From contig CANFQO010000002.1 in assembly GCA_947449135.1 (NCBI GenBank), positions 86,045 to 150,044 of the forward strand: 64,000 nucleotides of DNA, read 5' to 3'. The notes under the pieces are model-generated. The model worked only from the letters and a program-made list of their open reading frames with translations, made no database searches and was not told where the DNA came from. Source of the DNA: Planctomycetaceae bacterium. Lineage in GTDB: Bacteria > Planctomycetota > Planctomycetia > Pirellulales > UBA1268. Within the stretch, counting starts at the first letter, position 1, and every line of letters begins with the position of its first letter. This document shows positions 1-64,000 of this stretch, in pieces. The translations under genes and the position numbers were made by a program.

Positions 1-1052
1 TGCTCGAAGGCCGCGCTCATACCGTGGCGGCGGCGGTCGATGAACTTGCCGACTATCTCGTCGGCAAGGATCCGCGAAATATCGAGGACCATTGGACGGT
101 GATGTACCGCGGCGGATTCTACCGCGGCGGCGGGGTCCACATGAGCGCGCTGGCTGGCATCGACCAGGCCCTCTGGGACATCAAGGGCAAGTCACTCGGC
201 GTGCCGGTGCATGCCCTGCTCGGGGGACAGGTTCGCGATCGTATCCGCGTCTATTCCTGGATCGGCGGCGACCGGCCGTCCGAGACCGCCGCCCAGGCGC
301 AGGAACGGGCCCGGCTCGGATTCACCGCCATCAAGATGAATGCGTGTGAGGAACTGCAGTTCATCGACACCTACGACAAGATCGACCGAGCGATCGCCAA
401 CGTGGCCGCCATCCGCGAGGCCGTCGGTCCGCACTTCGGCATCGGAGTCGACTTCCACGGCCGGGTGCACAAGCCGATGGCCAAGGTGCTCGTCAAGGAA
501 CTGGAGGCCTATCGCCTGATGTTCATCGAGGAGCCCGTACTCAGCGAACACGCCGAGGCGCTCAAGGAGATTGCGATGATGGCGAACACGCCGATTGCTC
601 TCGGCGAGCGGCTCTTTTCGCGGTGGGATTTCAAGAAGATCCTGCAGGAGGGCTATGTCGATATCCTGCAGCCCGATCCATCCCACGCCGGCGGCATCAC
701 CGAAACGAAAAAAATTGCGAACATGGCGGAGGCCTACGACGTGGCCATCGCCCTGCATTGCCCGCTCGGCCCGATCGCTCTGGCCGTTAACCTGCAGCTC
801 GATGCCAACTGCTACAACGCTTTCATCCAAGAGCAGAGCCTGGGGATCCACTACAACCAGGGCAACGACCTGCTCGACTACATCAAGAACCCCGAGGTCT
901 TCGACTACGCCGACGGACACGTGAAGATCCCGCAGGGACCGGGGCTCGGTATCGAGGTCAACGAGGACTTCGTCAAGGAACGGGCGGCCGTCGGCCACCG
1001 CTGGCGGAATCCCGTCTGGCGGCACGGCGACGGCAGCTTCGCGGAGTGGTAG
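1..1052 (+). CDS. dgoD: D-galactonate dehydratase (enolase superfamily), 5' end cut by window edge
   Basis: The frame of ORF 24..1052 stays open back to base 3. The translation matches remembered E. coli DgoD almost end to end (AGIDQALWDIKGK, FIEEPV, ILQPDPSHAGGITE, LHCPLGPIAL, C-terminal WRNPVWRHGDGSFAEW). Confidence 0.9.
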   Translation, partial: LEGRAHTVAAAVDELADYLVGKDPRNIEDHWTVMYRGGFYRGGGVHMSALAGIDQALWDIKGKSLGVPVHALLGGQVRDRIRVYSWIGGDRPSETAAQAQERARLGFTAIKMNACEELQFIDTYDKIDRAIANVAAIREAVGPHFGIGVDFHGRVHKPMAKVLVKELEAYRLMFIEEPVLSEHAEALKEIAMMANTPIALGERLFSRWDFKKILQEGYVDILQPDPSHAGGITETKKIANMAEAYDVAIALHCPLGPIALAVNLQLDANCYNAFIQEQSLGIHYNQGNDLLDYIKNPEVFDYADGHVKIPQGPGLGIEVNEDFVKERAAVGHRWRNPVWRHGDGSFAEW

Positions 1053-1279
1053 GCCGCTCGTGCCGTCAGCCCGCAGCCACACGGCCATCCCCCGCAGATT
1101 CCGCAGCGGCCGGAAATTCACGGTCTGCAGGCCGATCGGGCCAACGGGGGCGGGCCGAATGTGCCCAGACCTGTATCATGGGGATTGCCGGAAGTGCCCC
1201 GTCCGGAAAAAATGTCGGGGGTATGGGGCCGAGACCAACACGTGCCCCCTCTATGGTTCCAGCACATTCATTCAACACG

Positions 1280-2029
1280 ATGACGCAATCAGCCACCGAC
1301 GCCCGGGACGCAATGATTGAGGCCGACGGTCTCTGCAAATATTACGGCTCCTTCATCGCCACCGAGGACGTCACCTTCAGCGTGCCACGCGGCCAGATCG
1401 TCGCCTTTTTGGGCCCCAACGGCGCCGGCAAGAGCACGACCATGAAGATGCTGACCGGGTATCTGGCCCCGTCCGCCGGCACCGCCCGCATCGCCGGCTA
1501 TGACATGTCGACGGATAGGCTTTCCGGAGCGGCTCGGCTGGGCTATCTGCCCGAAAACGGCCCACTCTATCCCGACATGACGCCCCGCAGCCTGCTTGAA
1601 TTCTTCGCCGACGCGCGGGGCCTCAAGGGAGCCTATCGGGCAGAGCGGATCGAGGCGGTCGTCGACCAGTGCGAACTGGGGAGCGTGATCGGCAAGGCTA
1701 TCGGCAAGCTTTCGAAGGGCTACCGGCAGCGTGTGGGTATGGCACAGGTGCTGCTGCACGAGCCCGACGTGCTGATTCTCGATGAGCCGACCAGCGGCCT
1801 CGATCCCAACCAGATCCGCGGCGTCCGCGACACAATCCGCCGGCTGGGCGAACGCAAGACGATTCTGCTCTCCACCCACATCCTGCAGGAGGTGGAGGCG
1901 TTGGCCGACCGGGTGATTCTCATCTCGGAGGGCCGGATGCGGTTCGACGGTGCGCCGCAGGAACTACGGGCGGGAGGCCGCGGCCTCGACGAGCGGTTCC
2001 ATGAACTCACGCGTGGCGTTTCCGTGTGA
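1280..2029 (+). CDS. ABC transporter ATP-binding protein (ABC-2 / GldA-like)
   Basis: Walker A GPNGAGKST, signature LSKGYRQRV, Walker B VLILDEPTSGLD, H-loop STHIL. ATG 1280 was chosen, but in-frame ATGs at 1253 and 1313 are equally possible (no clear SD). ORF-track start 1046 overlaps dgoD and is rejected. Confidence 0.85.
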   Translation: MTQSATDARDAMIEADGLCKYYGSFIATEDVTFSVPRGQIVAFLGPNGAGKSTTMKMLTGYLAPSAGTARIAGYDMSTDRLSGAARLGYLPENGPLYPDMTPRSLLEFFADARGLKGAYRAERIEAVVDQCELGSVIGKAIGKLSKGYRQRVGMAQVLLHEPDVLILDEPTSGLDPNQIRGVRDTIRRLGERKTILLSTHILQEVEALADRVILISEGRMRFDGAPQELRAGGRGLDERFHELTRGVSV

Positions 2030-2125
2030 CGCATGCCGTGTGTTCGGCAGCCCCTCCCGATCGCCAGTCGTCGCCCCGACGTCGGCAAAAACAGTGTTCA
2101 GAATAGTTTTGAAGGACGGAAAATC

Positions 2126-4891
2126 ATGAAGTGGAATGTGCTCGACGCGGTATTCAAGCGAAACTTCGTCGCTTATTTTTCCAACCCCACCGGCTATGTC
2201 TTCATCTGCGTCTTCGTGCTGCTGGGATCGCTGGCGGCGTTCTGGCCGCCGGAGTTCTTCAACTCCAACCTCGCGAATCTCGATCAGCTCAACCGCTACC
2301 TGCCCTACATCCTGCTGGTATTCATTCCCGCCATCACGATGAGCGTGTGGGCCGAGGAGCGACGGCAGGGCACCGATGAACTGCTGCTAACCATTCCCGC
2401 CAGCGACTGGGAGGTGGTGTTCGGAAAATATCTCGCGGCGGTCGGGATCTACACGGTGGCGCTCTTGTTCTCCTGCATCTGCAACCTGGTGATCCTGCTG
2501 TTGTGGGGCACGCCCGACGCCGGCCTGTTGCTCTCAAACTACCTCGGCTACTGGTTTGTTGGCATCGCCATGATCGCCATCGGCGTCGTGGCCAGCTTCC
2601 TCACGAACAACCTGACGGTGGCCTTCATCCTCGGGCTGGCTTTCAATGCACCGCTGGTCGTGGCCGATCAGGCCGGGTCGGTGATGTCGCCGGGGCTGGC
2701 GAAGTGGGTCCGGCCGTGCAGCCTTGCCGAACAGTTCACCGACTTCGGTCGCGGCATCGTCAGCCTCTCAGGGATCGCCTACTTCCTCGGCATCGTGGCC
2801 GTCTGCCTCTACATCGCGATGGTGCTCATCGGTCGCCGCCACTGGACCAGTCGGAGGGATGGCGCAAAGATGGGCGTGCACTTCATCGTCCGGACGCTCG
2901 GCCTCGCCGCTGCGGCCGTTGGCGTGGTCATGTTCTTCCGCGGCATGGATGTTCGTGCCGATCTCTCCGAGGAACGGATCAGCTCGCTCTCCCCCGACAC
3001 CCGGCGGTTGCTCCGCGAGCTTGAAACCAGCCGTCCGATCGACATCAAGGCCTACGTCAGTCCGACCGTGCCGGAGGACTACACGCAGACGCGGCTGAAC
3101 CTCCTCAACATGCTGCGTCAGTTTCAGCAGCTCGGCCGTGGCAAGGTCAACGTCGAGGTGATCTCCACCGATCCCAAGACCGAGGCCGCGTCGCTCGCCT
3201 CGCAGCAGTTCGGCATCGAGCCGGTGAGCGTGCTGTCGCGGGTCCGCGGTGCCTATCGCGACGAGAACATTTTTCTTGGCTGTGCCTTCACGAGCGGCCT
3301 CGAGAAGGTGGTGGTGCCTTTTTTCGACAAGGGCACGCCCGTCGAATACGAGCTCGTCCGCTCGATCTGCACGGTCGCCCAGCAGAAGCGAAAGCGGCTC
3401 GGAGTTCTCACGACAGACGCCGATCTTTTCGGCGGCTTCGACATGGCCACCGGCCAGCAGCGGCCGCGGCAGCCGGTGCTTGAAGAACTTGAGAAGCAGT
3501 ACGACGTGGTGCAGGTCGATGCGTCGGCGCCGATCACCGACCGCTACGACGTGTTGCTCGCCGTGCAGCCGTCGTCTCTCGGGCCAGAGCAGATGAACCA
3601 CTTCGTGTCCGCTGTTCGCGCGGGCCAGCCGGTGGCGGTCTTCGAAGACCCGCTGCCGGTGCTGATGCAGGGGGTGCCGGGCACGTTGCAGCCCCGGCGT
3701 GGCCCGGGCGGTCCGATGGCGATGTTTCAGCCGCAGCAGCAGCCCAAGGGCGACATCGGCCAGCTGTGGGAGACGCTTGGCCTCAAGCTCATGGCCCCAG
3801 CCGGCCGTCCAGCCATGGGGCAGACAGGCTCCGATCCGCTCATCGTCTGTCAGGATTACAACCCACATCCAAAGCTCGAGCTTCCCGATGAATTTGTCTT
3901 CATCGACTCGAACCTGACGTCTGATGCCTCGGGGAAAATCCCCGGGTTCAACGCCCGACAGCCGATCACAGCGGGGCTACAAGAGGTGCTCTTCCCGTTT
4001 CCGGGAGCCCTCGTCAAGGACGACAAGGCCAACGTCGCCTGGACGCCGCTGGTGCAGACGGGTCTCTTCACCGGAACGATCGAAGTTGACCAGGTGATGG
4101 GAAACCGCGGCGACATGCGGCAGTTGCAGATCTTCGAGAAGCAGGCAAAGCAGTCGATGGTGCTGGCTGTGGCGATCGAAAGGCAGCCCGCAGCGGGCGC
4201 GGCCGAGGCCGGAGCCGAACCGGTGAAGGCCGAGGGAGCAGCCTCGAAGCCGATCCGCGCCGTCGTCGTCTCCGACATCGACCTCATGGACGGCCGAATC
4301 TTCGGCCTCCGCAACCGGCCAGATGAGGTGTTTGGGCTCAACTTCGACAACGTCACGTTCGTGCTCAACATCCTCGACTCGTTGGCGGACGACGACCGCT
4401 TTCTCGAGATTCGCAAACGAAAGCCGAAGCACCGCACGCTCGAGCGCATTGAAGACACCGTGGCCACCGCGCGTGAAATGGCAGACAGTGAGCGGCAGAA
4501 GTTCATCGCCGAATTCGACGAGGCGGAGCGGGCGGCGAATGATTCGATGCAGGCGGAAGTCGGCGAGTTCGAGAAGAAGATCAAGGAGATGGAGACAGCG
4601 GGCGATGCCGATCCGCAGGCCGCCATGCAGGCGGTGCAGCAACTCGCCAGCAGGCAGCGGCTCTCGCAGCGTCGACTCGATACCAAGATCGAGACACTCA
4701 AGCGAAAGCGGGACACCGAGGTCGAGGCGGTGGAACGTCAATTGGAGTCGAAAATCCGCAAGGAGCAGGACCGGCAAAAGTGGCTGGCCGTACTCCTGCC
4801 GCCGATCCCGCCGCTGGTCGTTGCCTTCTTCGTCTATTTCCGGCGTCGTGCGCTGGAGCGCGAAGGCGTAGCCAAGACGCGGCTGCGGTGA
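2126..4891 (+). CDS. Fused ABC-2 permease (GldF-like) and GldG-like auxiliary domain, with C-terminal coiled coil and TM anchor
   Basis: The N-terminal ~270 aa has multiple hydrophobic segments typical of ABC-2 permeases. The rest resembles GldG-type auxiliary proteins and ends in a Glu/Lys/Arg-rich coiled coil and a final TM (WLAVLLPPIPPLVVAFFVYF). ATG 2126 is preceded by AAGGACGGA. Family names are from memory. Confidence 0.7.
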   Translation: MKWNVLDAVFKRNFVAYFSNPTGYVFICVFVLLGSLAAFWPPEFFNSNLANLDQLNRYLPYILLVFIPAITMSVWAEERRQGTDELLLTIPASDWEVVFGKYLAAVGIYTVALLFSCICNLVILLLWGTPDAGLLLSNYLGYWFVGIAMIAIGVVASFLTNNLTVAFILGLAFNAPLVVADQAGSVMSPGLAKWVRPCSLAEQFTDFGRGIVSLSGIAYFLGIVAVCLYIAMVLIGRRHWTSRRDGAKMGVHFIVRTLGLAAAAVGVVMFFRGMDVRADLSEERISSLSPDTRRLLRELETSRPIDIKAYVSPTVPEDYTQTRLNLLNMLRQFQQLGRGKVNVEVISTDPKTEAASLASQQFGIEPVSVLSRVRGAYRDENIFLGCAFTSGLEKVVVPFFDKGTPVEYELVRSICTVAQQKRKRLGVLTTDADLFGGFDMATGQQRPRQPVLEELEKQYDVVQVDASAPITDRYDVLLAVQPSSLGPEQMNHFVSAVRAGQPVAVFEDPLPVLMQGVPGTLQPRRGPGGPMAMFQPQQQPKGDIGQLWETLGLKLMAPAGRPAMGQTGSDPLIVCQDYNPHPKLELPDEFVFIDSNLTSDASGKIPGFNARQPITAGLQEVLFPFPGALVKDDKANVAWTPLVQTGLFTGTIEVDQVMGNRGDMRQLQIFEKQAKQSMVLAVAIERQPAAGAAEAGAEPVKAEGAASKPIRAVVVSDIDLMDGRIFGLRNRPDEVFGLNFDNVTFVLNILDSLADDDRFLEIRKRKPKHRTLERIEDTVATAREMADSERQKFIAEFDEAERAANDSMQAEVGEFEKKIKEMETAGDADPQAAMQAVQQLASRQRLSQRRLDTKIETLKRKRDTEVEAVERQLESKIRKEQDRQKWLAVLLPPIPPLVVAFFVYFRRRALEREGVAKTRLR

Positions 4892-4982
4892 ACATGCTCC
4901 GGCGGCTCGGGGCCGCGGGACGGGATGCGATCAGAGGAGCTTAGGCAGGCGGGTTCAGCCGGTTGGAAGTCAGGTGTATACG

Positions 4983-6698
4983 ATGGACACGACAGGCAGG
5001 GGCAACAGCATGAATCATGACGACACACACGAAAAGCGGTTTCGGCAGGTAGATGACCACGAATCAGCCGGGGTCCTGACGCCCGTGCTGCTCCGCACCG
5101 GGATGTTTCTGCTTGGCGGTCTGGGCATGCTGTTGGTCGGAGCTGCTGTGCAGCCGCGGTTCAAGAGCGTCAAGGTCGAGCCCGAGGAGCAGCGGGTGCT
5201 CTTTCCCGAGTTGTCGGATGCGGCGAAGGCGGCCAGCCTCGAGATCGTGTCGTACGATGATGAACTCTCCACGCTGCACCCCTTCAAGGTGATGCAGTCG
5301 GGTGGCGTGTGGGTGCTCCCGGCCCATCAGAACTACCCCGCCGACGCGAAGGAACAACTCGCAGCAGCAGCCACGGCACTCGTCGATCTCAAGATGCTCG
5401 ATTTGGTGAGCAAGTCCCCTGGTGATCACGAGACCTACGGCGTCATCGAGCCCGATCCGGAAAAGATCAAGCCGGGCATGACCGGCATCGGACAGTTGGT
5501 CGAAATTCGTGACGGCTCCGGCAACAAACTTGCCCGGCTGATCGTCGGGAAGGAAGACAAGCGGCGGGTCGGCGGCGACGCTTCCGGCCGAACCTTGCGG
5601 TTTGTCCGCAAGGCCGGTCAGGATCCTGTCTATCGCGTGGAGGTCGACACCTCGAAATTCACGACGGACTTTGACGACTGGATCGAAAAGGACCTGCTCA
5701 AACTCTCGCCTTGGGACGTGAGGCGACTCGGCCTCGAGGACTACTCCCTCGTGGCAGTCGAATCCAACGGGCGGGTTGGTGTGCAGTTGGATCGCAAGTA
5801 CCGGGTCGATCTGGCGTATGACGACAAGGATGCGAAGTGGTCGCTGGCGCGGCTCGAGGCCTTTTCCGAGGATGGGGAGTCGAAGGAGGAGGCACTGCCC
5901 GAGGGGGAGGAACTTGCCTCGGGCAAGCTCAACGACCTGCGCAATGCGCTCGGCGATCTGAAGATCGTCGACGTCGCTCGGAAGCCCTCGGGGCTGAGCT
6001 CCGAACTGAAGGCCGAGGAGAGCTTCACCAATGATCGAGAAGCGGTCACCTCCATGCAGCAAAAGGGTTTTCTGCCGCTGAAGACGGGCGAGATTCTCTC
6101 GACCGATGGCGAGACCATTGTGGGAATGAAGGACGGCGTCGAATACGTGCTCCGATTCGGTGCACCCACGACGGTGGCGGCCGAAGGGAAGTCGGCCAAG
6201 GCGAAGGACGCCGGCAGTCCCGAGGCCGGCAATAATGACGCCGGCGAAACGAGCGGTCGCTATCTGCTCGTGATGGCGCGGTTCAACGAGAAGTTGCTCG
6301 AGAAACCAACGCTCGATCCGCTGCCTGAATCGCCCGCTGGATCCGACGATGCCGCTCAGAAGGACGGTGAAGGGGCTGCGGAGGAGAACAAGCCGGATGC
6401 GGCCGAGAGCCTGAAGAAAGCTGACGAAGCCGAGGCGGCAGCCCAGGTGGCGCTTGAGAACCGGCGACGGGTGGAGCGGGAGAACCGTCGCAAGCAGGAC
6501 GATTACGACGACAAAGTGAAGACCGCACAGAAACGCGTGCGAGACCTGAACGGTCGGTTCGCCGATTGGTATTACGTTGTGTCCGACAAAGAATATGCGA
6601 AGATCCACCTTGGTCGGAACAGCATGGTGCAGAAGGCCGAAGCCAAAGGAGTGCCGGGTGATGTTGTTGTGCCGGCAGGGCCCGTAAATGGCGAGTGA
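4983..6698 (+). CDS. Membrane-anchored protein, DUF4340-like (usual neighbour of GldG-type ABC systems)
   Basis: Single N-terminal TM (MFLLGGLGMLLVGAAV), a long soluble body and an acidic/charged C-terminal region. It lies directly downstream of the GldG-like gene. The start is ambiguous (GTG 4974, ATG 4983 with AGGTG SD, ATG 5010). The family call rests on architecture only. Confidence 0.45.
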   Translation: MDTTGRGNSMNHDDTHEKRFRQVDDHESAGVLTPVLLRTGMFLLGGLGMLLVGAAVQPRFKSVKVEPEEQRVLFPELSDAAKAASLEIVSYDDELSTLHPFKVMQSGGVWVLPAHQNYPADAKEQLAAAATALVDLKMLDLVSKSPGDHETYGVIEPDPEKIKPGMTGIGQLVEIRDGSGNKLARLIVGKEDKRRVGGDASGRTLRFVRKAGQDPVYRVEVDTSKFTTDFDDWIEKDLLKLSPWDVRRLGLEDYSLVAVESNGRVGVQLDRKYRVDLAYDDKDAKWSLARLEAFSEDGESKEEALPEGEELASGKLNDLRNALGDLKIVDVARKPSGLSSELKAEESFTNDREAVTSMQQKGFLPLKTGEILSTDGETIVGMKDGVEYVLRFGAPTTVAAEGKSAKAKDAGSPEAGNNDAGETSGRYLLVMARFNEKLLEKPTLDPLPESPAGSDDAAQKDGEGAAEENKPDAAESLKKADEAEAAAQVALENRRRVERENRRKQDDYDDKVKTAQKRVRDLNGRFADWYYVVSDKEYAKIHLGRNSMVQKAEAKGVPGDVVVPAGPVNGE

Positions 6699-6858
6699 TT
6701 ACTTCAGTACCGTTGGAAATGATGATCTGACACGGAGGGTTGCAGCGATTGTGATTCGCGCCGCGGCCGCTTCCGTTGCCGGCGATCATGCCCGCCGCTT
6801 GTGGAACCACACCGCAGCCCGATAATGGCCTCTGTCGGTTCCACCTTTTTTTCCTGCC

Positions 6859-7875
6859 ATGCTCGGGCGATTTATGCACTCAACATCTGCGGTACCCGTG
6901 GTGGCGTCTGGCTCGGTGGCCGGCCATGGACCAGTGGCAGTCGGGGCCGTCGGAAGTCTGTCGAGAAACGCTTCCAGTTGGGGGCTCCGCTGGAGCAACG
7001 TGCACTGGGAGTACCTGCTCCCGATCTTCGTGGTGCACTTGCTGGCTTGCTTTGCGCTGCTCCCATGGTGCTTCAGTTGGTCGGGGTTGGTGATCGCGCT
7101 GGTCGGCACGCACGTGTTCGGCATGGGCATCAATCTGGGCTATCACCGTCTCCTCACCCATCGCAGTCTGAAGGTGCCTCTCTGGCTGGAGCGGACGCTT
7201 GCAACGGTCGCTCTGTGTTGTCTGGAAGACACCCCGGCCCGTTGGGTGGCCACGCACCGGCTCCATCACGTCCATTCCGACGAGCCTGAGGATCCGCACA
7301 CACCCCGCGACGGCGTGAGTTGGTCCCATGTCGGCTGGCTGTTCCGTCGGGCCCCCGATCGCCGCACGCTCGCCTTTCTCGACAAGTACGCCCGCGACAT
7401 CCTTGCCGACCGGTACTTCCGGTTTCTGGAGCGGCATCCGACGAGCACGCTCTGGATCTACCTGGCCCATGCAGCGGCCTTCGCGCTGACGGGGTTGGTG
7501 GTGGGGAGAATCGCCGGAGGCGATTGGGTCCACGGCGTCCAGTTGGGTATCAGTTGGCTGGTGTGGGGCGCGTTCGTTCGCACGGTCCTCGTTTGGCATA
7601 TGACGTGGAGCGTGAATTCGCTGTCGCACCTGTTCGGTTATCGGACTTACGAAACCGGCGAGGACAGCCGTAACAACTGGCTCGTGGCGCTCGTGGCGGC
7701 CGGTGAGGGTTGGCACAATAACCACCACCATGATCCGGCCAGCGCGAGCGTGCAGCACAAGTGGTGGGAGTTTGACCTCACCTACTACGAGATCTTGCTT
7801 TTACGACGTCTGGGGCTGGCCACGGATATCATCCAGCCGCGGCATCTCCGTCGATCGGCGGCACCGCGAAACTGA
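6859..7875 (+). CDS. Membrane fatty-acid (acyl-CoA/acyl-lipid delta-9 type) desaturase
   Basis: Three histidine boxes (HRLLTHRS, HRLHHVHSD, GEGWHNNHHHDP) plus hydrophobic TM pairs. An AT-richer promoter-like spacer lies upstream (6699-6858). Confidence 0.85.
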   Translation: MLGRFMHSTSAVPVVASGSVAGHGPVAVGAVGSLSRNASSWGLRWSNVHWEYLLPIFVVHLLACFALLPWCFSWSGLVIALVGTHVFGMGINLGYHRLLTHRSLKVPLWLERTLATVALCCLEDTPARWVATHRLHHVHSDEPEDPHTPRDGVSWSHVGWLFRRAPDRRTLAFLDKYARDILADRYFRFLERHPTSTLWIYLAHAAAFALTGLVVGRIAGGDWVHGVQLGISWLVWGAFVRTVLVWHMTWSVNSLSHLFGYRTYETGEDSRNNWLVALVAAGEGWHNNHHHDPASASVQHKWWEFDLTYYEILLLRRLGLATDIIQPRHLRRSAAPRN

Positions 7876-7893
7876 CCGGAGGCGGCTGCCGCG

Positions 7894-8922
7894 ATGTCCG
7901 ACATTCTTACTTCGCCCAGGAGGTCCCGATTCGGTCGGGCCATGGGCTTCCGGCTGGCCGGCATCGGCAGTAGCGTGCCGTCGAATGTGGTGACGAATGC
8001 CGATCTGGCCAGGCTCGGCTGTGATCCCGAATGGATCGTTGCCCGCACGGGCATCCATGAGCGCCGGTGTGCACCGCCGGAGATGGCCACCAGCGACTTG
8101 GCCGCCATGGCCGGCAGGGCTGCGCTCGCTCATGCCACGGCCGCGGACGTCGACCTGCTCGTCCTCGGCACGTTCACGCCTGACATGTGCATCCCCTCCA
8201 CCGCCTGCATCGTGCAGGAGAAGTTGGGGCTCGACGCGCCGGCAATGGACGTGACCGCCGCCTGCGCAAGCTTTGCCTATGCACTGGTGACCGCAGCGAA
8301 TTTCCTCTCAGCCGGATCGAGCCGGTTGGCGCTCGTGCTGGGCGCCGACACGAATTCGCGAGTCGTCGATCCCGAGGACATCAAGACGTGGCCTCTCTTC
8401 GGCGATGGGGCAGGCGCGGTGTTGCTCGAGGCGGTTCCGCCCGATAGTTCTGGGCAGGAGCATGGATTGCTTGCCTTCTCGCTCGGTTCAGACGGCCGCG
8501 GCGCGGGCCTGCTCGCCTGCCCGATGAGCGGTTCCCGGCAGCCGGTCACGGCCGAGGGCCTGTCACGGCGGGAACAGTTCATGCGAATGGATGGCCGCGC
8601 GGTGTTCAAGTGGGCGATTCGGCTGGCAGAGGAAAATATCCGTCAGGTGGTCGAGAGGTCGGGCGTGGCGATGGAGGCGATCGATCTCTTCGTGTTGCAC
8701 CAGGCCAACGCCCGGATCATCGATGGGGCCCGCGAAGCCCTCGGCATATCCTCCGACCGCTTCCTGGTGAATCTCGACCGCTATGGAAACACGTCGAGCG
8801 GCTCGATTCCGCTCGCGATGGACGAGGCCTGGCGTACCGGCCGGATCGGGCCGGGCAGCACGATCGTGGTCTGTGGCTTCGGCGGCGGACTGGCCTGGGG
8901 CAGCGCGGTGTGGAGGTTATGA
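7894..8922 (+). CDS. fabH: 3-oxoacyl-ACP synthase III (KAS III)
   Basis: Catalytic residue contexts C (TAACASFAYAL), H (VLHQANARI) and N (YGNTSSGSIPL). Length 342 aa. It starts 19 nt after the desaturase stop. Confidence 0.85.
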   Translation: MSDILTSPRRSRFGRAMGFRLAGIGSSVPSNVVTNADLARLGCDPEWIVARTGIHERRCAPPEMATSDLAAMAGRAALAHATAADVDLLVLGTFTPDMCIPSTACIVQEKLGLDAPAMDVTAACASFAYALVTAANFLSAGSSRLALVLGADTNSRVVDPEDIKTWPLFGDGAGAVLLEAVPPDSSGQEHGLLAFSLGSDGRGAGLLACPMSGSRQPVTAEGLSRREQFMRMDGRAVFKWAIRLAEENIRQVVERSGVAMEAIDLFVLHQANARIIDGAREALGISSDRFLVNLDRYGNTSSGSIPLAMDEAWRTGRIGPGSTIVVCGFGGGLAWGSAVWRL

Positions 8923-8941
8923 CGGTCGCACGTCGTGGGCC

Positions 8942-9080
8942 GGGGCTGCCCGTGCCCCATCGCCGGACGTTCGCTACGGCCATCCTGGCCTCCGCTCACT
9001 CGATGCTGACTGCGCTCCGGCATCCATGCCTGCGCTGGTCAGCAACGCCGGCTCCCGGGACACGGGCAGCCCCTCACGGA
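8942..9080 (+). repeat. Structured intergenic repeat, copy 1
   Basis: Arms GGGGCTGCCCGTG (8942-8954) and CACGGGCAGCCCC (9061-9073) are perfect reverse complements. The internal core is near-identical to the copies at 30793, 39365(-) and 49016. Confidence 0.8.
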
Positions 9081-9132
9081 ATCTACGTATCAGGACAGCC
9101 GACGAGTCCGTATTCTTGAACTGAGGTGAAAC

Positions 9133-10947
9133 ATGGTTGACGTGAATGGTGCGGTGAAGAGGCTGCCGGCGCGGGGCGACGTGGCCGTGGGAGATACATG
9201 GGATCTCAGCAGTCTGTTTTCGTCTGATGTCGCATGGTCGGCAGCATTGGCCGAGTGGGAGAAGCGGATTCCGGGGTTTGCGGCATTCGCCGGCACGCTC
9301 GGTTCGTCGCCCGAGCGGCTTGCGGAGTGTCTGGCCTACGACCTGAGCGTCGACCGCGAGGGGGACAGGCTTGGCACCTATGCCCACCTGCGGGCCAGTG
9401 AGGACCAGGCGGCTGCGGACCCGCAGCGGATGACGGGTCGCTTCCAGCATGTCGCCACGCTGGCCGGCGAGAAGGCCAGTTTCATTCGCCCAGAGATCAT
9501 GGCGATCCCGCCCGAAACGCTCTCGGCGTGGATGAAGCTTCCCGTGCTCGCCGACTACCGACTGCTCCTTGAACGGCTGACGCGAACGCGGCCGCACGTG
9601 CTCTCGGAGCCGGAGGAAAAACTGTTGGCAATGCAGGGTAGCTTTGCCGGCACCGCGGGAAAGGTATTCAGGCAGTTGACCGACGCCGATATGAAGTTCG
9701 GCAGCGTGACCACCGGCGATGGAAATCAGATTGAACTGTCGAATGCGACGTTCGTGACACTCCTGCACGACAGTTCGCGGGAGGTGCGACGAACGGCCTT
9801 TCAGCAGTATTACGCCCAGTACGAAGCCCACGCCAACACGCTGGCCGCCACCCTGTCTGGCTCCAACGAGCGCGATGTCTATGCGGCAAAAGTCCGGCGT
9901 TACCCGAGCGCCGTCGAGGCGGCCCTGTTTGCCGACAACGTGCCGATCGCCGTATACGATCAGCTGATCACGGCAGTCCACGCCCACCTGCCCGCCGTCC
10001 ACCGGTATTACGACCTGAGAAAGCGGATTCTCGGGCTCGAAGACATCCACCACTACGACTGCTATGTGCCGCTGGTGCCTGAACTCGAGCAACGACACAG
10101 CTGGAACGACGCGGTGCGGGTGGTGATCGAATCGCTTGCCCCGCTCGGGGCTGATTACAGCACGCAGTTGGAGCGCGGATTGCTTGGCCGCTGGTGTGAC
10201 CGCTACCCCAATGCGGGCAAGCAGTCGGGCGCCTTCAGTTCGGGCACCTATGACTCCGACCCCTACATCCTGATGAATTTCCAGGAGGAGGCGATCGAGC
10301 ATGTATTCACGCTTGCGCACGAGGCGGGCCACTCGATGCACACACGGTATTCGGCCGAAGCCCAGCCCTACCACTACTCCGGCTACACGATCTTCGTCGC
10401 GGAGGTGGCCAGCACGTTCAACGAACAGCTGCTGACGCGGCTCTTGCTCACGCGGGCGACATCGGCCAAAGAACGGGCTGCGATCATTGCGCGGGAGATC
10501 GACTCCATCCGCGCCACGATCGTGAGGCAGACGATGTTCGCGGAGTTCGAGCGGAAGAGCCATGCCTCGGCCGAGGCAGGCGAGCCGCTCACGCTGGAAC
10601 GGCTCAGGACGATCTACCGTGAACTGCTCGACGCCTACTTCGGCCCGCGGTTTGCCATCGACAAGCAACTGGAACTTGAGTGCCTCCGCATCCCGCACTT
10701 CTACAACGCTTTCTACGTCTACAAGTATGCCACCGGCCTGTCGGCAGCGATCACGCTGGCCAAGCGGGTGGCCGAGGGGGGAGAGAAGGAGCTCGAGGCC
10801 TATCTGGCGTTCCTCAAGGGCGGCTGCTCGAAGTGGCCGCTTGATCTGCTCCGCGATGCGGGCGTGGATCTTGAGAAGCCGGAACCGGTGGCGATCGCGC
10901 TGACGCGGTTCAGCGAACTCGTCGACGAATTGGGGACCCTGCTGTAG
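9133..10947 (+). CDS. pepF: Oligoendopeptidase F (M3B family)
   Basis: Zinc motif HEAGHSMH, 604 aa, M3B-like layout. A GAGGTGA SD lies just upstream of ATG 9133. Confidence 0.85.
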   Translation: MVDVNGAVKRLPARGDVAVGDTWDLSSLFSSDVAWSAALAEWEKRIPGFAAFAGTLGSSPERLAECLAYDLSVDREGDRLGTYAHLRASEDQAAADPQRMTGRFQHVATLAGEKASFIRPEIMAIPPETLSAWMKLPVLADYRLLLERLTRTRPHVLSEPEEKLLAMQGSFAGTAGKVFRQLTDADMKFGSVTTGDGNQIELSNATFVTLLHDSSREVRRTAFQQYYAQYEAHANTLAATLSGSNERDVYAAKVRRYPSAVEAALFADNVPIAVYDQLITAVHAHLPAVHRYYDLRKRILGLEDIHHYDCYVPLVPELEQRHSWNDAVRVVIESLAPLGADYSTQLERGLLGRWCDRYPNAGKQSGAFSSGTYDSDPYILMNFQEEAIEHVFTLAHEAGHSMHTRYSAEAQPYHYSGYTIFVAEVASTFNEQLLTRLLLTRATSAKERAAIIAREIDSIRATIVRQTMFAEFERKSHASAEAGEPLTLERLRTIYRELLDAYFGPRFAIDKQLELECLRIPHFYNAFYVYKYATGLSAAITLAKRVAEGGEKELEAYLAFLKGGCSKWPLDLLRDAGVDLEKPEPVAIALTRFSELVDELGTLL

Positions 10948-10968
10948 GGCAGGGGGTGTCGCCCGAAC

Positions 10969-12477
10969 TTATTCCGGTCCCCGCGCCAGTTCTACCAGCG
11001 GCCGCACGAAGGAGCCGGTGCCACCGCCGTCGGTCCAGGGGCGGGGCTTCTCCGCGAATGCCGGTCCGGCGATGTCGACATGGGTCCAGGGGATGCCACC
11101 CACAAACCGCTCAAGGAACTTCGCGGCCGTGATCGCGCCACCCCAACGACCGTCGCCCACGTTCTTGATGTCGGCGACGTCGCTCCTGATCTGGTCATCG
11201 TAGTCGGCATACATCGGCAACTGCCAGACAGGCTCCCCCACGGCGCGGGCTGCCTCGGCGACATCGTTGCAGCAGTCCTGGTCGTTGCTGAACAGCCCCG
11301 CGACATCGTGGCCGAGTGCCACCATGCAGGCACCCGTGAGTGTGGCAGCATCGATGATCCGCTTTGGCTTGAAGCCACGGACCACATCGAGCACATCCGC
11401 CAGCACGACCCGTCCTTCCGCGTCGGTGTTGTGAATCTCGATGGTCGTGCCGCTCCGTGCGGTGATCACGTCGCCGAGCTTGTAGGCGGCCGGACCGGTC
11501 ATGTTTTCAACCAAGCCGATGGCGGCCACGAGGTTGACCGGTAGCTTGAGGGCAGCGATCGTGGCGGCCGCCGCCAAGACGGCGGCGCCTCCTGACATGT
11601 CGCACTTCATCGTCAGCATCGACTCGGACGGCTTGAGCGATAGCCCGCCAGAATCGAACGTCACGCCCTTGCCAACGAACGCCAAGTCGGGCTGGTCGGC
11701 CTGCGCGCCCGGCCCACGGTATCGGAGGATGACGAGCCTGGGAGGTCGGTTGCTGCCCCGTCCCACCGCGAGGATCGCCTGGCAGCGTTCCCGCGACAAC
11801 TGTTCCTCGTCCCAGATCTCGACCTCCATGCCGGTGCGACCTGCCGCGGAGGCCGCTTCTTCGGAAAAGGTCTGGGGATAGAGGTCGTCGGGCGGCATGT
11901 TGACCAGCCGCCGGGCGAGGTTCACTCCTTCGCTGATCACCACGCCGCGGGCGACCGCTTCGGGTGGCGCCACCAGCCAGACGGTGCTGCCGAAGCGTGT
12001 CCGTTTCTTTTCCGTCCGGTAGAGATCCTGGCCCACCATGCCGACCGCCGCACCGGCCACCGCCTGCTCCGTCTGCCTGGTCGTCCAGGAGCCATCGGCA
12101 ACGAATACCACCTTCGCCCGTGGCCGACCGGCGAGATGCCGAGCGGCGGTTGCCGCCGCTCGGTAGATCACACCCGCATCGACCTCTTCGCGTTTGCCGA
12201 GGCCCACCACCACGATCTGGCCAGCCTTGAGCCCGGGGGCGGCAAGGATCGGCACGCACTCATACCGTTTGCCGGTGATCTCGCCAGCAGCGACCAGCCG
12301 GGAGAGGAGTCCGCCGGTGGTTGCATCGATCTCAGCAATGGCACCGGAGCCAACGCCACCTTCGGTGAGAAATGTCACGACGGCGTCGGCCTCGATCGCT
12401 GTCGGCCGCGCGGCCGGATCGGCGATGATGCCGCCAGCGGCGCCGCCGGTGCGGAGGTGCGAGAATTCGTGGGTCAT
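10969..12477 (-). CDS. pepA: Leucyl aminopeptidase (M17)
   Basis: M17 signatures VGKGVTFDSGG and NTDAEGRVVLAD. ATG 12477 overlaps the stop of the upstream RND gene (ATGA at 12474-12477). ORF-track start 12540 is rejected. Confidence 0.9.
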   Translation of the reverse strand: MTHEFSHLRTGGAAGGIIADPAARPTAIEADAVVTFLTEGGVGSGAIAEIDATTGGLLSRLVAAGEITGKRYECVPILAAPGLKAGQIVVVGLGKREEVDAGVIYRAAATAARHLAGRPRAKVVFVADGSWTTRQTEQAVAGAAVGMVGQDLYRTEKKRTRFGSTVWLVAPPEAVARGVVISEGVNLARRLVNMPPDDLYPQTFSEEAASAAGRTGMEVEIWDEEQLSRERCQAILAVGRGSNRPPRLVILRYRGPGAQADQPDLAFVGKGVTFDSGGLSLKPSESMLTMKCDMSGGAAVLAAAATIAALKLPVNLVAAIGLVENMTGPAAYKLGDVITARSGTTIEIHNTDAEGRVVLADVLDVVRGFKPKRIIDAATLTGACMVALGHDVAGLFSNDQDCCNDVAEAARAVGEPVWQLPMYADYDDQIRSDVADIKNVGDGRWGGAITAAKFLERFVGGIPWTHVDIAGPAFAEKPRPWTDGGGTGSFVRPLVELARGPE

Positions 12478-14840
12478 CGGTCGCTCCTGACGGTGGGGGA
12501 AGGAAGCGACGAATGTAGCGGGTTTTCGGCGGCACGACATCCCGGCTCAAGCCAGGGGGCGAGCAGAGAGAGCAGCACGGGGAGCACGACGAGGTTGCCG
12601 AACAGCCCGCCCGTGAGCGTGAGGCAGGAAAGCGCCCCGAACGACACGGTGGGGATGAAGCCGCTGGTGGTGAGCGCAAGAAACCCCACCACCAACGCGA
12701 GCGTTGAGAAGATCATCGCCCGGCCGGCAGTCTGGTGGGCGGTTTCGAGCGCGGCGGGAATCGTCTGGCCAGCTGCCAGACGGCGGCGGAAGGCCGCGAG
12801 GTAGTGGATGGAACTATCGACCGATAGCCCCATGGAGACCGCGGCGATCATCGCCGTTCCCATGTTGATGCGGTCTCCCACCCAGCCAAGCAGGCCGAGC
12901 ACCACGAAGATCGGCAGGGCGTTGGGCACAAGCGCCACCGTTGCCAGGAGCAGACTCCGAAAGCTGGCTGCCAGGAGCAGGAAAATTCCCGCAGCGGCGA
13001 GAAAGAACGTGAGCCACTGGTCGGAGAGCATCCGGTCCACGAGTTGCGAGAGCAGCACGAAGAAGCCCGTGACCTCTCCGGCGGGCCGGTCGCCCCGTGC
13101 TGGAAATTCATCGGACACGATCCGGTTTACCTGCGTGATGATGGCGCGTTTCTGTGGCGCGGGCTGGCGTTCGTGGGCCCGCAGCATCATCCGCAGCCAG
13201 GTCGACCCGTCCTCGGGATCGTGGCCGATGAACGTGCGGCTCAGTTGTGGGACCTGCTTCTGAATCAGGTCGAGCGCCCCGTTCACGAGCCAATTGCCCA
13301 GCCGCGTGCTCTGCAATCGTTCCAGCGAAATCGGCGACACGGCCGCCACCACGTCGGCCAGGCTCATCACCTTCGTGAGGGCTGGCACGGGACGGCCTTC
13401 GGGATTGGGAATCGTGACCTCGGTCCGCAGCCTGTGCCCCAGCCTCGCCATGGCGCCAAGCACCTCCCCGTCGATCGCCTCGCCAGCCGGCAGAAGCACA
13501 TCCCATACGCCGGCGCCGCCCAGCCGCGACTCGATCATGTCGTAGGAAGCGACCACCGGGCTCGACTGGCGGAAGTTACGCGTGAAATCGGTTTCCACCT
13601 CCAGCCAACGCATGCCCATCACCGCCACCGTCACGAGCAGCGTCGATCCCAGCAGAATGGGGCCAGGATGCCGCACGATCCGCTGCACCAGACCGTCGAG
13701 CCCCAGTTCGAGCACGCCCTCGCCCCAGGCCCGCTGAGGATCCGCGTCGAAACGTCCGTAGAGCGCCAGGAACGGGACCACGAGTGCCGCCGCCACGAGC
13801 ACCATCACCGCCCCAACGCTCGTCATGATGCCGAAGTCGTGGACCGGCCCCACGCGGCTGGCAATGAGCGACCCGAAGCCTATGACGTCGGTGGCGATCG
13901 AGCCTACCACCGGCCAGAACAGGATCGACATCGCCCGCTCGAGTGCCGCGGCCGGAGGTAGCCCCTCCTCTCGCTGTCGCCGGAATTCCACGATCACGTG
14001 CACCACGGTGGCGATCGCCACCACCGTGACCATCGCGGAAAGCATGGTCGAGACCATCGTGAGTTTGAGGCCGATCACGGCCAGCACGCCCCGCGTACTC
14101 CAGAGGGACAGGAGCACGACTGCCAACGGTACGATGAGCCAGCGTAGGCTGCGGAACGAGACGAGCAGGACGAAACCAGCCAGCAGGGCGCTGGCCGTGC
14201 CCAGAAGATTGCCGTCGCGTTTGAGCATGGCGAAACCGTCGCGGAGCATCACGGGCTCCCCGGCGACGGTGCCCGCAGGCAGCTCCGCCACGACGGCGCG
14301 GACGCGGTCAATCGCATCGGCGCGGAAGTCTGATTGTGGCGGTGAGGACGCAGCCGCAGGGGCGTCTGTCTGCATCGAGGGAGGGGCCTCGAGCACGCAG
14401 ACCACGGCCGCGGTCCGGTGGTCGGTGCCGACGGCATACCCTTCCAGAAGTTCGACAAACCGCCGCGCCGTCGGGCTCGTCTCAATCTCGATGATGCGGT
14501 TGCCCAGCGGGGTGTCGGCCAGGCTCGTCGCCGAAGCGATGCCTGGGAGTGTCGCGATCGTATCGGTCAGACTCCGCAGCCGTTCGATGCCCGCCGTGGA
14601 GAAGAGTTCAGGATCGTCGTAGGCTGCCAGCACAACCTCGCTCGAGCCAAACGTGCGAATCATCCGTCGGTAAGGCTGGAGCGCTGGATCGGTGCGGTCG
14701 AACATGGTGTCGATCGATCGGGAGAATTCAAGCCGCCGTGATTGGGCGACAGACGCGATCGTCGTCACGAGCGCGATGATGGCGAGCAGATTGCGGTGGC
14801 GCACCAGCCACCTCGCGACACGATCGGCAACCGGGGGCAT
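12474..14840 (-). CDS. MMPL/RND-superfamily transporter (HpnN-like layout)
   Basis: Two multi-TM hydrophobic blocks (about aa 210-365 and 610-765), each preceded by a TM and a soluble domain; this is the MMPL/RND pattern. Substrate unknown. Confidence 0.7.
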   Translation of the reverse strand: MPPVADRVARWLVRHRNLLAIIALVTTIASVAQSRRLEFSRSIDTMFDRTDPALQPYRRMIRTFGSSEVVLAAYDDPELFSTAGIERLRSLTDTIATLPGIASATSLADTPLGNRIIEIETSPTARRFVELLEGYAVGTDHRTAAVVCVLEAPPSMQTDAPAAASSPPQSDFRADAIDRVRAVVAELPAGTVAGEPVMLRDGFAMLKRDGNLLGTASALLAGFVLLVSFRSLRWLIVPLAVVLLSLWSTRGVLAVIGLKLTMVSTMLSAMVTVVAIATVVHVIVEFRRQREEGLPPAAALERAMSILFWPVVGSIATDVIGFGSLIASRVGPVHDFGIMTSVGAVMVLVAAALVVPFLALYGRFDADPQRAWGEGVLELGLDGLVQRIVRHPGPILLGSTLLVTVAVMGMRWLEVETDFTRNFRQSSPVVASYDMIESRLGGAGVWDVLLPAGEAIDGEVLGAMARLGHRLRTEVTIPNPEGRPVPALTKVMSLADVVAAVSPISLERLQSTRLGNWLVNGALDLIQKQVPQLSRTFIGHDPEDGSTWLRMMLRAHERQPAPQKRAIITQVNRIVSDEFPARGDRPAGEVTGFFVLLSQLVDRMLSDQWLTFFLAAAGIFLLLAASFRSLLLATVALVPNALPIFVVLGLLGWVGDRINMGTAMIAAVSMGLSVDSSIHYLAAFRRRLAAGQTIPAALETAHQTAGRAMIFSTLALVVGFLALTTSGFIPTVSFGALSCLTLTGGLFGNLVVLPVLLSLLAPWLEPGCRAAENPLHSSLPSPTVRSDR

Positions 14841-15198
14841 GAATCGGCTTTCGTGTCAGGGGATGGCAGGGAAGACAGGCGGCGGGGATGTCGGGCGGGG
14901 CCGGGGTGGCGCTGGCAAGTCGCTGGAGTGGCGGGCATGGAGCGATCCACGCAATCCGGAGGATTATGGTACCGCGGCTGGGAGAAGCAGGCTGGGCAGG
15001 CGACGTGAAGATGGAACTTGCCTGCATTGCCAAGGACACTCTTGCCCGGATCGCCCACGCTACGTTGTTTGCGAGGGCGGTGTGGAGCAGATCACGAAGG
15101 GGCCAGTCTGCGACTAATGTGGGCCGGGACGGTGCCCGCACGTCGGTAACCCCCTTTGTAGCCACGACTTGCGGAGCCTCTTGGCCGGTGGCAACGCC

Positions 15199-15228
15199 TT
15201 GACCCGTCGGCGCGGGCACTCCTATAGT
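15199..15228 (+). promoter_or_regulatory. Near-consensus sigma-70-type promoter upstream of the lptD-like gene
   Basis: TTGACC (15199-15204), an 18-nt spacer, then TATAGT (15223-15228); each hexamer matches the consensus at 5 of 6 positions. Such a match stands out in this GC-rich sequence. Confidence 0.45.
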
Positions 15229-15333
15229 CCCGCGCTTTTTCCGAACGGGCCCGTTTTCCAACCCAAGGACGCTTTCGCACGCGTGTTTTCTCTGTTTGAT
15301 CACGCCACCGCTGCGCCCCCGCGACATCGGGTT

Positions 15334-18300
15334 TTGAACCCATCGCGCCGAGGTTCTGCGCGCACGCGACGCGCTCCGCAACTGTGTTCACACGCGCGGG
15401 TCGTGGTGCTGGCGTTGGTCATGATCACGGTGCACGGAGTCACGCGGCACGCGGCGGCTCAGTCGCCAGCGACCGCTCTGCCACTGCGTGAGACAGCGAC
15501 GGCGGGCGTGCTCGCGGCCTTACCGGCACGCGGTTTGGCAGCGGCCATCGCGGAGGCGGGCAGCATTGAAGTTCCATCGGCGGATCCGCAGGAGAACGTC
15601 ACGATCAATGCCACGCAGGCCTCGCGGTGGACGGAGGGCTCCTATGACGTGTGGCACCTGACCGGTGGTGTGCGGATCAGGCAGGGAGCAACAGAAGCCA
15701 CCGCTCACGAAGCGGTGGTGTGGATCGAGCAGGAAACGGGGCCATCGGTCGACCGTGAAGCGAGAGACGAAGGCGACGAAGAACAGCCGCAATCAGCGCC
15801 GATCCGCAGCTTGCTCGTGAGGATGGCGGGAGCCGTCGCCGTACAGTCTGCGTCATCCGGTGCCGATGCCGGCACAACGACCGTCCGCGGTCCGCGCTGG
15901 ACGGGACGCTTCTGGATGCAGCGGGAGCCGACGCTCGATTTTGCCAGCGTCGTGCCGGCCGCTGGCACGCCCCCGATCTACGACGCGCCGGCTGATCGTG
16001 TTGTGCCGGTCGCGTACAACGCCGACACGGAGAACGATGCTGCCGCAGAGGAGCCGATCCAACGGGCGCAGTTCAGTGAATTCGGTGCGGCTCCGGTACC
16101 GACAGTAAACGCTGCCACCACCGCCCGTCGGCTGCGAGCCTTCCCGAGGTCGAGCGTGCCACTCAACATCCGCTGGTTCCCCAGCCCGACGGGGAGCGAG
16201 TGGGTGGCGGTGATCAACTCTGGCGTGAACCTCGTCGTGGATGGCGTTGACCCGGCCGGCCCGCTCGACATCTCCGCCGACCGGCTCGTGATCTGGACCC
16301 GCGGGCAATCCCAGCCCGATCTCGAGGGCAACGCCGCACAGGCCGGCGACGTGCCGCTGGAACTCTACATGGAGGGCAACGTTGTCTTCCGGCAGGGGCA
16401 GCGTGTTGTCGAGGCGATGAGCATGTTCTACGACGTGCCGAGGTCCAGCGGCGTGATCACCGGCGCCACGGTGCTCACACCAGTCGACAACTATTCTGGA
16501 GTGGTGCGGCTGCGGGCGGACGTGCTGCGGCAGGTCGACCGCAGCCGATTCGTTGCCCAGAAAACCGGCCTCACCTCCAGCCGCCTTGGGGTGCCAAGCT
16601 GGGAGTTTCGCTCCCGTGAGCTCGAGTTTACCGATGAGCAGGTGCCATTGGCCGGTCCCGGCGGTCAGCCGGCAATAGACCCGGTGACGGGTGAGCCGGC
16701 AGTCGAGCATCAACAGTTCATCACCAGTCGCGGCAACACCTTCACGCTTGGCGGCGTGCCGGTGCTCTGGTGGCCGGTACTGGCGACCAATGCGAAAAAG
16801 CCCACCTTCTATATCAATAACGCACAGATCAAGAACGACCGCATCTTCGGTACGCAGTTGCTCACCAGTTGGGACGCCTTTCAGGTCTTTGGCTGGCGGC
16901 GGCCGCCAGATGGGGTCGACTGGGATTTCGACGTCGACTACCTCAGCAAACGCGGCCCCGGCGGCGGCACGTCGCTGCTCTACAATCGGTCCGACTTCCT
17001 CGGCTACGGCGGGCCCACCAGCGGCGACCTCGACGCGTGGTTCATCGGTGACGTCGGTCAGGACAACCTCGGCCTCAACCGTCGCGACTTCACGTATCCC
17101 GGCTATCCCGACCGGACGTTCCGCGGCCGCTCGTTCTGGCGACACCGGCAGGATCTCGGCGGCAGCACCGACAGCTTCTTCGGGGGCTGGCAGCTCCGTG
17201 GTACGGCTGGCTGGATCAGCGACATGAACTTCCTCGAGGAATATTACGAGGCGGAGTGGGAGGAAGGCTACGAGCAGCGCACGTGGCTCGACCTACGGCG
17301 GCCGATCGAGAACCGCGAACTGCGACTGCTCACCAGCGCCCGAGTGAATCCGTTCTTCACCCAGAGCGAGTGGTGGCCGCGGCTCGACCATTACTGGCTG
17401 GGACAACCGCTCTTGCAGGATACCCTGACCTGGTACCAGCACTCCGGCGTGTCGTACGTGCGGCAGAACCTGCCACAGACGCCCACGGCAGGGCAGGGGC
17501 TCGGTATTTGGACGACGCTCCCCTATGAAAACAACGTCATCGGCGAGCGGCTGGCGACGCGGCACGAGATCGACCTGCCGTTCCAGGCGGGGGCGGTGAA
17601 GATCGTCCCCTACGCGCTTGGCGAACTGGCGCACTGGGGCCAGGACATCACGCAATCGCCAATCGATAGGGCGTATGGGCAAGTGGGTATTCGGTCGACG
17701 CTGCCGATGTGGACGTCGGACAACACAGTGGAGAGCCAGCTCTGGAACGTCCACGGCATCGCCCACAAGGTGGTGTGGGAGGCGGAGTTTTCCTATGCCA
17801 ACAGCTCGCAGAGCATCGATCAGTTCCCGCTCTATGATCAGATCGACGACGATACGATCAACCAATACCGCCGCAACATTCCCTACTGGGATTACGGCGC
17901 GATCCCCGGGCAGACGACGCCGCTGGGTACGCCCTTCGTCTTCGGTCCGAGCAACAAGTACGACCCGCGGACCTATGCCGTCCGCCGCGGCATGGGCGGC
18001 TGGGTGACCGGTCCGACGGAGATTGCCAACGATCTCAGCGTCTTCCGGCTGGGAGCCCGACAGCGCTGGCAGACGAAGCGCGGCCCGATGGGCAACCGCC
18101 GGATCATCGACTGGATCGTCTTCGACGTGGACGGCGAACTCTTTCCGACGACGAGCCAGAACTTCGGGCAGACGCTCGGCCTCTGGCAGTACGACTTCCG
18201 CTGGCACGTGGGCGACCGCACCACGCTGCTCTCCACGGCCGACGTCGACTTCTTCACCGGTGGGCAGCAGCTCTACACCGTTGGCGCGCTGCTCAACCGC

Positions 18301-18633
18301 ACGCCGCGGGGCAGCTTTTACATCGGGTTCAATGAATTCGGCGGCCCGATTCAGGCGAGCGTCCTGACCGGGTCCTATACCTATCGGATGAGTCCCAAGT
18401 GGGCGAGCTCCTTCGGCACGGCGATCAACCTGACGGGGAACAACATCGGGCAGAATTTCCAGCTCGTGCGGATCGGCGAGTCGTTCCTGATGACGTTTGG
18501 CTTTAACGTCGACTACAGCCGCAACAACGTGGGCTTCACGTTCAACCTCGAGCCACGATTCCTGTCGCGGACGCAGTTCGCCAGCCGCACCGGCCTCGAC
18601 ATCCCGATGGCGGGTGCTTACGGGCTGGAGTAA
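15334..18633 (+). CDS. LPS-assembly outer-membrane protein LptD-like (large)
   Basis: N-terminal OstA-like segments (WHLTGGVRIRQG, LELYMEGNVVFRQGQRVVEA). A central VPVLWWPVLATNAKKPTFYINNAQIKNDRIFGTQL resembles the LptD barrel entry, and the C-terminal part is long and beta-rich. The start is uncertain. The promoter at 15199-15228 excludes ATG 15169. TTG 15334 would give an Arg-rich n-region followed by VVVLALVMITV and AAA-Q. GTG 15403 and ATG 15421 are alternatives. Confidence 0.55.
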   Translation: MNPSRRGSARTRRAPQLCSHARVVVLALVMITVHGVTRHAAAQSPATALPLRETATAGVLAALPARGLAAAIAEAGSIEVPSADPQENVTINATQASRWTEGSYDVWHLTGGVRIRQGATEATAHEAVVWIEQETGPSVDREARDEGDEEQPQSAPIRSLLVRMAGAVAVQSASSGADAGTTTVRGPRWTGRFWMQREPTLDFASVVPAAGTPPIYDAPADRVVPVAYNADTENDAAAEEPIQRAQFSEFGAAPVPTVNAATTARRLRAFPRSSVPLNIRWFPSPTGSEWVAVINSGVNLVVDGVDPAGPLDISADRLVIWTRGQSQPDLEGNAAQAGDVPLELYMEGNVVFRQGQRVVEAMSMFYDVPRSSGVITGATVLTPVDNYSGVVRLRADVLRQVDRSRFVAQKTGLTSSRLGVPSWEFRSRELEFTDEQVPLAGPGGQPAIDPVTGEPAVEHQQFITSRGNTFTLGGVPVLWWPVLATNAKKPTFYINNAQIKNDRIFGTQLLTSWDAFQVFGWRRPPDGVDWDFDVDYLSKRGPGGGTSLLYNRSDFLGYGGPTSGDLDAWFIGDVGQDNLGLNRRDFTYPGYPDRTFRGRSFWRHRQDLGGSTDSFFGGWQLRGTAGWISDMNFLEEYYEAEWEEGYEQRTWLDLRRPIENRELRLLTSARVNPFFTQSEWWPRLDHYWLGQPLLQDTLTWYQHSGVSYVRQNLPQTPTAGQGLGIWTTLPYENNVIGERLATRHEIDLPFQAGAVKIVPYALGELAHWGQDITQSPIDRAYGQVGIRSTLPMWTSDNTVESQLWNVHGIAHKVVWEAEFSYANSSQSIDQFPLYDQIDDDTINQYRRNIPYWDYGAIPGQTTPLGTPFVFGPSNKYDPRTYAVRRGMGGWVTGPTEIANDLSVFRLGARQRWQTKRGPMGNRRIIDWIVFDVDGELFPTTSQNFGQTLGLWQYDFRWHVGDRTTLLSTADVDFFTGGQQLYTVGALLNRTPRGSFYIGFNEFGGPIQASVLTGSYTYRMSPKWASSFGTAINLTGNNIGQNFQLVRIGESFLMTFGFNVDYSRNNVGFTFNLEPRFLSRTQFASRTGLDIPMAGAYGLE

Positions 18634-18684
18634 GCACCATCCCACGTGCTATGCCAGTCCGGGAAAAGCCCAACGACCCGGTGT

Positions 18685-18712
18685 CCCCGGACTTCCGTCC
18701 GGGGCTTTTTGT
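18685..18712 (+). terminator. Intrinsic terminator downstream of lptD-like gene
   Basis: CCCCGGAC-TTCC-GTCCGGGG stem-loop (18685-18704) followed by CTTTTTGT, 52 nt after the stop codon. Confidence 0.6.
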
Positions 18713-18746
18713 CACGAATGACGTTACCGTCGGTGGTGGCGTGCCC

Positions 18747-18778
18747 AGAAACAAGAAGCCCCCGGCGGGAGCCGGGGG
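18747..18778 (-). terminator. Intrinsic terminator downstream of the minus-strand permease gene
   Basis: On the minus strand, CCCCCGGC-TCCC-GCCGGGGG is followed by CTTCTTGTTTCT. The hairpin begins 20 nt after the stop at 18798. Confidence 0.55.
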
Positions 18779-18797
18779 ACTCCGGGTGAGAAGCGGC

Positions 18798-20417
18798 TCA
18801 TGCGGCTTCCCGGCGAGACGCGATCCGCAGCAATGCGTGCCATGCGGCGAAGATCGCTGCCAAGAGCATGTAGGAAGCCGCGAGCGCGAGCGGACCGCGG
18901 CCGGCCGCCTCGGCGGGAAGCGGCCCAACGTCCCACGGCAGGAAGAGGCGGCCATCGGGGAAGGGGGAGTGGATCACGCCGCAGAGCGTGCAGGCCGCGG
19001 CCGCCATGCACCAGCCTGCGGCCGCCAGCAGCTTCCTGTCGACAAGCGATACCACCATGCCAGCCCAGAGCAGGCTCGTGACGATGAAGCCGGAAGCGAG
19101 GAGCCGGATCGAGAAGAGTTCACGCACCAGAGGTCCCGTCGGCACCGCCCCCGCGGCAAGCAGCTTGTCGGCCTGGATCGACACCAGCGCCGCGAGCGCT
19201 GGGACACAGGCGATCGCCACCGCCGGATAGTGCCGCTGTGGTGTGGCATGGAAACTCTGCGCGGTGATCTCCAGGCCGATGAAGACCAGGATCGGCAGGA
19301 TGGCCGGTCCGGGGATGGCTTGGTAGAGGTAGGCAAACGTGCCGGTGAGCCCGGCGATACCGATGAAGACCGCCGTGGCAAGTGTGTAGGCCGCACGTCC
19401 CCCCATCGCCTTGTAGGCGGGATGGCCGATGTAGGGAGTGGTCTGGATGACGCCGCCACAGGCCCCCGCAAGGATCGTGGCGAATCCTTCGACGGCGATG
19501 ACCTGACCGGTTTCGTATTCATCGCCGGCCGCCGCGGCACTCTCGGTACAGTCGATGCCCCCCACCACCGTGCCGAGCGCGAACGGGATCACGATCGGAA
19601 GATACTTCACGGTGTCCCGCCAGGCCTCCAGCCATTCAAGTTTGAGTGCCGACAGCCATTCCACCGGCCAGAGTGCTGCCTGGGGATCGATGGCGGCATG
19701 CGCGGCGTCGGCAGGAATCCAGCCGCTGGCCGTGCCGATGGCGTGGATCAGGCCGCCGACCAGCAGGGCGGCCAGGGCGCCGGGAATTCGCGCCGGGAAC
19801 GGGATCTGGGCCGTCAGTGCCGCCAGCACGATGCCCAGTGAGGCGAGTCCCACCAGCGGCGAGTCAAAGATTTCCAGGAGCGGCAGAAAAGTGATCAGCG
19901 CCAGAGCGATCGCCGCGAGGCTGCCAAGCAGCCCTGCGCGAGGCACGAGCCTGCGGACGGTTCCAGCGATGCAGCTACAGCAGACCTTGAACACTCCGCT
20001 GGCGACGATCGCACACATACCAATATGCCAGGCGTGGCGGGCGGCGGCCTCACGCTCCATGCCGCCGGCCAGCGACGCCGCATAGGCCGGTCCGAGCACG
20101 AAGAAAACCATCCCGAACGTGCTCGGGGTGTCGAGTCCCAGCGGCATCGCCGTGATGTCTGATCGCCCGGTCCGCCGGGCCAGGCGGAAGGCCATCCAGG
20201 TGAAGATCAGGTCACCGACCACCACCCCCACGGCCGTCCCCGGCACGAAGTGCGAGAGGGCGAACTGGATCGGATAATCGAACACGGTCGCCAGCAGGGA
20301 GACCGCCAGTACCAGGTCGGCGAGATTATCAATGGACAGGCCAAAAAAAGCATTGATGTCGCCAGAGGTCGCCCAACGGTAGGCCGCTGTCTGCCGGGAA
20401 TGTGGGCGTTGTCCCAT
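18798..20417 (-). CDS. NCS2-superfamily-like permease (xanthine/uracil/AzgA-like), substrate unknown
   Basis: Polytopic membrane protein. The segment IQTTPYIGHPAYKAMGGRAAYTLATAVFIGIAGL parallels the GTSSVTAYIESSSGVSVGGRTGLTAVVVG region of AzgA-type permeases as I remember it. ATG 20417 was chosen; ORF-track start 20507 is possible. Confidence 0.5.
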   Translation of the reverse strand: MGQRPHSRQTAAYRWATSGDINAFFGLSIDNLADLVLAVSLLATVFDYPIQFALSHFVPGTAVGVVVGDLIFTWMAFRLARRTGRSDITAMPLGLDTPSTFGMVFFVLGPAYAASLAGGMEREAAARHAWHIGMCAIVASGVFKVCCSCIAGTVRRLVPRAGLLGSLAAIALALITFLPLLEIFDSPLVGLASLGIVLAALTAQIPFPARIPGALAALLVGGLIHAIGTASGWIPADAAHAAIDPQAALWPVEWLSALKLEWLEAWRDTVKYLPIVIPFALGTVVGGIDCTESAAAAGDEYETGQVIAVEGFATILAGACGGVIQTTPYIGHPAYKAMGGRAAYTLATAVFIGIAGLTGTFAYLYQAIPGPAILPILVFIGLEITAQSFHATPQRHYPAVAIACVPALAALVSIQADKLLAAGAVPTGPLVRELFSIRLLASGFIVTSLLWAGMVVSLVDRKLLAAAGWCMAAAACTLCGVIHSPFPDGRLFLPWDVGPLPAEAAGRGPLALAASYMLLAAIFAAWHALLRIASRREAA

Positions 20418-20685
20418 GGGGCCTTGTCCGTGTTGGAGGGGTGCTGTGCCACAGATGCTGCGAGAATCGTGGTGCCGGAATGTCGAAAGATGGGCCAAAA
20501 AAGTCAAATCCGCCCGCGGCAGACCGATACCACGAAAGCCCGAGAGGGCGAGGCAGGATTTCCCCGCACCCCCGAGATGGTGGCTATACTCGGGCGTGGG
20601 CGGTCTGCCTCCCAGGGGGTCGCCGAGCGATCTTACGACGATCTTTTTTTCCGCGAACCCTTCCCGCTGTGCCCGCGTAGGACAG

Positions 20686-21369
20686 ATGGATTTGCACGAG
20701 TCCCACCCCAGTTCAGGGCACGACGACCGGTCCGGCGGCGGTTCGGTTGTCGAGCCGTTGACGCAACCTTTGGTTCCTGGAGCGGGGCTGACCGATGAGG
20801 AACTGATTCGGCGTGTTTGTGCAGGAGACGATGCGGCCGCATTCGAGTCGCTCGTTCACCGGTACGAACACGAATTGTTTAGCTACCTCCGTCGCTACCT
20901 CGGCAGCGCGGAGATGGCGGAGGATGTGTTTCAGGCCACGTTTCTGCAGGTTCACCTGAAGCGGGAGAATTTCGAGGATGGCCGGAGGTTTCGCCCCTGG
21001 CTCTACACGATCGCCACCAACCAAGCCATCGATGCCCAACGTCGTAATCGTCGCCACCGGATGGTGAGCCTCGATCAACGCACCGGCGGGGATGGCGACG
21101 TCGGTTCGCTCGTGGAGATGCTGTCGGGACGCGATTCGACGGCGGGCCAAAAGCTGGAGGAAGAGGAGGCGAAAAACTGGGTGCGAGCGGCGGTCGAGGA
21201 ACTCCCCGACCCACTGAAGAGCGCCCTGATTCTCGTCTACAACCAGGGTATGAAGTATCGCGAGGCGGCGGATGCGCTGGGGATTCCGGTGGGAACCGTG
21301 AAAAGCCGGTTGCACGCCGCCCTGCTCAAACTGAACGAGTCATGGCAGGCAAGCGGCCATGAGCGTTGA
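20686..21369 (+). CDS. ECF-type RNA polymerase sigma-70 factor
   Basis: Region 2 (FSYLRRYLGSAEMAEDVFQATFLQV ... RPWLYTIATNQAIDAQRR) and region 4 (LKSALILVYNQGMKYREAADALGIPVGTVKSRLHAALLKL). ATG 20686. ORF-track start 20416 runs into the divergent permease start. Confidence 0.85.
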   Translation: MDLHESHPSSGHDDRSGGGSVVEPLTQPLVPGAGLTDEELIRRVCAGDDAAAFESLVHRYEHELFSYLRRYLGSAEMAEDVFQATFLQVHLKRENFEDGRRFRPWLYTIATNQAIDAQRRNRRHRMVSLDQRTGGDGDVGSLVEMLSGRDSTAGQKLEEEEAKNWVRAAVEELPDPLKSALILVYNQGMKYREAADALGIPVGTVKSRLHAALLKLNESWQASGHER

Positions 21370-21461
21370 ACGAGGACAAGACCGACAGACGATGAACGAT
21401 GAGTGCTTTCAACGAACCTGACGCCCCACCGATGGTTCGTCGCCAATCACGACTGATGTGA

Positions 21462-22454
21462 GTGTTTTCTATGCGAGAAGATCTTGTCGGCCACCTCCTG
21501 GGGGCTCTCGAGCCGTCCGAATCGAAGGCAATTGAACTGGCCCTTGCTGATCCGGATCGTGGACCGCAACTGAGTCGCGATCTGGAGAAGTTGCGGTTGG
21601 CGCTCGAGCCGTTGGCAGGGGACCGTGATGTACTGCCGGCGCCATCCGGCCTGGCTGGCCGGACGATGCGGTTCATCGTGGAGCAGGAGGCTGCTGTCCG
21701 GATTCAAGACAGCCGGCCGCTGCCGATGCCGCGGGGGATGTCCGCTGAAGACGCACTGCCGCGAGGCCGTGGCGCCCGCGGCTGGATCGATCGCGTCATC
21801 ATCGCCGCTTCGGCGCTCGCAGCGTGTGTGCTCGTGGCGCCGCTGCTGCTCGACTCGATCTCGCAGGCCCGCGCCCGGCGGGCGGAACGGAATCTCTTGA
21901 AAACGTCGGGGGCGCTCCAAGGCTATGCCGATGCCCACCGCGTCTTCCCCACCCCGCCTAGCACCGGGCCATTATCTCGGGCCGGCCTGTATGCCCCCAC
22001 GCTTGTTTCCGAGCAGCGGCTCGTGGCTGACGATGGCACGCTTGTCTGTCCCGACACGCCGCTCTCCCGGAGCGGCACGTTCCGTGTGCCCACGCTTGAG
22101 GAACTCGAGCGGGCGGTTGGCACTCCGGAGTTCGAGGAGATGGTGCGGACGATGGGGGGCGACTATGGCTATACGCTCGGCCACCGTGACGCTTCCGGCG
22201 AGTTGCAGCCAAATCGCGATCTCAGGCGGACCCATCACCCGCTCATGGCCGACGCCCCGAACGACGGTGGCGAGCGAAGCAGCAACCATCCCGACGGGCT
22301 TCACCACGTGCTCTTCGAAGACGGCCATATCAAGCGATTCGGGCCGTCGGATCTCCACACCGGAGACCACCTCTTCAAGAATCACGACGGCCAAGTCGCC
22401 GCCGGCATCGACGAGGATGACGCGGTCATCGGCGACTCGGAAGACCAGCCGTAG
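21462..22454 (+). CDS. Putative anti-sigma factor with a pseudopilin-like (DUF1559 / H-X9-DG-like) outer domain
   Basis: It lies 92 nt downstream of the ECF sigma gene. It has a short N-terminal cytoplasmic region (LVGHLLGALEPSESKAIELALADP), one TM (VIIAASALAACVLVAPLLL), then SQARARRAERNLLKTSGALQGYADAHRVFP and a C-terminal SNHPDGLHHVLFEDGHIKRF, which resemble the DUF1559 N- and C-terminal motifs. Confidence 0.6.
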   Translation: MFSMREDLVGHLLGALEPSESKAIELALADPDRGPQLSRDLEKLRLALEPLAGDRDVLPAPSGLAGRTMRFIVEQEAAVRIQDSRPLPMPRGMSAEDALPRGRGARGWIDRVIIAASALAACVLVAPLLLDSISQARARRAERNLLKTSGALQGYADAHRVFPTPPSTGPLSRAGLYAPTLVSEQRLVADDGTLVCPDTPLSRSGTFRVPTLEELERAVGTPEFEEMVRTMGGDYGYTLGHRDASGELQPNRDLRRTHHPLMADAPNDGGERSSNHPDGLHHVLFEDGHIKRFGPSDLHTGDHLFKNHDGQVAAGIDEDDAVIGDSEDQP

Positions 22455-22463
22455 CAGTGCGGC

Positions 22464-24560
22464 TTACTTGGCCGCCATTGATTGCTTTGCAGCGGCGGCG
22501 ATCGCCTCGGCGGTGATGCCGAAGTGCTTGTAGAGGGCCGGCGCCGGGCCCGACGCACCGAAGCTCGTCATGCCCACGAAGCGGCCACGCGGGCCGATCC
22601 AGCGATCCCACCCAAAGCCGCAGGCCGCCTCGCACGCGACTCGCGCGGTCACTGCCTGAGGCAGCACGCTTTCCCGATACGCCTCGTCCTGCTCCTCGAA
22701 GAGATCCCAGCTCGGCATGCTCACGACCCTGGCGTGAACGCCCTCCGCGGCGAGTTTCTCGGCGGCTTCAAGGCAGAGAGGCACCTCGCTGCCGGTGCCG
22801 ATCAGGATGCATTGGGGCTTACCGCCGGCGGCGTCCTTCAGCACGTACGCGCCCCTGGCCACACCGGCGGCGGAGCCGTAATTGGCCCGGTCGAGTGTGG
22901 GCAGGTTCTGCCTGGAGAGCACGATCACAGCGGGGCGATCGGCACGTGTGATGACCACGCGATAGGTCTCGGCCACTTCGTTGGCATCGGCTGGTCGAAA
23001 CACGCTCAGCCCCGGCACGGCGCGGGCACTGGCCAGTTGTTCGATCGGCTGGTGTGTCGGGCCGTCTTCGCCCAGACCGATCGAGTCGTGCGTGAGCACG
23101 TAGATCACGCCGAGGTTGCCGATCGCGGAGAGCCGCAGCGCCGGCTTCAGATAGTCGAGGAACACAAAGAACGTGGCGCAGTAAGGCCGCAGGCCGGAGA
23201 GCGCCATGCCATTGCAGGCCGACGCCATGCCATGTTCGCGGATGCCGAAGTGAAGGTTGCGGCCCGAGAAGGAGCCCGGGCCGAAGTCGCCGGCTCCCGG
23301 CACAAGCGTCATCGTCGAGGGCGCCAGGTCGGCAGAGCCACCGAGGAACCACGGCACGGCACCGCTCAGAGCCTGGATCACCTTGCCGCTCGAGACGCGG
23401 CTGGCGAGCCCCTTGGCGTCGGCGGGGAAGCAGGGGATGGCCGACTCCCAGCCGGCAGGAAGCTTGCCCGAGAGGAAGCCAGCCAGTTCCGCGGCCACGC
23501 CGGCGTGCGACTTGGCCTGTTCGGCAACGGTCTGCCGCCAGGCCTCGTGGGCCTTGTGACCGCGAGTTCCCAGCGTCTTGGCAAACTGCTCCGGCACCTC
23601 CGGCGGCACCAGGAACTGCGCATCGACCGGCCAGCCGTAAGACGCTTTGGCCCCCTTGATCTCATCTGCGCCCAAGGGAGCACCATGCGACTCGTGCGAG
23701 CCCGCCTTCTTCGGGGCTCCATAGCCGATCACGCTCTTCACGATGACGAGTGTCGGCTTCTGCTGCTCGTTTTTGAAGGCCTGCAACGCCTGCTTCAGGC
23801 ATTCAGTGTCGTTGGCGTCGGCCACGTGCTCAACGCGCCAGCCCATGCCCTCGAACTTCTTCGCCACGTTCTCGCTGAAGGCGAGATGGGTTTCGCCCTC
23901 GATCGTGATCGAGTTGTCGTCGTAGATCCAGCAGAGATTGGCGAGGCCGAGATGGCCAGCGATGGAAGCGGCCTCGCAGGCCACGCCCTCCATCAGGTCT
24001 CCGTCGCTGCAGAGCACGTAGGTGTCGTAGTCGAAGACGACGTGGCCGGGCGTGTTGTAGTGGGCGGCGAGCCACCGCGATGCCATCGCCATGCCGACGG
24101 AGTTGCCGCAGCCCTGTCCGAGCGGTCCGGTGGTCGTTTCGATGCCAGACGTCATGTGATGCTCGGGATGGCCCGCGCAGACACTGTCGAGTTGGCGAAA
24201 CTTCTTGATCGACTCGAGCGACACGGCCGGCTCGTTGGCGGAGCCACTCCCTGATGCATCATGAGCGGTCCCGCGACGAATGCCCGCCAGATGAATCAGC
24301 GAATAGAGCAGCATCGACGCATGGCCACAGGAGAGCACGAACCGGTCCCGGTTTGGCCAGGCAGGATCGGCCGGGTCGTACCGCAGAAAGTCCTTCCACA
24401 CGGCGTAGGCCACTGGCGCCAGTGCCATCGGCGTGCCAGGATGACCGCTCTTGGCGGCCTCGACCGCGTCCATCGAGAGGGTGCGAATCGTGTCGATCGC
24501 GAGGCGATCGATGTCGGTGGCATGGGGCGGACGGGCCGCTGGGGCTGAAGGTGCAGCCAT
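22464..24560 (-). CDS. tkt: Transketolase
   Basis: SGHPGTPMALAP, GHASMLLYSLIHL, GDGDLMEG and a C-terminal transketolase domain. 698 aa from ATG 24560; ORF-track start 24686 is rejected. Confidence 0.9.
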   Translation of the reverse strand: MAAPSAPAARPPHATDIDRLAIDTIRTLSMDAVEAAKSGHPGTPMALAPVAYAVWKDFLRYDPADPAWPNRDRFVLSCGHASMLLYSLIHLAGIRRGTAHDASGSGSANEPAVSLESIKKFRQLDSVCAGHPEHHMTSGIETTTGPLGQGCGNSVGMAMASRWLAAHYNTPGHVVFDYDTYVLCSDGDLMEGVACEAASIAGHLGLANLCWIYDDNSITIEGETHLAFSENVAKKFEGMGWRVEHVADANDTECLKQALQAFKNEQQKPTLVIVKSVIGYGAPKKAGSHESHGAPLGADEIKGAKASYGWPVDAQFLVPPEVPEQFAKTLGTRGHKAHEAWRQTVAEQAKSHAGVAAELAGFLSGKLPAGWESAIPCFPADAKGLASRVSSGKVIQALSGAVPWFLGGSADLAPSTMTLVPGAGDFGPGSFSGRNLHFGIREHGMASACNGMALSGLRPYCATFFVFLDYLKPALRLSAIGNLGVIYVLTHDSIGLGEDGPTHQPIEQLASARAVPGLSVFRPADANEVAETYRVVITRADRPAVIVLSRQNLPTLDRANYGSAAGVARGAYVLKDAAGGKPQCILIGTGSEVPLCLEAAEKLAAEGVHARVVSMPSWDLFEEQDEAYRESVLPQAVTARVACEAACGFGWDRWIGPRGRFVGMTSFGASGPAPALYKHFGITAEAIAAAAKQSMAAK

Positions 24561-24642
24561 GGGACGATCTTCTCCAAAGAGCGAGTCGGTGGTACGTGGG
24601 AGGAAGTGTAGAAGCCGGCAGGAACCGCCGTCAACGCGTGCG

Positions 24643-26241
24643 CTACCGCGCCATGTGGAGTCGGTACTCGTCGTCCAGTTCCTCATAGCTTTTCCGGCAG
24701 AGACGGGATAGCGTGTCGGTCTCGACCGTGCCGGTATGGATGCGCACGAGGTATTCCACGAAGGCCTGGCGGTACCTTGCTCGCTGCCCGTTCATGAAGA
24801 AGTCGGCAAGACCGGCGATTTCGCTGTAGATCTGTGGCAGCCGTTCGTTGGCCTGAAAGGCCCGCCGGCCCATCGCGGTGAGCTCCGCCAGCGGCACATG
24901 GAAGCCATCCTCGACCAGCCGTTCCCTCGCCATCGGGGCGCGTCCAGCGTCGCGGCCGCCGATCGTCCAGCCCCACTCGGTCGGCACCATGCTCTCCATG
25001 TAGCAGGCAGCCGCCTCGATCGCCCAGAAGCCACACCGTTCGCCAGCGAGCGTGCTGGTGCGACGTGTCTCGGCGAAGAGTTGGTGGGTGGCCTCATGGT
25101 GTACCGTGGCCGGCTCCTGCCCCTCGCCCGCGAAGAACCAAGCGGTGTTCGTGGGTGTCCAATAGATGCCGAGCGTGCGCACGATGCTGGGCTCGAGCGG
25201 TTCGAGCGACGCGATGTAGTCCTGGCGGTCTGCCGTGAGCTTGGCGACGAACGGATCAAGGGGCTTCGGCCGTCCCCGGCCCTCGAGTCGTCGCTCCCAC
25301 TCCGCTGGCTCATATTGAAATCCCCCAAACACCTGGAGCCAAGCCGTGTGGGCCTCTTCCAAATGCATCGCCAGGTTCGCGGCCGCCTCGGTGCTGGCGG
25401 TCGTGGTGATTTGCCAGTGGTCGGAGGTGAACTTCCAGCCCTGCCTGTCGATGTCGGGGAGCTTGCTCATCGGTGAACGGGAAGGCGGTGTCCGTTCCTG
25501 CTCTTGCTTTTGGCCGCCGGCCTTCGTCCACCGGCCGTTCTCGTAGCGTTCACCTGCCTTGTAGCGTTGTTGCCGGCCGCGTGGCAGCCAACCAAACTCA
25601 GGCGAATATTCCTCACCCTTGTCGAGCCGCCTCGCGGCTTCGGGCCACACCCACTGCTCCCCCCGCTTCACCCAGCCGCCTGCCTCCCGCGCACGCGTGT
25701 GGTCGGGGTCGTCGCGGAGTGCCCGGTAGAGGAGTCTGATCGCCTCGGTCGCGTCATGCTCGAGCAACGGCGGCGTGGAATCGGCGGCCCCGGTCGGGCG
25801 TCGCGACGGCGTCGCCTGCAACTGGCTCGCGGCTACCGCCAGCGCGAAGGTGCCTGCTGCCCTGTCACGACGAGCTGTCAGAAAATCATCCCAGATCGCC
25901 TGCTCGAATGGGGTGTCAATCCAATCGGGCTGCATGGTCTGAGGCGGGACTGGCGGAATCTGCAGGATGTACTGACGGTCAGCTTCTTCCGGCAGTTGCC
26001 AGTCCCGAATGATCGCGGCAAGTGCGTCGTGGCCCCCGATCTGGCAGCGGCGTAGCAGGCCGGCCACGGTGACGGCCCAATCCTTGTCGAGTTGGCTACC
26101 GGTGGCTGCTGCGGAATTCTTGGCGACGACCGACCCTGACGCGACGGCCGGTTCGGCCGCAGGCACTGCCCGCAGAGGTGCGGTCACGACCGCCACTGCC
26201 AGCAGCAGTACGACAGCGCGGCGATGTTCCGGGGAGCGCAT
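24643..26241 (-). CDS. Secreted HExxH protein (DUF1570-like putative metallopeptidase)
   Basis: Signal peptide (AVVLLLAVAVVTAPLRAVPA) and a zincin-like motif VHHEATHQLFAE. The family name is from memory of planctomycete DUF1570 proteins. Confidence 0.5.
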   Translation of the reverse strand: MRSPEHRRAVVLLLAVAVVTAPLRAVPAAEPAVASGSVVAKNSAAATGSQLDKDWAVTVAGLLRRCQIGGHDALAAIIRDWQLPEEADRQYILQIPPVPPQTMQPDWIDTPFEQAIWDDFLTARRDRAAGTFALAVAASQLQATPSRRPTGAADSTPPLLEHDATEAIRLLYRALRDDPDHTRAREAGGWVKRGEQWVWPEAARRLDKGEEYSPEFGWLPRGRQQRYKAGERYENGRWTKAGGQKQEQERTPPSRSPMSKLPDIDRQGWKFTSDHWQITTTASTEAAANLAMHLEEAHTAWLQVFGGFQYEPAEWERRLEGRGRPKPLDPFVAKLTADRQDYIASLEPLEPSIVRTLGIYWTPTNTAWFFAGEGQEPATVHHEATHQLFAETRRTSTLAGERCGFWAIEAAACYMESMVPTEWGWTIGGRDAGRAPMARERLVEDGFHVPLAELTAMGRRAFQANERLPQIYSEIAGLADFFMNGQRARYRQAFVEYLVRIHTGTVETDTLSRLCRKSYEELDDEYRLHMAR

Positions 26242-26253
26242 TTCGGCCGTGGT

Positions 26254-27255
<1,002 letters not shown>

Positions 27256-27368
27256 GGAAAATCTCCTTCGTGAACGGGGAATGAGACAAGATTCTGCCAG
27301 AAATCATGCGGATGGAAAAGGAGCGAGAAGAGAACGATCCCGGCGGCGCAGCACCAGCACGTCTCGGG

Positions 27369-28553
27369 TCACCGGCGGATGACGCTGCGAAGCAGCCACA
27401 GGCCCCAGAGGGTGATGAGCACGTTACCCATCCAGACGGCCGGGGCGGGCAGCGAGCCCGACTTCACGCGGGAGACTCCCAGCATGACCACCGGGTAGTA
27501 GACAATCAGGATCGGCAGGAAACAGAGAAAGAAGCTGGTGAGGAAGTCGGCATTTCGCATTCGGATCGCCATCGGTGCACCCACCAGTACAAAGCACAGG
27601 CAGCTGAAGCCATTGGCCCACCGCCGCCAGGGCTCCATGATGATGCGGGTGAGCCGGGACTTCGCCCACGTGGCCTGCTGCCGGTCGATTTCGACGGCAG
27701 CCGGCACCGTCTGTTCCACGTGGCCGGTAACGATCCCCATGGCGATCTTTCCCGACGCCACCTGTTCGAACTGATCGATTGTCGCCAGCTGTTCGGTGCG
27801 GGCCTTTTGGAAATCGGCCATGGCGATTTCGGAGGGGCTTGTCGAGGTGCTGCCTTTCCGGCTGACGGCATCGAGCGGCACGACCCGTTCGATCGTGTCG
27901 GGAAACACTGCCTTCACGTCGCCTACGTGCACGGTGCCGTCGCGGCACGTGATCGTCAGCGTGCCGGCGGTGGCGTCGGCACGGAGGGATGCCTCTGCAG
28001 CCGATACCGTTACGGGCGGGCTGGAGCCGCCCGGCTGGAAAGAGAGGGTCGGGCGGAGGAGCCGTCGGCCATCGACGCCCTTCACGTTGATCGAAAGCTG
28101 CGACGTGCTGTACGAACGCTGCTGGCGAAGCCGGCCGTAGATGATGTCCTCCACGCTGCTGATGACTACCCGTCGGACGCCGTCGCGGCCCCACGACACG
28201 GCGATGTCATTGAGCCATACCGACACGAGACTCACCACAACGGCCAGCATGGCTGCCGGCCAGATCACGGCCATGGGCGTGATGCCAGCGGCCTTGAGCG
28301 CCGTAATTTCATTGGAAGCGGACATCCTGCCGAAGACGCTGGCCACGGCAAAGAGCATCGTGCCCGGTACGGCGAACCGCATCGCCTCTGGCAGCACGTA
28401 GGGAATGAGCGCGAGAATCTGCATCATCCCCAGGCCCTGCTGCTGCGCTTCCTTGACCAGGCCCACAACGAGCATGAAAAGCGTGAGGGCGGAGAGTGCC
28501 ACAAGAAAGACCTGCAGCAGTTCGCTCAGCACGTAGCGGGTAATGATCTTCAC
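27369..28553 (-). CDS. LptF/LptG-family (YjgP/YjgQ) permease
   Basis: The N-terminus MKIITRYVLSELLQVFLVALSALTLFMLV is typical of the family. TM clusters at both ends flank a central soluble domain. Confidence 0.75.
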   Translation of the reverse strand: MKIITRYVLSELLQVFLVALSALTLFMLVVGLVKEAQQQGLGMMQILALIPYVLPEAMRFAVPGTMLFAVASVFGRMSASNEITALKAAGITPMAVIWPAAMLAVVVSLVSVWLNDIAVSWGRDGVRRVVISSVEDIIYGRLRQQRSYSTSQLSINVKGVDGRRLLRPTLSFQPGGSSPPVTVSAAEASLRADATAGTLTITCRDGTVHVGDVKAVFPDTIERVVPLDAVSRKGSTSTSPSEIAMADFQKARTEQLATIDQFEQVASGKIAMGIVTGHVEQTVPAAVEIDRQQATWAKSRLTRIIMEPWRRWANGFSCLCFVLVGAPMAIRMRNADFLTSFFLCFLPILIVYYPVVMLGVSRVKSGSLPAPAVWMGNVLITLWGLWLLRSVIRR

Positions 28554-28591
28554 GGTAGCTCCTCGAGGTGCCTCGATCGGAAGGCGAGGAC

Positions 28592-30022
28592 TCAGGCAGG
28601 ATCGTGTGGCGCGGGGGGCGCATGGCCGGAGGTGCGGATCGTTTCGTCGCTCCGCGACGCCTCGATGGCATGCGTATGGATCGCGATGGCCTCGGCCGCC
28701 GCCGTCACCGCCTCGTGGAATGATCCGGCAGCGGACTGCTGCCGCGCCCGGGCCACGATCGACAGCGTGCGGTCGCGGTCGGGGGGCGGCAGGTGCTCGG
28801 CTGAGTGTTCGACGCTCGCCAGAATTCTCTCCATCAGTTGTTCGGTTGGGGTGCAGTCGTCGTGCCGGTAGGGCCCCTTGCCGAGGAACTCACCCGGGTT
28901 GAGCATCCGTCCCCGCGAAGGTCTGACAAGAAATCCGGAGAAGGCAAACAGCAGCGCGGCGATCGCTGCCATCAGGGCCGCTATGCTTCCGAACAGGCAG
29001 ATCGCCCACACGGTCTCCGAAGCCAGGCACGCCTCCTTGGTGAGCATGCTCTGTGGATTGAACATCAGCGCTGCCAGCAGGCAGGCGCCTGCGACCGCCA
29101 AGGCTATCCAGGACTGGTGAGCCTGCCGTTGGTTTGTGGTGGCATCCTCGCTGAGCGGCCACGCTTCGTTCATGCGAGAGGTTTTCGAGGCCTCCTCCTC
29201 GCCCGCCCGGGCGACGACCACGGTGACGTTGTCCGGAGCGCCCCGCACCAGCGCGAGGCCGATCAGCGCTGACGTCGCCTCCTGCGGTTCCAGTTCGGCA
29301 GCGAGCAGACCGATCTCATTGTCGGCAACCTGTCCTGAGAGACCGTCGCTGCACAGCAGGAACACGTCGCCCGCGTTCACCGGGAATGGCCCCTCCAGAT
29401 CAACCTCGACTGTCGGGTGCGGTCCCATCGAACGCGTGATGATGTTTTTCGGCGCGGCTTCGGCAGCCTGTTCGCGGGACATGCCTCCGGCGGATTCCAA
29501 TTCCCAGACGAGCGAATGATCTCGGGACAACTGCTCGATTTTGCGGCCCCTGATGCGGTAGCAGCGGCTGTCGCCGATATGGCCGACGATCGCGCCGCGT
29601 GGGAGCAGCACGAGCGTCGTGCAGGTCGTGCCCATCCCCCGGAATTCGAAGCCACTCTCACCCTTGGCGTTGATCTCGGCGTTGACCTGCTCGAGGCTCA
29701 GCCGGAGGGCAAGCGGCGGGGAGAACTGGGAGCGTTCCTCGTAGATCTTCGGTACGCGGTCGGCTGCCATAGCACTGGCCAACTCACCTGCGGCATGGGC
29801 CCCCATGCCGTCGGCCACCATGAAAAACCAGCCACGCAGGCGGAATTGCGTCGGGTTCGCCGGCAGCACGGCCTTGGCGTCTTGGTTGCTCGAGCGGCGG
29901 CAACCGATGTCGGTGCGGTCGCAATAGACCAGACTCGTGACTTTTCCCACGCGTCGACATGCCTCGGGCGGGTGGCGGAAAAGAGCGAAGTCTAGCCGGA
30001 TGGCGCGGCCCGGGCGAGACAT
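28592..30022 (-). CDS. PP2C-family Ser/Thr phosphatase with C-terminal TM segments and tail
   Basis: PPM motifs RSSNQDA, FMVADGMGAHAAGELAS, GDSRCY, LLCSDGLS and DNVTVVV, followed by two hydrophobic segments and a ~115-aa tail. The start is uncertain (ATG 30022, or an internal GTG near 29947). Confidence 0.8.
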   Translation of the reverse strand: MSRPGRAIRLDFALFRHPPEACRRVGKVTSLVYCDRTDIGCRRSSNQDAKAVLPANPTQFRLRGWFFMVADGMGAHAAGELASAMAADRVPKIYEERSQFSPPLALRLSLEQVNAEINAKGESGFEFRGMGTTCTTLVLLPRGAIVGHIGDSRCYRIRGRKIEQLSRDHSLVWELESAGGMSREQAAEAAPKNIITRSMGPHPTVEVDLEGPFPVNAGDVFLLCSDGLSGQVADNEIGLLAAELEPQEATSALIGLALVRGAPDNVTVVVARAGEEEASKTSRMNEAWPLSEDATTNQRQAHQSWIALAVAGACLLAALMFNPQSMLTKEACLASETVWAICLFGSIAALMAAIAALLFAFSGFLVRPSRGRMLNPGEFLGKGPYRHDDCTPTEQLMERILASVEHSAEHLPPPDRDRTLSIVARARQQSAAGSFHEAVTAAAEAIAIHTHAIEASRSDETIRTSGHAPPAPHDPA

Positions 30023-30123
30023 GATTGCCCGGGCAGAATACGCAAGGGCCGGCTGGGCTGGCGGCGGGCAGGCCGGAATTCTATGGTTCCCGCCGCTGGT
30101 TTCCGGCCGCGAAGGACCATTCC

Positions 30124-30759
30124 ATGCCTATCAAACCCCGTTCTTTCTGCGGGCATTCCGCCAGATTCTACGGCTGTCTTCTGGCTCTGGCCACGGTGGC
30201 TCTGGCCACGGGTTGTGTGCAGCGGCGGATGACGATTCGCAGCAACCCGCCGGGAGCGCTTGTCTACGTCGACGACTACCAGATCGGCACCACGCCGGTA
30301 TCAACCGACTTCATCTATTACGGCACGCGGAAGATTCGGCTGGTGAAGGACGGCTACGAAACGCTGACGGTGCGGCAGCCGTTCCCAATTCCGTGGTACG
30401 AAATTTTTCCGCTCGACTTCGTGACGGAAAACCTCTGGCCGTGGGAGATTCGCGACGAGCGGATCGTCGATCTCGCCATGACAAACACTTCCGCCATTCC
30501 GCCGGAGATCGTCGTGGCACGGGCCGAGCAGGCCCGGCTTGCCGCAGGCAGTCTGCCCGCCCCGCCGCCAGTGCCCGTCGTGCAGCAGCCGGTGGCTCCA
30601 CGGCCGATTCCGGCGCCGCCGCCCCAGTCGCTTCCAGCACCGCAGCAGTTGCCGCCACAGGGCGGTGGGCTGGTGCTGCCACCGCCGTCGCCTGCTCCAT
30701 TTCAGGGACTGCAGCCGCCGCTGCAAAACGCGCCGACCCAGGGCATCCCGGGACTGTAG
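30124..30759 (+). CDS. PEGA-domain lipoprotein with Pro/Gln-rich C-terminus
   Basis: Lipobox LATGC after a signal peptide, and a PEGA-like IRSNPPGALVYVDDYQIGTTP ... RLVKDGYETL. ATG 30124; ORF-track start 30025 is rejected. Confidence 0.65.
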   Translation: MPIKPRSFCGHSARFYGCLLALATVALATGCVQRRMTIRSNPPGALVYVDDYQIGTTPVSTDFIYYGTRKIRLVKDGYETLTVRQPFPIPWYEIFPLDFVTENLWPWEIRDERIVDLAMTNTSAIPPEIVVARAEQARLAAGSLPAPPPVPVVQQPVAPRPIPAPPPQSLPAPQQLPPQGGGLVLPPPSPAPFQGLQPPLQNAPTQGIPGL

Positions 30760-30792
30760 GGGCGTCAACTGGCTCGCACCGCCGGGCAGACG

Positions 30793-30944
30793 CTGGCGAC
30801 GGTTCGGGGCTGCCCATGCCCCGTCGCCGGACGTTCGCTACGGCCATCCTGGCCTTCGCTCACTCGATGCTGACTGCGTTCCGACATCCTGTCTCCACTT
30901 GTCAGCAACGCCGGCTCCCGGGCCATGGGCAGCCCCTCACGGAT
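30793..30944 (+). repeat. Structured intergenic repeat, copy 2 (best-preserved reference copy)
   Basis: Arms GGGGCTGCCCATG (30806-30818) and CATGGGCAGCCCC (30924-30936). The left flank CTGGCGACGGTTC is shared with copy 3, and the right flank TCACGGA is shared with copies 1 and 3. Confidence 0.85.
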
Positions 30945-31080
30945 TCATCAAGGCACAGAGGGCCACATCGTTAGGCCCGGAGGGCCGGGTTAGCACCAGC
31001 CGACGGAGGTCGGCCAAGCGACGGTCGGCACGATGCCGAGCCGTCGCGTGTATACGGTCTCTCCATGGCATAATGCCTCC

Positions 31081-32400
31081 ATGACAGTCCCGTCATCCTT
31101 CTCAGCGTCGTCCTCCCGCGAGCAGCTCGATGCCCTCAAGCTCGAGCGGCTCCGGGCGCTCGTGCGGGAGATCGTGCCGCATAACCGGTTTTATGCCGCC
31201 AAGCTTAAGCGGGTGTCGCCCGAATTGCCGTCACTCGATGCGCTTCAAGACTGGCCGTTTACCTTCAAGGAAGAGCTGGTAGGTGCGGCCGCTGCGACGG
31301 GCCTCCCTGGAAATCTCACCTGGTCTTCCGATCGCTACGTGCGGTTTCACCAGACCAGCGGCACGCACGGTCGGCCGTTGCCCGTCTTCGACACGGCCGA
31401 TGACTGGGCGTGGTGGATGGCCTGCTGGCAATTGATCCTCGAGCGCGGCGCGGTGCGGTCTGGTGATCGGGTACTCGTGGCTTCCTCGTTCGGTCCCTAC
31501 GTGGGCTTCTGGAGCTGTTTCGACGCGGTGCTCACGCGGCAGGCGATGGCGATTCCCACCGGGGGCATGACGTCGCTGGCGCGGCTGGAACTGGCACGCT
31601 CTCTGGGCGCGACCGTGTTGGTGGCCACGCCCAGCTACAGCCTCCATCTCGCCGAGGTCGCTTCTGAACACAAGCTTGATCTGGAGCACCTGAATGTTCG
31701 ACTTGTGATCGTGGCGGGAGAGCCGGGCGGTTCTGTGCCCGCGGTGCGGGCTCGCATCGGGGCGGCCTGGGGAGCGGAAGTGCTCGATCATGCTGGCGCG
31801 ACGGAAGTGGGGCCGTGGGGCGTGGGCGATCTGGCGGGTCGCGGCCTCGACGTGATTGAGCCATGGTTTCACGCCGAGTTTTTGAGCGTGGAAACGGGTC
31901 GGGCGGCAGGGCCTGGCGAACTCTCCGAATTGGTGCTGACAACGCTCGGCCGCGCGGGCGCGCCTGTGATTCGTTACCGCACCGGCGACCTCGTGCGGCC
32001 CCGCTGGCCCAAGGCCGAGGAGATCGCGGCAGGGGGGTGCCCGTGGGTCCGACTCGAGGGGGGAGTCGTCGGACGGGCCGATGACATGCTCGTGGTTCGC
32101 GGCGTGAATATTTTTCCCGGGGCGATCGACGACATCGTGCGCAGCTTTCCCGAGGTCGTCGAATATCGGCTCACGGCATCCACGCGTGAAAGCCTCGATG
32201 TGTTGCATCTTGAAATCGAGGATCGGCTTTCCGACCCGGGGCGCATCGCCCGCGAAATGCAGTTGCGGCTCGGTTTGCGGGTGGAGGTGACGGCGGTTCC
32301 CAGCGGCAGCCTGCCGCGATTCGAGGGCAAGGCACGGCGGATCGTCGATCGCCGCAGTGCGACACCAGCAGAACAGCAGCCATCAGAAAGGCAGTCATGA
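31081..32400 (+). CDS. Phenylacetate-CoA ligase family protein (PaaK / F390-synthetase-like adenylate-forming enzyme)
   Basis: N-terminal LERLRALVREIVPHNRFYAAKL, a P-loop-like FHQTSGTHGRPLPV, and later YRTGD. ATG 31081. Confidence 0.75.
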   Translation: MTVPSSFSASSSREQLDALKLERLRALVREIVPHNRFYAAKLKRVSPELPSLDALQDWPFTFKEELVGAAAATGLPGNLTWSSDRYVRFHQTSGTHGRPLPVFDTADDWAWWMACWQLILERGAVRSGDRVLVASSFGPYVGFWSCFDAVLTRQAMAIPTGGMTSLARLELARSLGATVLVATPSYSLHLAEVASEHKLDLEHLNVRLVIVAGEPGGSVPAVRARIGAAWGAEVLDHAGATEVGPWGVGDLAGRGLDVIEPWFHAEFLSVETGRAAGPGELSELVLTTLGRAGAPVIRYRTGDLVRPRWPKAEEIAAGGCPWVRLEGGVVGRADDMLVVRGVNIFPGAIDDIVRSFPEVVEYRLTASTRESLDVLHLEIEDRLSDPGRIAREMQLRLGLRVEVTAVPSGSLPRFEGKARRIVDRRSATPAEQQPSERQS

Positions 32401-32708
32401 CACAGCCCATTCCGCAGAGCATCCGGCGGCTCGACCGTGGTGGCATCGAGATCGCGTGGAGCGACGGCGCGAAGGCCGAGTATTCACCGCGACTCCTCAG
32501 GGACGCCTGTCCGTGCGCGACCTGCCGTGAGCAGCGGGTGCAGCCCGCGACACCGGCGCTGCTGCCGGTGCTCAAGCCCGAGGAGGTCGCGCCGCTGGCG
32601 ATCGCGGGCATGAAACCGGTCGGTCAGTACGCCTACTCGATCGAGTTCTCCGACGGCCACTCCAGCGGCATCTACACGCTGGAATATTTGCGTGAACTCG
32701 GCGGGTGA
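32397..32708 (+). CDS. DUF971-family small protein (gamma-butyrobetaine-hydroxylase-like N-terminal Zn-ribbon fold)
   Basis: IEIAWSDGAKAEYSPRLLRDACPCATC ... YAYSIEFSDGHSSGIYTLEYLRELG. Its ATG overlaps the ligase stop (ATGA at 32397-32400). Confidence 0.7.
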   Translation: MTQPIPQSIRRLDRGGIEIAWSDGAKAEYSPRLLRDACPCATCREQRVQPATPALLPVLKPEEVAPLAIAGMKPVGQYAYSIEFSDGHSSGIYTLEYLRELGG

Positions 32709-32757
32709 GCCGCCATCAAGGGAGCCATGGCATTCTGCCGTGGCGTCGTTCGCCAGT

Positions 32758-33297
32758 TCACGCGGGCAGGCCGCAGGCGACGGCGTTGATGACGGCGGCG
32801 ATGCGGACGGCGTCGTGGCAGGCATCCTCGCTCACCCCCAGATGCACGAGGCTCGCCTCGTGGTTCTTGATGCAGAGCTCGCAGCCGGCCAACGCCGCGC
32901 AGCCCAGGCTCATCAGTTCGAAGTCGGCCTTGCTCGTCGCGGGCTGGGCCATACGGCTCATGCGGAGCCGAGGAGAGCGGGCCTCGTAGGACTCCTTCCC
33001 GAGCATGTGGCGGAAGCGGTAGTAGACGGTGTTCATTGCCATCAGGCCGGCCGCGGCGATGGCGTCGGAGAGGACCGGGGCTGCATCGGCATCGCCCGCG
33101 GCCCGCAGATCCGCCTCGAGCGCCTGGCTGAGCGGCTTGCACCGCACGAAGGCAGCGGACGCCATCGCCACGCCGAAGGCCTGGGTGGGCTGGAGGTTTT
33201 CGCCGGCCAAGACGCTCGACAGATTGAGGCGGATGTCCTTCAGTTCATCCGGAAGCGTGTCGCGAAGGGTGTCGAGCGAGGGGGTGGCGATGGACAT
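32758..33297 (-). CDS. ahpD: Alkylhydroperoxidase AhpD-family protein (carboxymuconolactone decarboxylase fold)
   Basis: CxxC in LAGCELCIKNHEASL. 179 aa from ATG 33297. Overall similarity to AhpD is from memory. Confidence 0.8.
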   Translation of the reverse strand: MSIATPSLDTLRDTLPDELKDIRLNLSSVLAGENLQPTQAFGVAMASAAFVRCKPLSQALEADLRAAGDADAAPVLSDAIAAAGLMAMNTVYYRFRHMLGKESYEARSPRLRMSRMAQPATSKADFELMSLGCAALAGCELCIKNHEASLVHLGVSEDACHDAVRIAAVINAVACGLPA

Positions 33298-33430
33298 GGG
33301 AGAAGGATTCCGTGAAACGGTGACTGCGGGGGTGAAATGATGCGGACTGCGAGGATTGTAGCTCTTTGTTGAAGCCTGGGCGGTCGGAATGCTAACCTCT
33401 GGAAGTTTTGCGCGCACCTCAGGTTTTTCC

Positions 33431-36400
33431 ATGCCCCGCCGCGACGATCTCCACACGATTCTGCTCATCGGGTCCGGGCCCATTGTCATCGGGCAGGCCT
33501 GCGAATTCGACTATTCGGGCACTCAGGCCTGCAAGGCACTCCGCGAGGACGGCTACCGCGTCGTGCTGGTGAATTCAAACCCGGCCACGATCATGACCGA
33601 TCCGGGCACGGCCGATCGCACCTACATCGAGCCGCTCACCTGGCAGATGCTGGAGAAGGTGATCGAGGTCGAGAAGCCCGACGCCGTGCTTCCGACACTC
33701 GGCGGCCAGACGGCGCTCAACCTTGCCCTGGAGTTGGAACGTCACGGCGTGCTCGCGAAACATGGCGTGGAGATGATCGGGGCCCGGAGCGATGCGATTC
33801 GCCGCGGCGAGGACCGCGAGATCTTTAAGGAGACGATGCGGAAGATCGGGCTCGAGACCTGCCGGGGACGGATCGTGCGGACGTTGTCCGAGGCCCGTGA
33901 GGTGCTCTCCGAGATCGGCCTGCCGGCCGTCATCCGGCCCAGCTTCACGCTTGGCGGCTCCGGCTCCGGGATCGCGTTCAACCGCGAGGAGTTCGACCAA
34001 AAGGTACAGCGAGGCCTCGACCTCTCGCCGGTGAGCCAGGTGCTCGTCGAGGAATCGATCCTCGGCTGGAAGGAATACGAGATGGAGGTGATGCGCGACG
34101 CGGACGACAACGCCGTCGTGATCTGTTCCATCGAAAACTTTGACCCCTGCGGTGTGCATACCGGCGATTCAATCACGGTCGCTCCGGCTCTCACGCTCAC
34201 CGATCGGCAGTATCAACGGATGCGTGACGCCAGCTTCGCCGTCATCAGGGCGATCGGCGTCGAGACCGGCGGTTCGAACATCCAGTTCGCCGTGCATCCC
34301 CAGACCGGCCGGATGATCGTGATCGAGATGAACCCTCGTGTCAGCCGGTCGAGCGCGCTGGCGAGCAAGGCCACCGGCTTCCCGATCGCGAAGATCGCCG
34401 CCAAACTGGCGGTGGGCTGGCGGCTGCACGAACTGCCCAACGATATCACGCGGCGGACGAAGGCCTGCTTCGAGCCCTCGATCGACTACGTCGTGGTGAA
34501 AGTGCCCCGGTTCGCCTTCGAGAAATTCCCCGAGGCCGACAGTCGGCTCACGACGCAGATGAAGAGCGTCGGTGAGACGATGGCGATCGGCCGCACGTTC
34601 AAGGAAGCCTTCCAGAAGGCGCTCCGTGGTCTGGAAGTCGGCAGCTTCGGCTTCGGTTGCGACGGCAAGGATCTCTGGGGCACCGCGGCGGAGCCGGCGA
34701 TCGACGATATCCGTGCCCGCGTGGCGACGGCCGACCCCGACCGGGTCTGGTATCTCCGCTACGCGTTCAAAGCCGGCATGACCGTTGAGGAGCTCCATGA
34801 ACTCACCGCCATCGATCGTTGGTTCCTCGACCAGCTCCAGCAGATCGTGGAGATCGAAAGCCTGATCCGGACAGTCGGGACGCTCGCAGCGATTGACGAT
34901 GCGCTCCTGCGCCATGCGAAGCAGGCCGGCTTCTCCGACCGGCAGCTGGCCGTGATGCTCGGCGCGTCTGAACTGGACGTTCGCGACGATCGCAAACGTC
35001 GTGGGATCGTGGCCACCTACAAGTCGGTCGACACCTGCGCCGCCGAGTTCGAGGCCCAGACTCCCTACTACTATTCGACGTGGGAGGACGAGGACGAGGC
35101 CCGTCCGAAGCAGCCGGGCAAAAAGCGAGTGATGATCCTCGGCGGCGGTCCCAACCGCATCGGGCAGGGCATCGAGTTTGATTACTGCTGCTGCCACGCG
35201 AGCTTCGCGCTGCGTGAGATGGGGATCGAGAGCGTGATGGTCAATTCCAATCCCGAGACGGTGAGCACCGACTACGACACGAGCGACATGCTCTTCTTCG
35301 AGCCGCTCACCTGTGAGGACGTCCTCAATATCGCCGACCGCATCCAGCCTGACGGCGTGATCGTGCAGCTCGGTGGACAGACGCCGCTGAATCTGGCCAG
35401 GGCGCTCTTCGCCGCCGGACTGCCGATCATCGGCACCAGTGTCGATACGATCGAGATGGCGGAGGACCGGGAGAAGTTTCGCGAACTGCTTGACCGGCTG
35501 GGCCTCAAGCAGCCAGCCAGCGGCATCGCGAGGACGCTCGAACAGGCCCGCCGCGAGGTGGGCCGGATTGGCTTTCCGTCGCTTGTTCGGCCCAGTTTCG
35601 TGCTCGGCGGTCGGGCGATGGAGATCTGCTACGACCACGCGCAGTTCGAGCGCTATGTCGCTGAGGCCTTTGCCGTGGCACAGGGGCAGCCGGTCTTGAT
35701 CGACCGGTTTCTCGAGGATGCGATCGAGGTCGACGTCGACTGTATTTGTGATGGCCGCGACGTGATCATTGCAGGCGTGATGGAACACATCGAAGAGGCG
35801 GGCGTGCACTCCGGCGATTCGGCATGCTGCATTCCACCGCACAGCCTGTCGGTCGAGGTGGTCGACGAGATCAAGCAGGCCGCCGCAAGGATGGCGCGGG
35901 CTTTGGGTGTGGTCGGCCTGATGAACGTGCAGTTTGCCGTCAAGAAGGAGGACGGTAAGCCGACGCTGTATGTGATCGAAGTGAACCCACGGGCGAGTCG
36001 CACCGTGCCGTTCGTCGCCAAGGCCACGGGCCTGCCCGTGGCGAAGGTGGCGGTAAAGGTGATGGCAGGAATGACGCTCGCGGAGCAGGGGATTGAGTCT
36101 GATCCTCTGCCGGCCCACGTGAGCGTGAAGGAGAGCGTGTTTCCGTTCGTGAAGTTCGCCGGCGTCGACATCGCGTTGGGCCCCGAGATGCGGAGCACCG
36201 GCGAGGTGATGGGCGTGAGTGACCGCTTCAGCATCGCTTTTGCCAAGAGCCAGATTGCGGCCGGCATCCTGCTGCCGCAGCAGGGGCGGATCTTCTTGAG
36301 CGTGGCAAGCCCCCAGGCCAAGGAGATGATGGTGGGATTGGCCCGTCGGCTCGTGGCAATGGGCTTCGAGCTCATCGCAACATCGGGCACTGCTCGGGCG

Positions 36401-36697
36401 CTCGCCGAGGCCGGCATCGCCGTCGAGATCGTGAAAAAGCTGCAGGAGGGGCATCCGAACCTGCTTGATTCGCTGATCGACGGTCGTGTGCAACTGATTT
36501 TCAACACGCCGCGGGGCAAGGGGGCCAGAACGGACGAGGGCCGCATCCGTGCCGCGAGCGTGCTCTACGGCGTGCCGTGCATCACGACCCTGCCGGCGGC
36601 GGAGGCCTGCGTGCTGGCGATGGAGGCGCTCCGCACTGAGCAGTTGGAAGTGCAGGCGATCCAGGATCGGTTCGCGGAAGTGGCCGCCCGTCCGTGA
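33431..36697 (+). CDS. carB: Carbamoyl-phosphate synthase large subunit
   Basis: N-terminus [28 protein letters not shown], a duplicated ATP-grasp half ([24 protein letters not shown]) and an MGS-like C-terminus. About 1088 aa from ATG 33431. Confidence 0.95.
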
Positions 36698-36754
36698 GGT
36701 GTTTCGCTTTTCGAAGGCGATCGCTTTTTCAGCCCGGGCAATCTATTCTCGGGT

Positions 36755-39199
36755 ATGCCCGTTTCCTTTCCCGCCGTGCCCTACGTCCCGCGTCCGCTGC
36801 CGGCACCGTCGACTGACGAGCCGCCGCGATTCACCGCTCGCACGCTCGAGGGCCTTGAATGGATTCTCGCGCGGGAGCTTGAGCGGGTGGGGGCCCAGGA
36901 TCTCCGCATCGGCCGACGGACGATCGAGTTTTCCGCTGCTCCGGGCATGGAAAAAGAAACGCTCTACCGGGCTGTGCTCGAGAGCAGGACGGCAATCCGG
37001 GTGCTCGAGCCGCTCGGACGGTTTCGTGTCGACTCCCCCGATTCGCTCTATCACGCGATGCAGGAGGTCGACTGGACCGAACAGTTGAAGACGAGCGAGA
37101 CCCTCCGTGTCGACGCCGCGATCCACGATACGTTTCTCACGCACTCGCTCTACGCCGCCCAGATCGTCAAGGATGCGATCGTTGACCAGCTCCGCACACC
37201 CAGCGGCAAACGTCCCAGCGTGCAGCTCAGAGGGGCGACGCTCCGGTTGGGGCTCCATCTGGTGGGCGACACCGCGACGATCTTCCGGGATGCGGCCGGC
37301 CGATCGCTTCACCAGCGGGGCTGGCGGATGGGGGAGGTCGACGCGCCGCTCTCGGAGGTGTTGGCGGCCGGCATTCTCGCCATCACAGGCTGGTGGCGTG
37401 CCGGCGAGCACACCGAGGCGTTGTCAAGCGGCGAGCCATTGTTAGACCCGATGTGTGGCTCCGGTACGCTTGTGATCGAGGCGGCGACGATTGCGGCCGG
37501 TATCGCACCGGGGCTCTATCGCGCGCGGCGGAAGGCTCACGGCTTCTATCGGTTTCGCGACTGCGACCGCGGCCTGTTCGATCGGCTGGTGGCGGAATTG
37601 GAAGCACGCGTTCGGGAGCCGGAGGCCCGCTTTCAAGCAAGCGATCTCGATCCTCAGGCGGTGGCCGCGGCGAAGGCCTGCGCCGAGGCTGCCGGTGTGT
37701 CTTCAGGCATCGCGATCGACGTGCAACACTTCGAGCAGGCCAGACCTGCCGGTGAGAGCGGATTGGTGGTCACGAATCCGCCCTACGGCGAACGCCTGCC
37801 GCTGCCACGGGCTGCCGCCTTCTTCAGGCGGTTCGGCGACTGGCTGGTACAGCATTGCGGTGGGTGGCGGGCTGCGATTCTCGCCGCCGACACGCCGGCG
37901 GCCGGCCAACTCGGCCTGCGTCCGACCTATCGTGTGCCGCTGTATAACGGCCCGATCGCGTGTCGATTGCTGGAAGTGGAGATCAGAAGGCGAGAAGAAC
38001 CGGCACAGCCAACCGCCCACGCCCCACATCCCCCGGGAGACACAGGCACCTCCGATGCTGAGCGACGGGATCGGCGGAAGCTCGACGAGCGTTGGAGCTT
38101 TCGCCCTGAAGAGGAAGGCGGCTCTGCTACGGGTGACGGCGAAAGATCCCCGCAAGGAGACTTCTGCCGTCCCGGCGACAATACGCCCGGCGAGATGTCT
38201 CCTCCCAGACACGCTCCGCTACCGCACCGAAGCGGCCGCACGACCGACGATCAGATTGGCGACTTCCGCCGCCGGCTCGCCAAACGTTTCAAGCATCTCT
38301 CCAAGTGGGCGCGGCGGCAGGGGATCGAGGCGTTTCGAGTCTATGACCGCGACATCCCCGAGATCCCGCTGGTCATCGACTGGTATGCCGGCTGGCTGCA
38401 TGCGGCGGAATACGAGCGGCCACACGACCGCACCGACATCGAGCACGACGTCTGGCTCGACAAGATGATCGAGGCCGCGGCGATGGAAATGGGAGTGCCG
38501 GCAACGCAGACGTTTCTGAAGATGCGCCGGCGGCAGCGTGACGGCGGTCAGTATGAAAAGGTCGATCAGCGACAGGCGGTGCTGTCCGTGAAGGAGGGAG
38601 ATCTCGTGTTCGAGGTCAACCTCTCCGACTACCTCGACACGGGACTGTTCCTCGACCACCGGCAGACGCGGTCCATGGTCCGCGGCGAGGCCGCCGGTAA
38701 ACGGATGCTCAATCTCTTCTGCTACACCGGCAGCTTTTCTGTCTATGCGGCTGCAGGCGGGGCCAAGGAAACGGTGAGTGTCGATCTCTCGAACACCTAT
38801 CTCGACTGGACGCGGACGAACCTCGCGAAGAACGGCTTCAAGGACGCTGGCCGCCACCGGATCGTGCGGGACGAGGCCCGGGCCTTTCTCGAGCATCGGG
38901 CCAACCGCGGCGAGCCGCCCTTCGACATCGTCGTGGTCGATCCGCCGACCTACTCGCGGTCGGCGAAGAGCGAGACGCCCTGGGACGTCGAACGCGACCA
39001 CGCTGAGTTGCTGGAACTGGTGGCGAAGAATCTCTCTCCCGGTGGCGTCGTCTACTTCTCGACCAACTTTCGCCGATTTCATCTCGCTGAGGAGCGGCTG
39101 TCGGCCCTCTACACCTTCCGCGAGATCACCAACCGTACGATCCCCGAGGATTTCAGGAACGAACGGATTCACAGAGCGTGGCGGCTGGTGAAGCGGTAG
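36755..39199 (+). CDS. rlmL: Bifunctional 23S rRNA methyltransferase RlmKL-like (THUMP + two SAM-MTase domains)
   Basis: N-terminal THUMP-like region, a UPF0020 MTase with VVTNPPYGERL, and a C-terminal class I MTase (LNLFCYTGSFSVYAA, VVVDPPTYS). A ~90-aa low-complexity linker lies between the halves. Confidence 0.75.
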   Translation: MPVSFPAVPYVPRPLPAPSTDEPPRFTARTLEGLEWILARELERVGAQDLRIGRRTIEFSAAPGMEKETLYRAVLESRTAIRVLEPLGRFRVDSPDSLYHAMQEVDWTEQLKTSETLRVDAAIHDTFLTHSLYAAQIVKDAIVDQLRTPSGKRPSVQLRGATLRLGLHLVGDTATIFRDAAGRSLHQRGWRMGEVDAPLSEVLAAGILAITGWWRAGEHTEALSSGEPLLDPMCGSGTLVIEAATIAAGIAPGLYRARRKAHGFYRFRDCDRGLFDRLVAELEARVREPEARFQASDLDPQAVAAAKACAEAAGVSSGIAIDVQHFEQARPAGESGLVVTNPPYGERLPLPRAAAFFRRFGDWLVQHCGGWRAAILAADTPAAGQLGLRPTYRVPLYNGPIACRLLEVEIRRREEPAQPTAHAPHPPGDTGTSDAERRDRRKLDERWSFRPEEEGGSATGDGERSPQGDFCRPGDNTPGEMSPPRHAPLPHRSGRTTDDQIGDFRRRLAKRFKHLSKWARRQGIEAFRVYDRDIPEIPLVIDWYAGWLHAAEYERPHDRTDIEHDVWLDKMIEAAAMEMGVPATQTFLKMRRRQRDGGQYEKVDQRQAVLSVKEGDLVFEVNLSDYLDTGLFLDHRQTRSMVRGEAAGKRMLNLFCYTGSFSVYAAAGGAKETVSVDLSNTYLDWTRTNLAKNGFKDAGRHRIVRDEARAFLEHRANRGEPPFDIVVVDPPTYSRSAKSETPWDVERDHAELLELVAKNLSPGGVVYFSTNFRRFHLAEERLSALYTFREITNRTIPEDFRNERIHRAWRLVKR

Positions 39200-39245
39200 G
39201 TGGGGGGGTGTCGCTCCGGGCTTTTCGTTCGGCGTAGGCAAGAAG

Positions 39246-39265
39246 CCCCGGACGGAAGTCCGGGG
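39246..39265 (-). terminator. Hairpin module (minus-sense copy of the 18.7-kb terminator hairpin)
   Basis: CCCCGGAC-GGAA-GTCCGGGG is the exact reverse complement of the stem-loop at 18685-18704. On the minus strand it is followed by CTTCTTGCC. Confidence 0.4.
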
Positions 39266-39328
39266 ACTCCGGTTTGTTGGGCGAGCCCGGCTGTACATGG
39301 CAAGCAGGATGGTGTTCATACCCGGAGT

Positions 39329-39355
39329 CCCCCGGCTCCCGCCGAGGGCTTTTAT
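39329..39355 (+). terminator. Hairpin module with U-tail (plus-sense), likely terminator for rlmKL
   Basis: CCCCCGGC-TCCC-GCCGAGGG (one mismatch) followed by CTTTTAT and preceded by the conserved ACCCGGAGT flank. Confidence 0.45.
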
Positions 39356-39364
39356 GGGAGACCC

Positions 39365-39593
39365 ATCCGTGAGGGGCTGCCCATGGCCCGGGAGCCGGCG
39401 TTGCTGACCAGCGTAGGCAAGAGATTGGGAGCCGTGCTCTGCACGGCTCTTGTAAGCCGGAGCCGACGCCGGGACGGCGGCGACGGCGCGACAGCCGCCA
39501 GCCGAAGCGCAGTCAGCATCGAGTGAGCGAAGGCCAGGATGGCCGTAGCGAACGTCCGGCGACGGGGCACGGGCAGCCCCGAACCGTCGCCAG
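39365..39593 (-). repeat. Structured intergenic repeat, copy 3 (inverted, expanded apex)
   Basis: The plus strand shows ATCCGTGA-GGGGCTGCCCATG (39365-39385) and CACGGGCAGCCCC-GAACCGTCGCCAG (39568-39593). Its reverse complement matches the core of copies 1 and 2. The apex is 103 nt versus 26-27 nt in copies 1 and 2. Confidence 0.85.
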
Positions 39594-39679
39594 ATCATCA
39601 AAGCGGAGCCTATCCCGGCGGTGCACCATCAACGGGTCGGTTTGACGGTTGTTCTCCATCGCTTTTACATTCACGGTGC

Positions 39680-40963
39680 ATGAACGCATCCATTCCAGCC
39701 GTGGTCTGCCTGTTGATCGGCCTACTCATGGCCGGCTGCAGGCCCGCCGATCCCACGCTCGTCACCATTGTTTCCAGCCTGCCGAGAACCGGCAGCGCGA
39801 AGCAGCAGTCGGATACGATCGTGCGTGGCATCCGCATGGCGTTCGAGGAGGCCGAAGGCAGGGTCGGGCCGTATCGAGTGGAGTATCTCGACCTCGACGA
39901 TTCAACGGCCGCAGCTGGACAGTGGACGAGCGAGGCCGAGGCGGCCAATGCCCGCCGCGCCCTTCAGGATCCCGACGTGGTCGCCTACATCGGCACGTTC
40001 AATTCCGGCGCCGCGAAGGTGTCGATGCCAATCCTCAACCTGGGCGACCTGCTGATGGTGTCGCCGGCCAACACGGCCGTGGGGCTCACGAAGCCAGGGC
40101 TTGGAGCGCCGGGAGAGCCCGACGTCTACCGGCCCACGGGACGTCTCAACTACGCGCGGGTCGTGCCTGCCGACGACCTGCAGGGGCCTCTGTCGGCCGA
40201 TTGGGCCAAACGCCGCGGCGTGAAGACCGTCTGCATTCTTGACGACAATGAGGTCTACGGGAAAGGCCTCGCCGATCTCTTTGACGAGCGGTGCCGGGAG
40301 ATCGGCATCGAGGTGCTGGGGCACGACTCGATCGACGCCAAGGCGCAGGAATTCAAGTCATTGATGGCGAGCATCAAGGCAGCGAAGCCCGACCTCGTCT
40401 ACTTTGGCGGCACCACGCAGAGCAAAGGGGGGCAACTCGCCAAGGATATGGCAAGCGCCGGCATCGGGGCGCTGCTCCTGGTGCCAGATGGCTGCCGCGA
40501 ACAGGTGTTCATCGATTCGGCCGGGGCCGCCAACCTGGAGGGGCGTTGCTTCGTCACCTTCGGAGGCCTGCCTCCGGAGAAGCTCACCGGCAAGGGAAAA
40601 ACATTCGTGGACCGGTATCGAGCCAAGTATCACGAAACGCCAGAGGCCTACGCTGTCTACGGCTATGAAGCTGGCTGCGTGGTACTCGAGGCGATCCGAA
40701 AGGCTGGCACGAAGGACCGCCGCGCTATCTCCGACGCAGCCCTGGCAATCCGCGACTTCGACGGTGCTCTCGGGCACTGGGGCTTCGACGCGAACGGTGA
40801 CACGACCATGCGAACGCTGACGGTGAGCGTCGTGAAAAACGGCCGCTTTGAGTTCGAGGAGATCCTCGATGTCGACGCCCATGCGGAAGTGGATGGGGCC
40901 GATGAAGACCCACCCGGTGACGCGGCCGCAAATGGTGCTGCACCGGCGGAGCCCGCGCTGTAA
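39680..40963 (+). CDS. Branched-chain amino acid ABC transporter substrate-binding lipoprotein (LivK/LivJ-like)
   Basis: Lipobox LMAGC, a type I periplasmic-binding-protein layout, and position first in a livHMGF operon. ATG 39680. ORF-track start 39539 reads through the repeat and is rejected. Confidence 0.8.
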   Translation: MNASIPAVVCLLIGLLMAGCRPADPTLVTIVSSLPRTGSAKQQSDTIVRGIRMAFEEAEGRVGPYRVEYLDLDDSTAAAGQWTSEAEAANARRALQDPDVVAYIGTFNSGAAKVSMPILNLGDLLMVSPANTAVGLTKPGLGAPGEPDVYRPTGRLNYARVVPADDLQGPLSADWAKRRGVKTVCILDDNEVYGKGLADLFDERCREIGIEVLGHDSIDAKAQEFKSLMASIKAAKPDLVYFGGTTQSKGGQLAKDMASAGIGALLLVPDGCREQVFIDSAGAANLEGRCFVTFGGLPPEKLTGKGKTFVDRYRAKYHETPEAYAVYGYEAGCVVLEAIRKAGTKDRRAISDAALAIRDFDGALGHWGFDANGDTTMRTLTVSVVKNGRFEFEEILDVDAHAEVDGADEDPPGDAAANGAAPAEPAL

Positions 40964-41005
40964 AACTCTCGCACGACAGCCGTCCCGTTTTCTGAAAGCC
41001 CGCCC

Positions 41006-41923
41006 GTGTCTGTCCAGTTCTTCCTTCAACAGTGCCTGATCGGACTGACCAACGGCGCGCTCGTGGCGCTCGTAGCGCTCGGCTACACGATGGTCTACGG
41101 GATCATCGGCCTGATCAATTTTGCCCACGGTGACCTGATCATGCTGGGGGCCTGTCTGGCTCTGTCGCTGGTCACGGCGTTCGGGCTTGCGACGGCGGGG
41201 CCGACGGCCACGTGGCTGGGCATCGCGATGCTGGTCGTGGCCTGCGGCCTGTTTTGCGGCACGCTGAATGTCTGTGTCGACCGGATCGTCTACAAGCCGC
41301 TGCGGAACGCCCCCAAGCTCGCTCCGCTCGTCTCTGCGATCGGTGTGTCGTTCATCTTCATGAACATCGGTCTGTTCTGGCTCGGCCCTTCCGACCGTTC
41401 GTTTCCCGAACTGCTCCCCTCCACAAACCTGCTCCCGGGCGATGGGCTGCAGTTCACCTGGAAGGACCTGCTCGTCCTCGTCGTCGTCGTGCCACTGATG
41501 CTCGGTCTGTCGCTTCTCGTTCGGACGACCCGGCTGGGCAGGGCGATGCGGGCGGTGTCGCAGGATCCGACCGCGGCGGCGCTGGTGGGCGTGGATGTCG
41601 ACCGTGTGATCGCCGCGACATTCTTCATCGGCGGGGCGCTCGGTGGGGCGGCGAGCGTGATCTATGGGCTCTACATCAACACCATCGGCTTCCAGATGGG
41701 ATTTCAGAATGGCCTCTATGCCTTCACTGCCGCAGTGCTCGGCGGCATCGGCAGCATCCCGGGGGCGGTCGTCGGAGGCCTGGTCATCGGGTTCGTTCGC
41801 TCACTGTCGAGCGCGTATGTCGGTGAGCGGTGGACCGGCGCAATCGTGTTTGCGATCCTGATCGTGATCCTTGTATTCCGGCCGGAAGGCCTGCTGGGAC
41901 GCCGGACGAAGGAGAAGGTATGA
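41006..41923 (+). CDS. livH: Branched-chain amino acid ABC transporter permease
   Basis: LivH-type N-terminus FLQQCLIGLTNGALVALVALGYTMVYG. GTG start at 41006. Polytopic. Confidence 0.85.
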   Translation: MSVQFFLQQCLIGLTNGALVALVALGYTMVYGIIGLINFAHGDLIMLGACLALSLVTAFGLATAGPTATWLGIAMLVVACGLFCGTLNVCVDRIVYKPLRNAPKLAPLVSAIGVSFIFMNIGLFWLGPSDRSFPELLPSTNLLPGDGLQFTWKDLLVLVVVVPLMLGLSLLVRTTRLGRAMRAVSQDPTAAALVGVDVDRVIAATFFIGGALGGAASVIYGLYINTIGFQMGFQNGLYAFTAAVLGGIGSIPGAVVGGLVIGFVRSLSSAYVGERWTGAIVFAILIVILVFRPEGLLGRRTKEKV

Positions 41924-43032
41924 CGTCCATTCCGTCCAACGTGCAGCAGCCGAACGCCGCCGCGACCGGATGGGCGGGCATGTGGGACTTCGTGCGTGAG
42001 CGGTGGGACCTCGTGGCGCTGGTAGTGCTGGCGGTGGCGCCACTCGTGGTGCCGGCGCTCGGTGGCGCGCTCGGCGGGCAGGTGACCACGCTGTTCATCT
42101 ACTGCATTTTGGCGCTCGGGCTCAACGTGATGGTGGGCTACACGGGGCTGGTGCATCTCGGGATCGCGTCGTTCTTCGGCATCGGGGCATACCTGCTGGC
42201 GATCCTCACGGTGCCGATGTATCCGTTCCAGATCGGGTTCCTGGCGGCAACGATCGTGAGCGTGTTGGCCACGGCCGGCATCGGACTGGCCCTGGGCGCT
42301 CCGACGCTCCGGCTGCGGGGTGATTACTTGGCCATCGTGACGCTCGGGTTCGGGGAAGTGGTGAAGGTGACGCTCCGCAACCTCGAGCAGATCACTGGCG
42401 GCATGAAGGGGCTCAACCCTGTGCCGCCCCCGGGTGCAGGAGTAAAGATCGCTGGTATCGATCTTGGTCTCGAGTTTGCCATCGATCCGCGGTGGTTCTA
42501 TTACCTGTCCCTGCTGCTGCTGGCTGGCGTCGTGGTGGCGATGCGGAGGCTGGAACAGTCGCGGCTCGGTCGCGCGTGGGTGGCTGTCCGCGAGGATGAA
42601 CTGGCCGCCTCTGCGATGGGCATTTCGGCGACGCGGGTCAAGCTCTCGGCATTCGCCATGTCGTCGGCGGTGGCCGGACTGGCGGGCTGCCTCTACGCCG
42701 CCAGTCTCTCGACCACCGCCGATCCCAACGCGTACGACTTCAACCGCTCGATCATGGTGCTCTGTGCTGTCATCCTCGGCGGTCTTGGGAGCATTCCCGG
42801 CACGATCCTGGGCGTGGCGATCCTTGTCGGCTTCGACACGGTGCTGGCGCCATGGGCGGATTCATGGATTCAGCAGATGAACATCAATCCATCGGGATCA
42901 AGCCTGCTCTCCTTTAGTGGGTGGCGCCTGGCTGTGTTTGGGCTGGCGCTGGTGCTGGTGATGCGTTACAGGCCGGAGGGGCTCGTTCCCTCACGTCGCC
43001 TGGCCGCCGAACTCCACGAGGGGCACGCATGA
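41920..43032 (+). CDS. livM: Branched-chain amino acid ABC transporter permease
   Basis: Polytopic LivM-like permease. ATG 41920 overlaps the livH stop (ATGA). Confidence 0.85.
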   Translation: MTSIPSNVQQPNAAATGWAGMWDFVRERWDLVALVVLAVAPLVVPALGGALGGQVTTLFIYCILALGLNVMVGYTGLVHLGIASFFGIGAYLLAILTVPMYPFQIGFLAATIVSVLATAGIGLALGAPTLRLRGDYLAIVTLGFGEVVKVTLRNLEQITGGMKGLNPVPPPGAGVKIAGIDLGLEFAIDPRWFYYLSLLLLAGVVVAMRRLEQSRLGRAWVAVREDELAASAMGISATRVKLSAFAMSSAVAGLAGCLYAASLSTTADPNAYDFNRSIMVLCAVILGGLGSIPGTILGVAILVGFDTVLAPWADSWIQQMNINPSGSSLLSFSGWRLAVFGLALVLVMRYRPEGLVPSRRLAAELHEGHA

Positions 43033-44372
43033 ACCGTCAGCCTGAACCACATGAGTCCGCCGCCGGCATCGCCCTGCGCGACATCGGCTCGCCCCTGCTC
43101 GATGTGGATCGGGTGACGGTGCGGTTTGGCGGGCTGGTGGCGGTGTCGGAACTCGATCTCTCGGTGCCGGCGGGGAGTATCGTTTCGCTCATCGGCCCCA
43201 ACGGCGCCGGCAAGACGACCGCATTCAACACCATCAGCGGCATCTATGCGCCCACGAGCGGATCGGTGCGGTTCGAGGGCCGCAGGCTGGAGCGGTCGTT
43301 CACTGCAGGTACGTTCTGGTCTGCGATGGGCGTCGGATTGCTCACGGGTTTGCTCTTCTCCGCTGCCGCTGTCGATGTCGACAGGCTGTGGCTGGCGGTG
43401 GTGAAGCGGGGCATGATTACAGGCGACCCGTTCACGCTGTCGGGCGCTGCCGAGCGGCTCCGCGGTTACTTCCGTGCCGAGTTGGCGATCGACCAGATGG
43501 CCGGCAAGTGGCGGGTGGTCAGTGCCGACGGCGCAGATGTGCTGGCCATCAAGCGAGATCTTGCCGAGGCCAAGGCGGTCCGCGATGCGCTGCAAGCGGA
43601 GGTGACGGCCCGACGCGCGGGACCGGGTACGGTGCCCCACACGACCGACCTGGCCGGCGTGCCGGAGTCGGCAGCGGCGAGGCCGCTGGTGAAGGAGGAG
43701 GTGCTCGATCGACTGGCCGCCGGCAAGGCCCGCGTCCGGCGACGTGGCTGGATCGGTTTGGTGGCGGGGTGGATTCTCGGCACCGCCGGCACGCTTGCCG
43801 TGTGGAGCCGGGGGCGTCGGTCTCCGCATGTGGTGGCCCGCGCCGGCATTTCGCGGACGTTCCAGAACATCCGGCTCTTCTCCAACATGACCGTGCTGGA
43901 AAACGTCCTTGTCGGCCTCGATCGCACCATTCCCGGAGGCGTGCCGGCCATGCTTTTCCGTTCGCCTGCGAACCGGCGTGCCGAGGCGGCAGCGCAGGCC
44001 ACAGCGGTCGAATCGCTCCACTTCGTGGGACTGGCCGGCGATGCCAACCGGATCGCGGGCCAACTTCCCTACGGCGACCAGCGCCGGCTCGAGATTGCAC
44101 GGGCCATCGCCACGGGCGCCAAACTGATCCTGCTCGACGAACCGGCTGCCGGCATGAACCCATCTGAAACGGACGATCTCGCGCGCCTGATCGAGCGAAT
44201 CCGGGATCGCGGCGTGACGGTGCTGCTCATCGAGCATCACATGAACGTGGTGATGCGAATCAGCGACCGCGTGGCGGTGCTCGACCATGGCGTGAAGATC
44301 GCCGAGGGCACGCCGGCCGAGGTGCGGCGGGACGAGAAGGTGATCGAGGCCTACCTGGGCAGCGAGGCGTGA
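43029..44372 (+). CDS. livG: Branched-chain amino acid ABC transporter ATP-binding protein with a ~180-aa internal insertion
   Basis: Walker A GPNGAGKTT, Q-loop RTFQN, signature LPYGDQRRLEIARA, Walker B LILLDEPAAGMN, H-loop LIEHHM. ATG 43029 overlaps the livM stop (ATGA). It is 447 aa versus about 255 aa for canonical LivG. Confidence 0.8.
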   Translation: MNRQPEPHESAAGIALRDIGSPLLDVDRVTVRFGGLVAVSELDLSVPAGSIVSLIGPNGAGKTTAFNTISGIYAPTSGSVRFEGRRLERSFTAGTFWSAMGVGLLTGLLFSAAAVDVDRLWLAVVKRGMITGDPFTLSGAAERLRGYFRAELAIDQMAGKWRVVSADGADVLAIKRDLAEAKAVRDALQAEVTARRAGPGTVPHTTDLAGVPESAAARPLVKEEVLDRLAAGKARVRRRGWIGLVAGWILGTAGTLAVWSRGRRSPHVVARAGISRTFQNIRLFSNMTVLENVLVGLDRTIPGGVPAMLFRSPANRRAEAAAQATAVESLHFVGLAGDANRIAGQLPYGDQRRLEIARAIATGAKLILLDEPAAGMNPSETDDLARLIERIRDRGVTVLLIEHHMNVVMRISDRVAVLDHGVKIAEGTPAEVRRDEKVIEAYLGSEA

Positions 44373-44392
44373 GCCCCGCCGGAGCGAGAAGC

Positions 44393-45112
44393 ATGGAGCC
44401 CCCGATGCTGGAGGTCGAGAATATCGAGGCAGGCTACGGCCCAATCCGCGCGCTCGACGGAGTGTCGCTGGAAGTCGCCGCCGGCGAACTCGTGGCGATC
44501 ATCGGCGCCAACGGTGCCGGCAAGACGACGCTTCTCATGGCGATCTCAGGGGTCGTGCCAACGCGGGGCGGGGAGGTGCGGTTCGAGGGCCGGTCGGTCA
44601 CGGGGCTCGAACCACACGAGATCGTGCGGCTCGGCATCGGCCATGCGCCGGAGGGCCGCCGGATCTTTCCCCGCCTGACCGTTCGGGAAAACCTCGAACT
44701 CGGCGGTTTCACGCGGTCCGACCGCGCCGAGATGCGACGCGATATCGACGAGATCTGCGGATTGTTTCCGGTGCTAGGGCAGCGCATGGGACAGATGGGA
44801 GGCACGCTCTCGGGAGGCGAGCAGCAGATGCTGGCGTTGGGACGGGCGCTCGTGGGCCGGCCGCGGCTGCTTCTGCTCGACGAGCCGTCATTGGGATTGG
44901 CACCGCTGGTCGTGGCGAAGATTTTCGAGGTGATCGCCAGCCTGTCGGCCCGTGGCATCGCCGTGGTGCTGGTGGAGCAGAATGCCCGGGCAGCCTTAAA
45001 GCTCGCCTCTCGGGGCTACGTCCTCGAAACCGGCCGCATCACGCTCACCGGCAGCGGCACGGAACTGGCCCACGACCGCCGCGTCCGCGATGCGTATTTA
45101 GGCGAAGGGTGA
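44393..45112 (+). CDS. livF: Branched-chain amino acid ABC transporter ATP-binding protein
   Basis: Walker A GANGAGKTT, signature LSGGEQQMLALGRAL, Walker B LLLLDEPSLGLAP. ATG 44393 has a GGAG SD 8 nt upstream; GTG 44369 (GTGA overlap with the livG stop) is an alternative. Confidence 0.85.
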   Translation: MEPPMLEVENIEAGYGPIRALDGVSLEVAAGELVAIIGANGAGKTTLLMAISGVVPTRGGEVRFEGRSVTGLEPHEIVRLGIGHAPEGRRIFPRLTVRENLELGGFTRSDRAEMRRDIDEICGLFPVLGQRMGQMGGTLSGGEQQMLALGRALVGRPRLLLLDEPSLGLAPLVVAKIFEVIASLSARGIAVVLVEQNARAALKLASRGYVLETGRITLTGSGTELAHDRRVRDAYLGEG

Positions 45113-45119
45113 TTCCCAC

Positions 45120-46982
45120 CTACGCAGGGTCACGGCCGGCAACGAGGTCGAGCACCGCGGCACCGAAGTCGGCCAGTCGCTTCTCGCCGATGCCCTTGCA
45201 GCGGAGCAGGGCGGCGGGAGACAAGGGCTTCTCGCGGGCGATGGCCCGCAGCGACTTGTCGTCAAGGATCGTCCAGGCCGGCTTGCCGCGGGCATCGGCC
45301 ACTCGTCGCCGCCACTTGCGGAGCCGCTCGAAGAGATCACGGTCGACCCCCTGCCAGTCGTCGACGTCGGCCTTGGCCTTCCGGGTGGTGCCCGCCCGCG
45401 GCTCGATCAGAACGACCGACCGTTCACCCCGCATCACTTCCCATGATCGCGGATTGAGGGCGACCACGGGGCGGTCGCCGCCGCTCCGCGAGAGCAGGTC
45501 CTGATCGAGCAGTTGATGGACGAGATTCTCGGCCGCCCGCTGATCGAGCGCGGAGAGGAGCCCAAATGTGCTGAGCCGTTCGTGACCGTGCCGCTGGATG
45601 CCCTCAGTCTTTGCGCCCCGCAGTACCTCGCAGACGTGTCGCACGCCAAACCGTTCGCCGACCCGCGCCACGCAGGAGAGAATTTTCTGGGCGGTGACCG
45701 TCGAATCGGGCAGGCTTTCTGTTTCATCGAGGCAGACATCGCAGGCGCCGCAGGGCTCCGTGCCGTAGGCCTGGCCAAAGTATTCGGAGAGTGCGGCATG
45801 GCGGCAGCGGGCGGCCTGGGCATACCGCCGCATCGAGTGGAGGTGGCCGACCTGTCCGGCGATCAGCTTTTCCGCCTCGGCCGGCTCCAGGTCCGACTCC
45901 TCGGCACTCTTGCGGACGAGCGATTCCCAGCTGAAGACGTCGGCCGAGGAGTAGAGCAGCACGCACTCCGCGGCAAGCCCGTCGCGTCCGGCCCGGCCCG
46001 TCTCCTGCTGGTAGGCTTCCAGGCTCTTGGGGAGCGAGGTATGGAGCACGAGGCGGACGTCGGAGCGGTCGATGCCCATGCCGAAGGCGACGGTGGCAAC
46101 GACGACGTCGATCGTTTCACGCGAGAAGGCCTCCTGCGTCTTATGCCGTTCCTTGGTGTCGAGGCCGGCATGGTAGGGACGCGCCAGAATTCCTTCGGCG
46201 GCGAGCCGGGCCGCGAGGCGTTCGGTCTCTTTTCGCGAGATACAGTAGACGATCGAGGCTTCGCCGGCATGGCGGCCGAGCACCTGGAGCGTCTGTGCCA
46301 TCCGGTCGGTCCTCGGCACGACGCGGTAAACGAGATTGGGACGGTCGAAGATCCCAACCAGCACCTCGGGCTCGCGGAGTTGGAGTTGGCTGACGATGTC
46401 GTCGCGGACGCGGGGCGTGGCGGTGGCGGTGAAGGCATGGATGCTGGCCGAAGGGAATCGCTCGCGGAGCAGGGCCAGCTGCCGGTATTCGGGCCGGAAG
46501 TCGTGGCCCCACTGGCTGATGCAGTGGGCTTCGTCGATCGAGAATCGTTTCACGCCCACCTGGGCGAGCAGGTCGAGCAGACCGGAATTCACCAATCGTT
46601 CGGGCGCCGTGAAGAGCAGCCGGAGTTCACCGGCCGCCAACCGATCGCGGATCTGCCGTCGCTCGTCCGGTGACAGTCCCGAGTGAAGCGCCGCGGCGGG
46701 ATAGCCGATCGCCTCCAGGGCATCGACCTGATCCTTCATGAGTGCGACCAGCGGCGAGACGACGACGTCGGTCGTCTCGTTCACCAGTGGCGGCAACTGG
46801 TAGCAGAGGCTTTTTCCACCGCCGGTCGGCATGACGACGAGTGAGTCACGGCCGCCGAGCGCCGCCCGGATGGCGTCGGCCTGGAGCGGCCGCAACGTCT
46901 CGAAGCCCCACCAGCGGGAGAGGATCTCTCGGATGCGGAGGTCGTCGATCGGCTCTGCGGCAGTGTCGGCCGGCCCTGGCAC
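45120..46982 (-). CDS. recQ: ATP-dependent DNA helicase RecQ
   Basis: MPTGGGKSLCYQLP, DEAH box SIDEAHCISQWGHDFRPEY, a Zn-binding Cys cluster (CRH...CGACDVC), and a C-terminal HRDC-like domain (LRAIAREKPLSPAALLRCKGIGEKRLADFG). GTG start at 46982. Confidence 0.9.
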   Translation of the reverse strand: MPGPADTAAEPIDDLRIREILSRWWGFETLRPLQADAIRAALGGRDSLVVMPTGGGKSLCYQLPPLVNETTDVVVSPLVALMKDQVDALEAIGYPAAALHSGLSPDERRQIRDRLAAGELRLLFTAPERLVNSGLLDLLAQVGVKRFSIDEAHCISQWGHDFRPEYRQLALLRERFPSASIHAFTATATPRVRDDIVSQLQLREPEVLVGIFDRPNLVYRVVPRTDRMAQTLQVLGRHAGEASIVYCISRKETERLAARLAAEGILARPYHAGLDTKERHKTQEAFSRETIDVVVATVAFGMGIDRSDVRLVLHTSLPKSLEAYQQETGRAGRDGLAAECVLLYSSADVFSWESLVRKSAEESDLEPAEAEKLIAGQVGHLHSMRRYAQAARCRHAALSEYFGQAYGTEPCGACDVCLDETESLPDSTVTAQKILSCVARVGERFGVRHVCEVLRGAKTEGIQRHGHERLSTFGLLSALDQRAAENLVHQLLDQDLLSRSGGDRPVVALNPRSWEVMRGERSVVLIEPRAGTTRKAKADVDDWQGVDRDLFERLRKWRRRVADARGKPAWTILDDKSLRAIAREKPLSPAALLRCKGIGEKRLADFGAAVLDLVAGRDPA

Positions 46983-47115
46983 GGGTGCACCTGTTTGCGG
47001 GGGCTAGCGTATGGTTATGGGAGCTGGGAATGCCACAGGATAGCAGACCGTCGCGTGACAACGCAGACGGCGCGGAGAAGGAGTCACGTGCGCTGAATGC
47101 GGCTACAATCCGGGC

Positions 47116-48252
47116 ATGCTCTGGGTCGCCTGGAAAATGCTGATCGGAAACCGGGTGAAATACCTCGGTATCGTGTTTGGCGTGATGTTCGCAGCTCTTT
47201 TGATCGCGCAGCAGTCGTCGATCTTCTGCGGGCTGATGTCGCTCACCGTCAGCCAGATCCGCGACGTGGAAGGGCCCGGCATCTGGGTCATGGACAAAAA
47301 CGTCCAGTTCATCGACGACATCAAGCCACTGGCCGACACATGCCTGTTTCGCGTCAAGGGAGTGTCCGGTGTCGAGTGGGCGGTGCGGTTTTACAAGGGC
47401 CTTGCCCGGGCGCGGATGGAGGAGGGTGACTACCATCAGATGATCCTCCTGGGCATGGACGACGCCACGCTGGTCGGCGCACCGCAGGGAGTCTTCATGG
47501 GGTCGATCGCCGACCTTCGCAAGCCTGACGCGGTGATCATGGACGACGCCGGCTACCAGTTGATCTGGCCGGGTGAGCCGTACCGTCTCGGGCGAGTGTT
47601 CGAAATGAACGACCGTCGCGCGGTGCTTGTGGGCCTCACCAAAGCCCTTCGCACGTTCCAGAGTTTCCCCATCATCTACACGCGATACAGCCAAGCGGTG
47701 CTGTTTGCGCCGCCTGAGCGAAAGGTGCTCTCCTTCGTGCTGGCGCAGCCGCAACCTGGCACGGATCCGCAGGAGATCTGCCGGCGGATCGAGGAGCAGA
47801 CCGGCCTTCAGGCCCTCACCCGCAATCAGTTCATCTGGAAGACAATCCACCATTTTCTGATGAAGACCGGCATCCCGGTCAATTTTGCGATCACCGTGTT
47901 CCTCGGGTTTCTGGTGGGGACGGCGATTGCAGGTCAGACCTTCTATCTCTTTACCGTCGAAAACATCCGCCAGTTTGGTGCCCTCAAGGCGATGGGTACG
48001 AGCAACTGGACGATCCTGCTGATGGTGCTCTCGCAGGCCGTGCAGGTGGGCCTGGTGGGTTACGGCATCGGCGTCGGGCTGGCGGCGCTCTTCGGCTGGG
48101 GCAGCCGCGGCTTTACGAAGCTCGCCTTCTTCATGCCCTGGCAGGTGCTGGCCATCACCGCCGTGGCGGTATTTTTCATCGTGCTGCTGGCGAGCCTGCT
48201 CTCGATCCGCAAGGTGCTCGTGGTCGATCCGGCGATTGTGTTCCGCGGGTGA
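47116..48252 (+). CDS. ABC exporter permease, FtsX/DevC-like
   Basis: N-terminus MLWVAWKMLIGNRVKYLGIVFGV, a large extracytoplasmic loop, and C-terminal FtsX-type TM helices. It is followed by a DevA-like ATPase. Confidence 0.7.
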   Translation: MLWVAWKMLIGNRVKYLGIVFGVMFAALLIAQQSSIFCGLMSLTVSQIRDVEGPGIWVMDKNVQFIDDIKPLADTCLFRVKGVSGVEWAVRFYKGLARARMEEGDYHQMILLGMDDATLVGAPQGVFMGSIADLRKPDAVIMDDAGYQLIWPGEPYRLGRVFEMNDRRAVLVGLTKALRTFQSFPIIYTRYSQAVLFAPPERKVLSFVLAQPQPGTDPQEICRRIEEQTGLQALTRNQFIWKTIHHFLMKTGIPVNFAITVFLGFLVGTAIAGQTFYLFTVENIRQFGALKAMGTSNWTILLMVLSQAVQVGLVGYGIGVGLAALFGWGSRGFTKLAFFMPWQVLAITAVAVFFIVLLASLLSIRKVLVVDPAIVFRG

Positions 48253-49004
48253 GTCCGATGTTCAAGACAAACGTTATGACAAGCTCCCGCACCACCGTCG
48301 CCGCCGATACTCCTGACGTGGCGGTGCACGTGCGCGGCGTCACGAAGGAGTTTGGGACCGGCGGTTCGCTGACCCGGGCTCTGCGGGGCGTCGATCTCGA
48401 CGTTTCCTACGGCGAACTCCTCATCCTCGCGGGCCCCAGCGGCTGTGGGAAGACGACACTGGTCTCGATCGTGGCGGGTACGCTCGAACCGTCGGCCGGC
48501 GATGTGGTGGTGCTGGGCAAGGATCTGGTGGCGATGAGCAACGGCCGCAAGGTGCGGTTTCGCCGCGAGAACGTCGGCTTTGTCTTTCAGTCCTACAACC
48601 TTCTGCCGGCACTCACTGCCGCGGAGAATGCCGCCGTGCCGCTTCTGATCGCCGGCTGGCACCGGTCGCGGGCCGTCGAGGCGGCAAGCGAGGTGCTCGA
48701 TAAGCTTGGCCTCGGCGACCGATTGGCGAATCTGCCGAGCGAACTCTCCGGCGGTCAGCAGCAGCGGGTGGCGATCGCCCGGGCGCTGGTGCATGGACCC
48801 CGGCTGCTCGTCTGCGACGAGCCGACGAGTGCCCTCGATGCGGAGAACGGCCGGATCACGATGGAGCTGATCTCGAACATCGCCGTGCAGCCCGACCGGG
48901 CCGTGATCGTGGTCACGCACGACTCGCGGGTCTATTCGTTCGCCGACCGAATCGCGACGATGGAGGACGGCCGCATCGAGAGCGTGGAAGCAGGGCCTGC
49001 CTAG
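48249..49004 (+). CDS. ABC exporter ATP-binding protein (DevA/MacB-NBD-like)
   Basis: Walker A GPSGCGKTT, signature LSGGQQQRVAIARAL, Walker B LLVCDEPTSALD. GTG 48249 overlaps the permease stop (GTGA); ATG 48258 is an alternative. Confidence 0.85.
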   Translation: MSPMFKTNVMTSSRTTVAADTPDVAVHVRGVTKEFGTGGSLTRALRGVDLDVSYGELLILAGPSGCGKTTLVSIVAGTLEPSAGDVVVLGKDLVAMSNGRKVRFRRENVGFVFQSYNLLPALTAAENAAVPLLIAGWHRSRAVEAASEVLDKLGLGDRLANLPSELSGGQQQRVAIARALVHGPRLLVCDEPTSALDAENGRITMELISNIAVQPDRAVIVVTHDSRVYSFADRIATMEDGRIESVEAGPA

Positions 49005-49015
49005 CGGGCCGTGCC

Positions 49016-49152
49016 GGGGTTTTCCCGTACCGTATCGCTGGACGTTCGCTGGGCCCATCCTGGCCTTCGCTCTCTCGATGCTGACGACGCTCCGGCATCC
49101 TGCCTGCGTTTGTCAGCAACGCCGGCTTCACGGCACGGGCAACCGCTCGCGG
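49016..49152 (+). repeat. Structured intergenic repeat, copy 4 (degenerate)
   Basis: The core GGACGTTCGCTGGGCCCATCCTGGCCTTCGCTCTCTCGATGCTGAC ... TTTGTCAGCAACGCCGGCTTCACGGCACGGGCAACCGC aligns to copies 1-3 with several substitutions. The terminal arms are only partly complementary. Confidence 0.6.
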
Positions 49153-49228
49153 CTTCCGTGGTCGAGCGGGCTTCAGCCCAGGAATGCTCGAATGGACCCA
49201 CCATCGAGACTTTTCGTACATTAGTGCT

Positions 49229-50386
49229 ATGGCTTCCGTTCACACCGACACGTCCGCCGACCCCACGGCATCTGTTGCTCCGCCGCGCCGCCGTGCGGAA
49301 CGGCGACGGACGTTCGCCGACTTCCTCACGCAATACGTGTTGCCACTCGTGGCCTTGGCAATGCTGGGATTCGCCGGCTGGTATGTCGCGAAGACCCGCC
49401 CCATCACCAACAACCCACCGCCGCCGATCGAACCGGCACGCAGCCCCTATGCCGCCACGCTCGCGGCGGCCGGCATCGTCGAGGCGCAGACGGAGAACAT
49501 CTCCGTGGGCTCCGCCACACCCGGGGTCGTGGTGCAGGTGCTTGTGAAGGTGGGCGACGCGGTGACGGCGGGCCAGCCGCTCTTCCGGCTCGACGACCGG
49601 CAACTGCAGGGCGAACTGGCTGTGAAGCGGGCGATGGTCTCGCAGGAGAAGAGCGAGTTGATCCGGCTCGAGGCTGAGCCGCGCAAGGAAAAGATTCCGG
49701 TCATCGTGGCCCAGGTCAACGAGGCCAGGACGGCGGTGATCCGTGAGGCCGACGCCCTGAAACGCACCGAGGAAACCTTTGCTCGCAAGGTCACCACCGA
49801 GCAGGAGTTGATAGCGCGGCGGGAGGCTCTTGCTGGTGCGCAGGCCAAACTCGACAAGTCTCAGGCTGATCTCGACCTGCTCAAGGCCGGTTCCTGGCAG
49901 TATGACCGCGATGTTGTCAGCGAGTCGATCACTAAGGCGGAGGCGGATGTGGCCAAGGCCGAGATTGAACTGGATCGACTGGTCGTGCGTGCGCTCGTGG
50001 CCGGGGAGGTGCTCCAGGTGAAGGTGCGACCGGGTGAGTTTGTCGGTACGCCGCCGAACCAGCCGTTGGTGATCCTCGGCAACATCGAGACGCTGCATGT
50101 GCGTGTCGACATCGACGAGTTCGACATCCCGCGTTTCCGCAGCGAGTTGCCAGCCACGGCGGTGCCGCGTGGCAATCTCCAGGTGCGGTATCCGCTGAAG
50201 TTCGTCCGCGTGGAGCCGTTTGTCATTCCGAAGAAGTCGCTCACCGGCGAAAACACCGAGCGTGTCGACACCCGCGTGCTCCAGGTGATCTACGAATTCG
50301 ACCCGGTCGGCCTGCCGCCCCTTTTCGTCGGGCAACAGGTGGAGGTCTTCATCGACGCGGGGACACCGCCCGCCCCGGGGGCGTAA
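49229..50386 (+). CDS. HlyD-family periplasmic adaptor (DevB-like)
   Basis: N-terminal TM (YVLPLVALAMLGFAGWYV), a barrel-sandwich/lipoyl-type segment (VVVQVLVKVGDAVTAGQPLFRLD), a coiled coil and a beta-barrel domain. ATG 49229. Confidence 0.75.
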   Translation: MASVHTDTSADPTASVAPPRRRAERRRTFADFLTQYVLPLVALAMLGFAGWYVAKTRPITNNPPPPIEPARSPYAATLAAAGIVEAQTENISVGSATPGVVVQVLVKVGDAVTAGQPLFRLDDRQLQGELAVKRAMVSQEKSELIRLEAEPRKEKIPVIVAQVNEARTAVIREADALKRTEETFARKVTTEQELIARREALAGAQAKLDKSQADLDLLKAGSWQYDRDVVSESITKAEADVAKAEIELDRLVVRALVAGEVLQVKVRPGEFVGTPPNQPLVILGNIETLHVRVDIDEFDIPRFRSELPATAVPRGNLQVRYPLKFVRVEPFVIPKKSLTGENTERVDTRVLQVIYEFDPVGLPPLFVGQQVEVFIDAGTPPAPGA

Positions 50387-50511
50387 GCGGGGCAGGGGCG
50401 GAGGAAAGCCGGGAGGGATAGACCGGCCCGGGCAGGGAGCTTTCATTGCGGCAACGGTGGCAAACCCGCCTTGCCCCGTCACCGGCCGGTTGGGACATTC
50501 CCACCCCGACC

Positions 50512-51960
50512 ATGGCAAAAAACCGGCCCCGCATCACTGCCGTTGTGAACTGCCGGATCGCGGTGCGCGCGGCGCTGGCGGTTCTCATGGTCTGGCCGCA
50601 TCCGGCAGTCTTCGCCGTTGAGTTCGAACTGGTCGATAGCGTTGCTCCTTCCATATACACGCCTTCCAACGAGGCGGCTGTCGAGACCGCGGGCGTCGCG
50701 ACGGCAGGGCCCAAGAAGACGGGGGGCATGTTTCTGCCCAGCGACAACGGCACCAAGCTCTGGCGGCAGACCCTCGCCACTGTGTCGGCCGACTGGCCGA
50801 TCGTGCGCACGGTCGAGCCCGACTTCCGCTCGACGCCGCCGCGTGAGGGCCTGATTGAATCAGCCTGGCTCGAGCCGCAGGACTCGATGCCCGCAGTCCG
50901 CGGCCTGCCGACCACGGGCAAGGACTGGCCGCCGCGGCGGCAGCGGGTGGTCATTCGCGTCGTGCCTGCCGCCAACGGCGCCTGGATCGACGCGATCGTG
51001 GAGACGCAGTCGATCGCCGATGCCTATGCCACGTCGGCGCCCGGTGGCGTGGAGTTGACGGGGGGCTGGCCCACGGTCAGCTCCGGAGCTGAGCGCACCA
51101 ACATCACCACGACGCTCGCCGCCCGCATGGCCACGGCTCCCGGTGGCGTGGCGGAGCCCATCTACTCGCTGCCCGCGCTCGAGGAAGACGGCATCGGCGG
51201 CGGGCCGGCGGAACCGCCCTGGGCTCACAGCCAGCATCCCCGTCTGGCCCGCGCGGGCTACAAGGTGCTCGAGGATTACCGCAACTTCTACTCCTGCGAA
51301 AGCCTCACGTGCGTCACGGCGGCCTTCGGTGCCGGCGCGCTGATGGCCAACACCGGCTTTGATACGACCATGCAAAACGCCTGGCAGCAAGGGGTGGCGC
51401 CCACTGATGTCGGCACATTCTTCTCCGATTGCAAACCGATCGGTGAAGGTAAGTATGCCCTTGCCGTGTTTGGCGCGGCGGCCGCCACCGGTCTCGTGCT
51501 GGAGGGGCGGCCGTCCGGCGACATCATCGGCGAGTGGGGTTCACGGTCGCTTCGCATGTTCGCCGTCGGGGCTCCGCCGGTCTACGTGCTGCAGCTGGCC
51601 ACCGGTGCCTCTCGTCCAGCGGACGACAGTTCCGCCGGCAGCCGCTGGCACTTCTTCAACGACAATAACGGCGTCAGCGGCCATGCCTTCGTGGGGGCGA
51701 TTCCGTTTCTCGCCGCGGCCGAGATGGTTGAAAACCCGCTGGCGAAGGGCACGCTCTACGTCTGCTCCACGTTCGTCGGATTCTCGCGGATGAACGACAA
51801 CGCCCACTATCCGTCGCAGGTGTTCCTTGGCTGGTACCTGGCCTGGGCAAGTTCCATGGCCGTCAGCCGCACCGAGACACACTTTGCGGGGATGGAGGTG
51901 CGGGTGGTACCCCTGCCGATGGCCGATCTCGGCGGGCTGGCCGTCGAGGCTAAGTGGTAA
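50512..51960 (+). CDS. Secreted/membrane protein with a C-terminal PAP2-like domain (degenerate motif)
   Basis: Signal peptide (RIAVRAALAVLMVWPHPAVFA). The C-terminal hydrophobic region carries VSGHA and SRMNDNAHYPSQ, which resemble PAP2 motifs C2 (PSGH) and C3 (SRx5Hx3D) but have Q in place of the final D and no clear C1 lysine. Confidence 0.45.
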   Translation: MAKNRPRITAVVNCRIAVRAALAVLMVWPHPAVFAVEFELVDSVAPSIYTPSNEAAVETAGVATAGPKKTGGMFLPSDNGTKLWRQTLATVSADWPIVRTVEPDFRSTPPREGLIESAWLEPQDSMPAVRGLPTTGKDWPPRRQRVVIRVVPAANGAWIDAIVETQSIADAYATSAPGGVELTGGWPTVSSGAERTNITTTLAARMATAPGGVAEPIYSLPALEEDGIGGGPAEPPWAHSQHPRLARAGYKVLEDYRNFYSCESLTCVTAAFGAGALMANTGFDTTMQNAWQQGVAPTDVGTFFSDCKPIGEGKYALAVFGAAAATGLVLEGRPSGDIIGEWGSRSLRMFAVGAPPVYVLQLATGASRPADDSSAGSRWHFFNDNNGVSGHAFVGAIPFLAAAEMVENPLAKGTLYVCSTFVGFSRMNDNAHYPSQVFLGWYLAWASSMAVSRTETHFAGMEVRVVPLPMADLGGLAVEAKW

Positions 51961-52072
51961 CCAGATTCGCCATCCGGGCGGGTCGTGGCGTATGATTTGC
52001 CCTCCCGTCCACCGCGTGCGCGGATGCGGCTGGGTGACCCGTTCTTTTCATGCACACGCTGGAGTAGGTTTC

Positions 52073-52867
52073 ATGGCCAAGTCATCTCGAGGTTCGATGT
52101 CGTCAGGGGCAGGTGTGGCACAGAATCGCCTGCGGAGCCTGTGCACGGCGGCGGAACGAAAACTGCTTGAGATGAGCGAGAACTCTGGCTTGTCCAAGGC
52201 GGCGCACGCCGAGGTGCACGCACTGCTCGCGCGGGCGCGGGAGGCCCGCGACAAGTGGCGTGGGCTCATGGGCCAGCAGACCCGCGTGGTAAAGCGGGCC
52301 CCGAAGGCGGTCGCCGAGGCCAATGCCCGCAGCCGTGCCAAGGCCGATCTTTTCGATGGAGCCGTGAAGCGGTTCGAGGCGCACCTCAAGACGTTGGCGT
52401 CAGCCGTTACTACCGCGGCGCAGTCGGCGACCAAGTCACTGGCCGCCCGCGTGAAGAAGCCGAAGCGTGCCCGTGTCGCCGGCAACCGCGCATCGCGAGC
52501 CGGCCTCCGCGCGGAACTGTCCCGTCAGGTCGCCACGCTCAACCGCGTGGTTGTGAAGCCGGCCGCGGCCAAGGCCAAGTCGGTGGTGGCTGCCGTCACC
52601 GCGACGAAGGCTCCGGCGTCGCCCGCCAAGGTGGCCGCTGCTCCGGTGGCTGGGAAAGCCGCCGCAAAGTCAAAGAAGCGCAAGCTCCCGCCGGCCAAGG
52701 CTGCGGCTGCCGCACAGGCGATCCGGTTCGATGCCACGAAGCAGCGGTCGGCACGAACGGCTGCCAAAAACTCTCGTCTCAAGATGGAAGGCCTGGCGAC
52801 CCGTCGAGGCAGCCATGTGATGGCCGCCGGCAAGCGAGCGCAGGCCCGCCGCGACAAGCGTCGCTAG
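52073..52867 (+). CDS. Highly basic Ala/Lys/Arg-rich protein (histone H1/AlgP-like low complexity)
   Basis: A GGAG SD precedes ATG 52073. The composition is dominated by A, K and R (AAAKAKSVVAAVTATKAPASPAKVAAAPVAGKAAAKSKKRK). ORF-track start 51827 overlaps the previous gene and is rejected. Confidence 0.55.
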   Translation: MAKSSRGSMSSGAGVAQNRLRSLCTAAERKLLEMSENSGLSKAAHAEVHALLARAREARDKWRGLMGQQTRVVKRAPKAVAEANARSRAKADLFDGAVKRFEAHLKTLASAVTTAAQSATKSLAARVKKPKRARVAGNRASRAGLRAELSRQVATLNRVVVKPAAAKAKSVVAAVTATKAPASPAKVAAAPVAGKAAAKSKKRKLPPAKAAAAAQAIRFDATKQRSARTAAKNSRLKMEGLATRRGSHVMAAGKRAQARRDKRR

Positions 52868-52896
52868 TCGACTGAAGACACGTGCTGCACATGCGT

Positions 52897-52937
52897 GGGG
52901 CTCAGGCGCACCCGTTTTCTGGATGCGTCTGAGCCCC
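52897..52937. terminator. Long hairpin between convergent genes (possible bidirectional terminator)
   Basis: A 14-bp stem GGGGCTCAGGCGCA / TGCGTCTGAGCCCC (one G-U pair) with a 13-nt loop, followed on the plus strand by CGTCGTTGTGG. It lies between the basic-protein stop (52867) and the pilT stop (52974). The U-tail is weak. Confidence 0.4.
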
Positions 52938-52973
52938 CGTCGTTGTGGGCCGCTCGATGTCTGTCGAAGTGGC

Positions 52974-54062
52974 TCAGTGGACCAGGCCCGATGACGTGTC
53001 GAGCGTGCTCATCCCGCGCATCAACATCGCCACAGCTTCGGGGTTCGTCGCCAGACGGAGGGCCTCGGTGCCGCTGATCCGGTCCGCTTTGTAAAGATCG
53101 GCGAGGTGCTGGTCGAACAACTGCATGCCGTTTTCGCGGTTGGCGATCGCCTGCGGCAGGCTTGCGATCCGTCCCTCGAGGATCGCCTTACTCACCACGG
53201 CTGTATTCCGCAGGATCTCCAGGACGGGAATTCGTCCTTTGTCCTTCTTGTTGGTGGCCAGACGCTGGCTGACAACGGCCGCAAGATTCGTGGCGAGTTC
53301 CGTCTGCAGCAGTTCCCGTTCGTCGGGTGGGAACATGGCGACGAGTCGCTGCATCGTGAACGAGGCGTTCGTGGTGTGGATGGTGCTGAACACAAGGTGG
53401 CCCGTGTCGGCGGCCTGCAGCGCGATCCGCATCGTTTCGGCGTCACGCAGTTCGCCGACGAGGATCACGTCGGGATCCTGCCGAAGGGCGCGCCGCAGCG
53501 ACTCCGCGAAGCTCGGGGTGTCGCGGCCGATCTCGCACTGAGCCACGAGGCTCTTCTGCGACACGTGCACGAACTCGATCGGATCCTCGACGGTGACGAT
53601 GCGGAGGCGCTCGGTGCGGTTGAGATGGTCGATGATCGCCGCCAGCGTCGTGCTCTTGCCGCTTCCCGTCGTGCCCGTCATCAGCACCAAGCCGCGTTGC
53701 TCCTCGGCGATGTCCTGAAGCACCGCCGGCAGTCCGAGTTCGGCAAACGACTTGATCTTCAGCGGGATGGAGCGGGCTGCCAGGCAGAGATTGTCCTGCT
53801 CGTGAAATACGTTGATGCGGAATCGGGCGACGTCGGGAATGGAGTAGGAGAAGTCGCAACTGCGATCGCTTTCCAGACGTTGCAGTTGAGACTCGTTTGC
53901 CACCTGTGCGACGAGTTCGCGGAGATTCTCCGCCGTGACGGGCGGGGCGTTGATGGCGACCATCGTGCCGTCGACCCGTACCGTCGGCGGGCTCCCGACC
54001 TGCACGTGCAGATCGCTGGCGTTGAACTGAATGGTGGCCTTCAGCAGTCGCTGCATATCCAT
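52974..54062 (-). CDS. pilT: Type IV pilus retraction-type ATPase PilT
   Basis: N-terminus MDMQRLLKATIQFNASDLHVQVGSPP, Walker A GTTGSGKSTT, and PilT-type Asp and His boxes. A GAGGAG SD lies upstream of ATG 54062; ORF-track start 54239 is rejected. Confidence 0.85.
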   Translation of the reverse strand: MDMQRLLKATIQFNASDLHVQVGSPPTVRVDGTMVAINAPPVTAENLRELVAQVANESQLQRLESDRSCDFSYSIPDVARFRINVFHEQDNLCLAARSIPLKIKSFAELGLPAVLQDIAEEQRGLVLMTGTTGSGKSTTLAAIIDHLNRTERLRIVTVEDPIEFVHVSQKSLVAQCEIGRDTPSFAESLRRALRQDPDVILVGELRDAETMRIALQAADTGHLVFSTIHTTNASFTMQRLVAMFPPDERELLQTELATNLAAVVSQRLATNKKDKGRIPVLEILRNTAVVSKAILEGRIASLPQAIANRENGMQLFDQHLADLYKADRISGTEALRLATNPEAVAMLMRGMSTLDTSSGLVH

Positions 54063-54093
54063 CGTTCGAATCTCCTCTTTGAATCGCCTCGGG

Positions 54094-55782
54094 TTAGGCC
54101 TGTGGTAGCGGGCTCCCGGCCGACGCGGCGGCGGGGGCAGACGCCTTCTCCAGCCACCAGGCCTCCGCGTGGTCCTCGTTCCACTCAGTCGCACAGCCGC
54201 AGGCCGCGAGGGCGTCGGCCACCGCCCTGGCATCCGCATAACGATCTTCGGGCCGCTTGGCGAGGCAGCGGAGGATCACCGCCTCGAGGTCTGCCGGGAT
54301 GTCCGCGCGGAGTTGCCGGGGCGGCATGACCGGCTCAGACACATGGGCCCGCAGCACGTCGGCCGGCGTCTCACGCTGGAACGGCGGGCGGCCCGTGACC
54401 ATGAAGTAGAGCATCGCGCCGAGTCCGTAGATGTCGGACCTGCCGTCGACGACCCGGTCGGCGACGGCCTGTTCGGGCGAAACATACTCCGGCGTGCCGG
54501 CGACCATCCCAGAGGCTGCCGGATCAGGGTCCGGCAGGGCCGCCACACCGCCGACGACACCGAAGTCGAGCACCTTCGCCACGTCGCAGCGGCCGCCGAG
54601 GACCGAGACGAAGACGTTCGCGGGACTCAGGTCACGGTGGACGAAGCCCTGCCGGTGCGCCTCGGCGATCGCACCGCAGATCTGACGGCCCAGGAAGACG
54701 GCGCGGCCCGCGGGCATCGGCCCCGACCGGCCGACGATGTCGGCGACGCAGAGCCCCGGCAGAAACTCCATGGCGCAGTACGCCGTGCCGTCGCCCGTGC
54801 GGCCGAAATCGAAGACGCTGACGGTGTTGGGGTGTAACAGCCGGGCCGCCGCCTGCACCTCCCGTTCGAACCGGGCCGTCGCCACGCGGTCTCCCGGCCT
54901 CACGAGCTTGATCGCGCACGGCCGCCTGAGCTCGTCGTGCTCCGCCAAATAGACGTGGCCTACCCCGCGATCGCCGAGCGAACGCACCAGGCGATAGGGA
55001 CCCACGCGGCCGTGTCCGCCCGGACCGGAGTCGCGATCACCGTCCGCGTCGCCCTCGTGGCCGCGCAACACCCAGGCCGCGAGCGTTGAGAGCGCCACCC
55101 CCATGATGAGGAAGACCGCGTTGGTCATGACGATCTGGTGGTTTGCCAGGTCATCCATGTCGTGATTGGCCGTGTCGGCGTGGTGCAGCACGAACCCATG
55201 GCAGAGGATCAGGGCGGCGGCCATCGTCACCACGATCCGCGCCGTCGCCGCCGGGGCACGGGGCACGAAGATGCCGTAGCAGAGCATGAGCATGAGCGTC
55301 CGGATGACGCCATTCTTCTGTACGGCGACGGCGTCGACCAGATCACCGCGATCGATGAGGTCGATGGCGGAGATGTATTGCGCGGCCAGCATGACCAGCA
55401 TCTCGAACCCGAACAGACATCCCTCGACAAACCGGACATGAAGTCGACTGAGTTGCAGCGGCGACCGCAGCAGCGCAAACGCAAGCCCCGCCACTGCGGC
55501 TCGCAGCAGCAACGACCAAGTCGGCGCGTCGGACGCGGAGAAGGTGGTCGATGCAGGGCCGGTCACCTTGATCACGGCAAACACGAGGTGGAACAGGCTC
55601 AGGAATCCGGCAACGATGGCCAGCCGCGACCGCAGTTTCGACGTCGCCAGGCCGACCTCCGGAGGAATTCCCCGGACCGCATCGGCCGGGTCACCAAGGC
55701 CTTCCGTCACCGCTTCGAGTTCAACGTCGTCGTCGGAGTGCGGGGCTTCAGGGCGGCCGGAGTAGTCGTTCGCTGCACGCAT
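54094..55782 (-). CDS. Ser/Thr protein kinase with a polytopic N-terminal membrane domain
   Basis: Hanks motifs in the C-terminal half (LGDRGVGHVY, AIKLV, HRDLSPANVF, DFG, TPEYVSPEQ). About six hydrophobic segments occupy the first ~240 aa. A GGAAGGA SD lies 7 nt before ATG 55782. Confidence 0.85.
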   Translation of the reverse strand: MRAANDYSGRPEAPHSDDDVELEAVTEGLGDPADAVRGIPPEVGLATSKLRSRLAIVAGFLSLFHLVFAVIKVTGPASTTFSASDAPTWSLLLRAAVAGLAFALLRSPLQLSRLHVRFVEGCLFGFEMLVMLAAQYISAIDLIDRGDLVDAVAVQKNGVIRTLMLMLCYGIFVPRAPAATARIVVTMAAALILCHGFVLHHADTANHDMDDLANHQIVMTNAVFLIMGVALSTLAAWVLRGHEGDADGDRDSGPGGHGRVGPYRLVRSLGDRGVGHVYLAEHDELRRPCAIKLVRPGDRVATARFEREVQAAARLLHPNTVSVFDFGRTGDGTAYCAMEFLPGLCVADIVGRSGPMPAGRAVFLGRQICGAIAEAHRQGFVHRDLSPANVFVSVLGGRCDVAKVLDFGVVGGVAALPDPDPAASGMVAGTPEYVSPEQAVADRVVDGRSDIYGLGAMLYFMVTGRPPFQRETPADVLRAHVSEPVMPPRQLRADIPADLEAVILRCLAKRPEDRYADARAVADALAACGCATEWNEDHAEAWWLEKASAPAAASAGSPLPQA

Positions 55783-55846
55783 CGGTTGGTCCTTCCTGCG
55801 GGAGTGGTGGCGTGGTGCGTGGCACCGCCCGCCGGGAGACTGCCCC

Positions 55847-56887
55847 TCAAGGCCTCTGGCCAGGGGTAGGCTGGTTGGTGCTTTCCGAACCGGGCTGGGA
55901 TGAGGGGGCCGGCGCCGGTCCCTCGCGGAGCAACGTCCGCGCCGCCTTCAGTCTCTCGTTGACGGCACCCGTGACGCCCCCAAGGTCCTCGTCGAGAGCA
56001 TCGGCCACCCGTTTGACAGACGCATTGATCGGTCCCGTGCTCTCTTTGCCGCCGTGAAGCCATGGCACGAACATGTAGGCCGCGACGACAACGGCGAGCA
56101 TCACAAACGGGATCCGCATCCTGCTGACCGTGTCGCGGTAACGCTGCCAGTCCGACCACAGGTAGTAGAGAGTGAACGGCGGGATGAGGAAGAGCACGCC
56201 CTGCATGGGGTTTTTCCGGAATGACAGCGTCACGAGGCTCGCGAGGTCTCCCGCGAGCCCGACGAGATTGAGGGCGACGATCGCACCGCACCCCATTGCG
56301 GCGAGCGAATGCCGGCCGATCATCCCGCTGGCGACCGCCAGGATGATGAGAATGAACGACACCGTATAGCTCGTCTCGCTGATCCAGGTCGTGGCCCGTA
56401 CCAGCAGGCTGAAGAACGACCGGTAGGCGAGGAACGCCGTCGATGGGCCTGTCGGCACCGGCCGCACGGCCGATGACGGGGCGACGGTCACCGGCGTGGT
56501 GAAGATGCCCCCCACCGACGAGTCGATGGCTGGTCCCAGTTCGGCGTCGTCCCACTCCGACGCTGCGAGCTTTGGAACGTTGACCGGCGTGACAGGGCGG
56601 AGTTTGTAATCGCCGGTTTCATCCACGGACGGCGCCGCGACGACGCGACCGGCTGTCGTCGTACCCTGACTTGTTGCCGGTGCCAGTTGGCTTGCGACTG
56701 CCGTCCGCCAATCGGCGCCGGGTGCCGCCGGTGCCGATCGTGCCTGCTGTTGACCGAGCGACTGCTGACGGCCGTCAGGCACGATCGCGCTCTGTCCGCA
56801 ATGGCGGCAACGGCCTTTTCTGCCCGCGAGCGACGCGTCCGCAACCAGCGGCTTCGCACAACTCGGACAGGCGAAGGTGATCTTCAA
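55847..56887 (-). CDS. Membrane protein with N-terminal zinc-ribbon (CxxC...CxxC)
   Basis: KITFACPSCAKPLVADASLAGRKGRCRHCGQ, a low-complexity linker, then 4-5 TM segments. TTG 56887 has a GGAGG SD 7 nt upstream and is preferred over ORF-track start 56971 (also TTG). Confidence 0.55.
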   Translation of the reverse strand: MKITFACPSCAKPLVADASLAGRKGRCRHCGQSAIVPDGRQQSLGQQQARSAPAAPGADWRTAVASQLAPATSQGTTTAGRVVAAPSVDETGDYKLRPVTPVNVPKLAASEWDDAELGPAIDSSVGGIFTTPVTVAPSSAVRPVPTGPSTAFLAYRSFFSLLVRATTWISETSYTVSFILIILAVASGMIGRHSLAAMGCGAIVALNLVGLAGDLASLVTLSFRKNPMQGVLFLIPPFTLYYLWSDWQRYRDTVSRMRIPFVMLAVVVAAYMFVPWLHGGKESTGPINASVKRVADALDEDLGGVTGAVNERLKAARTLLREGPAPAPSSQPGSESTNQPTPGQRP

Positions 56888-57051
56888 GACGGAGCCTCCG
56901 GGAGTCGGGGATTCCGGTGCCCCGTGTGCGATCGTCGCGGCGGACCACACGTGGTGGTGCGGACCGCCCAACTGGAAAGGACTATAGGTGCGTGAAGAGC
57001 CTTCTTACAAGTGTTGTCGCCCGGTGTGTGTCGGTACGCGTTGCGGCAGCA

Positions 57052-57357
57052 CTATCGCCGCCAACGGTTTCGCCAACGGGGCCGACCGGCATGAGGAGGG
57101 GTGGCTGCCGCCGGTTCTCCTGGGGGAGTCTGCTCGGCCGCCGGAGCCGCGCCCCGTTTCGACCTCGGCGTGGGATTGACCTCACCGCGATACCGTCGCG
57201 CCGTCGCGGCATCATGCGACTTTTCGATCTCCAGTATCCCGAAGTATGGGTCGGGATACTGCCAATCGTTTTGCGCCTGCGCCGGCAAGGCGGCCCAGGC
57301 CATGACGCCGGTCAGCAGCACGCCGATCGCCAGACTGGATTGTGTGGTGCGTTGCAT
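57052..57357 (-). CDS. Small secreted protein, unknown function
   Basis: Clear signal peptide (MQRTTQSSLAIGVLLTGVMAWAALPAQA-QN) and a GAGGA SD about 8 nt upstream of the ATG. The C-terminal part is basic and Pro-rich. Confidence 0.45.
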   Translation of the reverse strand: MQRTTQSSLAIGVLLTGVMAWAALPAQAQNDWQYPDPYFGILEIEKSHDAATARRYRGEVNPTPRSKRGAAPAAEQTPPGEPAAATPPHAGRPRWRNRWRR

Positions 57358-57403
57358 TACGGTGTTCCTCGAGAGGAGTCGATCACCATTCAGACGCTGC
57401 GAG

Positions 57404-58519
57404 TCATGGGTTCAGAATCGCCCGTACTGCTGTCGGATCGATTCCAGCGACCAGTTCCACGTGGCCGATGCGCGTGGGGAGTACGAATCGGAGTCTGCCG
57501 CCGACGGTTTTCTTGTCACGGGCCATGATGTCGAGCAGCGAGTCGGCCGCGAAGCCGGGCCCGGAAGGCACAGCCACCGGCAGGTCGAATGCCTGCAGGA
57601 GACGTCGCTGCCGGGTGTCTGTTTCGGGGCCGATCCGCCCGAGCGCGCGAGCGAGTGCGGCAGCCGAAACCATCCCGATGGCGACGGCCTCGCCATGGAG
57701 GAGCGTGCCGTAGCCTGCGGCTGTTTCATAGGCATGGGCGAACGTGTGCCCATAGTTGAGGATCGCCCGGAGACCGGAAATCTCACGTTCGTCCCGTTCC
57801 ACAACGCCGGCCTTGAGCGCGGCGGAGCGGCTGACCACATGCCCGAGCGTCGCGGAATCCCGGGCTAGGATCGCTTGAGAGTTGGCTTCGAGCCAGTCGA
57901 AAAAACCGGCGTCGAGGATCATTCCGTATTTCACCACTTCGGCCAGTCCGCTCTTGAATTCACGGTCGGGCAGGGTGGCCAGCGTGGTGACATCGGCGAT
58001 CACGCCGCTGGGCTGCCAGAAGCTGCCAACGAGATTTTTCCCCGCGACGAGATTGATGCCTGTCTTGCCTCCGATCGCGCTATCGACCTGCGCAACGAGC
58101 GTGGTTGGCACGTGCCAGACGGGCAGTCCGCGGCCGAAGGTGGCAGCGGCGAAGCCCGACAGATCGCCCACCACTCCGCCACCCACGCCGACGACATGCG
58201 TGTGGCGATCGACCGCAAGGCCGGCCATCTCGTTCCAGAGTCGCGCCAATGCGTCGACCGACTTCGTGCCCTCGCCCGATGGCACGGTGATGGTGGCAAC
58301 GTCGACGCCGACGGCCTGCAGCGAGGCGACCGTGGCCGCCGCGTGGGAACTGGCCACGGCGGCATCCGTGATGACGACGACTCGCCCCGCGCCGGCCGCT
58401 GCGACTGCCGGACCGATCGAGCCGAGCACTCCGCTCCCGACGACGATGTCGTAGGAACGATCGGCCGGGGAGGCGTCCGCCGGCAAATGGACGCGAATGG
58501 TGATGGTGTCGTTCAACAC
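57404..58519 (-). CDS. aroB: 3-dehydroquinate synthase
   Basis: GGGVVGDLSGFAAATFGRG, a metal-binding HGEAVAIG/His context, and 371 aa of typical AroB layout. Confidence 0.9.
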   Translation of the reverse strand: MLNDTITIRVHLPADASPADRSYDIVVGSGVLGSIGPAVAAAGAGRVVVITDAAVASSHAAATVASLQAVGVDVATITVPSGEGTKSVDALARLWNEMAGLAVDRHTHVVGVGGGVVGDLSGFAAATFGRGLPVWHVPTTLVAQVDSAIGGKTGINLVAGKNLVGSFWQPSGVIADVTTLATLPDREFKSGLAEVVKYGMILDAGFFDWLEANSQAILARDSATLGHVVSRSAALKAGVVERDEREISGLRAILNYGHTFAHAYETAAGYGTLLHGEAVAIGMVSAAALARALGRIGPETDTRQRRLLQAFDLPVAVPSGPGFAADSLLDIMARDKKTVGGRLRFVLPTRIGHVELVAGIDPTAVRAILNP

Positions 58520-58538
58520 AAGTGAGGCTGGAAGCGGG

Positions 58539-58766
58539 TCAGGCCACGCTCACGCGGTCGAGGTCGGCGGGAGTAACGGTGATCACCCGGGCGAAGCCGG
58601 TGTGCTGCCGATGATAGTCGAGTTCTGCAGCCTCCTGCGGGGCGGCATGCAGCAGCGTTTCGACGCGAGACTTGTCTCCTTCCGACCAATCTTCGTAGTC
58701 GCTTGGCCAGACCGTGTGGTTTTCGACGACGAGGGCTTCGCGATAGGGATCAAACGCGTTTGGCAT
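58539..58766 (-). CDS. Small hypothetical protein (75 aa) upstream of aroB
   Basis: The codon pattern looks coding (GC-rich third positions). The gene sits 19 nt upstream of aroB on the same strand. No recognisable motif. Confidence 0.5.
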   Translation of the reverse strand: MPNAFDPYREALVVENHTVWPSDYEDWSEGDKSRVETLLHAAPQEAAELDYHRQHTGFARVITVTPADLDRVSVA

Positions 58767-58864
58767 GCGCGGCGACTCCAGATGGACGGCTTGGCAGCGG
58801 TGAGGGACAGACGAAACGGACAGACTTTTCTACCCGGGGATTGCGAGTATACAGTGCAGCGGCG

Positions 58865-59503
58865 ATGGGTGCGGCCAGCCCGAGAGTCGGCCAAAAAGGA
58901 GCCGGCTCAATGTCCCGATCATCAGACTCCCGAGACGCCGTCAGGAACGCCGCCGGCACCCCGCCAGGAACCTGGTTGGTGACTGGACTGCTCTTGATGG
59001 GAGTGGCGGCGGCGGTCACCGGCGTCTGGTTTCAGCGGCAGCAGACCCGACGGTGCCTGGAGTTCTACGGTGCTCCCGCGGCACGGCTGATTGCCTCAGC
59101 GCCCACGGTCGAGTTGCTGCTGGTTCGGCCGGGGGCGGGGCCGGGCCGATTGGCAGCCCAGACACGGATCGACGTCTCGAAAGCCCCAGGACTCGTTCAC
59201 CTCCGTCGCGGGCTTGTGGAGGATGCCAATTTTGACTGGCTGGCCGACCGAACGAGCCCGTCTGCGGCGTCCCAGACTCGATTACCAGCCGAGGCATGGG
59301 ACGTGGCGCTCGTCTTCACTGAGGCTGGCGGGGCCGATTCGGCAATGCAGCCACGCGGCACTGGCCAAACCACACTCGCCATCGACTTCGACCCAGCGGG
59401 CGGTTGCCTCGCGATGGTTGGGCAGCCCGGGCGAATTGGGCTGGGGCGCATCGGTCCCGGCTTGGAAAAGTGGATTCAGGCCACGCTTTCGGCGGCCAGA
59501 TAG
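58865..59503 (+). CDS. Membrane-anchored hypothetical protein
   Basis: One TM (WLVTGLLLMGVAAAVTGVWF) after a short polar N-terminus. The start is ambiguous (ATG 58865 or 58910). ORF-track start 58703 overlaps the divergent small gene. Confidence 0.4.
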   Translation: MGAASPRVGQKGAGSMSRSSDSRDAVRNAAGTPPGTWLVTGLLLMGVAAAVTGVWFQRQQTRRCLEFYGAPAARLIASAPTVELLLVRPGAGPGRLAAQTRIDVSKAPGLVHLRRGLVEDANFDWLADRTSPSAASQTRLPAEAWDVALVFTEAGGADSAMQPRGTGQTTLAIDFDPAGGCLAMVGQPGRIGLGRIGPGLEKWIQATLSAAR

Positions 59504-59609
59504 GGATTCGCTCCGCTCAAAATCGGGCTTTTTCGCGGTGGGTGCCGACCCCTATGCTCCCCGCCCGTCCGTGGAACTACCCGCGGACGTTACGGTACCG
59601 AGGTGTTGC

Positions 59610-60458
59610 ATGCGATCCATAGCCGTGGCCAATCAAAAGGGTGGCGTTGGCAAGACGACCACCTCCGTGAACCTCGCCGTGGCACTGGCCCGAGCGGGCC
59701 GGCGGGTCTGCCTCGTCGATCTCGATCCCCAGGCACATGCCACGCTGCACGCGGGCGTATTGCCCGGATCGCACCCACTCTCGGCGTTTGACGTGCTCGT
59801 CGAGGGCCACCCGCTTGCGGCGGCGACGGTGGCTGCCGGTGACAATCTCTGCGTGGTGCCCTCCCACATCGATCTTTCGGCGGTCGAAATGGCGCTTGCG
59901 GCCCGCAGCGGCCGAGAGCTGATCCTTCGCCAGCGGATAGAGGCAGACCCGCGATGCAATCCCACGCCAACCACTCGTGAGCCGTTTGATTACATGGTGA
60001 TCGACTGCCCTCCATCACTGGGGCTCCTGTCGCTCAACGCCATGGCCGCGGTGGACGAAGTGCTGCTGCCACTGCAGCCTCATTTTCTCGCGTTGCACGG
60101 CCTGAGCAAACTCCTGGAGACCATCGAACTGGTCGCCGAACACGTGAATCCCAGGCTGCGGCTGTTGGGAGTGGTGCTCTGCATGTATGAGGCTGGCACA
60201 CGCCTGGCCTCGGAGGTTGGCCGTGACGTGCAGTCATTCTTCGCGTCATCCGGGGCCAAGCATCCCGCGTGGGGCTCGGCTCGGGTGTTTGAGACACGGG
60301 TTCGCCGCAACATCCGTCTGGCCGAGGCTCCCAGTTTCGGGCAGTCGATCTTCGACTATGCCCCCGAATCGCACGGTGCCGCTGACTATGCAGCCCTTGC
60401 CGCCGAGGTCGATCAGGCGGCTGCTGGACTTCTCGAGCCTGCCCGTCGGGTGGCCTGA
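59610..60458 (+). CDS. parA: ParA/Soj-family ATPase
   Basis: Deviant Walker A ANQKGGVGKTTT, DLDPQ and IDCPPSLG. ATG 59610; ORF-track start 59091 is rejected. No parB is adjacent. Confidence 0.85.
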   Translation: MRSIAVANQKGGVGKTTTSVNLAVALARAGRRVCLVDLDPQAHATLHAGVLPGSHPLSAFDVLVEGHPLAAATVAAGDNLCVVPSHIDLSAVEMALAARSGRELILRQRIEADPRCNPTPTTREPFDYMVIDCPPSLGLLSLNAMAAVDEVLLPLQPHFLALHGLSKLLETIELVAEHVNPRLRLLGVVLCMYEAGTRLASEVGRDVQSFFASSGAKHPAWGSARVFETRVRRNIRLAEAPSFGQSIFDYAPESHGAADYAALAAEVDQAAAGLLEPARRVA

Positions 60459-60772
60459 CCGGCCCGCAGCAGTCGCTCGGCGAGTCCCGATCGACGAACG
60501 CCGCCGGCGTCCTGGTTTGTCTCTGCGGCGGCAGACTCTCCGCCATGTGTGGCCATGACGGCTTCGGCGGAGTCGGTCAGTGATGTGAAGAGTTCCGGCA
60601 TCCACCAGTAACGGGACTCATAGGGATCGACCCCCGCTAGAATGCCCGTGGCGTCAAAGTCTTCCGGTGACGCAAACAGCCCGCTGCAACCGGCGGCAAG
60701 ACTGTCGCCCCAGCCCGTCGTCGGCGACGGAGAGGATGGGCGGGGAGGCTGCAGACGGTTCCGTTCCAGCAT
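60413..60772 (-). CDS. Questionable small ORF (119 aa), unknown function
   Basis: This is the C-terminal part of the 216-codon minus-strand ORF. The segment GILAGVDPYESRYWWMPELFTSLTDSAEAV looks protein-like, and third-position GC is moderate. It overlaps the parA 3' end by 46 nt. No motif, so the call is weak. Confidence 0.2.
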   Translation of the reverse strand: MLERNRLQPPRPSSPSPTTGWGDSLAAGCSGLFASPEDFDATGILAGVDPYESRYWWMPELFTSLTDSAEAVMATHGGESAAAETNQDAGGVRRSGLAERLLRAGQATRRAGSRSPAAA

Positions 60773-61069
60773 GGTCGTGTCAGATGCCGAAAGGCGTGAG
60801 AGGGAGGATGATGGGGATGCCAGGGGACAGCACAGTGCCGCCGGAGTGTCTTTCGGAAACCTCCCGCAGCGTAGGCCAATATTCCGCTGCCTCTTCGGTT
60901 TTTGTCGTCCAGGAGGAGCGCCGTCGGAGATCTCGCACATTGAGATTCTGCTTTGCGAAGTTCTGGAAGGCAAGCGACTTTGGGGTGTTTGGGTAGTTTT
61001 TGTCGAATGCGGGCCCTCGAAGCCTGTTTTCGATAGGATTTTAAAAGGATTTGGCGGGGGCAAGCGGCC

Positions 61070-62824
61070 ATGGGTGTCATGAAAATGCTGCGGAAAAACA
61101 TGATTTGCCCGGTCGTGGCCCGCTGGGGTGTGGCTGGCGCACTGGCACTTGGAGCGGCCGCTGGGCTGCTAACGGCGGATCATCGAGGGACGCCAGCGTC
61201 AGCGGCCGAACCCGCACCCGTCCGGAAAAACGGCTTTCGCCGACTGGCTCCTGGGGCGTTGACGGTGATCCCCCCCCGCGCAAGTAGCGATTCCCATGCA
61301 CTCCGCGGCGAGTTGTATGAGGTGACCCGCGATCCCGAGGCTCAGGTCTGGACGCCCAAGCAGGCCTCGTCGCATACCACCCTCGTTGAACAGGCGAAAA
61401 CCCTTGAGTTCCAGCGGGATATCTGGTGCCTGGAATTCGCCTTCAAACCGCCGCGGTTGATTGACGTGGACGTGCCGGCTTCCGAAAGCCGCCTGCAGCG
61501 AAAGCGGATGTGGTATCTCGTCTACAGGGTGCGGAACACTGGCGGTCGGCGGACCGTTATCGACAAGGACGATCCCACCAAGCGAACCATCGAATCGTTC
61601 GAGACGCCCGTACGTTTCCTGCCGCAATTCGTGCTGGAGAGCCGGGAGGGTTTGACCGAGTCGGAAGGGGAGACTGCGTATCGCAGTTACCTCGACCGCG
61701 TTATTCCCAATGCCATGGGGCCGATCCGGCGTCGTGAGGATCCAGCGAGGGAACTGTTTGACAGTGCCAGCATGGCCGCCAGCGACATTCCCCCCGGCGG
61801 CGAGCGGTGGGGGGTCGCTGTCTGGGAGGATGTCGACCCGCGAATCAACTTTTTCACCGTCTCCGTCCGCGGGCTTACAAACGCGATCCGCTGGCGGCCG
61901 CAGGCAGGGGCTACGTTTGCGCGGAATCTGCCGCCAGCTGCCGAAATGGAGCACGCAGCCGAGGCCCTACAACTCGACTTCTGGAGGCCGGGCGACGATC
62001 GCGATGAGATCGACCAGGAGATGCATGTCGGCTACGCCGGCATGCTCGAGCGGATGACGCTGGGCGGGAAGTTGCTGGAGGCGTTGGGTCGGCCGCAGAC
62101 CGTCAAGTCGCGGCCCGTGGCGGGGCTGGCAGACCTTGGCCTGTCGTGGGCCGATCTGGTCGTGCCGGAAGCGAAGGGGGGGGGCGTGGATCGCGGTGGC
62201 GACCTTATCCCGCTGGCAAAGGTCGTGCTGGCGGCGGCCGCCATTCCGGAACCGACCTCCCGTGGCCCGCTGGTGCGGGCCGTGTTTGGCGATCTGGGGG
62301 TGGAGCATTTCGAGGAGTTGTCGCGGGCGCTCGCGGCGCCGGTCGATGCGGACCGCGATGCCGCTCGTCGGCAGGCCTTGGCAACGATCGGCCTCACGCC
62401 CGAAGCCGTGGAGCAGAAGCCCCTCGAGTCGCTTGCCAAGGTATTTCAGGCACTCGCCCAGGCCCCGGCTGGCGAAAGGCAGAGGCGTTCAGAGGCCTTT
62501 TTTGGTCCTGCCGCACCGCGGGTGGTGAGCCTGAGCCGGGAACTCTCCATGGCCCGGACGCTTTCTGCGCTTGAGGATGTCGATGTCAACCGGCAGCGGC
62601 TCCTGGGGAGCGACGGTCTCGCGGCCTTTGACGTGATCAGGGAGGCAATCCTGGCAAAGAAAGACCTCGGGGAGCGGCAGCGGCTCGTTGCCGGCTTGTT
62701 CGGGCCGAGAGGCCCGGCTCTTTATGGCCGGGCGACGGAAGTGATCGAGGATGGCAAGGCCACGGAACTGACCGAGGGCATTGACCACGCCTGGGTTTTC
62801 CAGTACGAAATTGAAGAAGAGTAG
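61070..62824 (+). CDS. Secreted/anchored hypothetical protein (584 aa)
   Basis: N-terminal signal/anchor ([19 protein letters not shown]), then a beta-rich region ([19 protein letters not shown] ... [13 protein letters not shown]) and an alpha-rich C-terminal half. Long ORF with a coding-like codon pattern. No family recognised. Confidence 0.6.
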
Positions 62825-62942
62825 ACCTGCCGGCGGTCCAGCAACCAGCCTGCCAGGTGCCTCTTCACACCCCTTCCGATCACACACTGGTCACACACCG
62901 GACCACTCACTGGAGGAGCGCCGCCACGGCGCAGGAAAAAAC

Positions 62943-63188
62943 ATGGCACATAAAAAAGGTCAGGGTTCCAGCCGCAACGGCCGCGATTCCAATGCTCAGC
63001 GAAGGGGCGTGAAGAAGTTCGGTGGCCAGCAGGTGCGGGCGGGCAATATCCTTGTTCGGCAGGTCGGCTCGAAGTTCCATGCGGGCAAAAATGTCGGCAC
63101 TGGCAGTGACTTCACGCTCTTTGCGCTGGTCGACGGCGTCGTCGGTTTCGACCGTGAGGGCCGGCGCATCAACGTGCTCGTTGGCTGA
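62943..63188 (+). CDS. rpmA: 50S ribosomal protein L27
   Basis: [52 protein letters not shown] is a canonical L27 sequence. ATG 62943; ORF-track start 62781 is rejected. Confidence 0.95.
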
Positions 63189-63190
63189 GA

Positions 63191-64000
63191 GTGTTTGTAG
63201 ACCGCGTGCAATTTGAAGTGGCGGCAGGCAACGGCGGACGCGGTTGCAAGAGCTTTCGTAGAGAGAAATACATCCCTCTCGGCGGCCCCGACGGCGGCAA
63301 CGGAGGCGACGGTGGCAGTGTGATCATGCGGGCGCAGGCGGGCGTTGATTCCCTGGCGCCGCTCGCCCATCGTCAGCAGTGGCGGGCCTCCAGCGGCGAG
63401 TCTGGGAGCCCCAAGAATTGCCACGGCCGTATGGCTGAGGACCTGGTGCTGCTCGTTCCGCCTGGCACGGTCGTGATCGACGAGGCCACGGGGCTCGTGC
63501 TCAAGGACCTCGCCGTTCCGGGAGAAGCGATCGTGGTCGCGAAGGGCGGAGCAGGGGGGTGGGGCAATCTCCACTTCAAGTCGTCCACCAATCGCGCTCC
63601 GCGTGAGACCACGCCGGGAGAGAAGGGCGAGGTCCGCCGCCTCCGCCTGGAATTAAAGGTAATCGCCGACGTTGGTCTCGTGGGCAAGCCAAATGCCGGA
63701 AAGAGCACGCTTCTCTCGCGACTCTCCCGGGCCCGACCCGAGATCGCCGACTATGCGTTCACCACCAAGAAACCGATGCTTGGGATCGTGGCAGTGTCGC
63801 GGGATCACAGTTTTGTGCTGGCTGATCTCCCGGGACTCATCGAAGGCGCGCATGCGGGAATCGGGCTGGGGCACGAGTTTCTGCGGCATGTGGAGCGGGC
63901 CGGAATTTTGGTGCACGTGGTCGAACCGGTGCCTGTCGATGGCAGCGATCCGCTCACGAATTATCGTGCCATCCGGATGGAGTTGGTTCGCTACGACGAA
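63191..64000 (+). CDS. obg: GTPase Obg/CgtA, 3' end cut by window edge
   Basis: Not in the ORF track because it runs off the window. GTG 63191 opens [44 protein letters not shown] (Obg fold), then G1 GKPNAGKST and G3 DLPG. The start is 2 nt after the rpmA stop. Confidence 0.9.

Follow-up and report, generated by a model that had tools for sequence, protein, structure and literature searches.

Proteins of the DUF1559 type form the largest paralogue family of planctomycete genomes, with 68 members in Planctopirus limnophila, two of which are essential (PMC10632474), and about 91 proteins of Tuwongella immobilis have an N_methyl as well as an SBP_bac_10 domain (PMC8567305). Regulation by pilins has been described for the sensor kinases PilS, which responds to PilA in P. 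aeruginosa, and PleC, which responds to PilA in Caulobacter, both of which read the inner-membrane pilin pool via contacts between transmembrane (TM) helices (PMC7196804). Among anti-sigma factors, the closest described systems are class I factors (ASDI) that have no zinc motif, such as M. tuberculosis RskA and E. coli RseA. In the literature searched, we found no relevant paper joining DUF1559 or pilin-like proteins with anti-sigma factors; descriptions of ECF groups may mention such a partner. Here we analyze a locus in a 64,000-nucleotide stretch of DNA from a Planctomycetaceae bacterium (the window), in which a sequence-only reading had proposed that an ECF sigma factor is paired with an anti-sigma factor built on a DUF1559-like scaffold.

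Results

The Sigma Factor Gene and Its Promoter

The upstream gene of the pair (positions 20686..21369, forward strand) encodes an ECF (group 4) sigma factor of 227 amino acids, in agreement with the sequence-only reading. Pfam searches located Sigma70_r2 at residues 56-123 (1.3e-18) and Sigma70_r4_2 at residues 164-216 (1.6e-14), with neither sigma1.1 nor sigma3 present (r3 gave no match), and the score against the superfamily model TIGR02937 was 103.5 bits for a cutoff of 42.9. The protein fell below the cutoff of every equivalog and subfamily model in the NCBIfam scan, and its nearest solved structures were SigW, RpoE and AlgU-type sigma factors (E about 1e-20).

Directly upstream of the gene lies a promoter of the autoregulatory type (GAAC-type -35, CGT-type -10), consisting of a -35 element GAACC at 20655..20659 and a -10 element CGTA at 20676..20679 on the forward strand, with a spacer of 16 nt between them. 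When the pattern GAAC[CT]-N14-17-CGT[AC] was scored directly upstream of orthologous sigma genes, it was present in 76 of 80 loci, compared with 3 of 80 in the reverse-complement control and a mean of 1.7 in shuffled sequences; spacers of 15 nt (31 loci) and 16 nt (46 loci) were seen. Because the -10 element ends just 6 nt before the ATG, the sigma mRNA is predicted to be leaderless or near-leaderless, and at 68 of 77 loci the first in-frame ATG follows CGTA by 3-9 nt (mode 6-7 nt). Elsewhere the promoter motif occurred at chance level, both in the window (8 found versus 8.3 expected) and in the 1.2 Mb flanks (29 found versus 20-40), and no regulon member was identified by this search of window and flanks.

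The Downstream Protein and Its Anti-Sigma-Type N-Terminus

The downstream gene follows on the forward strand at 21471-22454 and encodes a protein of 327 amino acids; the spacer of 101 nt that separates it from the sigma gene (21370..21470, forward strand) holds no feature that we could identify, and a gap of 7-60 nt is typical of relatives. Both open reading frames were indeed found on the forward strand, and the two peptides quoted in the sequence-only reading, VIIAASALAACVLVAPLLLDSISQARARRAERNLLKTSGALQGYADAHRVFP and SNHPDGLHHVLFEDGHIKRF, were recovered verbatim. Its coordinates held for the sigma gene but had to be corrected for the downstream start: the reading frame is open from a GTG at 21462 (21462-22454), yet homologues all begin with MRE(D/E)L, and the true start is therefore the ATG at 21471.

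The evidence supports an anti-sigma-type domain at the N-terminus of this protein, with sigma binding as its putative function. Residues 1-81 (21471..21713, forward strand) form an RskA-like domain of four predicted helices, an assignment that draws on NCBIfam models, PDB profile matches and an AlphaFold2 (AF2) model. The window protein matched the model NF052375, named 'anti-sigma factor', with E 4e-6, yet at 27 bits for a cutoff of 100, and NF010501 with E 1.7e-4, far under the curated cutoff. In the set of 127 representative sequences that underlies the motif and HMM counts for the family, NF052375 matched 127 of 127 members and NF010501 matched 126, with a best value of 8e-17, while RskA_N was matched by 9 members and zf-HC2 by 4. 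The top matches of the N-terminal family profile in the PDB included RskA (4nqw_B, E 0.025) and RslA (3hug_B, E 0.042). The window protein and the family consensus, MRExLLGYLLGALDxxExxxVExxLxxDPxLRxEL, both lack the zinc-binding (ZAS) motif HxxxCxxC.

Structure prediction gave a concordant picture when the AF2 model was built on the alignment of the 127 representatives (mean pLDDT 91.6); a shallow alignment of 25 sequences sharing 66-98% identity gave a pLDDT of just 45. In the model, helices at residues 2-10, 15-26, 31-49 and 61-81 (block-mean pLDDT 81-97) make up a three-helix bundle with a fourth helix. They are followed by a variable cytoplasmic linker at residues 82-100 (21714..21770, forward strand; pLDDT 53-56), the length of which varies strongly across the family alignments.

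Pilin-Type Helix and Periplasmic Head

After the linker, residues 101-156 (21771..21938, forward strand) constitute a pilin-type alpha1 helix, as indicated by AF2, hhalign and PDB profile matches. The model predicts a single unbroken helix of 56 residues followed by an alpha/beta head, which is the order found in pilins, with the TM segment at about residues 108-127 and the periplasmic alpha1-C part next. Asp107 (nt 21789-21791) corresponds to pilin position 5 and Pro124 (nt 21840-21842) to pilin position 22. Position 5 is acidic in all 127 family members (Asp in 123, Glu in 4), Pro22 is kept in 125 of 127, and the spacing of the two is the same as in canonical DUF1559 proteins. Searched against the PDB, the alpha1 profile matched Geobacter PilA (7.8e-4), PilE1 (0.013) and GspG (0.27).

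The periplasmic alpha/beta head, delimited from AF2 and the alignment, occupies residues 157-327 (about 170 aa; 21939..22451, forward strand) and consists of short helices, then four beta-strands at 232-235, 257-261, 278-282 and 287-290, then a family-specific tail, with pLDDT mostly above 90. Among members sharing 66-98% identity, zero indels were seen across 226 aa. An H-X10-DG block, NHPDGLHHVLFEDG (22287..22325, forward strand), runs from His273 to Asp284-Gly285 and aligns to the H-X9-DG block of DUF1559. The window protein has an H-to-DG spacing of 10, as do 76 of the 89 members that could be scored, and so departs from the H-X9-DG pattern of TIGR04294, a model that only 11 of the 127 members match. 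A Foldseek search of the PDB with the full-length AF2 model returned no significant match. The window's clade is rich in His (5.9% versus 3.3%).

Relationship to DUF1559

The resemblance to DUF1559 is beyond chance as judged by sequence comparison, strong for the family and weak for the window protein alone. The Pfam DUF1559 match that the sequence-only reading expected across residues 110-330 did not materialize, as the window protein had no Pfam match at E<=10 and did not reach the gathering threshold of PF07596 (23.3 bits). A BLASTP comparison of the window protein with a canonical DUF1559 protein gave E 0.006 across the helix, and the profile of the window's clade aligned to the DUF1559 profile in hhalign with 75.6% and E 2.4e-5. 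With the family profile, the same comparison gave 98.6% and E 8.8e-16 over 65 columns, which bears out the proposed parallel between the TM helix and the DUF1559 N-terminus, and without the TM segment it gave 97.0% and E 1.2e-10. The C-terminal block alone, where an H-X9-DG-like end with a spacing of 10 had been proposed, aligned with 82.7% and E 9.4e-6 (reversed control 0.22), with one inserted residue.

Individual members point in the same direction: PF07596 was matched by 84 of 127 at E<=0.01 (GspG by 1), several relatives carry a precomputed PF07596 match, and in ten relatives inspected these matches scored 13-27 bits and spanned profile positions 1-39 of 268 only. A typical member aligned by BLASTP to a canonical DUF1559 protein without gaps over 52 residues (E 5e-7), with RGWALADLVVV facing RGFTLVELLVV. 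In the extended alignment with DUF1559, a conserved Cys, CP[SD] and the H-X-DG block at the end stay collinear; the window's clade has lost the helix Cys, which DUF1559 and the rest of the family conserve. For the middle of the head (about 120 residues), profile comparison detected no similarity to DUF1559. These comparisons support homology of the TM helix and the C-terminal block to DUF1559/pseudopilin proteins, mainly at the family level, and thereby support the view that the membrane anchor and outer sensor domain of the putative anti-sigma factor derive from a DUF1559 pilin-like protein.

Conservation and Gene Neighborhood

Clustering at 50% identity divides the family into at least 1,108 clusters, and those seen all belong to Planctomycetia. 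The pairing that had been postulated from the single locus extends across orders to its relatives: in 85 of the 86 loci an orthologous sigma gene (median identity 60%, 79 loci) is the co-oriented gene directly upstream, the sole exception having just 61 bp of upstream sequence. A genome scan, which was based on 27 members sharing VLFEDGH and left out the window's own clade (HHVLFEDGH), showed one locus per genome. Complete genomes with the module include OY970273.1, OY969698.1 and OY970289.1. The members checked bear the database name 'hypothetical protein', except for two that JGI names 'prepilin-type processing-associated H-X9-DG protein'.

No prepilin-type genes were found in the window and only 4 canonical DUF1559 (prepilin-type) genes in the 1.2 Mb flanks, and across window and flanks the module showed no positional link to pseudopilin, pilin or secretion genes. 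No protease gene recurred in the neighborhood of the loci. Most of the recurrent neighbor clusters were antisense shadow open reading frames, as is typical of high-GC DNA. In addition, an upstream divergent cluster was present at 42 loci, its representative having methyltransferase domains, and a downstream protein of about 280 aa, present at 30 loci and without a family match, was the only recurrent neighbor that looks like a real partner.

Discussion

Taken together, these results suggest that the two genes probably form a self-contained, autoregulated ECF sigma/anti-sigma signaling unit conserved across Planctomycetia, in which the anti-sigma factor is a chimera whose RskA-like domain replaces the leader of a DUF1559 pseudopilin. 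In such a unit, the N-terminal domain would keep the sigma factor bound at the inner membrane while the pilin-like module would perceive a signal in the membrane or periplasm. The signal would then lead to release of the sigma factor, via proteolysis or a conformational change, and the freed sigma factor would boost its own operon and turn on a regulon sited elsewhere in the genome.

Three readings would remove or alter parts of this proposal. Were the DUF1559 match a product of chance or convergence from TM hydrophobicity and short motifs, the periplasmic domain would be unrelated to pilins; the lack of a Pfam match for the window protein alone, the limitation of the similarity to some 65 columns at the N-terminus and 19 at the C-terminus, and the negative Foldseek search of the PDB fit this reading, but the alpha1-C helix alone, without the TM segment, still matched DUF1559 with 98.5% and E 1.6e-15 (reversed control 0.06), the two families share the order of three motifs and a conserved Cys pair, the spacing of Asp/Glu5 and Pro22 is identical, and two thirds of the representatives match PF07596 independently, all of which makes coincidence very improbable. 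It is equally hard to credit a structural (pseudo)pilin that has an overlong leader and lies beside the sigma gene by accident, as the pilin-type helix, the H-X-DG end and the JGI names of two members might suggest, since the N-terminal 100 aa or so make up a conserved four-helix domain, predicted with confidence and matched by anti-sigma models throughout the family, the cleavage site is lost, and one orthologous ECF sigma gene adjoins at virtually all loci. The fate of that cleavage site also bears on a release mechanism in which the prepilin peptidase (PilD/GspO) would cut the pilin-like junction at the cytoplasmic face of the membrane and free the anti-sigma domain, with its bound sigma factor, for degradation, a form of site-1 cleavage that, if real, would be novel. 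Prepilin peptidase needs Gly at position -1 of the pilin leader. The junction does align with the pilin site G|FTLxE, and position -1 is Gly in 19 and Ala in 6 of the 127 members (Ala in the window protein), but Arg occupies it in 57 and Ser in 15, against Gly in 27 and Ala in 8 of the 35 canonical DUF1559 proteins. Furthermore, position +1 is mostly Trp (85 of 127; Phe in 13), the N_methyl model (PF07963) matches none of the 127 members, and a domain of about 100 aa, in place of a short basic prepilin leader, stands before the helix. By these alignments the -1 Gly cleavage site of prepilin peptidase is lost in the family, and the site looks lost rather than retained; cleavage by this enzyme as the trigger is largely rejected on the -1 residue statistics and is in our judgment improbable. 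The same residues agree with the earlier suggestion that the leader gave way to a sigma-binding-type region, position 5 (as Asp) and Pro22 being kept and the cleavage Gly being lost.

The nature of the signal allows more than one answer. The head may be a plain periplasmic sensor of a ligand or protein, with the sigma factor freed by regulated intramembrane proteolysis (in the manner of RseA and RsiW, with a site-1 cut in the head or linker and then an RseP-type site-2 protease) and the helix merely an inherited anchor, which we regard as a serious candidate although short of probable. The combination of anti-sigma domain, single TM and extracytoplasmic domain with an RpoE/SigW-like sigma factor resembles systems controlled in this way, and the head has the look of a binding site, being extremely conserved and free of indels over the 226 aa and having, besides its family-specific tail, many His, Asp and Gly residues that never vary; the His-rich window clade hints at metal or ligand chemistry, and the lack of a positional link to pilin or secretion genes is likewise in keeping with it. 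Ligand sensing nevertheless leaves unexplained the invariant buried charge and the nearly invariant Pro22 at pilin spacing, which a mere anchor would be expected to lose by drift, and a protease gene never recurs in the neighborhood. It is compatible with the chimeric sigma/anti-sigma unit favored above, since proteolytic release could follow either kind of signal. Within the chimeric unit, the signal that we prefer, although with less than even odds, is the pseudopilin pool itself: the anti-sigma factor may mimic a pseudopilin, its unprocessed helix docking on mature DUF1559 pseudopilins or on their assembly platform in the inner membrane, so that pool size or assembly state rather than a small-molecule ligand would set sigma activity. 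Both the buried acidic residue at position 5 (Asp5) and Pro22 stay invariant in a helix no longer subject to processing or polymerization, which suggests that contacts of the pilin type persist. If this proposal is true, the locus would encode a sigma/anti-sigma switch that senses pilins, for which the literature searched offers no counterpart, and would connect the largest paralogue family of planctomycetes, as yet unexplained, to a regulatory circuit for the first time.

The proposed design of a pilin-derived anti-sigma factor, found across planctomycetes, carries no annotation in databases and does not appear in the literature searched. It would add to the anti-sigma factors a class of sensor module in which the anchor is inherited from a pilin, together with residues for contacts to pilin subunits or machinery, and the clusters of the family, at least 1,108 of them at 50% identity, could be renamed anti-sigma factors. 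One conserved DUF1559-related member per scanned genome, tied to a transcription factor, would offer an experimental entry and, for the DUF1559 expansion, a first point of access through regulation, and the sigma regulon together with the releasing condition should reveal what the pilin-like domain recognizes. Additionally, an ECF group could be defined from the partner sigma factor together with its promoter, and the lack of a leader that is predicted for the sigma transcript at 68 of 77 loci is a trait of planctomycete gene expression open to testing.

Comparison with Known Systems

With the DUF1559 proteins (PF07596; PF07963, TIGR04294), the anti-sigma family shares a homologous alpha1 helix over its whole length, including the acidic position 5 and Pro22, the segment C-x-NNL-[KR]-x-x-G-x-AL-x-x-Y...FP, a central CP[SD] motif, the terminal block S-x-H-x-G-x-N-V-L-x-x-DG-x-V-x-F, and confinement to Planctomycetia. 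It differs in having a domain of about 100 aa and a linker where DUF1559 proteins have a prepilin leader and cleavage site, in a head of about 200 aa after Pro22 rather than the canonical 307 aa or so, in an H-to-DG spacing of 10 rather than 9, and in a conserved C-terminal tail of its own. Furthermore, it occurs as one locus per scanned genome beside an ECF sigma gene, whereas DUF1559 proteins number dozens per genome (PMC8567305, PMC10632474).

With M. tuberculosis RskA (SigK-RskA, PDB 4NQW) and E. coli RseA the family has in common an N-terminal helical anti-sigma domain (YLLGALxxxE in helix 1), a single TM, an extracytoplasmic C-terminal domain, and a gene directly downstream of that for an ECF sigma factor. 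Only marginal sequence similarity links the family profile to RskA (E 0.025), and the TM and extracytoplasmic domain of the window family appear to be pilin-derived and not of the RskA_C or RseA_C type. The operon itself resembles those of the RpoE/SigW type in a sigma factor with sigma2 and sigma4 only, a GAAC/CGT self-promoter and a co-oriented anti-sigma gene downstream, but differs from them in the sigma mRNA, which at most loci of the window type is predicted to be leaderless. Finally, should sensing of the pilin pool hold, the module would share with PilS and PleC a membrane regulator that contacts the conserved hydrophobic N-terminal helix of pilins, with the difference that the sensor here would itself combine a pilin homologue with an anti-sigma domain, where those two are histidine kinases.

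Organization and conservation of the gene pair

The locus consists of two ORFs, both on the + strand, in a window of ~65% G+C. The sigma factor gene (20686-21369) encodes 227 aa counted from the ATG at 20686, while the downstream ORF, listed as 21462-22454 with a GTG start, was taken to begin at the ATG at 21471 because every homologue starts MRE(D/E)L; residues are numbered here on the resulting 327-aa form. Both peptide strings on which the sequence-only reading had relied are present in this protein. The sigma factor matched Sigma70_r2 (1.3e-18) and Sigma70_r4_2 (1.6e-14) in Pfam, with no other structural match, and TIGR02937 (sigma70-ECF) at 103.5 bits (cutoff 42.9); in the NCBIfam scan all equivalog and subfamily models fell below their own cutoffs. 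Its nearest solved relatives were SigW, RpoE and AlgU-type sigmas (E about 1e-20), and it is an ordinary ECF sigma factor.

A word-indexed search with the downstream protein resulted in 556 relatives, of which the 120 listed were 66-98% identical and unnamed or "hypothetical", the named sources among them being Planctomycetia metagenome-assembled genomes (MAGs). The final 226 residues were free of indels among 25 aligned relatives. A profile built from the transmembrane (TM)-plus-periplasmic part only, searched against 1.84 billion cluster representatives, matched 1,108 of them with an E<=1e-3 cutoff, 699 of these also passing E<=1e-10. The full-length top matches were almost all 310-370 aa with the domain C-terminal, behind 85-150 residues, and this constancy of size and domain position shows that the architecture is conserved. 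All 80 loci kept from a scan of species-representative genomes were from Planctomycetia (including Pirellulales, Pirellulaceae, Thermoguttaceae, Planctomycetaceae, Rhodopirellula, Pirellula and Ca. Anammoximicrobium), and each genome contributed a single locus. Of 86 loci, 85 had a co-oriented sigma orthologue (E 1e-39 to 1e-121) immediately 5', usually across a gap of 7-60 nt, and the single unpaired locus had just 61 bp of upstream sequence. The sigma factor is far more conserved than its partner (median identity 60% vs. 35%).

Named entries in a cluster look-up of ten family members were all "hypothetical protein", as were most members seen, and none carried an anti-sigma label; in JGI data some members (P0264, P0234 and others) already have automatic labels, two being called "prepilin-type processing-associated H-X9-DG protein" and several having a precomputed PF07596 match.

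Several neighboring genes were also observed. In 30 of ~82 related loci (e.g., L025:11151-12227, L035:5400-6221, L009:12720-13625, and about 27 others) the anti-sigma gene is followed by a co-oriented gene for a conserved ~280-aa protein; this protein matched nothing in Pfam or NCBIfam, was not found in the window by tblastn, and may belong to the module as its third component. Directly downstream in the window lies a convergent transketolase gene (22464-24686, -), identified by Pfam matches in syntenic relatives, the synteny extending to close relatives only, and probably unrelated to the module. On the other side is a divergent membrane protein of 569 aa (18798-20507, -; 535-536 aa in relatives) with many hydrophobic segments; Pfam and NCBIfam returned nothing for it, and its synteny with the module is kept in close relatives. 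The large flanking ORFs 15169-18633 (+, 1154 aa) and 24643-26241 (-, 532 aa) had no Pfam match at E<=1e-3.

A probable non-zinc anti-sigma domain at the N-terminus

The N-terminal 137 residues of the window protein matched NF052375 at 4e-6 (27 bits, below the NCBIfam cutoff of 100) and NF010501 at a sub-threshold 1.7e-4. When 127 diverse full-length family members were scanned singly, NF010501 matched all 127 and NF052375 matched 126 at E<=0.01 (best 5.9e-13 and 8.4e-17, respectively), with RskA_N matching 9 and zf-HC2 4. A 70-column profile of this region placed RskA (4nqw_B, E 0.025) and RslA (3hug_B, E 0.042) within its top four PDB matches. The HxxxCxxC motif is absent from the domain. Taken together, the model matches, the four predicted helices and the genomic pairing support a class I anti-sigma domain of the non-zinc type, in agreement with the anti-sigma role first proposed from gene position and N-terminal length.

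The C-terminal part is related to DUF1559

The sequence-only reading was to fall if no DUF1559 (PF07596) HMM match covered residues 110-330, and taken literally none was obtained, the window protein alone giving no Pfam match at E<=10. Across the family, PF07596 matched 84 of the 127 members (best 3.4e-9), TIGR04294 (H-X9-DG) 11 and GspG 1, and in ten members the PF07596 matches covered profile positions 1-39 of 268 only, at 13-27 bits. Profile-profile comparison with 35 canonical DUF1559 sequences carrying N_methyl plus PF07596 aligned 65 columns at a probability of 98.6% (E 8.8e-16). With the TM segment removed from both sides the match was 97.0% (E 1.2e-10; reversed control 0.047), which together with the reversed controls excludes a TM-helix artefact as its source. 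The alpha1-C helix alone matched at 98.5% (E 1.6e-15; reversed 0.058), the C-terminal block alone at 82.7% (E 9.4e-6; reversed 0.22), and the window's clade alone at 75.6% (E 2.4e-5). The head without the helix reached 32.5% (E 4.7e-4; reversed 0.036), and since the only columns matched were the 19 of the C-terminal block, the ~120-residue middle of the head has no detectable DUF1559 similarity. A greedier alignment was collinear through C-x-NNL-[KR]-x-x-G-x-AL-x-x-Y...FP, CP[SD] and S-x-H-x-G-x-NVL-x-x-DG-x-V-x-F, with the two Cys conserved in each group aligned to each other and one residue inserted in the last block; the His-to-Asp-Gly spacing of 10 in the window protein is as originally read.

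Additionally, BLASTP of a typical member against canonical DUF1559 gave E 5e-7 over 52 ungapped residues (RGWALADLVVV... / RGFTLVELLVV...), and of the window protein E 0.006. Through the same helix, the family profile matched type IV pilins and GspG in the PDB (7tgg 7.8e-4, 8pfb 0.013, 5wda 0.27). The proposed parallel of both helix and C-terminus to DUF1559 is thus borne out at the family level, and on profile-profile evidence the domain of the window protein is DUF1559-derived; its HMM score falls short of the threshold for membership, and it is not filed under PF07596.

A pilin helix without its processing site

Counted from pilin Phe1, position 5 is Asp in 123 and Glu in 4 of the 127 members (Glu in all 35 canonical sequences) and position 22 is Pro in 125 (35 of 35), at identical spacing. 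Position +1 is Trp in 85 and Phe in 13 (canonical Phe 35), and position -1 is Arg in 57, Gly in 19 and Ser in 15 (canonical Gly 27, Ala 8). This pattern shows that the helix is pilin-derived and has lost its prepilin-peptidase site, as the suggested replacement of the prepilin leader predicts. The head after Pro22 spans about 200-215 aa, vs. about 307 aa in canonical DUF1559.

AF2 gave a pLDDT of 45 with a shallow alignment and a mean of 91.6 with the 127-sequence alignment. The model predicts N-terminal helices at residues 2-10, 15-26, 31-49 and 61-81, a low-confidence linker (82-100), a single 56-residue helix (101-156) followed by short helices, and four strands (232-235, 257-261, 278-282, 287-290), the last hairpin being the H-X10-DG block.

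The window's clade has Trp at +3 and differs in the alpha1-C Cys, conserved across the remaining family and DUF1559, which is replaced by Glu at the residue 138 equivalent (RRAERN vs. ARxxxCQNN); with the CP Cys (residue 193) kept, the putative disulfide is lost. The head of this clade is His-rich (5.9%, vs. 3.3% in other members and 2.3% in canonical DUF1559; residues 255-305), which hints at a metal site. A tail downstream of the H-X10-DG block (22362-22451, residues about 298-327) is family-specific, with the consensus D-x-[IL]-F-x-N-[DH]-x-G-x-V-A-A-G-x-[HD]-x-x-D-A-V-I-G-x-S-x-x-x-P near-invariant among members and missing from canonical DUF1559.

A conserved promoter upstream of the sigma gene

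A dyad search 5' of the sigma genes found exact GAACC-N16-CGTA in 35 loci (shuffled maximum 5), and the relaxed GAAC[CT]-N14-17-CGT[AC] in 76 of 80 loci (reverse strand, 3 of 80; shuffles, mean 1.7). In the window the -35 element GAACC lies at 20655-20659 (+) and the -10 element CGTA at 20676-20679 (+), with the sigma ATG 6 nt further on. The first in-frame ATG follows the -10 by 3-9 nt (mode 6-7) in 68 of 77 loci, from which leaderless or near-leaderless sigma transcripts are predicted family-wide. Elsewhere the motif occurred at chance level, both in the rest of the window (8 found vs. 8.3 expected) and across 1.2 Mb of flanking sequence (29 vs. 20-40), so that within this range the sigma operon itself is its sole nameable predicted target.

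Proposed mechanism and comparison with known systems

Sequence evidence describes the module as an ECF sigma gene under its own control and, downstream of it, the gene for a membrane protein in which an anti-sigma-type cytoplasmic domain is joined to a pilin helix that is not processed and to a head derived from DUF1559; this supports and extends the initial interpretation. The N-terminal domain would sequester the sigma factor at the membrane until the pilin-like module perceives a signal and lets it go, and the freed sigma would then amplify its own expression and activate a regulon elsewhere.

Invariance of the buried acidic residue and Pro22 suggests retained pilin-type contacts, and as the helix is beyond cleavage, methylation and polymerisation, these residues are not conserved for those roles. 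For this reason we tentatively favor, as a possibility still well short of probable, that the anti-sigma factor senses either the mature DUF1559 pseudopilins pooled in the inner membrane or the platform that assembles them; sensor kinases read pilin pools via TM-helix contacts in PleC-PilA and PilS-PilA (PMC7196804). The main rival is that the head is an ordinary ligand or envelope sensor and the sigma is freed by regulated proteolysis, in keeping with how very strongly the head is conserved and with the lack of any positional link between the module and genes for pilins or secretion. Both readings could hold at once. Release triggered by prepilin-peptidase cleavage is unlikely, since position -1 is most often Arg and is Gly in 19 of the 127 members.

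These results point to an ECF sigma/anti-sigma pair whose sensor module and membrane anchor descend from a pseudopilin, a finding that would gain in importance should the module prove to monitor the pool of pseudopilins. Among the papers searched, none connected DUF1559, pseudopilins or pilin-like domains to anti-sigma factors; the ECF group catalogues might mention such a partner. The window protein has the layout of RskA/RseA-type anti-sigma factors but differs from them in its TM segment and outer domain; with DUF1559 proteins the family shares the helix and end block, whereas it differs in N-terminus, head length, His-DG spacing and copy number.

Follow-up and report, generated by a model that had tools for sequence, protein, structure and literature searches.

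A branched palindromic repeat interspersed in freshwater Planctomycetota genomes folds as a three-way-junction hairpin and behaves like a small mobile REP/MITE-type element

In Proteobacteria, interspersed palindromic repeats have been studied well. The ERIC/IRU elements of Enterobacteriaceae and Vibrio are imperfect palindromes of ~127 bp that lie in likely transcribed intergenic regions, occur in either orientation and have no known transposase. PATEs derived from IS200/IS605 carry direct-orientation subterminal hairpins, have no terminal inverted repeats and insert strand-specifically with respect to replication. Among structured RNAs, those that bind Csr/Rsm proteins present several GGA motifs in hairpin loops, with the consensus CANGGANG. 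To our knowledge, SINE-like repeats that spread through an RNA intermediate are not established in bacteria. REP sequences and REPINs are extragenic, high-copy elements with inverted GC-rich ends that close a hairpin; they show compensatory evolution, form genome-specific populations that last across related species and have no adjacent transposase (Bertels and Rainey 2011, PMC3116915; Di Nocera 2013, PMC3733652). The class 3 Y1 HUH proteins (TnpA_Y1) occur mainly in Planctomycetes and Acidobacteria, where their genes are flanked by atypical, "REPtron-like" structures that lack GT[AG]G and are present in up to hundreds of copies (Quentin et al. 2018, PMC6006769). In the literature and in Rfam, we found no description of any interspersed palindromic repeat in Planctomycetota, and searches of the literature with the core sequences of the present element gave chance primer matches only. 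The family described here is such a repeat in this phylum.

The window, i.e., the whole stretch of 64,000 nucleotides that was analyzed (65% G+C), had been noted to contain four copies of a structured intergenic repeat. These four copies were recovered by alignment, by a repeat finder, by matches to the core sequences and by a covariance model. The orientation in which the element was originally drawn is referred to as the drawn sense. The copies and their neighbors are as follows:

8938–9080, plus strand (drawn sense): copy c1, full-length, covariance model score 175 bits; neighbors fabH (7894–8922) and pepF (9133–10947)
30793–30944, plus strand: copy c2, the one originally noted, full-length, 168 bits; neighbors a PEGA-domain gene (30025–30759) and an AMP-binding gene (31033–32400)
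39365–39593, minus strand (drawn sense on the minus strand): copy c3, 89 bits; neighbors an RlmL-like methyltransferase gene (36755–39199) and a LIV-type binding-protein gene
~39424–39500, minus strand: 77-nt secondary insertion that interrupts the apex of c3 (P5 loop); the orthologous locus L054 is without it
49012–49152, plus strand: copy c4, diverged/decayed and of another subfamily (P1b CCGT/ACGG type), 132 bits, fold z −3.3; neighbors an ABC ATPase gene (48249–49004) and an HlyD-type gene (49184–50386)

Copies c1–c4 align over ~140 nt and form the top direct and inverted families in the repeat finder. The left and right cores that c1–c3 were said to have in common were confirmed. A 27-mer of the left core and a 22-mer of the right core each match just c1–c4 in the window (up to 3 mismatches), with 0 matches expected from shuffles. 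When the window was scanned with the covariance model (R1) with filters off, no fifth copy was found, and the best remaining match besides antisense echoes of c1 and c2 reached 13 bits. The window therefore contains exactly four copies and no hidden degenerate ones. This corresponds to 1 copy per 16 kb, at irregular spacing along the window and with many spacers without a copy. The description of c4 as degenerate was accurate in part: this copy is partly decayed, but it is also a member of another subfamily. The 77-nt insert in the apex of c3 is unique among all sequence sampled. The genes that flank c1–c4 are all co-directional housekeeping genes on the plus strand, in agreement with the placement given in the earlier note. 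The three plus-sense copies (c1, c2, and c4) start 19, 33, and 11 nt past the upstream stop codon, respectively, which agrees with the range of 11–33 nt reported before. None of the 40 ORFs in the window encodes a transposase, integrase, reverse transcriptase or HUH domain; together with the neighbors of clustered copies, these ORFs bear out the claim that no transposase is nearby. An exact-match look-up for three proteins of the window found none on record.

The unit measures ~140 nt, or ~165 nt including its conserved flanks. Its single strand folds as a three-way-junction hairpin that is upheld by compensatory changes. From the ends inward, the fold is composed of P0 (2 bp), a TC/TC loop, P1 (17 bp) and P2 (5 bp, GCCGG/CCGGC), followed by the arms P3 and P4-P5. 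The P3 arm is built of 2 bp, a TC/TC loop, 2 bp, a 3x3 loop, 5 bp and a TCC loop. The apical P4-P5 arm begins with CG-A-TGCTGACT and has the apex GGCA-TCC(N)-TGCC; its 3′ strand is contiguous with P2, on which this long arm is predicted to stack. The fold was evaluated on two alignments, A2 with 98 distinct copies and A7 with 39 copies that were differently ascertained. The parts of the fold in c1 and c2 are located as follows:

8942–8958 and 9057–9073, plus strand: the two P1 arms of c1
30806–30822, plus strand: 5′ arm of P1 in c2, GGGGCTGCCCATGCCCC, paired with 30920–30936
30826–30830, plus strand: 5′ strand of P2 in c2, GCCGG, paired with CCGGC at 30911–30915; 95–97% paired (A2, A7)
30833–30863, plus strand: P3 side arm of c2, GT/TC loop/GC/TAC/GGCCA-TCC-TGGCC/TTC/GC/TC loop/AC
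30865–30910, plus strand: P4-P5 arm of c2 with P5 at its apex, CG-A-TGCTGACT ... GACA-TCC-TGTC ... TGTCAGCA-A-CG
30920–30936, plus strand: 3′ arm of P1 in c2, GGGCCATGGGCAGCCCC

The predicted covariation was strong in both of these independent alignments. In A2, 91.6% of the cells were paired, 33 of the 47 pairs had changed on both sides, and 352 cells were compensatory, compared to 106 ± 15 in shuffles and 23–69 when the partners were slid by 1–3 columns. When P0 was included, the numbers increased to 35 of 49 pairs and 396 cells, with the P0 pair being distributed over UA:26, GC:24, and CG:18. In A7, 91.4% of the cells were paired, 29 of the 51 pairs had changed on both sides, and 171 compensatory cells were counted versus 53. 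Helix 1 (P1), which is 89–91% paired, had 15 of its 17 pairs changed on both sides in A2, and this was confirmed in A7. Over A2, A2 with P0, and A7, helix 1 had 15–17 such pairs; P1 plus P0 constitute the terminal inverted repeats. In helix 5, 10 of 14 pairs had changed on both sides (A2), and one P5 pair was either CG or GC (CG:52/GC:38 in A2; GC:20/CG:18 in A7). The side mini-hairpin GGCCA-TCC-TGGCC that had been proposed earlier was supported by covarying P3b pairs (CG:17/GC:17 in A7; GC/CG and AU/CG in A2). P3 extends across the second TC/TC loop, where ACG[T/C]TC pairs with CTC[A/G]CTC (CG:17/UA:17 in A7). Minimum free energy folds of single copies were far more stable than those of shuffles, with z values between −3.3 and −7.5 (RNA parameters) or between −5.3 and −7.2 (DNA parameters).

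These data also refine the structure that had been drawn from the window. The inverted ends of 13 nt are real, and their pairing runs to 17 bp and then, past the TC/TC loop, to the 2-bp P0. Inverted repeats are located at the originally assigned ends of the element, but conserved sequence continues beyond them (..TGGCSRCGGTTC on the left and TCACGGAT on the right). The double change from G:C to A:T between c1 and c2 was reproduced, and c3 has a G.T intermediate at the same P1 pair. Two of the three proposed inner pairings, GCCGG/CCGGC and GCTGAC/GTCAGC, were retained. The third, CGTT/AACG, was rejected, since the partner with which the CG in AACG covaries is the CG in CTCGATG (CG:91/GC:5 and GC:69/CG:26 in A2). 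Several unpaired blocks are near-invariant, namely GGACG(Y)TCGCT, CATCC in both loops and CGCTC(R)CTCGATG, even when they lie outside the search pattern, and the loops and junctions remain near-invariant across at least 49 species. Such conservation of loops and junctions, also seen without ascertainment, is unusually high for a parasite and counts against reading the element as mobile.

The strand in which the element was originally drawn needs correcting, as the best-folding strand, which carries the structural signal, is its complement. Among the mismatches in the drawn sense, 132 were A.C/C.A versus 31 G.T/T.G, and A.C was the commoner type at 28 of the 33 informative pairs. An A.C mismatch in the drawn sense is a G.T (G.U) pair on the complement. 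In 129 of 137 copies, the complement was the more stable strand, with a mean difference of 8.9 kcal/mol. The unpaired consensus columns in the drawn sense are C (14), T (13), A (4), and G (1), so that the complement is rich in purines at these columns. On that strand, both TC/TC loops turn into tandem G.A/A.G, the 3x3 loop reads GRA/GNA, and A(N)GGAU is the sequence of the two hairpin loops. Watson-Crick pairing is kept with few wobble pairs on either strand, and both DNA strands fold well. The motifs of the folded strand (tandem G.A, GNA/GRA, GGA loops, and wobble tolerance) are no less characteristic of RNA than of single-stranded DNA. A transcript of the complement would comprise a compact three-way junction that carries tandem G.A motifs as well as three copies of GGA, of which two lie in hairpin loops. 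The ratio of A.C to G.T was 41:15 for copies with the drawn sense in the mRNA and 38:6 for copies with the complement in the mRNA. Since the mismatch asymmetry is independent of which strand is transcribed with the neighboring genes, we infer that the single-stranded complementary strand is part of the element's own life cycle and not a by-product of read-through.

The distribution of the element was determined by a pattern scan with the left core in one genome per species, which returned at least 111 loci from at least 49 species-level assemblies (counted by accession prefix). The hosts of the listed genome loci are all metagenome-assembled genomes (MAGs) of uncultured freshwater Planctomycetota with 64–74% G+C. 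In the 744 kb of these loci, nhmmer detected 129 copies; beyond the ascertained copies, one extra copy was present per 41 kb. Of the 129 copies, 33 are no more than 200 nt away from an end of their locus, which is the pattern expected of a repeat that breaks assemblies. A search of lake metagenomes with the right-core pattern added 50 copies in 39 loci. The high copy number that had been predicted from the window is thus matched by the public genomes and metagenomes, which yielded more than 170 additional copies, and the element is present in more than 80 independent public assemblies. A genome of 6–8 Mb would carry a few hundred copies. The scan of the whole window against Rfam 15 gave no family match at gathering thresholds and only chance-level matches at E up to 10 around c2, in line with the earlier statement that the repeat resembles no named family. 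Two pattern matches in viral contigs both failed the covariance model and were attributed to chance.

To place the copies relative to genes, a simple codon-usage gene caller was applied to 113 full copies. Of these, 28 were in tandem spacers and co-oriented with the genes, 25 were in tandem spacers and anti-oriented, 17 had convergent neighbors and 7 had divergent ones. Counting again on A2 gave 29, 29, 15, and 7, respectively. All copies are intergenic, as the ten that appeared to be intragenic were all artefacts of over-extended ORF starts. Most copies are near the 3′ ends of genes, with the upstream stop codon typically 10–60 nt away. The element is not a terminator because it has no T-run and because separate canonical intrinsic terminators adjoin it in the same spacers. 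The flanks of the aligned copies contain neither a conserved promoter belonging to the element nor a terminator-like T-run. In a hand tally over genome and metagenome loci, neighboring copies on one contig were co-oriented in ~17 cases versus ~15. The orientation relative to GC skew was 66:45 (p = 0.06).

Next, orthologous spacers were compared. The spacer of c3 contains a copy in the same orientation in L054, which is ~97% identical and lacks the 77-nt insert, and the flanking genes are 84–88% identical. Conservation above that of the neighboring genes could be due to a function for the host or to copies converting one another. The FabH-PepF spacer, which holds c1, contains a copy in the same orientation in L235 and L236 (FabH 90% identical) and an inverted copy with part of P1 deleted in L036. 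The convergent PepF-M17 spacer is 21 nt long and empty in the window; elsewhere, it contains a copy that points one way in L235 and L236 and the other way in L058, L076, and L092. L237 (FabH 98% identical) was considered as an empty site and rejected, as its downstream region differs, apparently due to the insertion of other DNA bounded by ~30-bp inverted repeats. No clean pair of filled and empty sites with alignable flanks was found among the orthologous spacers compared. One MAG contains a genome-specific subfamily with the private flank GTCTTGCGTGGGTC. Another, longer subfamily has the extra outer stem AGTTGAC/GTCAACT; its members in L059, L097, L067, and L110 were considered as orthologous loci and rejected as such. 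Decayed copies include internally deleted ones (such as L005) and half copies, and one 31-nt mini-insert interrupts three copies, each at a different position.

We also searched for an enzyme or parent element that could mobilize the repeat. No HUH/Y1 protein motif was found in ~0.8 Mb (the window and the at least 111 listed genome loci), which says little for a single-copy gene. No transposase was present beside clustered copies; where copies are paired, the products of the genes that separate or adjoin them are a lipoprotein, a sigma-54 activator, LytB, NadA, peroxiredoxins and the like. A parent that has the same ends and encodes a transposase was not found in ~1.5 Mb of sampled loci. Half-element matches were considered as ends of such a parent and rejected, since they were contig-end truncations, internal deletions (L005) or interrupted copies. 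No copy-specific direct repeats indicative of target-site duplication were seen, and the flanks are themselves conserved (GGNTC and TCNCGG), so that the true ends of the element cannot be fixed. Mobility of the element is something we infer rather than demonstrate, because neither a target-site duplication nor a clean filled/empty pair was seen.

Among known palindromes, the habit of the element is closest to that of ERIC and REPIN. It resembles ERIC/IRU in size, in being a long imperfect palindrome, in its intergenic and likely transcribed location in either orientation and in having no associated transposase. Both are conserved across many species and have internal indel variants (here c3, L047, L077, and L005). 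In contrast to ERIC/IRU, to which it is unrelated in sequence, the element belongs to another phylum, has an asymmetric side arm that creates a three-way junction, and has covariation and strand asymmetry documented across at least 49 species. The features of REPs and REPINs named above recur here, with inverted 17-nt arms that close the hairpin, an extragenic location and an estimated hundreds of copies per genome. However, the GTAG/CGTC foot tag of REPs is absent. The feet are GGNTC and TCNC (GNGA and GANCC on the complement), and the column that holds the CTAC within P3 is variable. The ~105-nt spacer between the inverted ends is conserved and structured, unlike that of REPINs, and no RAYT was found in the ~0.8 Mb scanned (the window and the listed genome loci). 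The class 3 TnpA_Y1 systems are similar with regard to host phylum, atypical structures and copy number. They differ by their CnGA foot and weak gene-flanking structures (PMC6006769), a comparison made by description only, and no such gene was found in the same ~0.8 Mb.

With MITEs and the Correia/NEMIS elements of Neisseria, the element shares terminal inverted repeats, small size, absence of coding sequence, high copy number and lineage-variable presence, here at orthologous spacers where orientation varies as well. Both are, in addition, co-transcribed hairpins and possible RNase III substrates. In contrast to MITEs, no target-site duplication was seen, no parent insertion sequence sharing these ends turned up in ~1.5 Mb of sampled loci, and the interior is conserved and held by covariation, which is unexpected for an element recognized only via its double-stranded terminal repeats. 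With neither a target duplication nor a parent insertion sequence found, the element is not a proven MITE, and it lacks the GTAG tag by which a REP is recognized. An IS200/IS605-derived PATE was rejected based on the true inverted termini and on the orientation counts (co-orientation ~17:15; GC skew 66:45, p = 0.06). The same counts give little sign of the replication-strand bias that is predicted for transposition of the HUH/IS200 type. Integron attC sites were rejected because the copies are scattered across 40 kb between housekeeping genes, lie in both orientations and have no integrase.

The most plausible explanation, and one that we consider likely, is that the repeat is a non-autonomous mobile palindrome of REP/REPIN/ERIC/MITE-like character, from a family that we found described nowhere. 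A reading as a gene or riboswitch is disfavored, and the repeat behaves like a small mobile REP/MITE-type element. The earlier note had left the choice between a MITE/REP-like element and a structured RNA family; the evidence favors the former, because of the absence of orientation bias, the spacer differences between lineages, the genome-specific subfamilies, the decayed copies and the nested insertions. Such an element would multiply within genomes via a strand-specific single-stranded intermediate, which would be the complement of the drawn orientation. This intermediate would be recognized by a trans-acting enzyme encoded elsewhere, for which an HUH/Y1 protein of the RAYT or class 3 TnpA_Y1 type is a candidate. 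The conserved A(N)GGAU loops of the folded strand and the tandem G.A motifs would provide the putative recognition surface. Insertions may survive only where they are harmless, i.e., in 3′ spacers. As the copies are co-transcribed with neighboring genes, the very stable hairpin probably also alters the stability or processing of mRNA 3′ ends as a side effect.

It is unlikely, though worth weighing, that the repeat is a functional multi-copy structured RNA, either a cis element in mRNA UTRs or a small RNA, whose active form is the transcript of the complement. Such an RNA could serve as a protein platform (e.g., for CsrA), as a stabilizer against exonucleases or as an RNase III/E processing site. 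Strong covariation, near-invariant loops and junctions, the wobble-compatible mismatches (132:31), the two tandem G.A loops, the purine-rich loops and the higher stability of the complement in 129 of 137 copies all suit this reading, as does the better conservation of orthologous copies relative to neighboring genes. On the complement, the loops of P5 (CA(N)GGAUG) and P3 (CAGGAUG), along with a third GGA past P5, resemble the Csr/Rsm consensus CANGGANG, a resemblance of sequence only. CsrA has been reported in Planctomycetes (PMC4682653), and no CsrA motif was found in the 1.5 Mb sampled, which has little weight for a single-copy gene. However, the copies show no preferred orientation with respect to their flanking genes (28:25; 29:29), and half of them would therefore give a transcript of the wrong sense. 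By these counts, and with no conserved promoter belonging to the element, transcription does not favor the GGA strand. The mismatch asymmetry is alike in both orientation classes and was thus not shaped by local transcripts, and the flanks have no conserved promoter or T-run, with canonical terminators being separate in the same spacers. Orthologous sites differ in the presence and orientation of copies, decayed, truncated and interrupted copies persist, and Rfam holds no matching family. It is very improbable, in our estimate, that the element lives as RNA in addition to DNA, with the transcript of the complement being selected and either copied back in a SINE-like manner or used as a dispersed CsrA-type docking module. 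If the docking reading were true, a mobile element would distribute post-transcriptional control sites across a planctomycete genome.

We regard it as quite improbable that the repeat is a double-stranded or cruciform DNA site for a host protein (nucleoid-associated, gyrase or IHF-like), as proposed for BIMEs; such a site would be retained for its part in chromosome organization and would spread by recombination instead of transposition. The intergenic position and unbiased orientation, the Watson-Crick pairing with few wobbles on either strand, the good folding of both DNA strands and the highly conserved sequence blocks are compatible with such a site. On the other hand, a DNA site gives no reason for the 4:1 asymmetry of A.C versus G.T or for the strand-specific purine loops, and the irregular spacing in the window, with many spacers without copies, does not match it. 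Genome-specific subfamilies and decayed copies are also at odds with a uniform host requirement. Chance similarity, an assembly artefact or a known system (integron attC, IS200/IS605 ends or an Rfam family) is hardly credible. The general abundance of GC-rich palindromes at 65% G+C is all that points in this direction, compared with 0 matches expected by chance and the occurrence in more than 80 independent assemblies. Moreover, the copies are scattered between housekeeping genes and accompanied by neither an integrase nor a cassette array, their true terminal inverted repeats are unlike IS200/IS605 ends, the Rfam scan was negative, and both viral-contig matches failed the covariance model. 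The preferred reading thus remains that of a non-autonomous mobile palindrome.

The family is notable for its conserved branched architecture, its strand-specific RNA-like motifs and its conservation across at least 49 species. Its analysis yields a structural model supported by covariation as well as a working covariance model (R1). The RNA-like strand asymmetry offers a handle on what mobilizes repeats without a nearby transposase and on whether class 3 Y1 HUH proteins are REP-type enzymes. Decades of lake metagenomes sample this natural system, in which the persistence of such repeats can be watched. The family is also a marker that breaks MAG assemblies and exposes mislabelled bins. Some of the loci are filed under 'Ca. 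Kuenenia' or Chitinophagaceae though their G+C content is 64–72%; based on the G+C content of the contigs and the presence of the repeat, these labels are implausible.

The spacer between the convergent pepF and M17 aminopeptidase genes differs strikingly in its occupancy between close lineages. It measures only 21 nt in the window (10948-10968), compared with 300-370 nt in the relatives L235, L236, L076, L058, and L092, where three kinds of repeat fill it. In the closest relative found, L237, FabH is 98% identical to that of the window, and the two sequences part exactly where P1, the 17-bp outer stem of the main element (the ~140-nt branched palindromic repeat), would start. The following DNA lies downstream of this divergence point:

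L237 2450-3201, unrelated DNA whose ends are ~30-bp inverted repeats, CCCTGTGGCGACAAGTTTCCAACTTGTCCG ... CGGACAAGTTGGAAACGTGCCGCCACAGGG

This DNA, bounded by inverted repeats, is probably an insertion sequence. Pieces related to it were also present in another locus, L064.

Copies of the main element are themselves interrupted by two kinds of insert:

L047 1306-1336, 31-nt mini-insert CGACCAATCCGCTGAGACGGATCGGTGCCCG
L077 1713-1743, the same 31-nt mini-insert
L156 9066-9096, the same 31-nt mini-insert
Window 39424-39500, 77-nt insert in the apex (P5 loop) of copy c3, with a perfect hairpin inside it, GAGCCGTGC-AGA-GCACGGCTC

Because the 31-nt mini-insert splits three copies of the main element, and occupies two different internal positions of it in L047 and L077, the data suggest that it is a tiny mobile sequence in its own right. 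Of note, it holds a small hairpin, ATCCG..CGGAT. No second copy of the 77-nt insert was detected in the window or in any of the sampled loci.

The main element also occurs as a subfamily in which the core is nested in a further palindrome, giving a unit of ~230 nt:

Element flanks in L076, L092, L059, L097, L067, and L110, outer palindrome with left arm ..AGTTGAC.C.TGCCCCTCACGAGTTGGCCGCGGTTC and right arm TCACGGATTCTGC.TTCGAAAC..GTCAACTCCA

There are two readings of this arrangement: an outer stem grew onto the element, or the element landed within another palindromic repeat.

Two other kinds of repeated sequence were observed in the window:

Window 30975-31060, third conserved motif, 70-90 nt long, GCCCGGAGGGCCGGGTTAGCACCAGCCGACGGAGGTCGGCCAAG...GGCACGATGC, directly downstream of copy c2
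Window 18668-18711 and 18752-18792, pair of second-family hairpins within the convergent spacer 18634-18797
Window 39239-39282 and 39315-39351, pair of second-family hairpins adjoining c3

The third motif, for which Rfam returned no match, was found again in L181, L084, L017, L062, L019, L065, and L088; the main element is frequently, though not invariably, its neighbour. GC-rich hairpins with the pattern (A)CCCGGAGTCCCCGG..CCGGGGCTTTT make up the second small family, and its pairs look like intrinsic terminators placed face to face. In L235, the same hairpin pair comes after the main element; L062, L104, L125, L127, L122, L084, and L201 contain similar units.

The main planctomycete element was also contained in MAGs named "Candidatus Kuenenia stuttgartiensis", "Ca. 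Kuenenia sp." or "Chitinophagaceae":

Doubtfully labelled carrier loci, L004, L009, L012, L030, and ~30 others; L010 and L099

For these carriers, the taxonomic labels or the binning look wrong; the contigs bearing the element have a G+C content of 64-72%.
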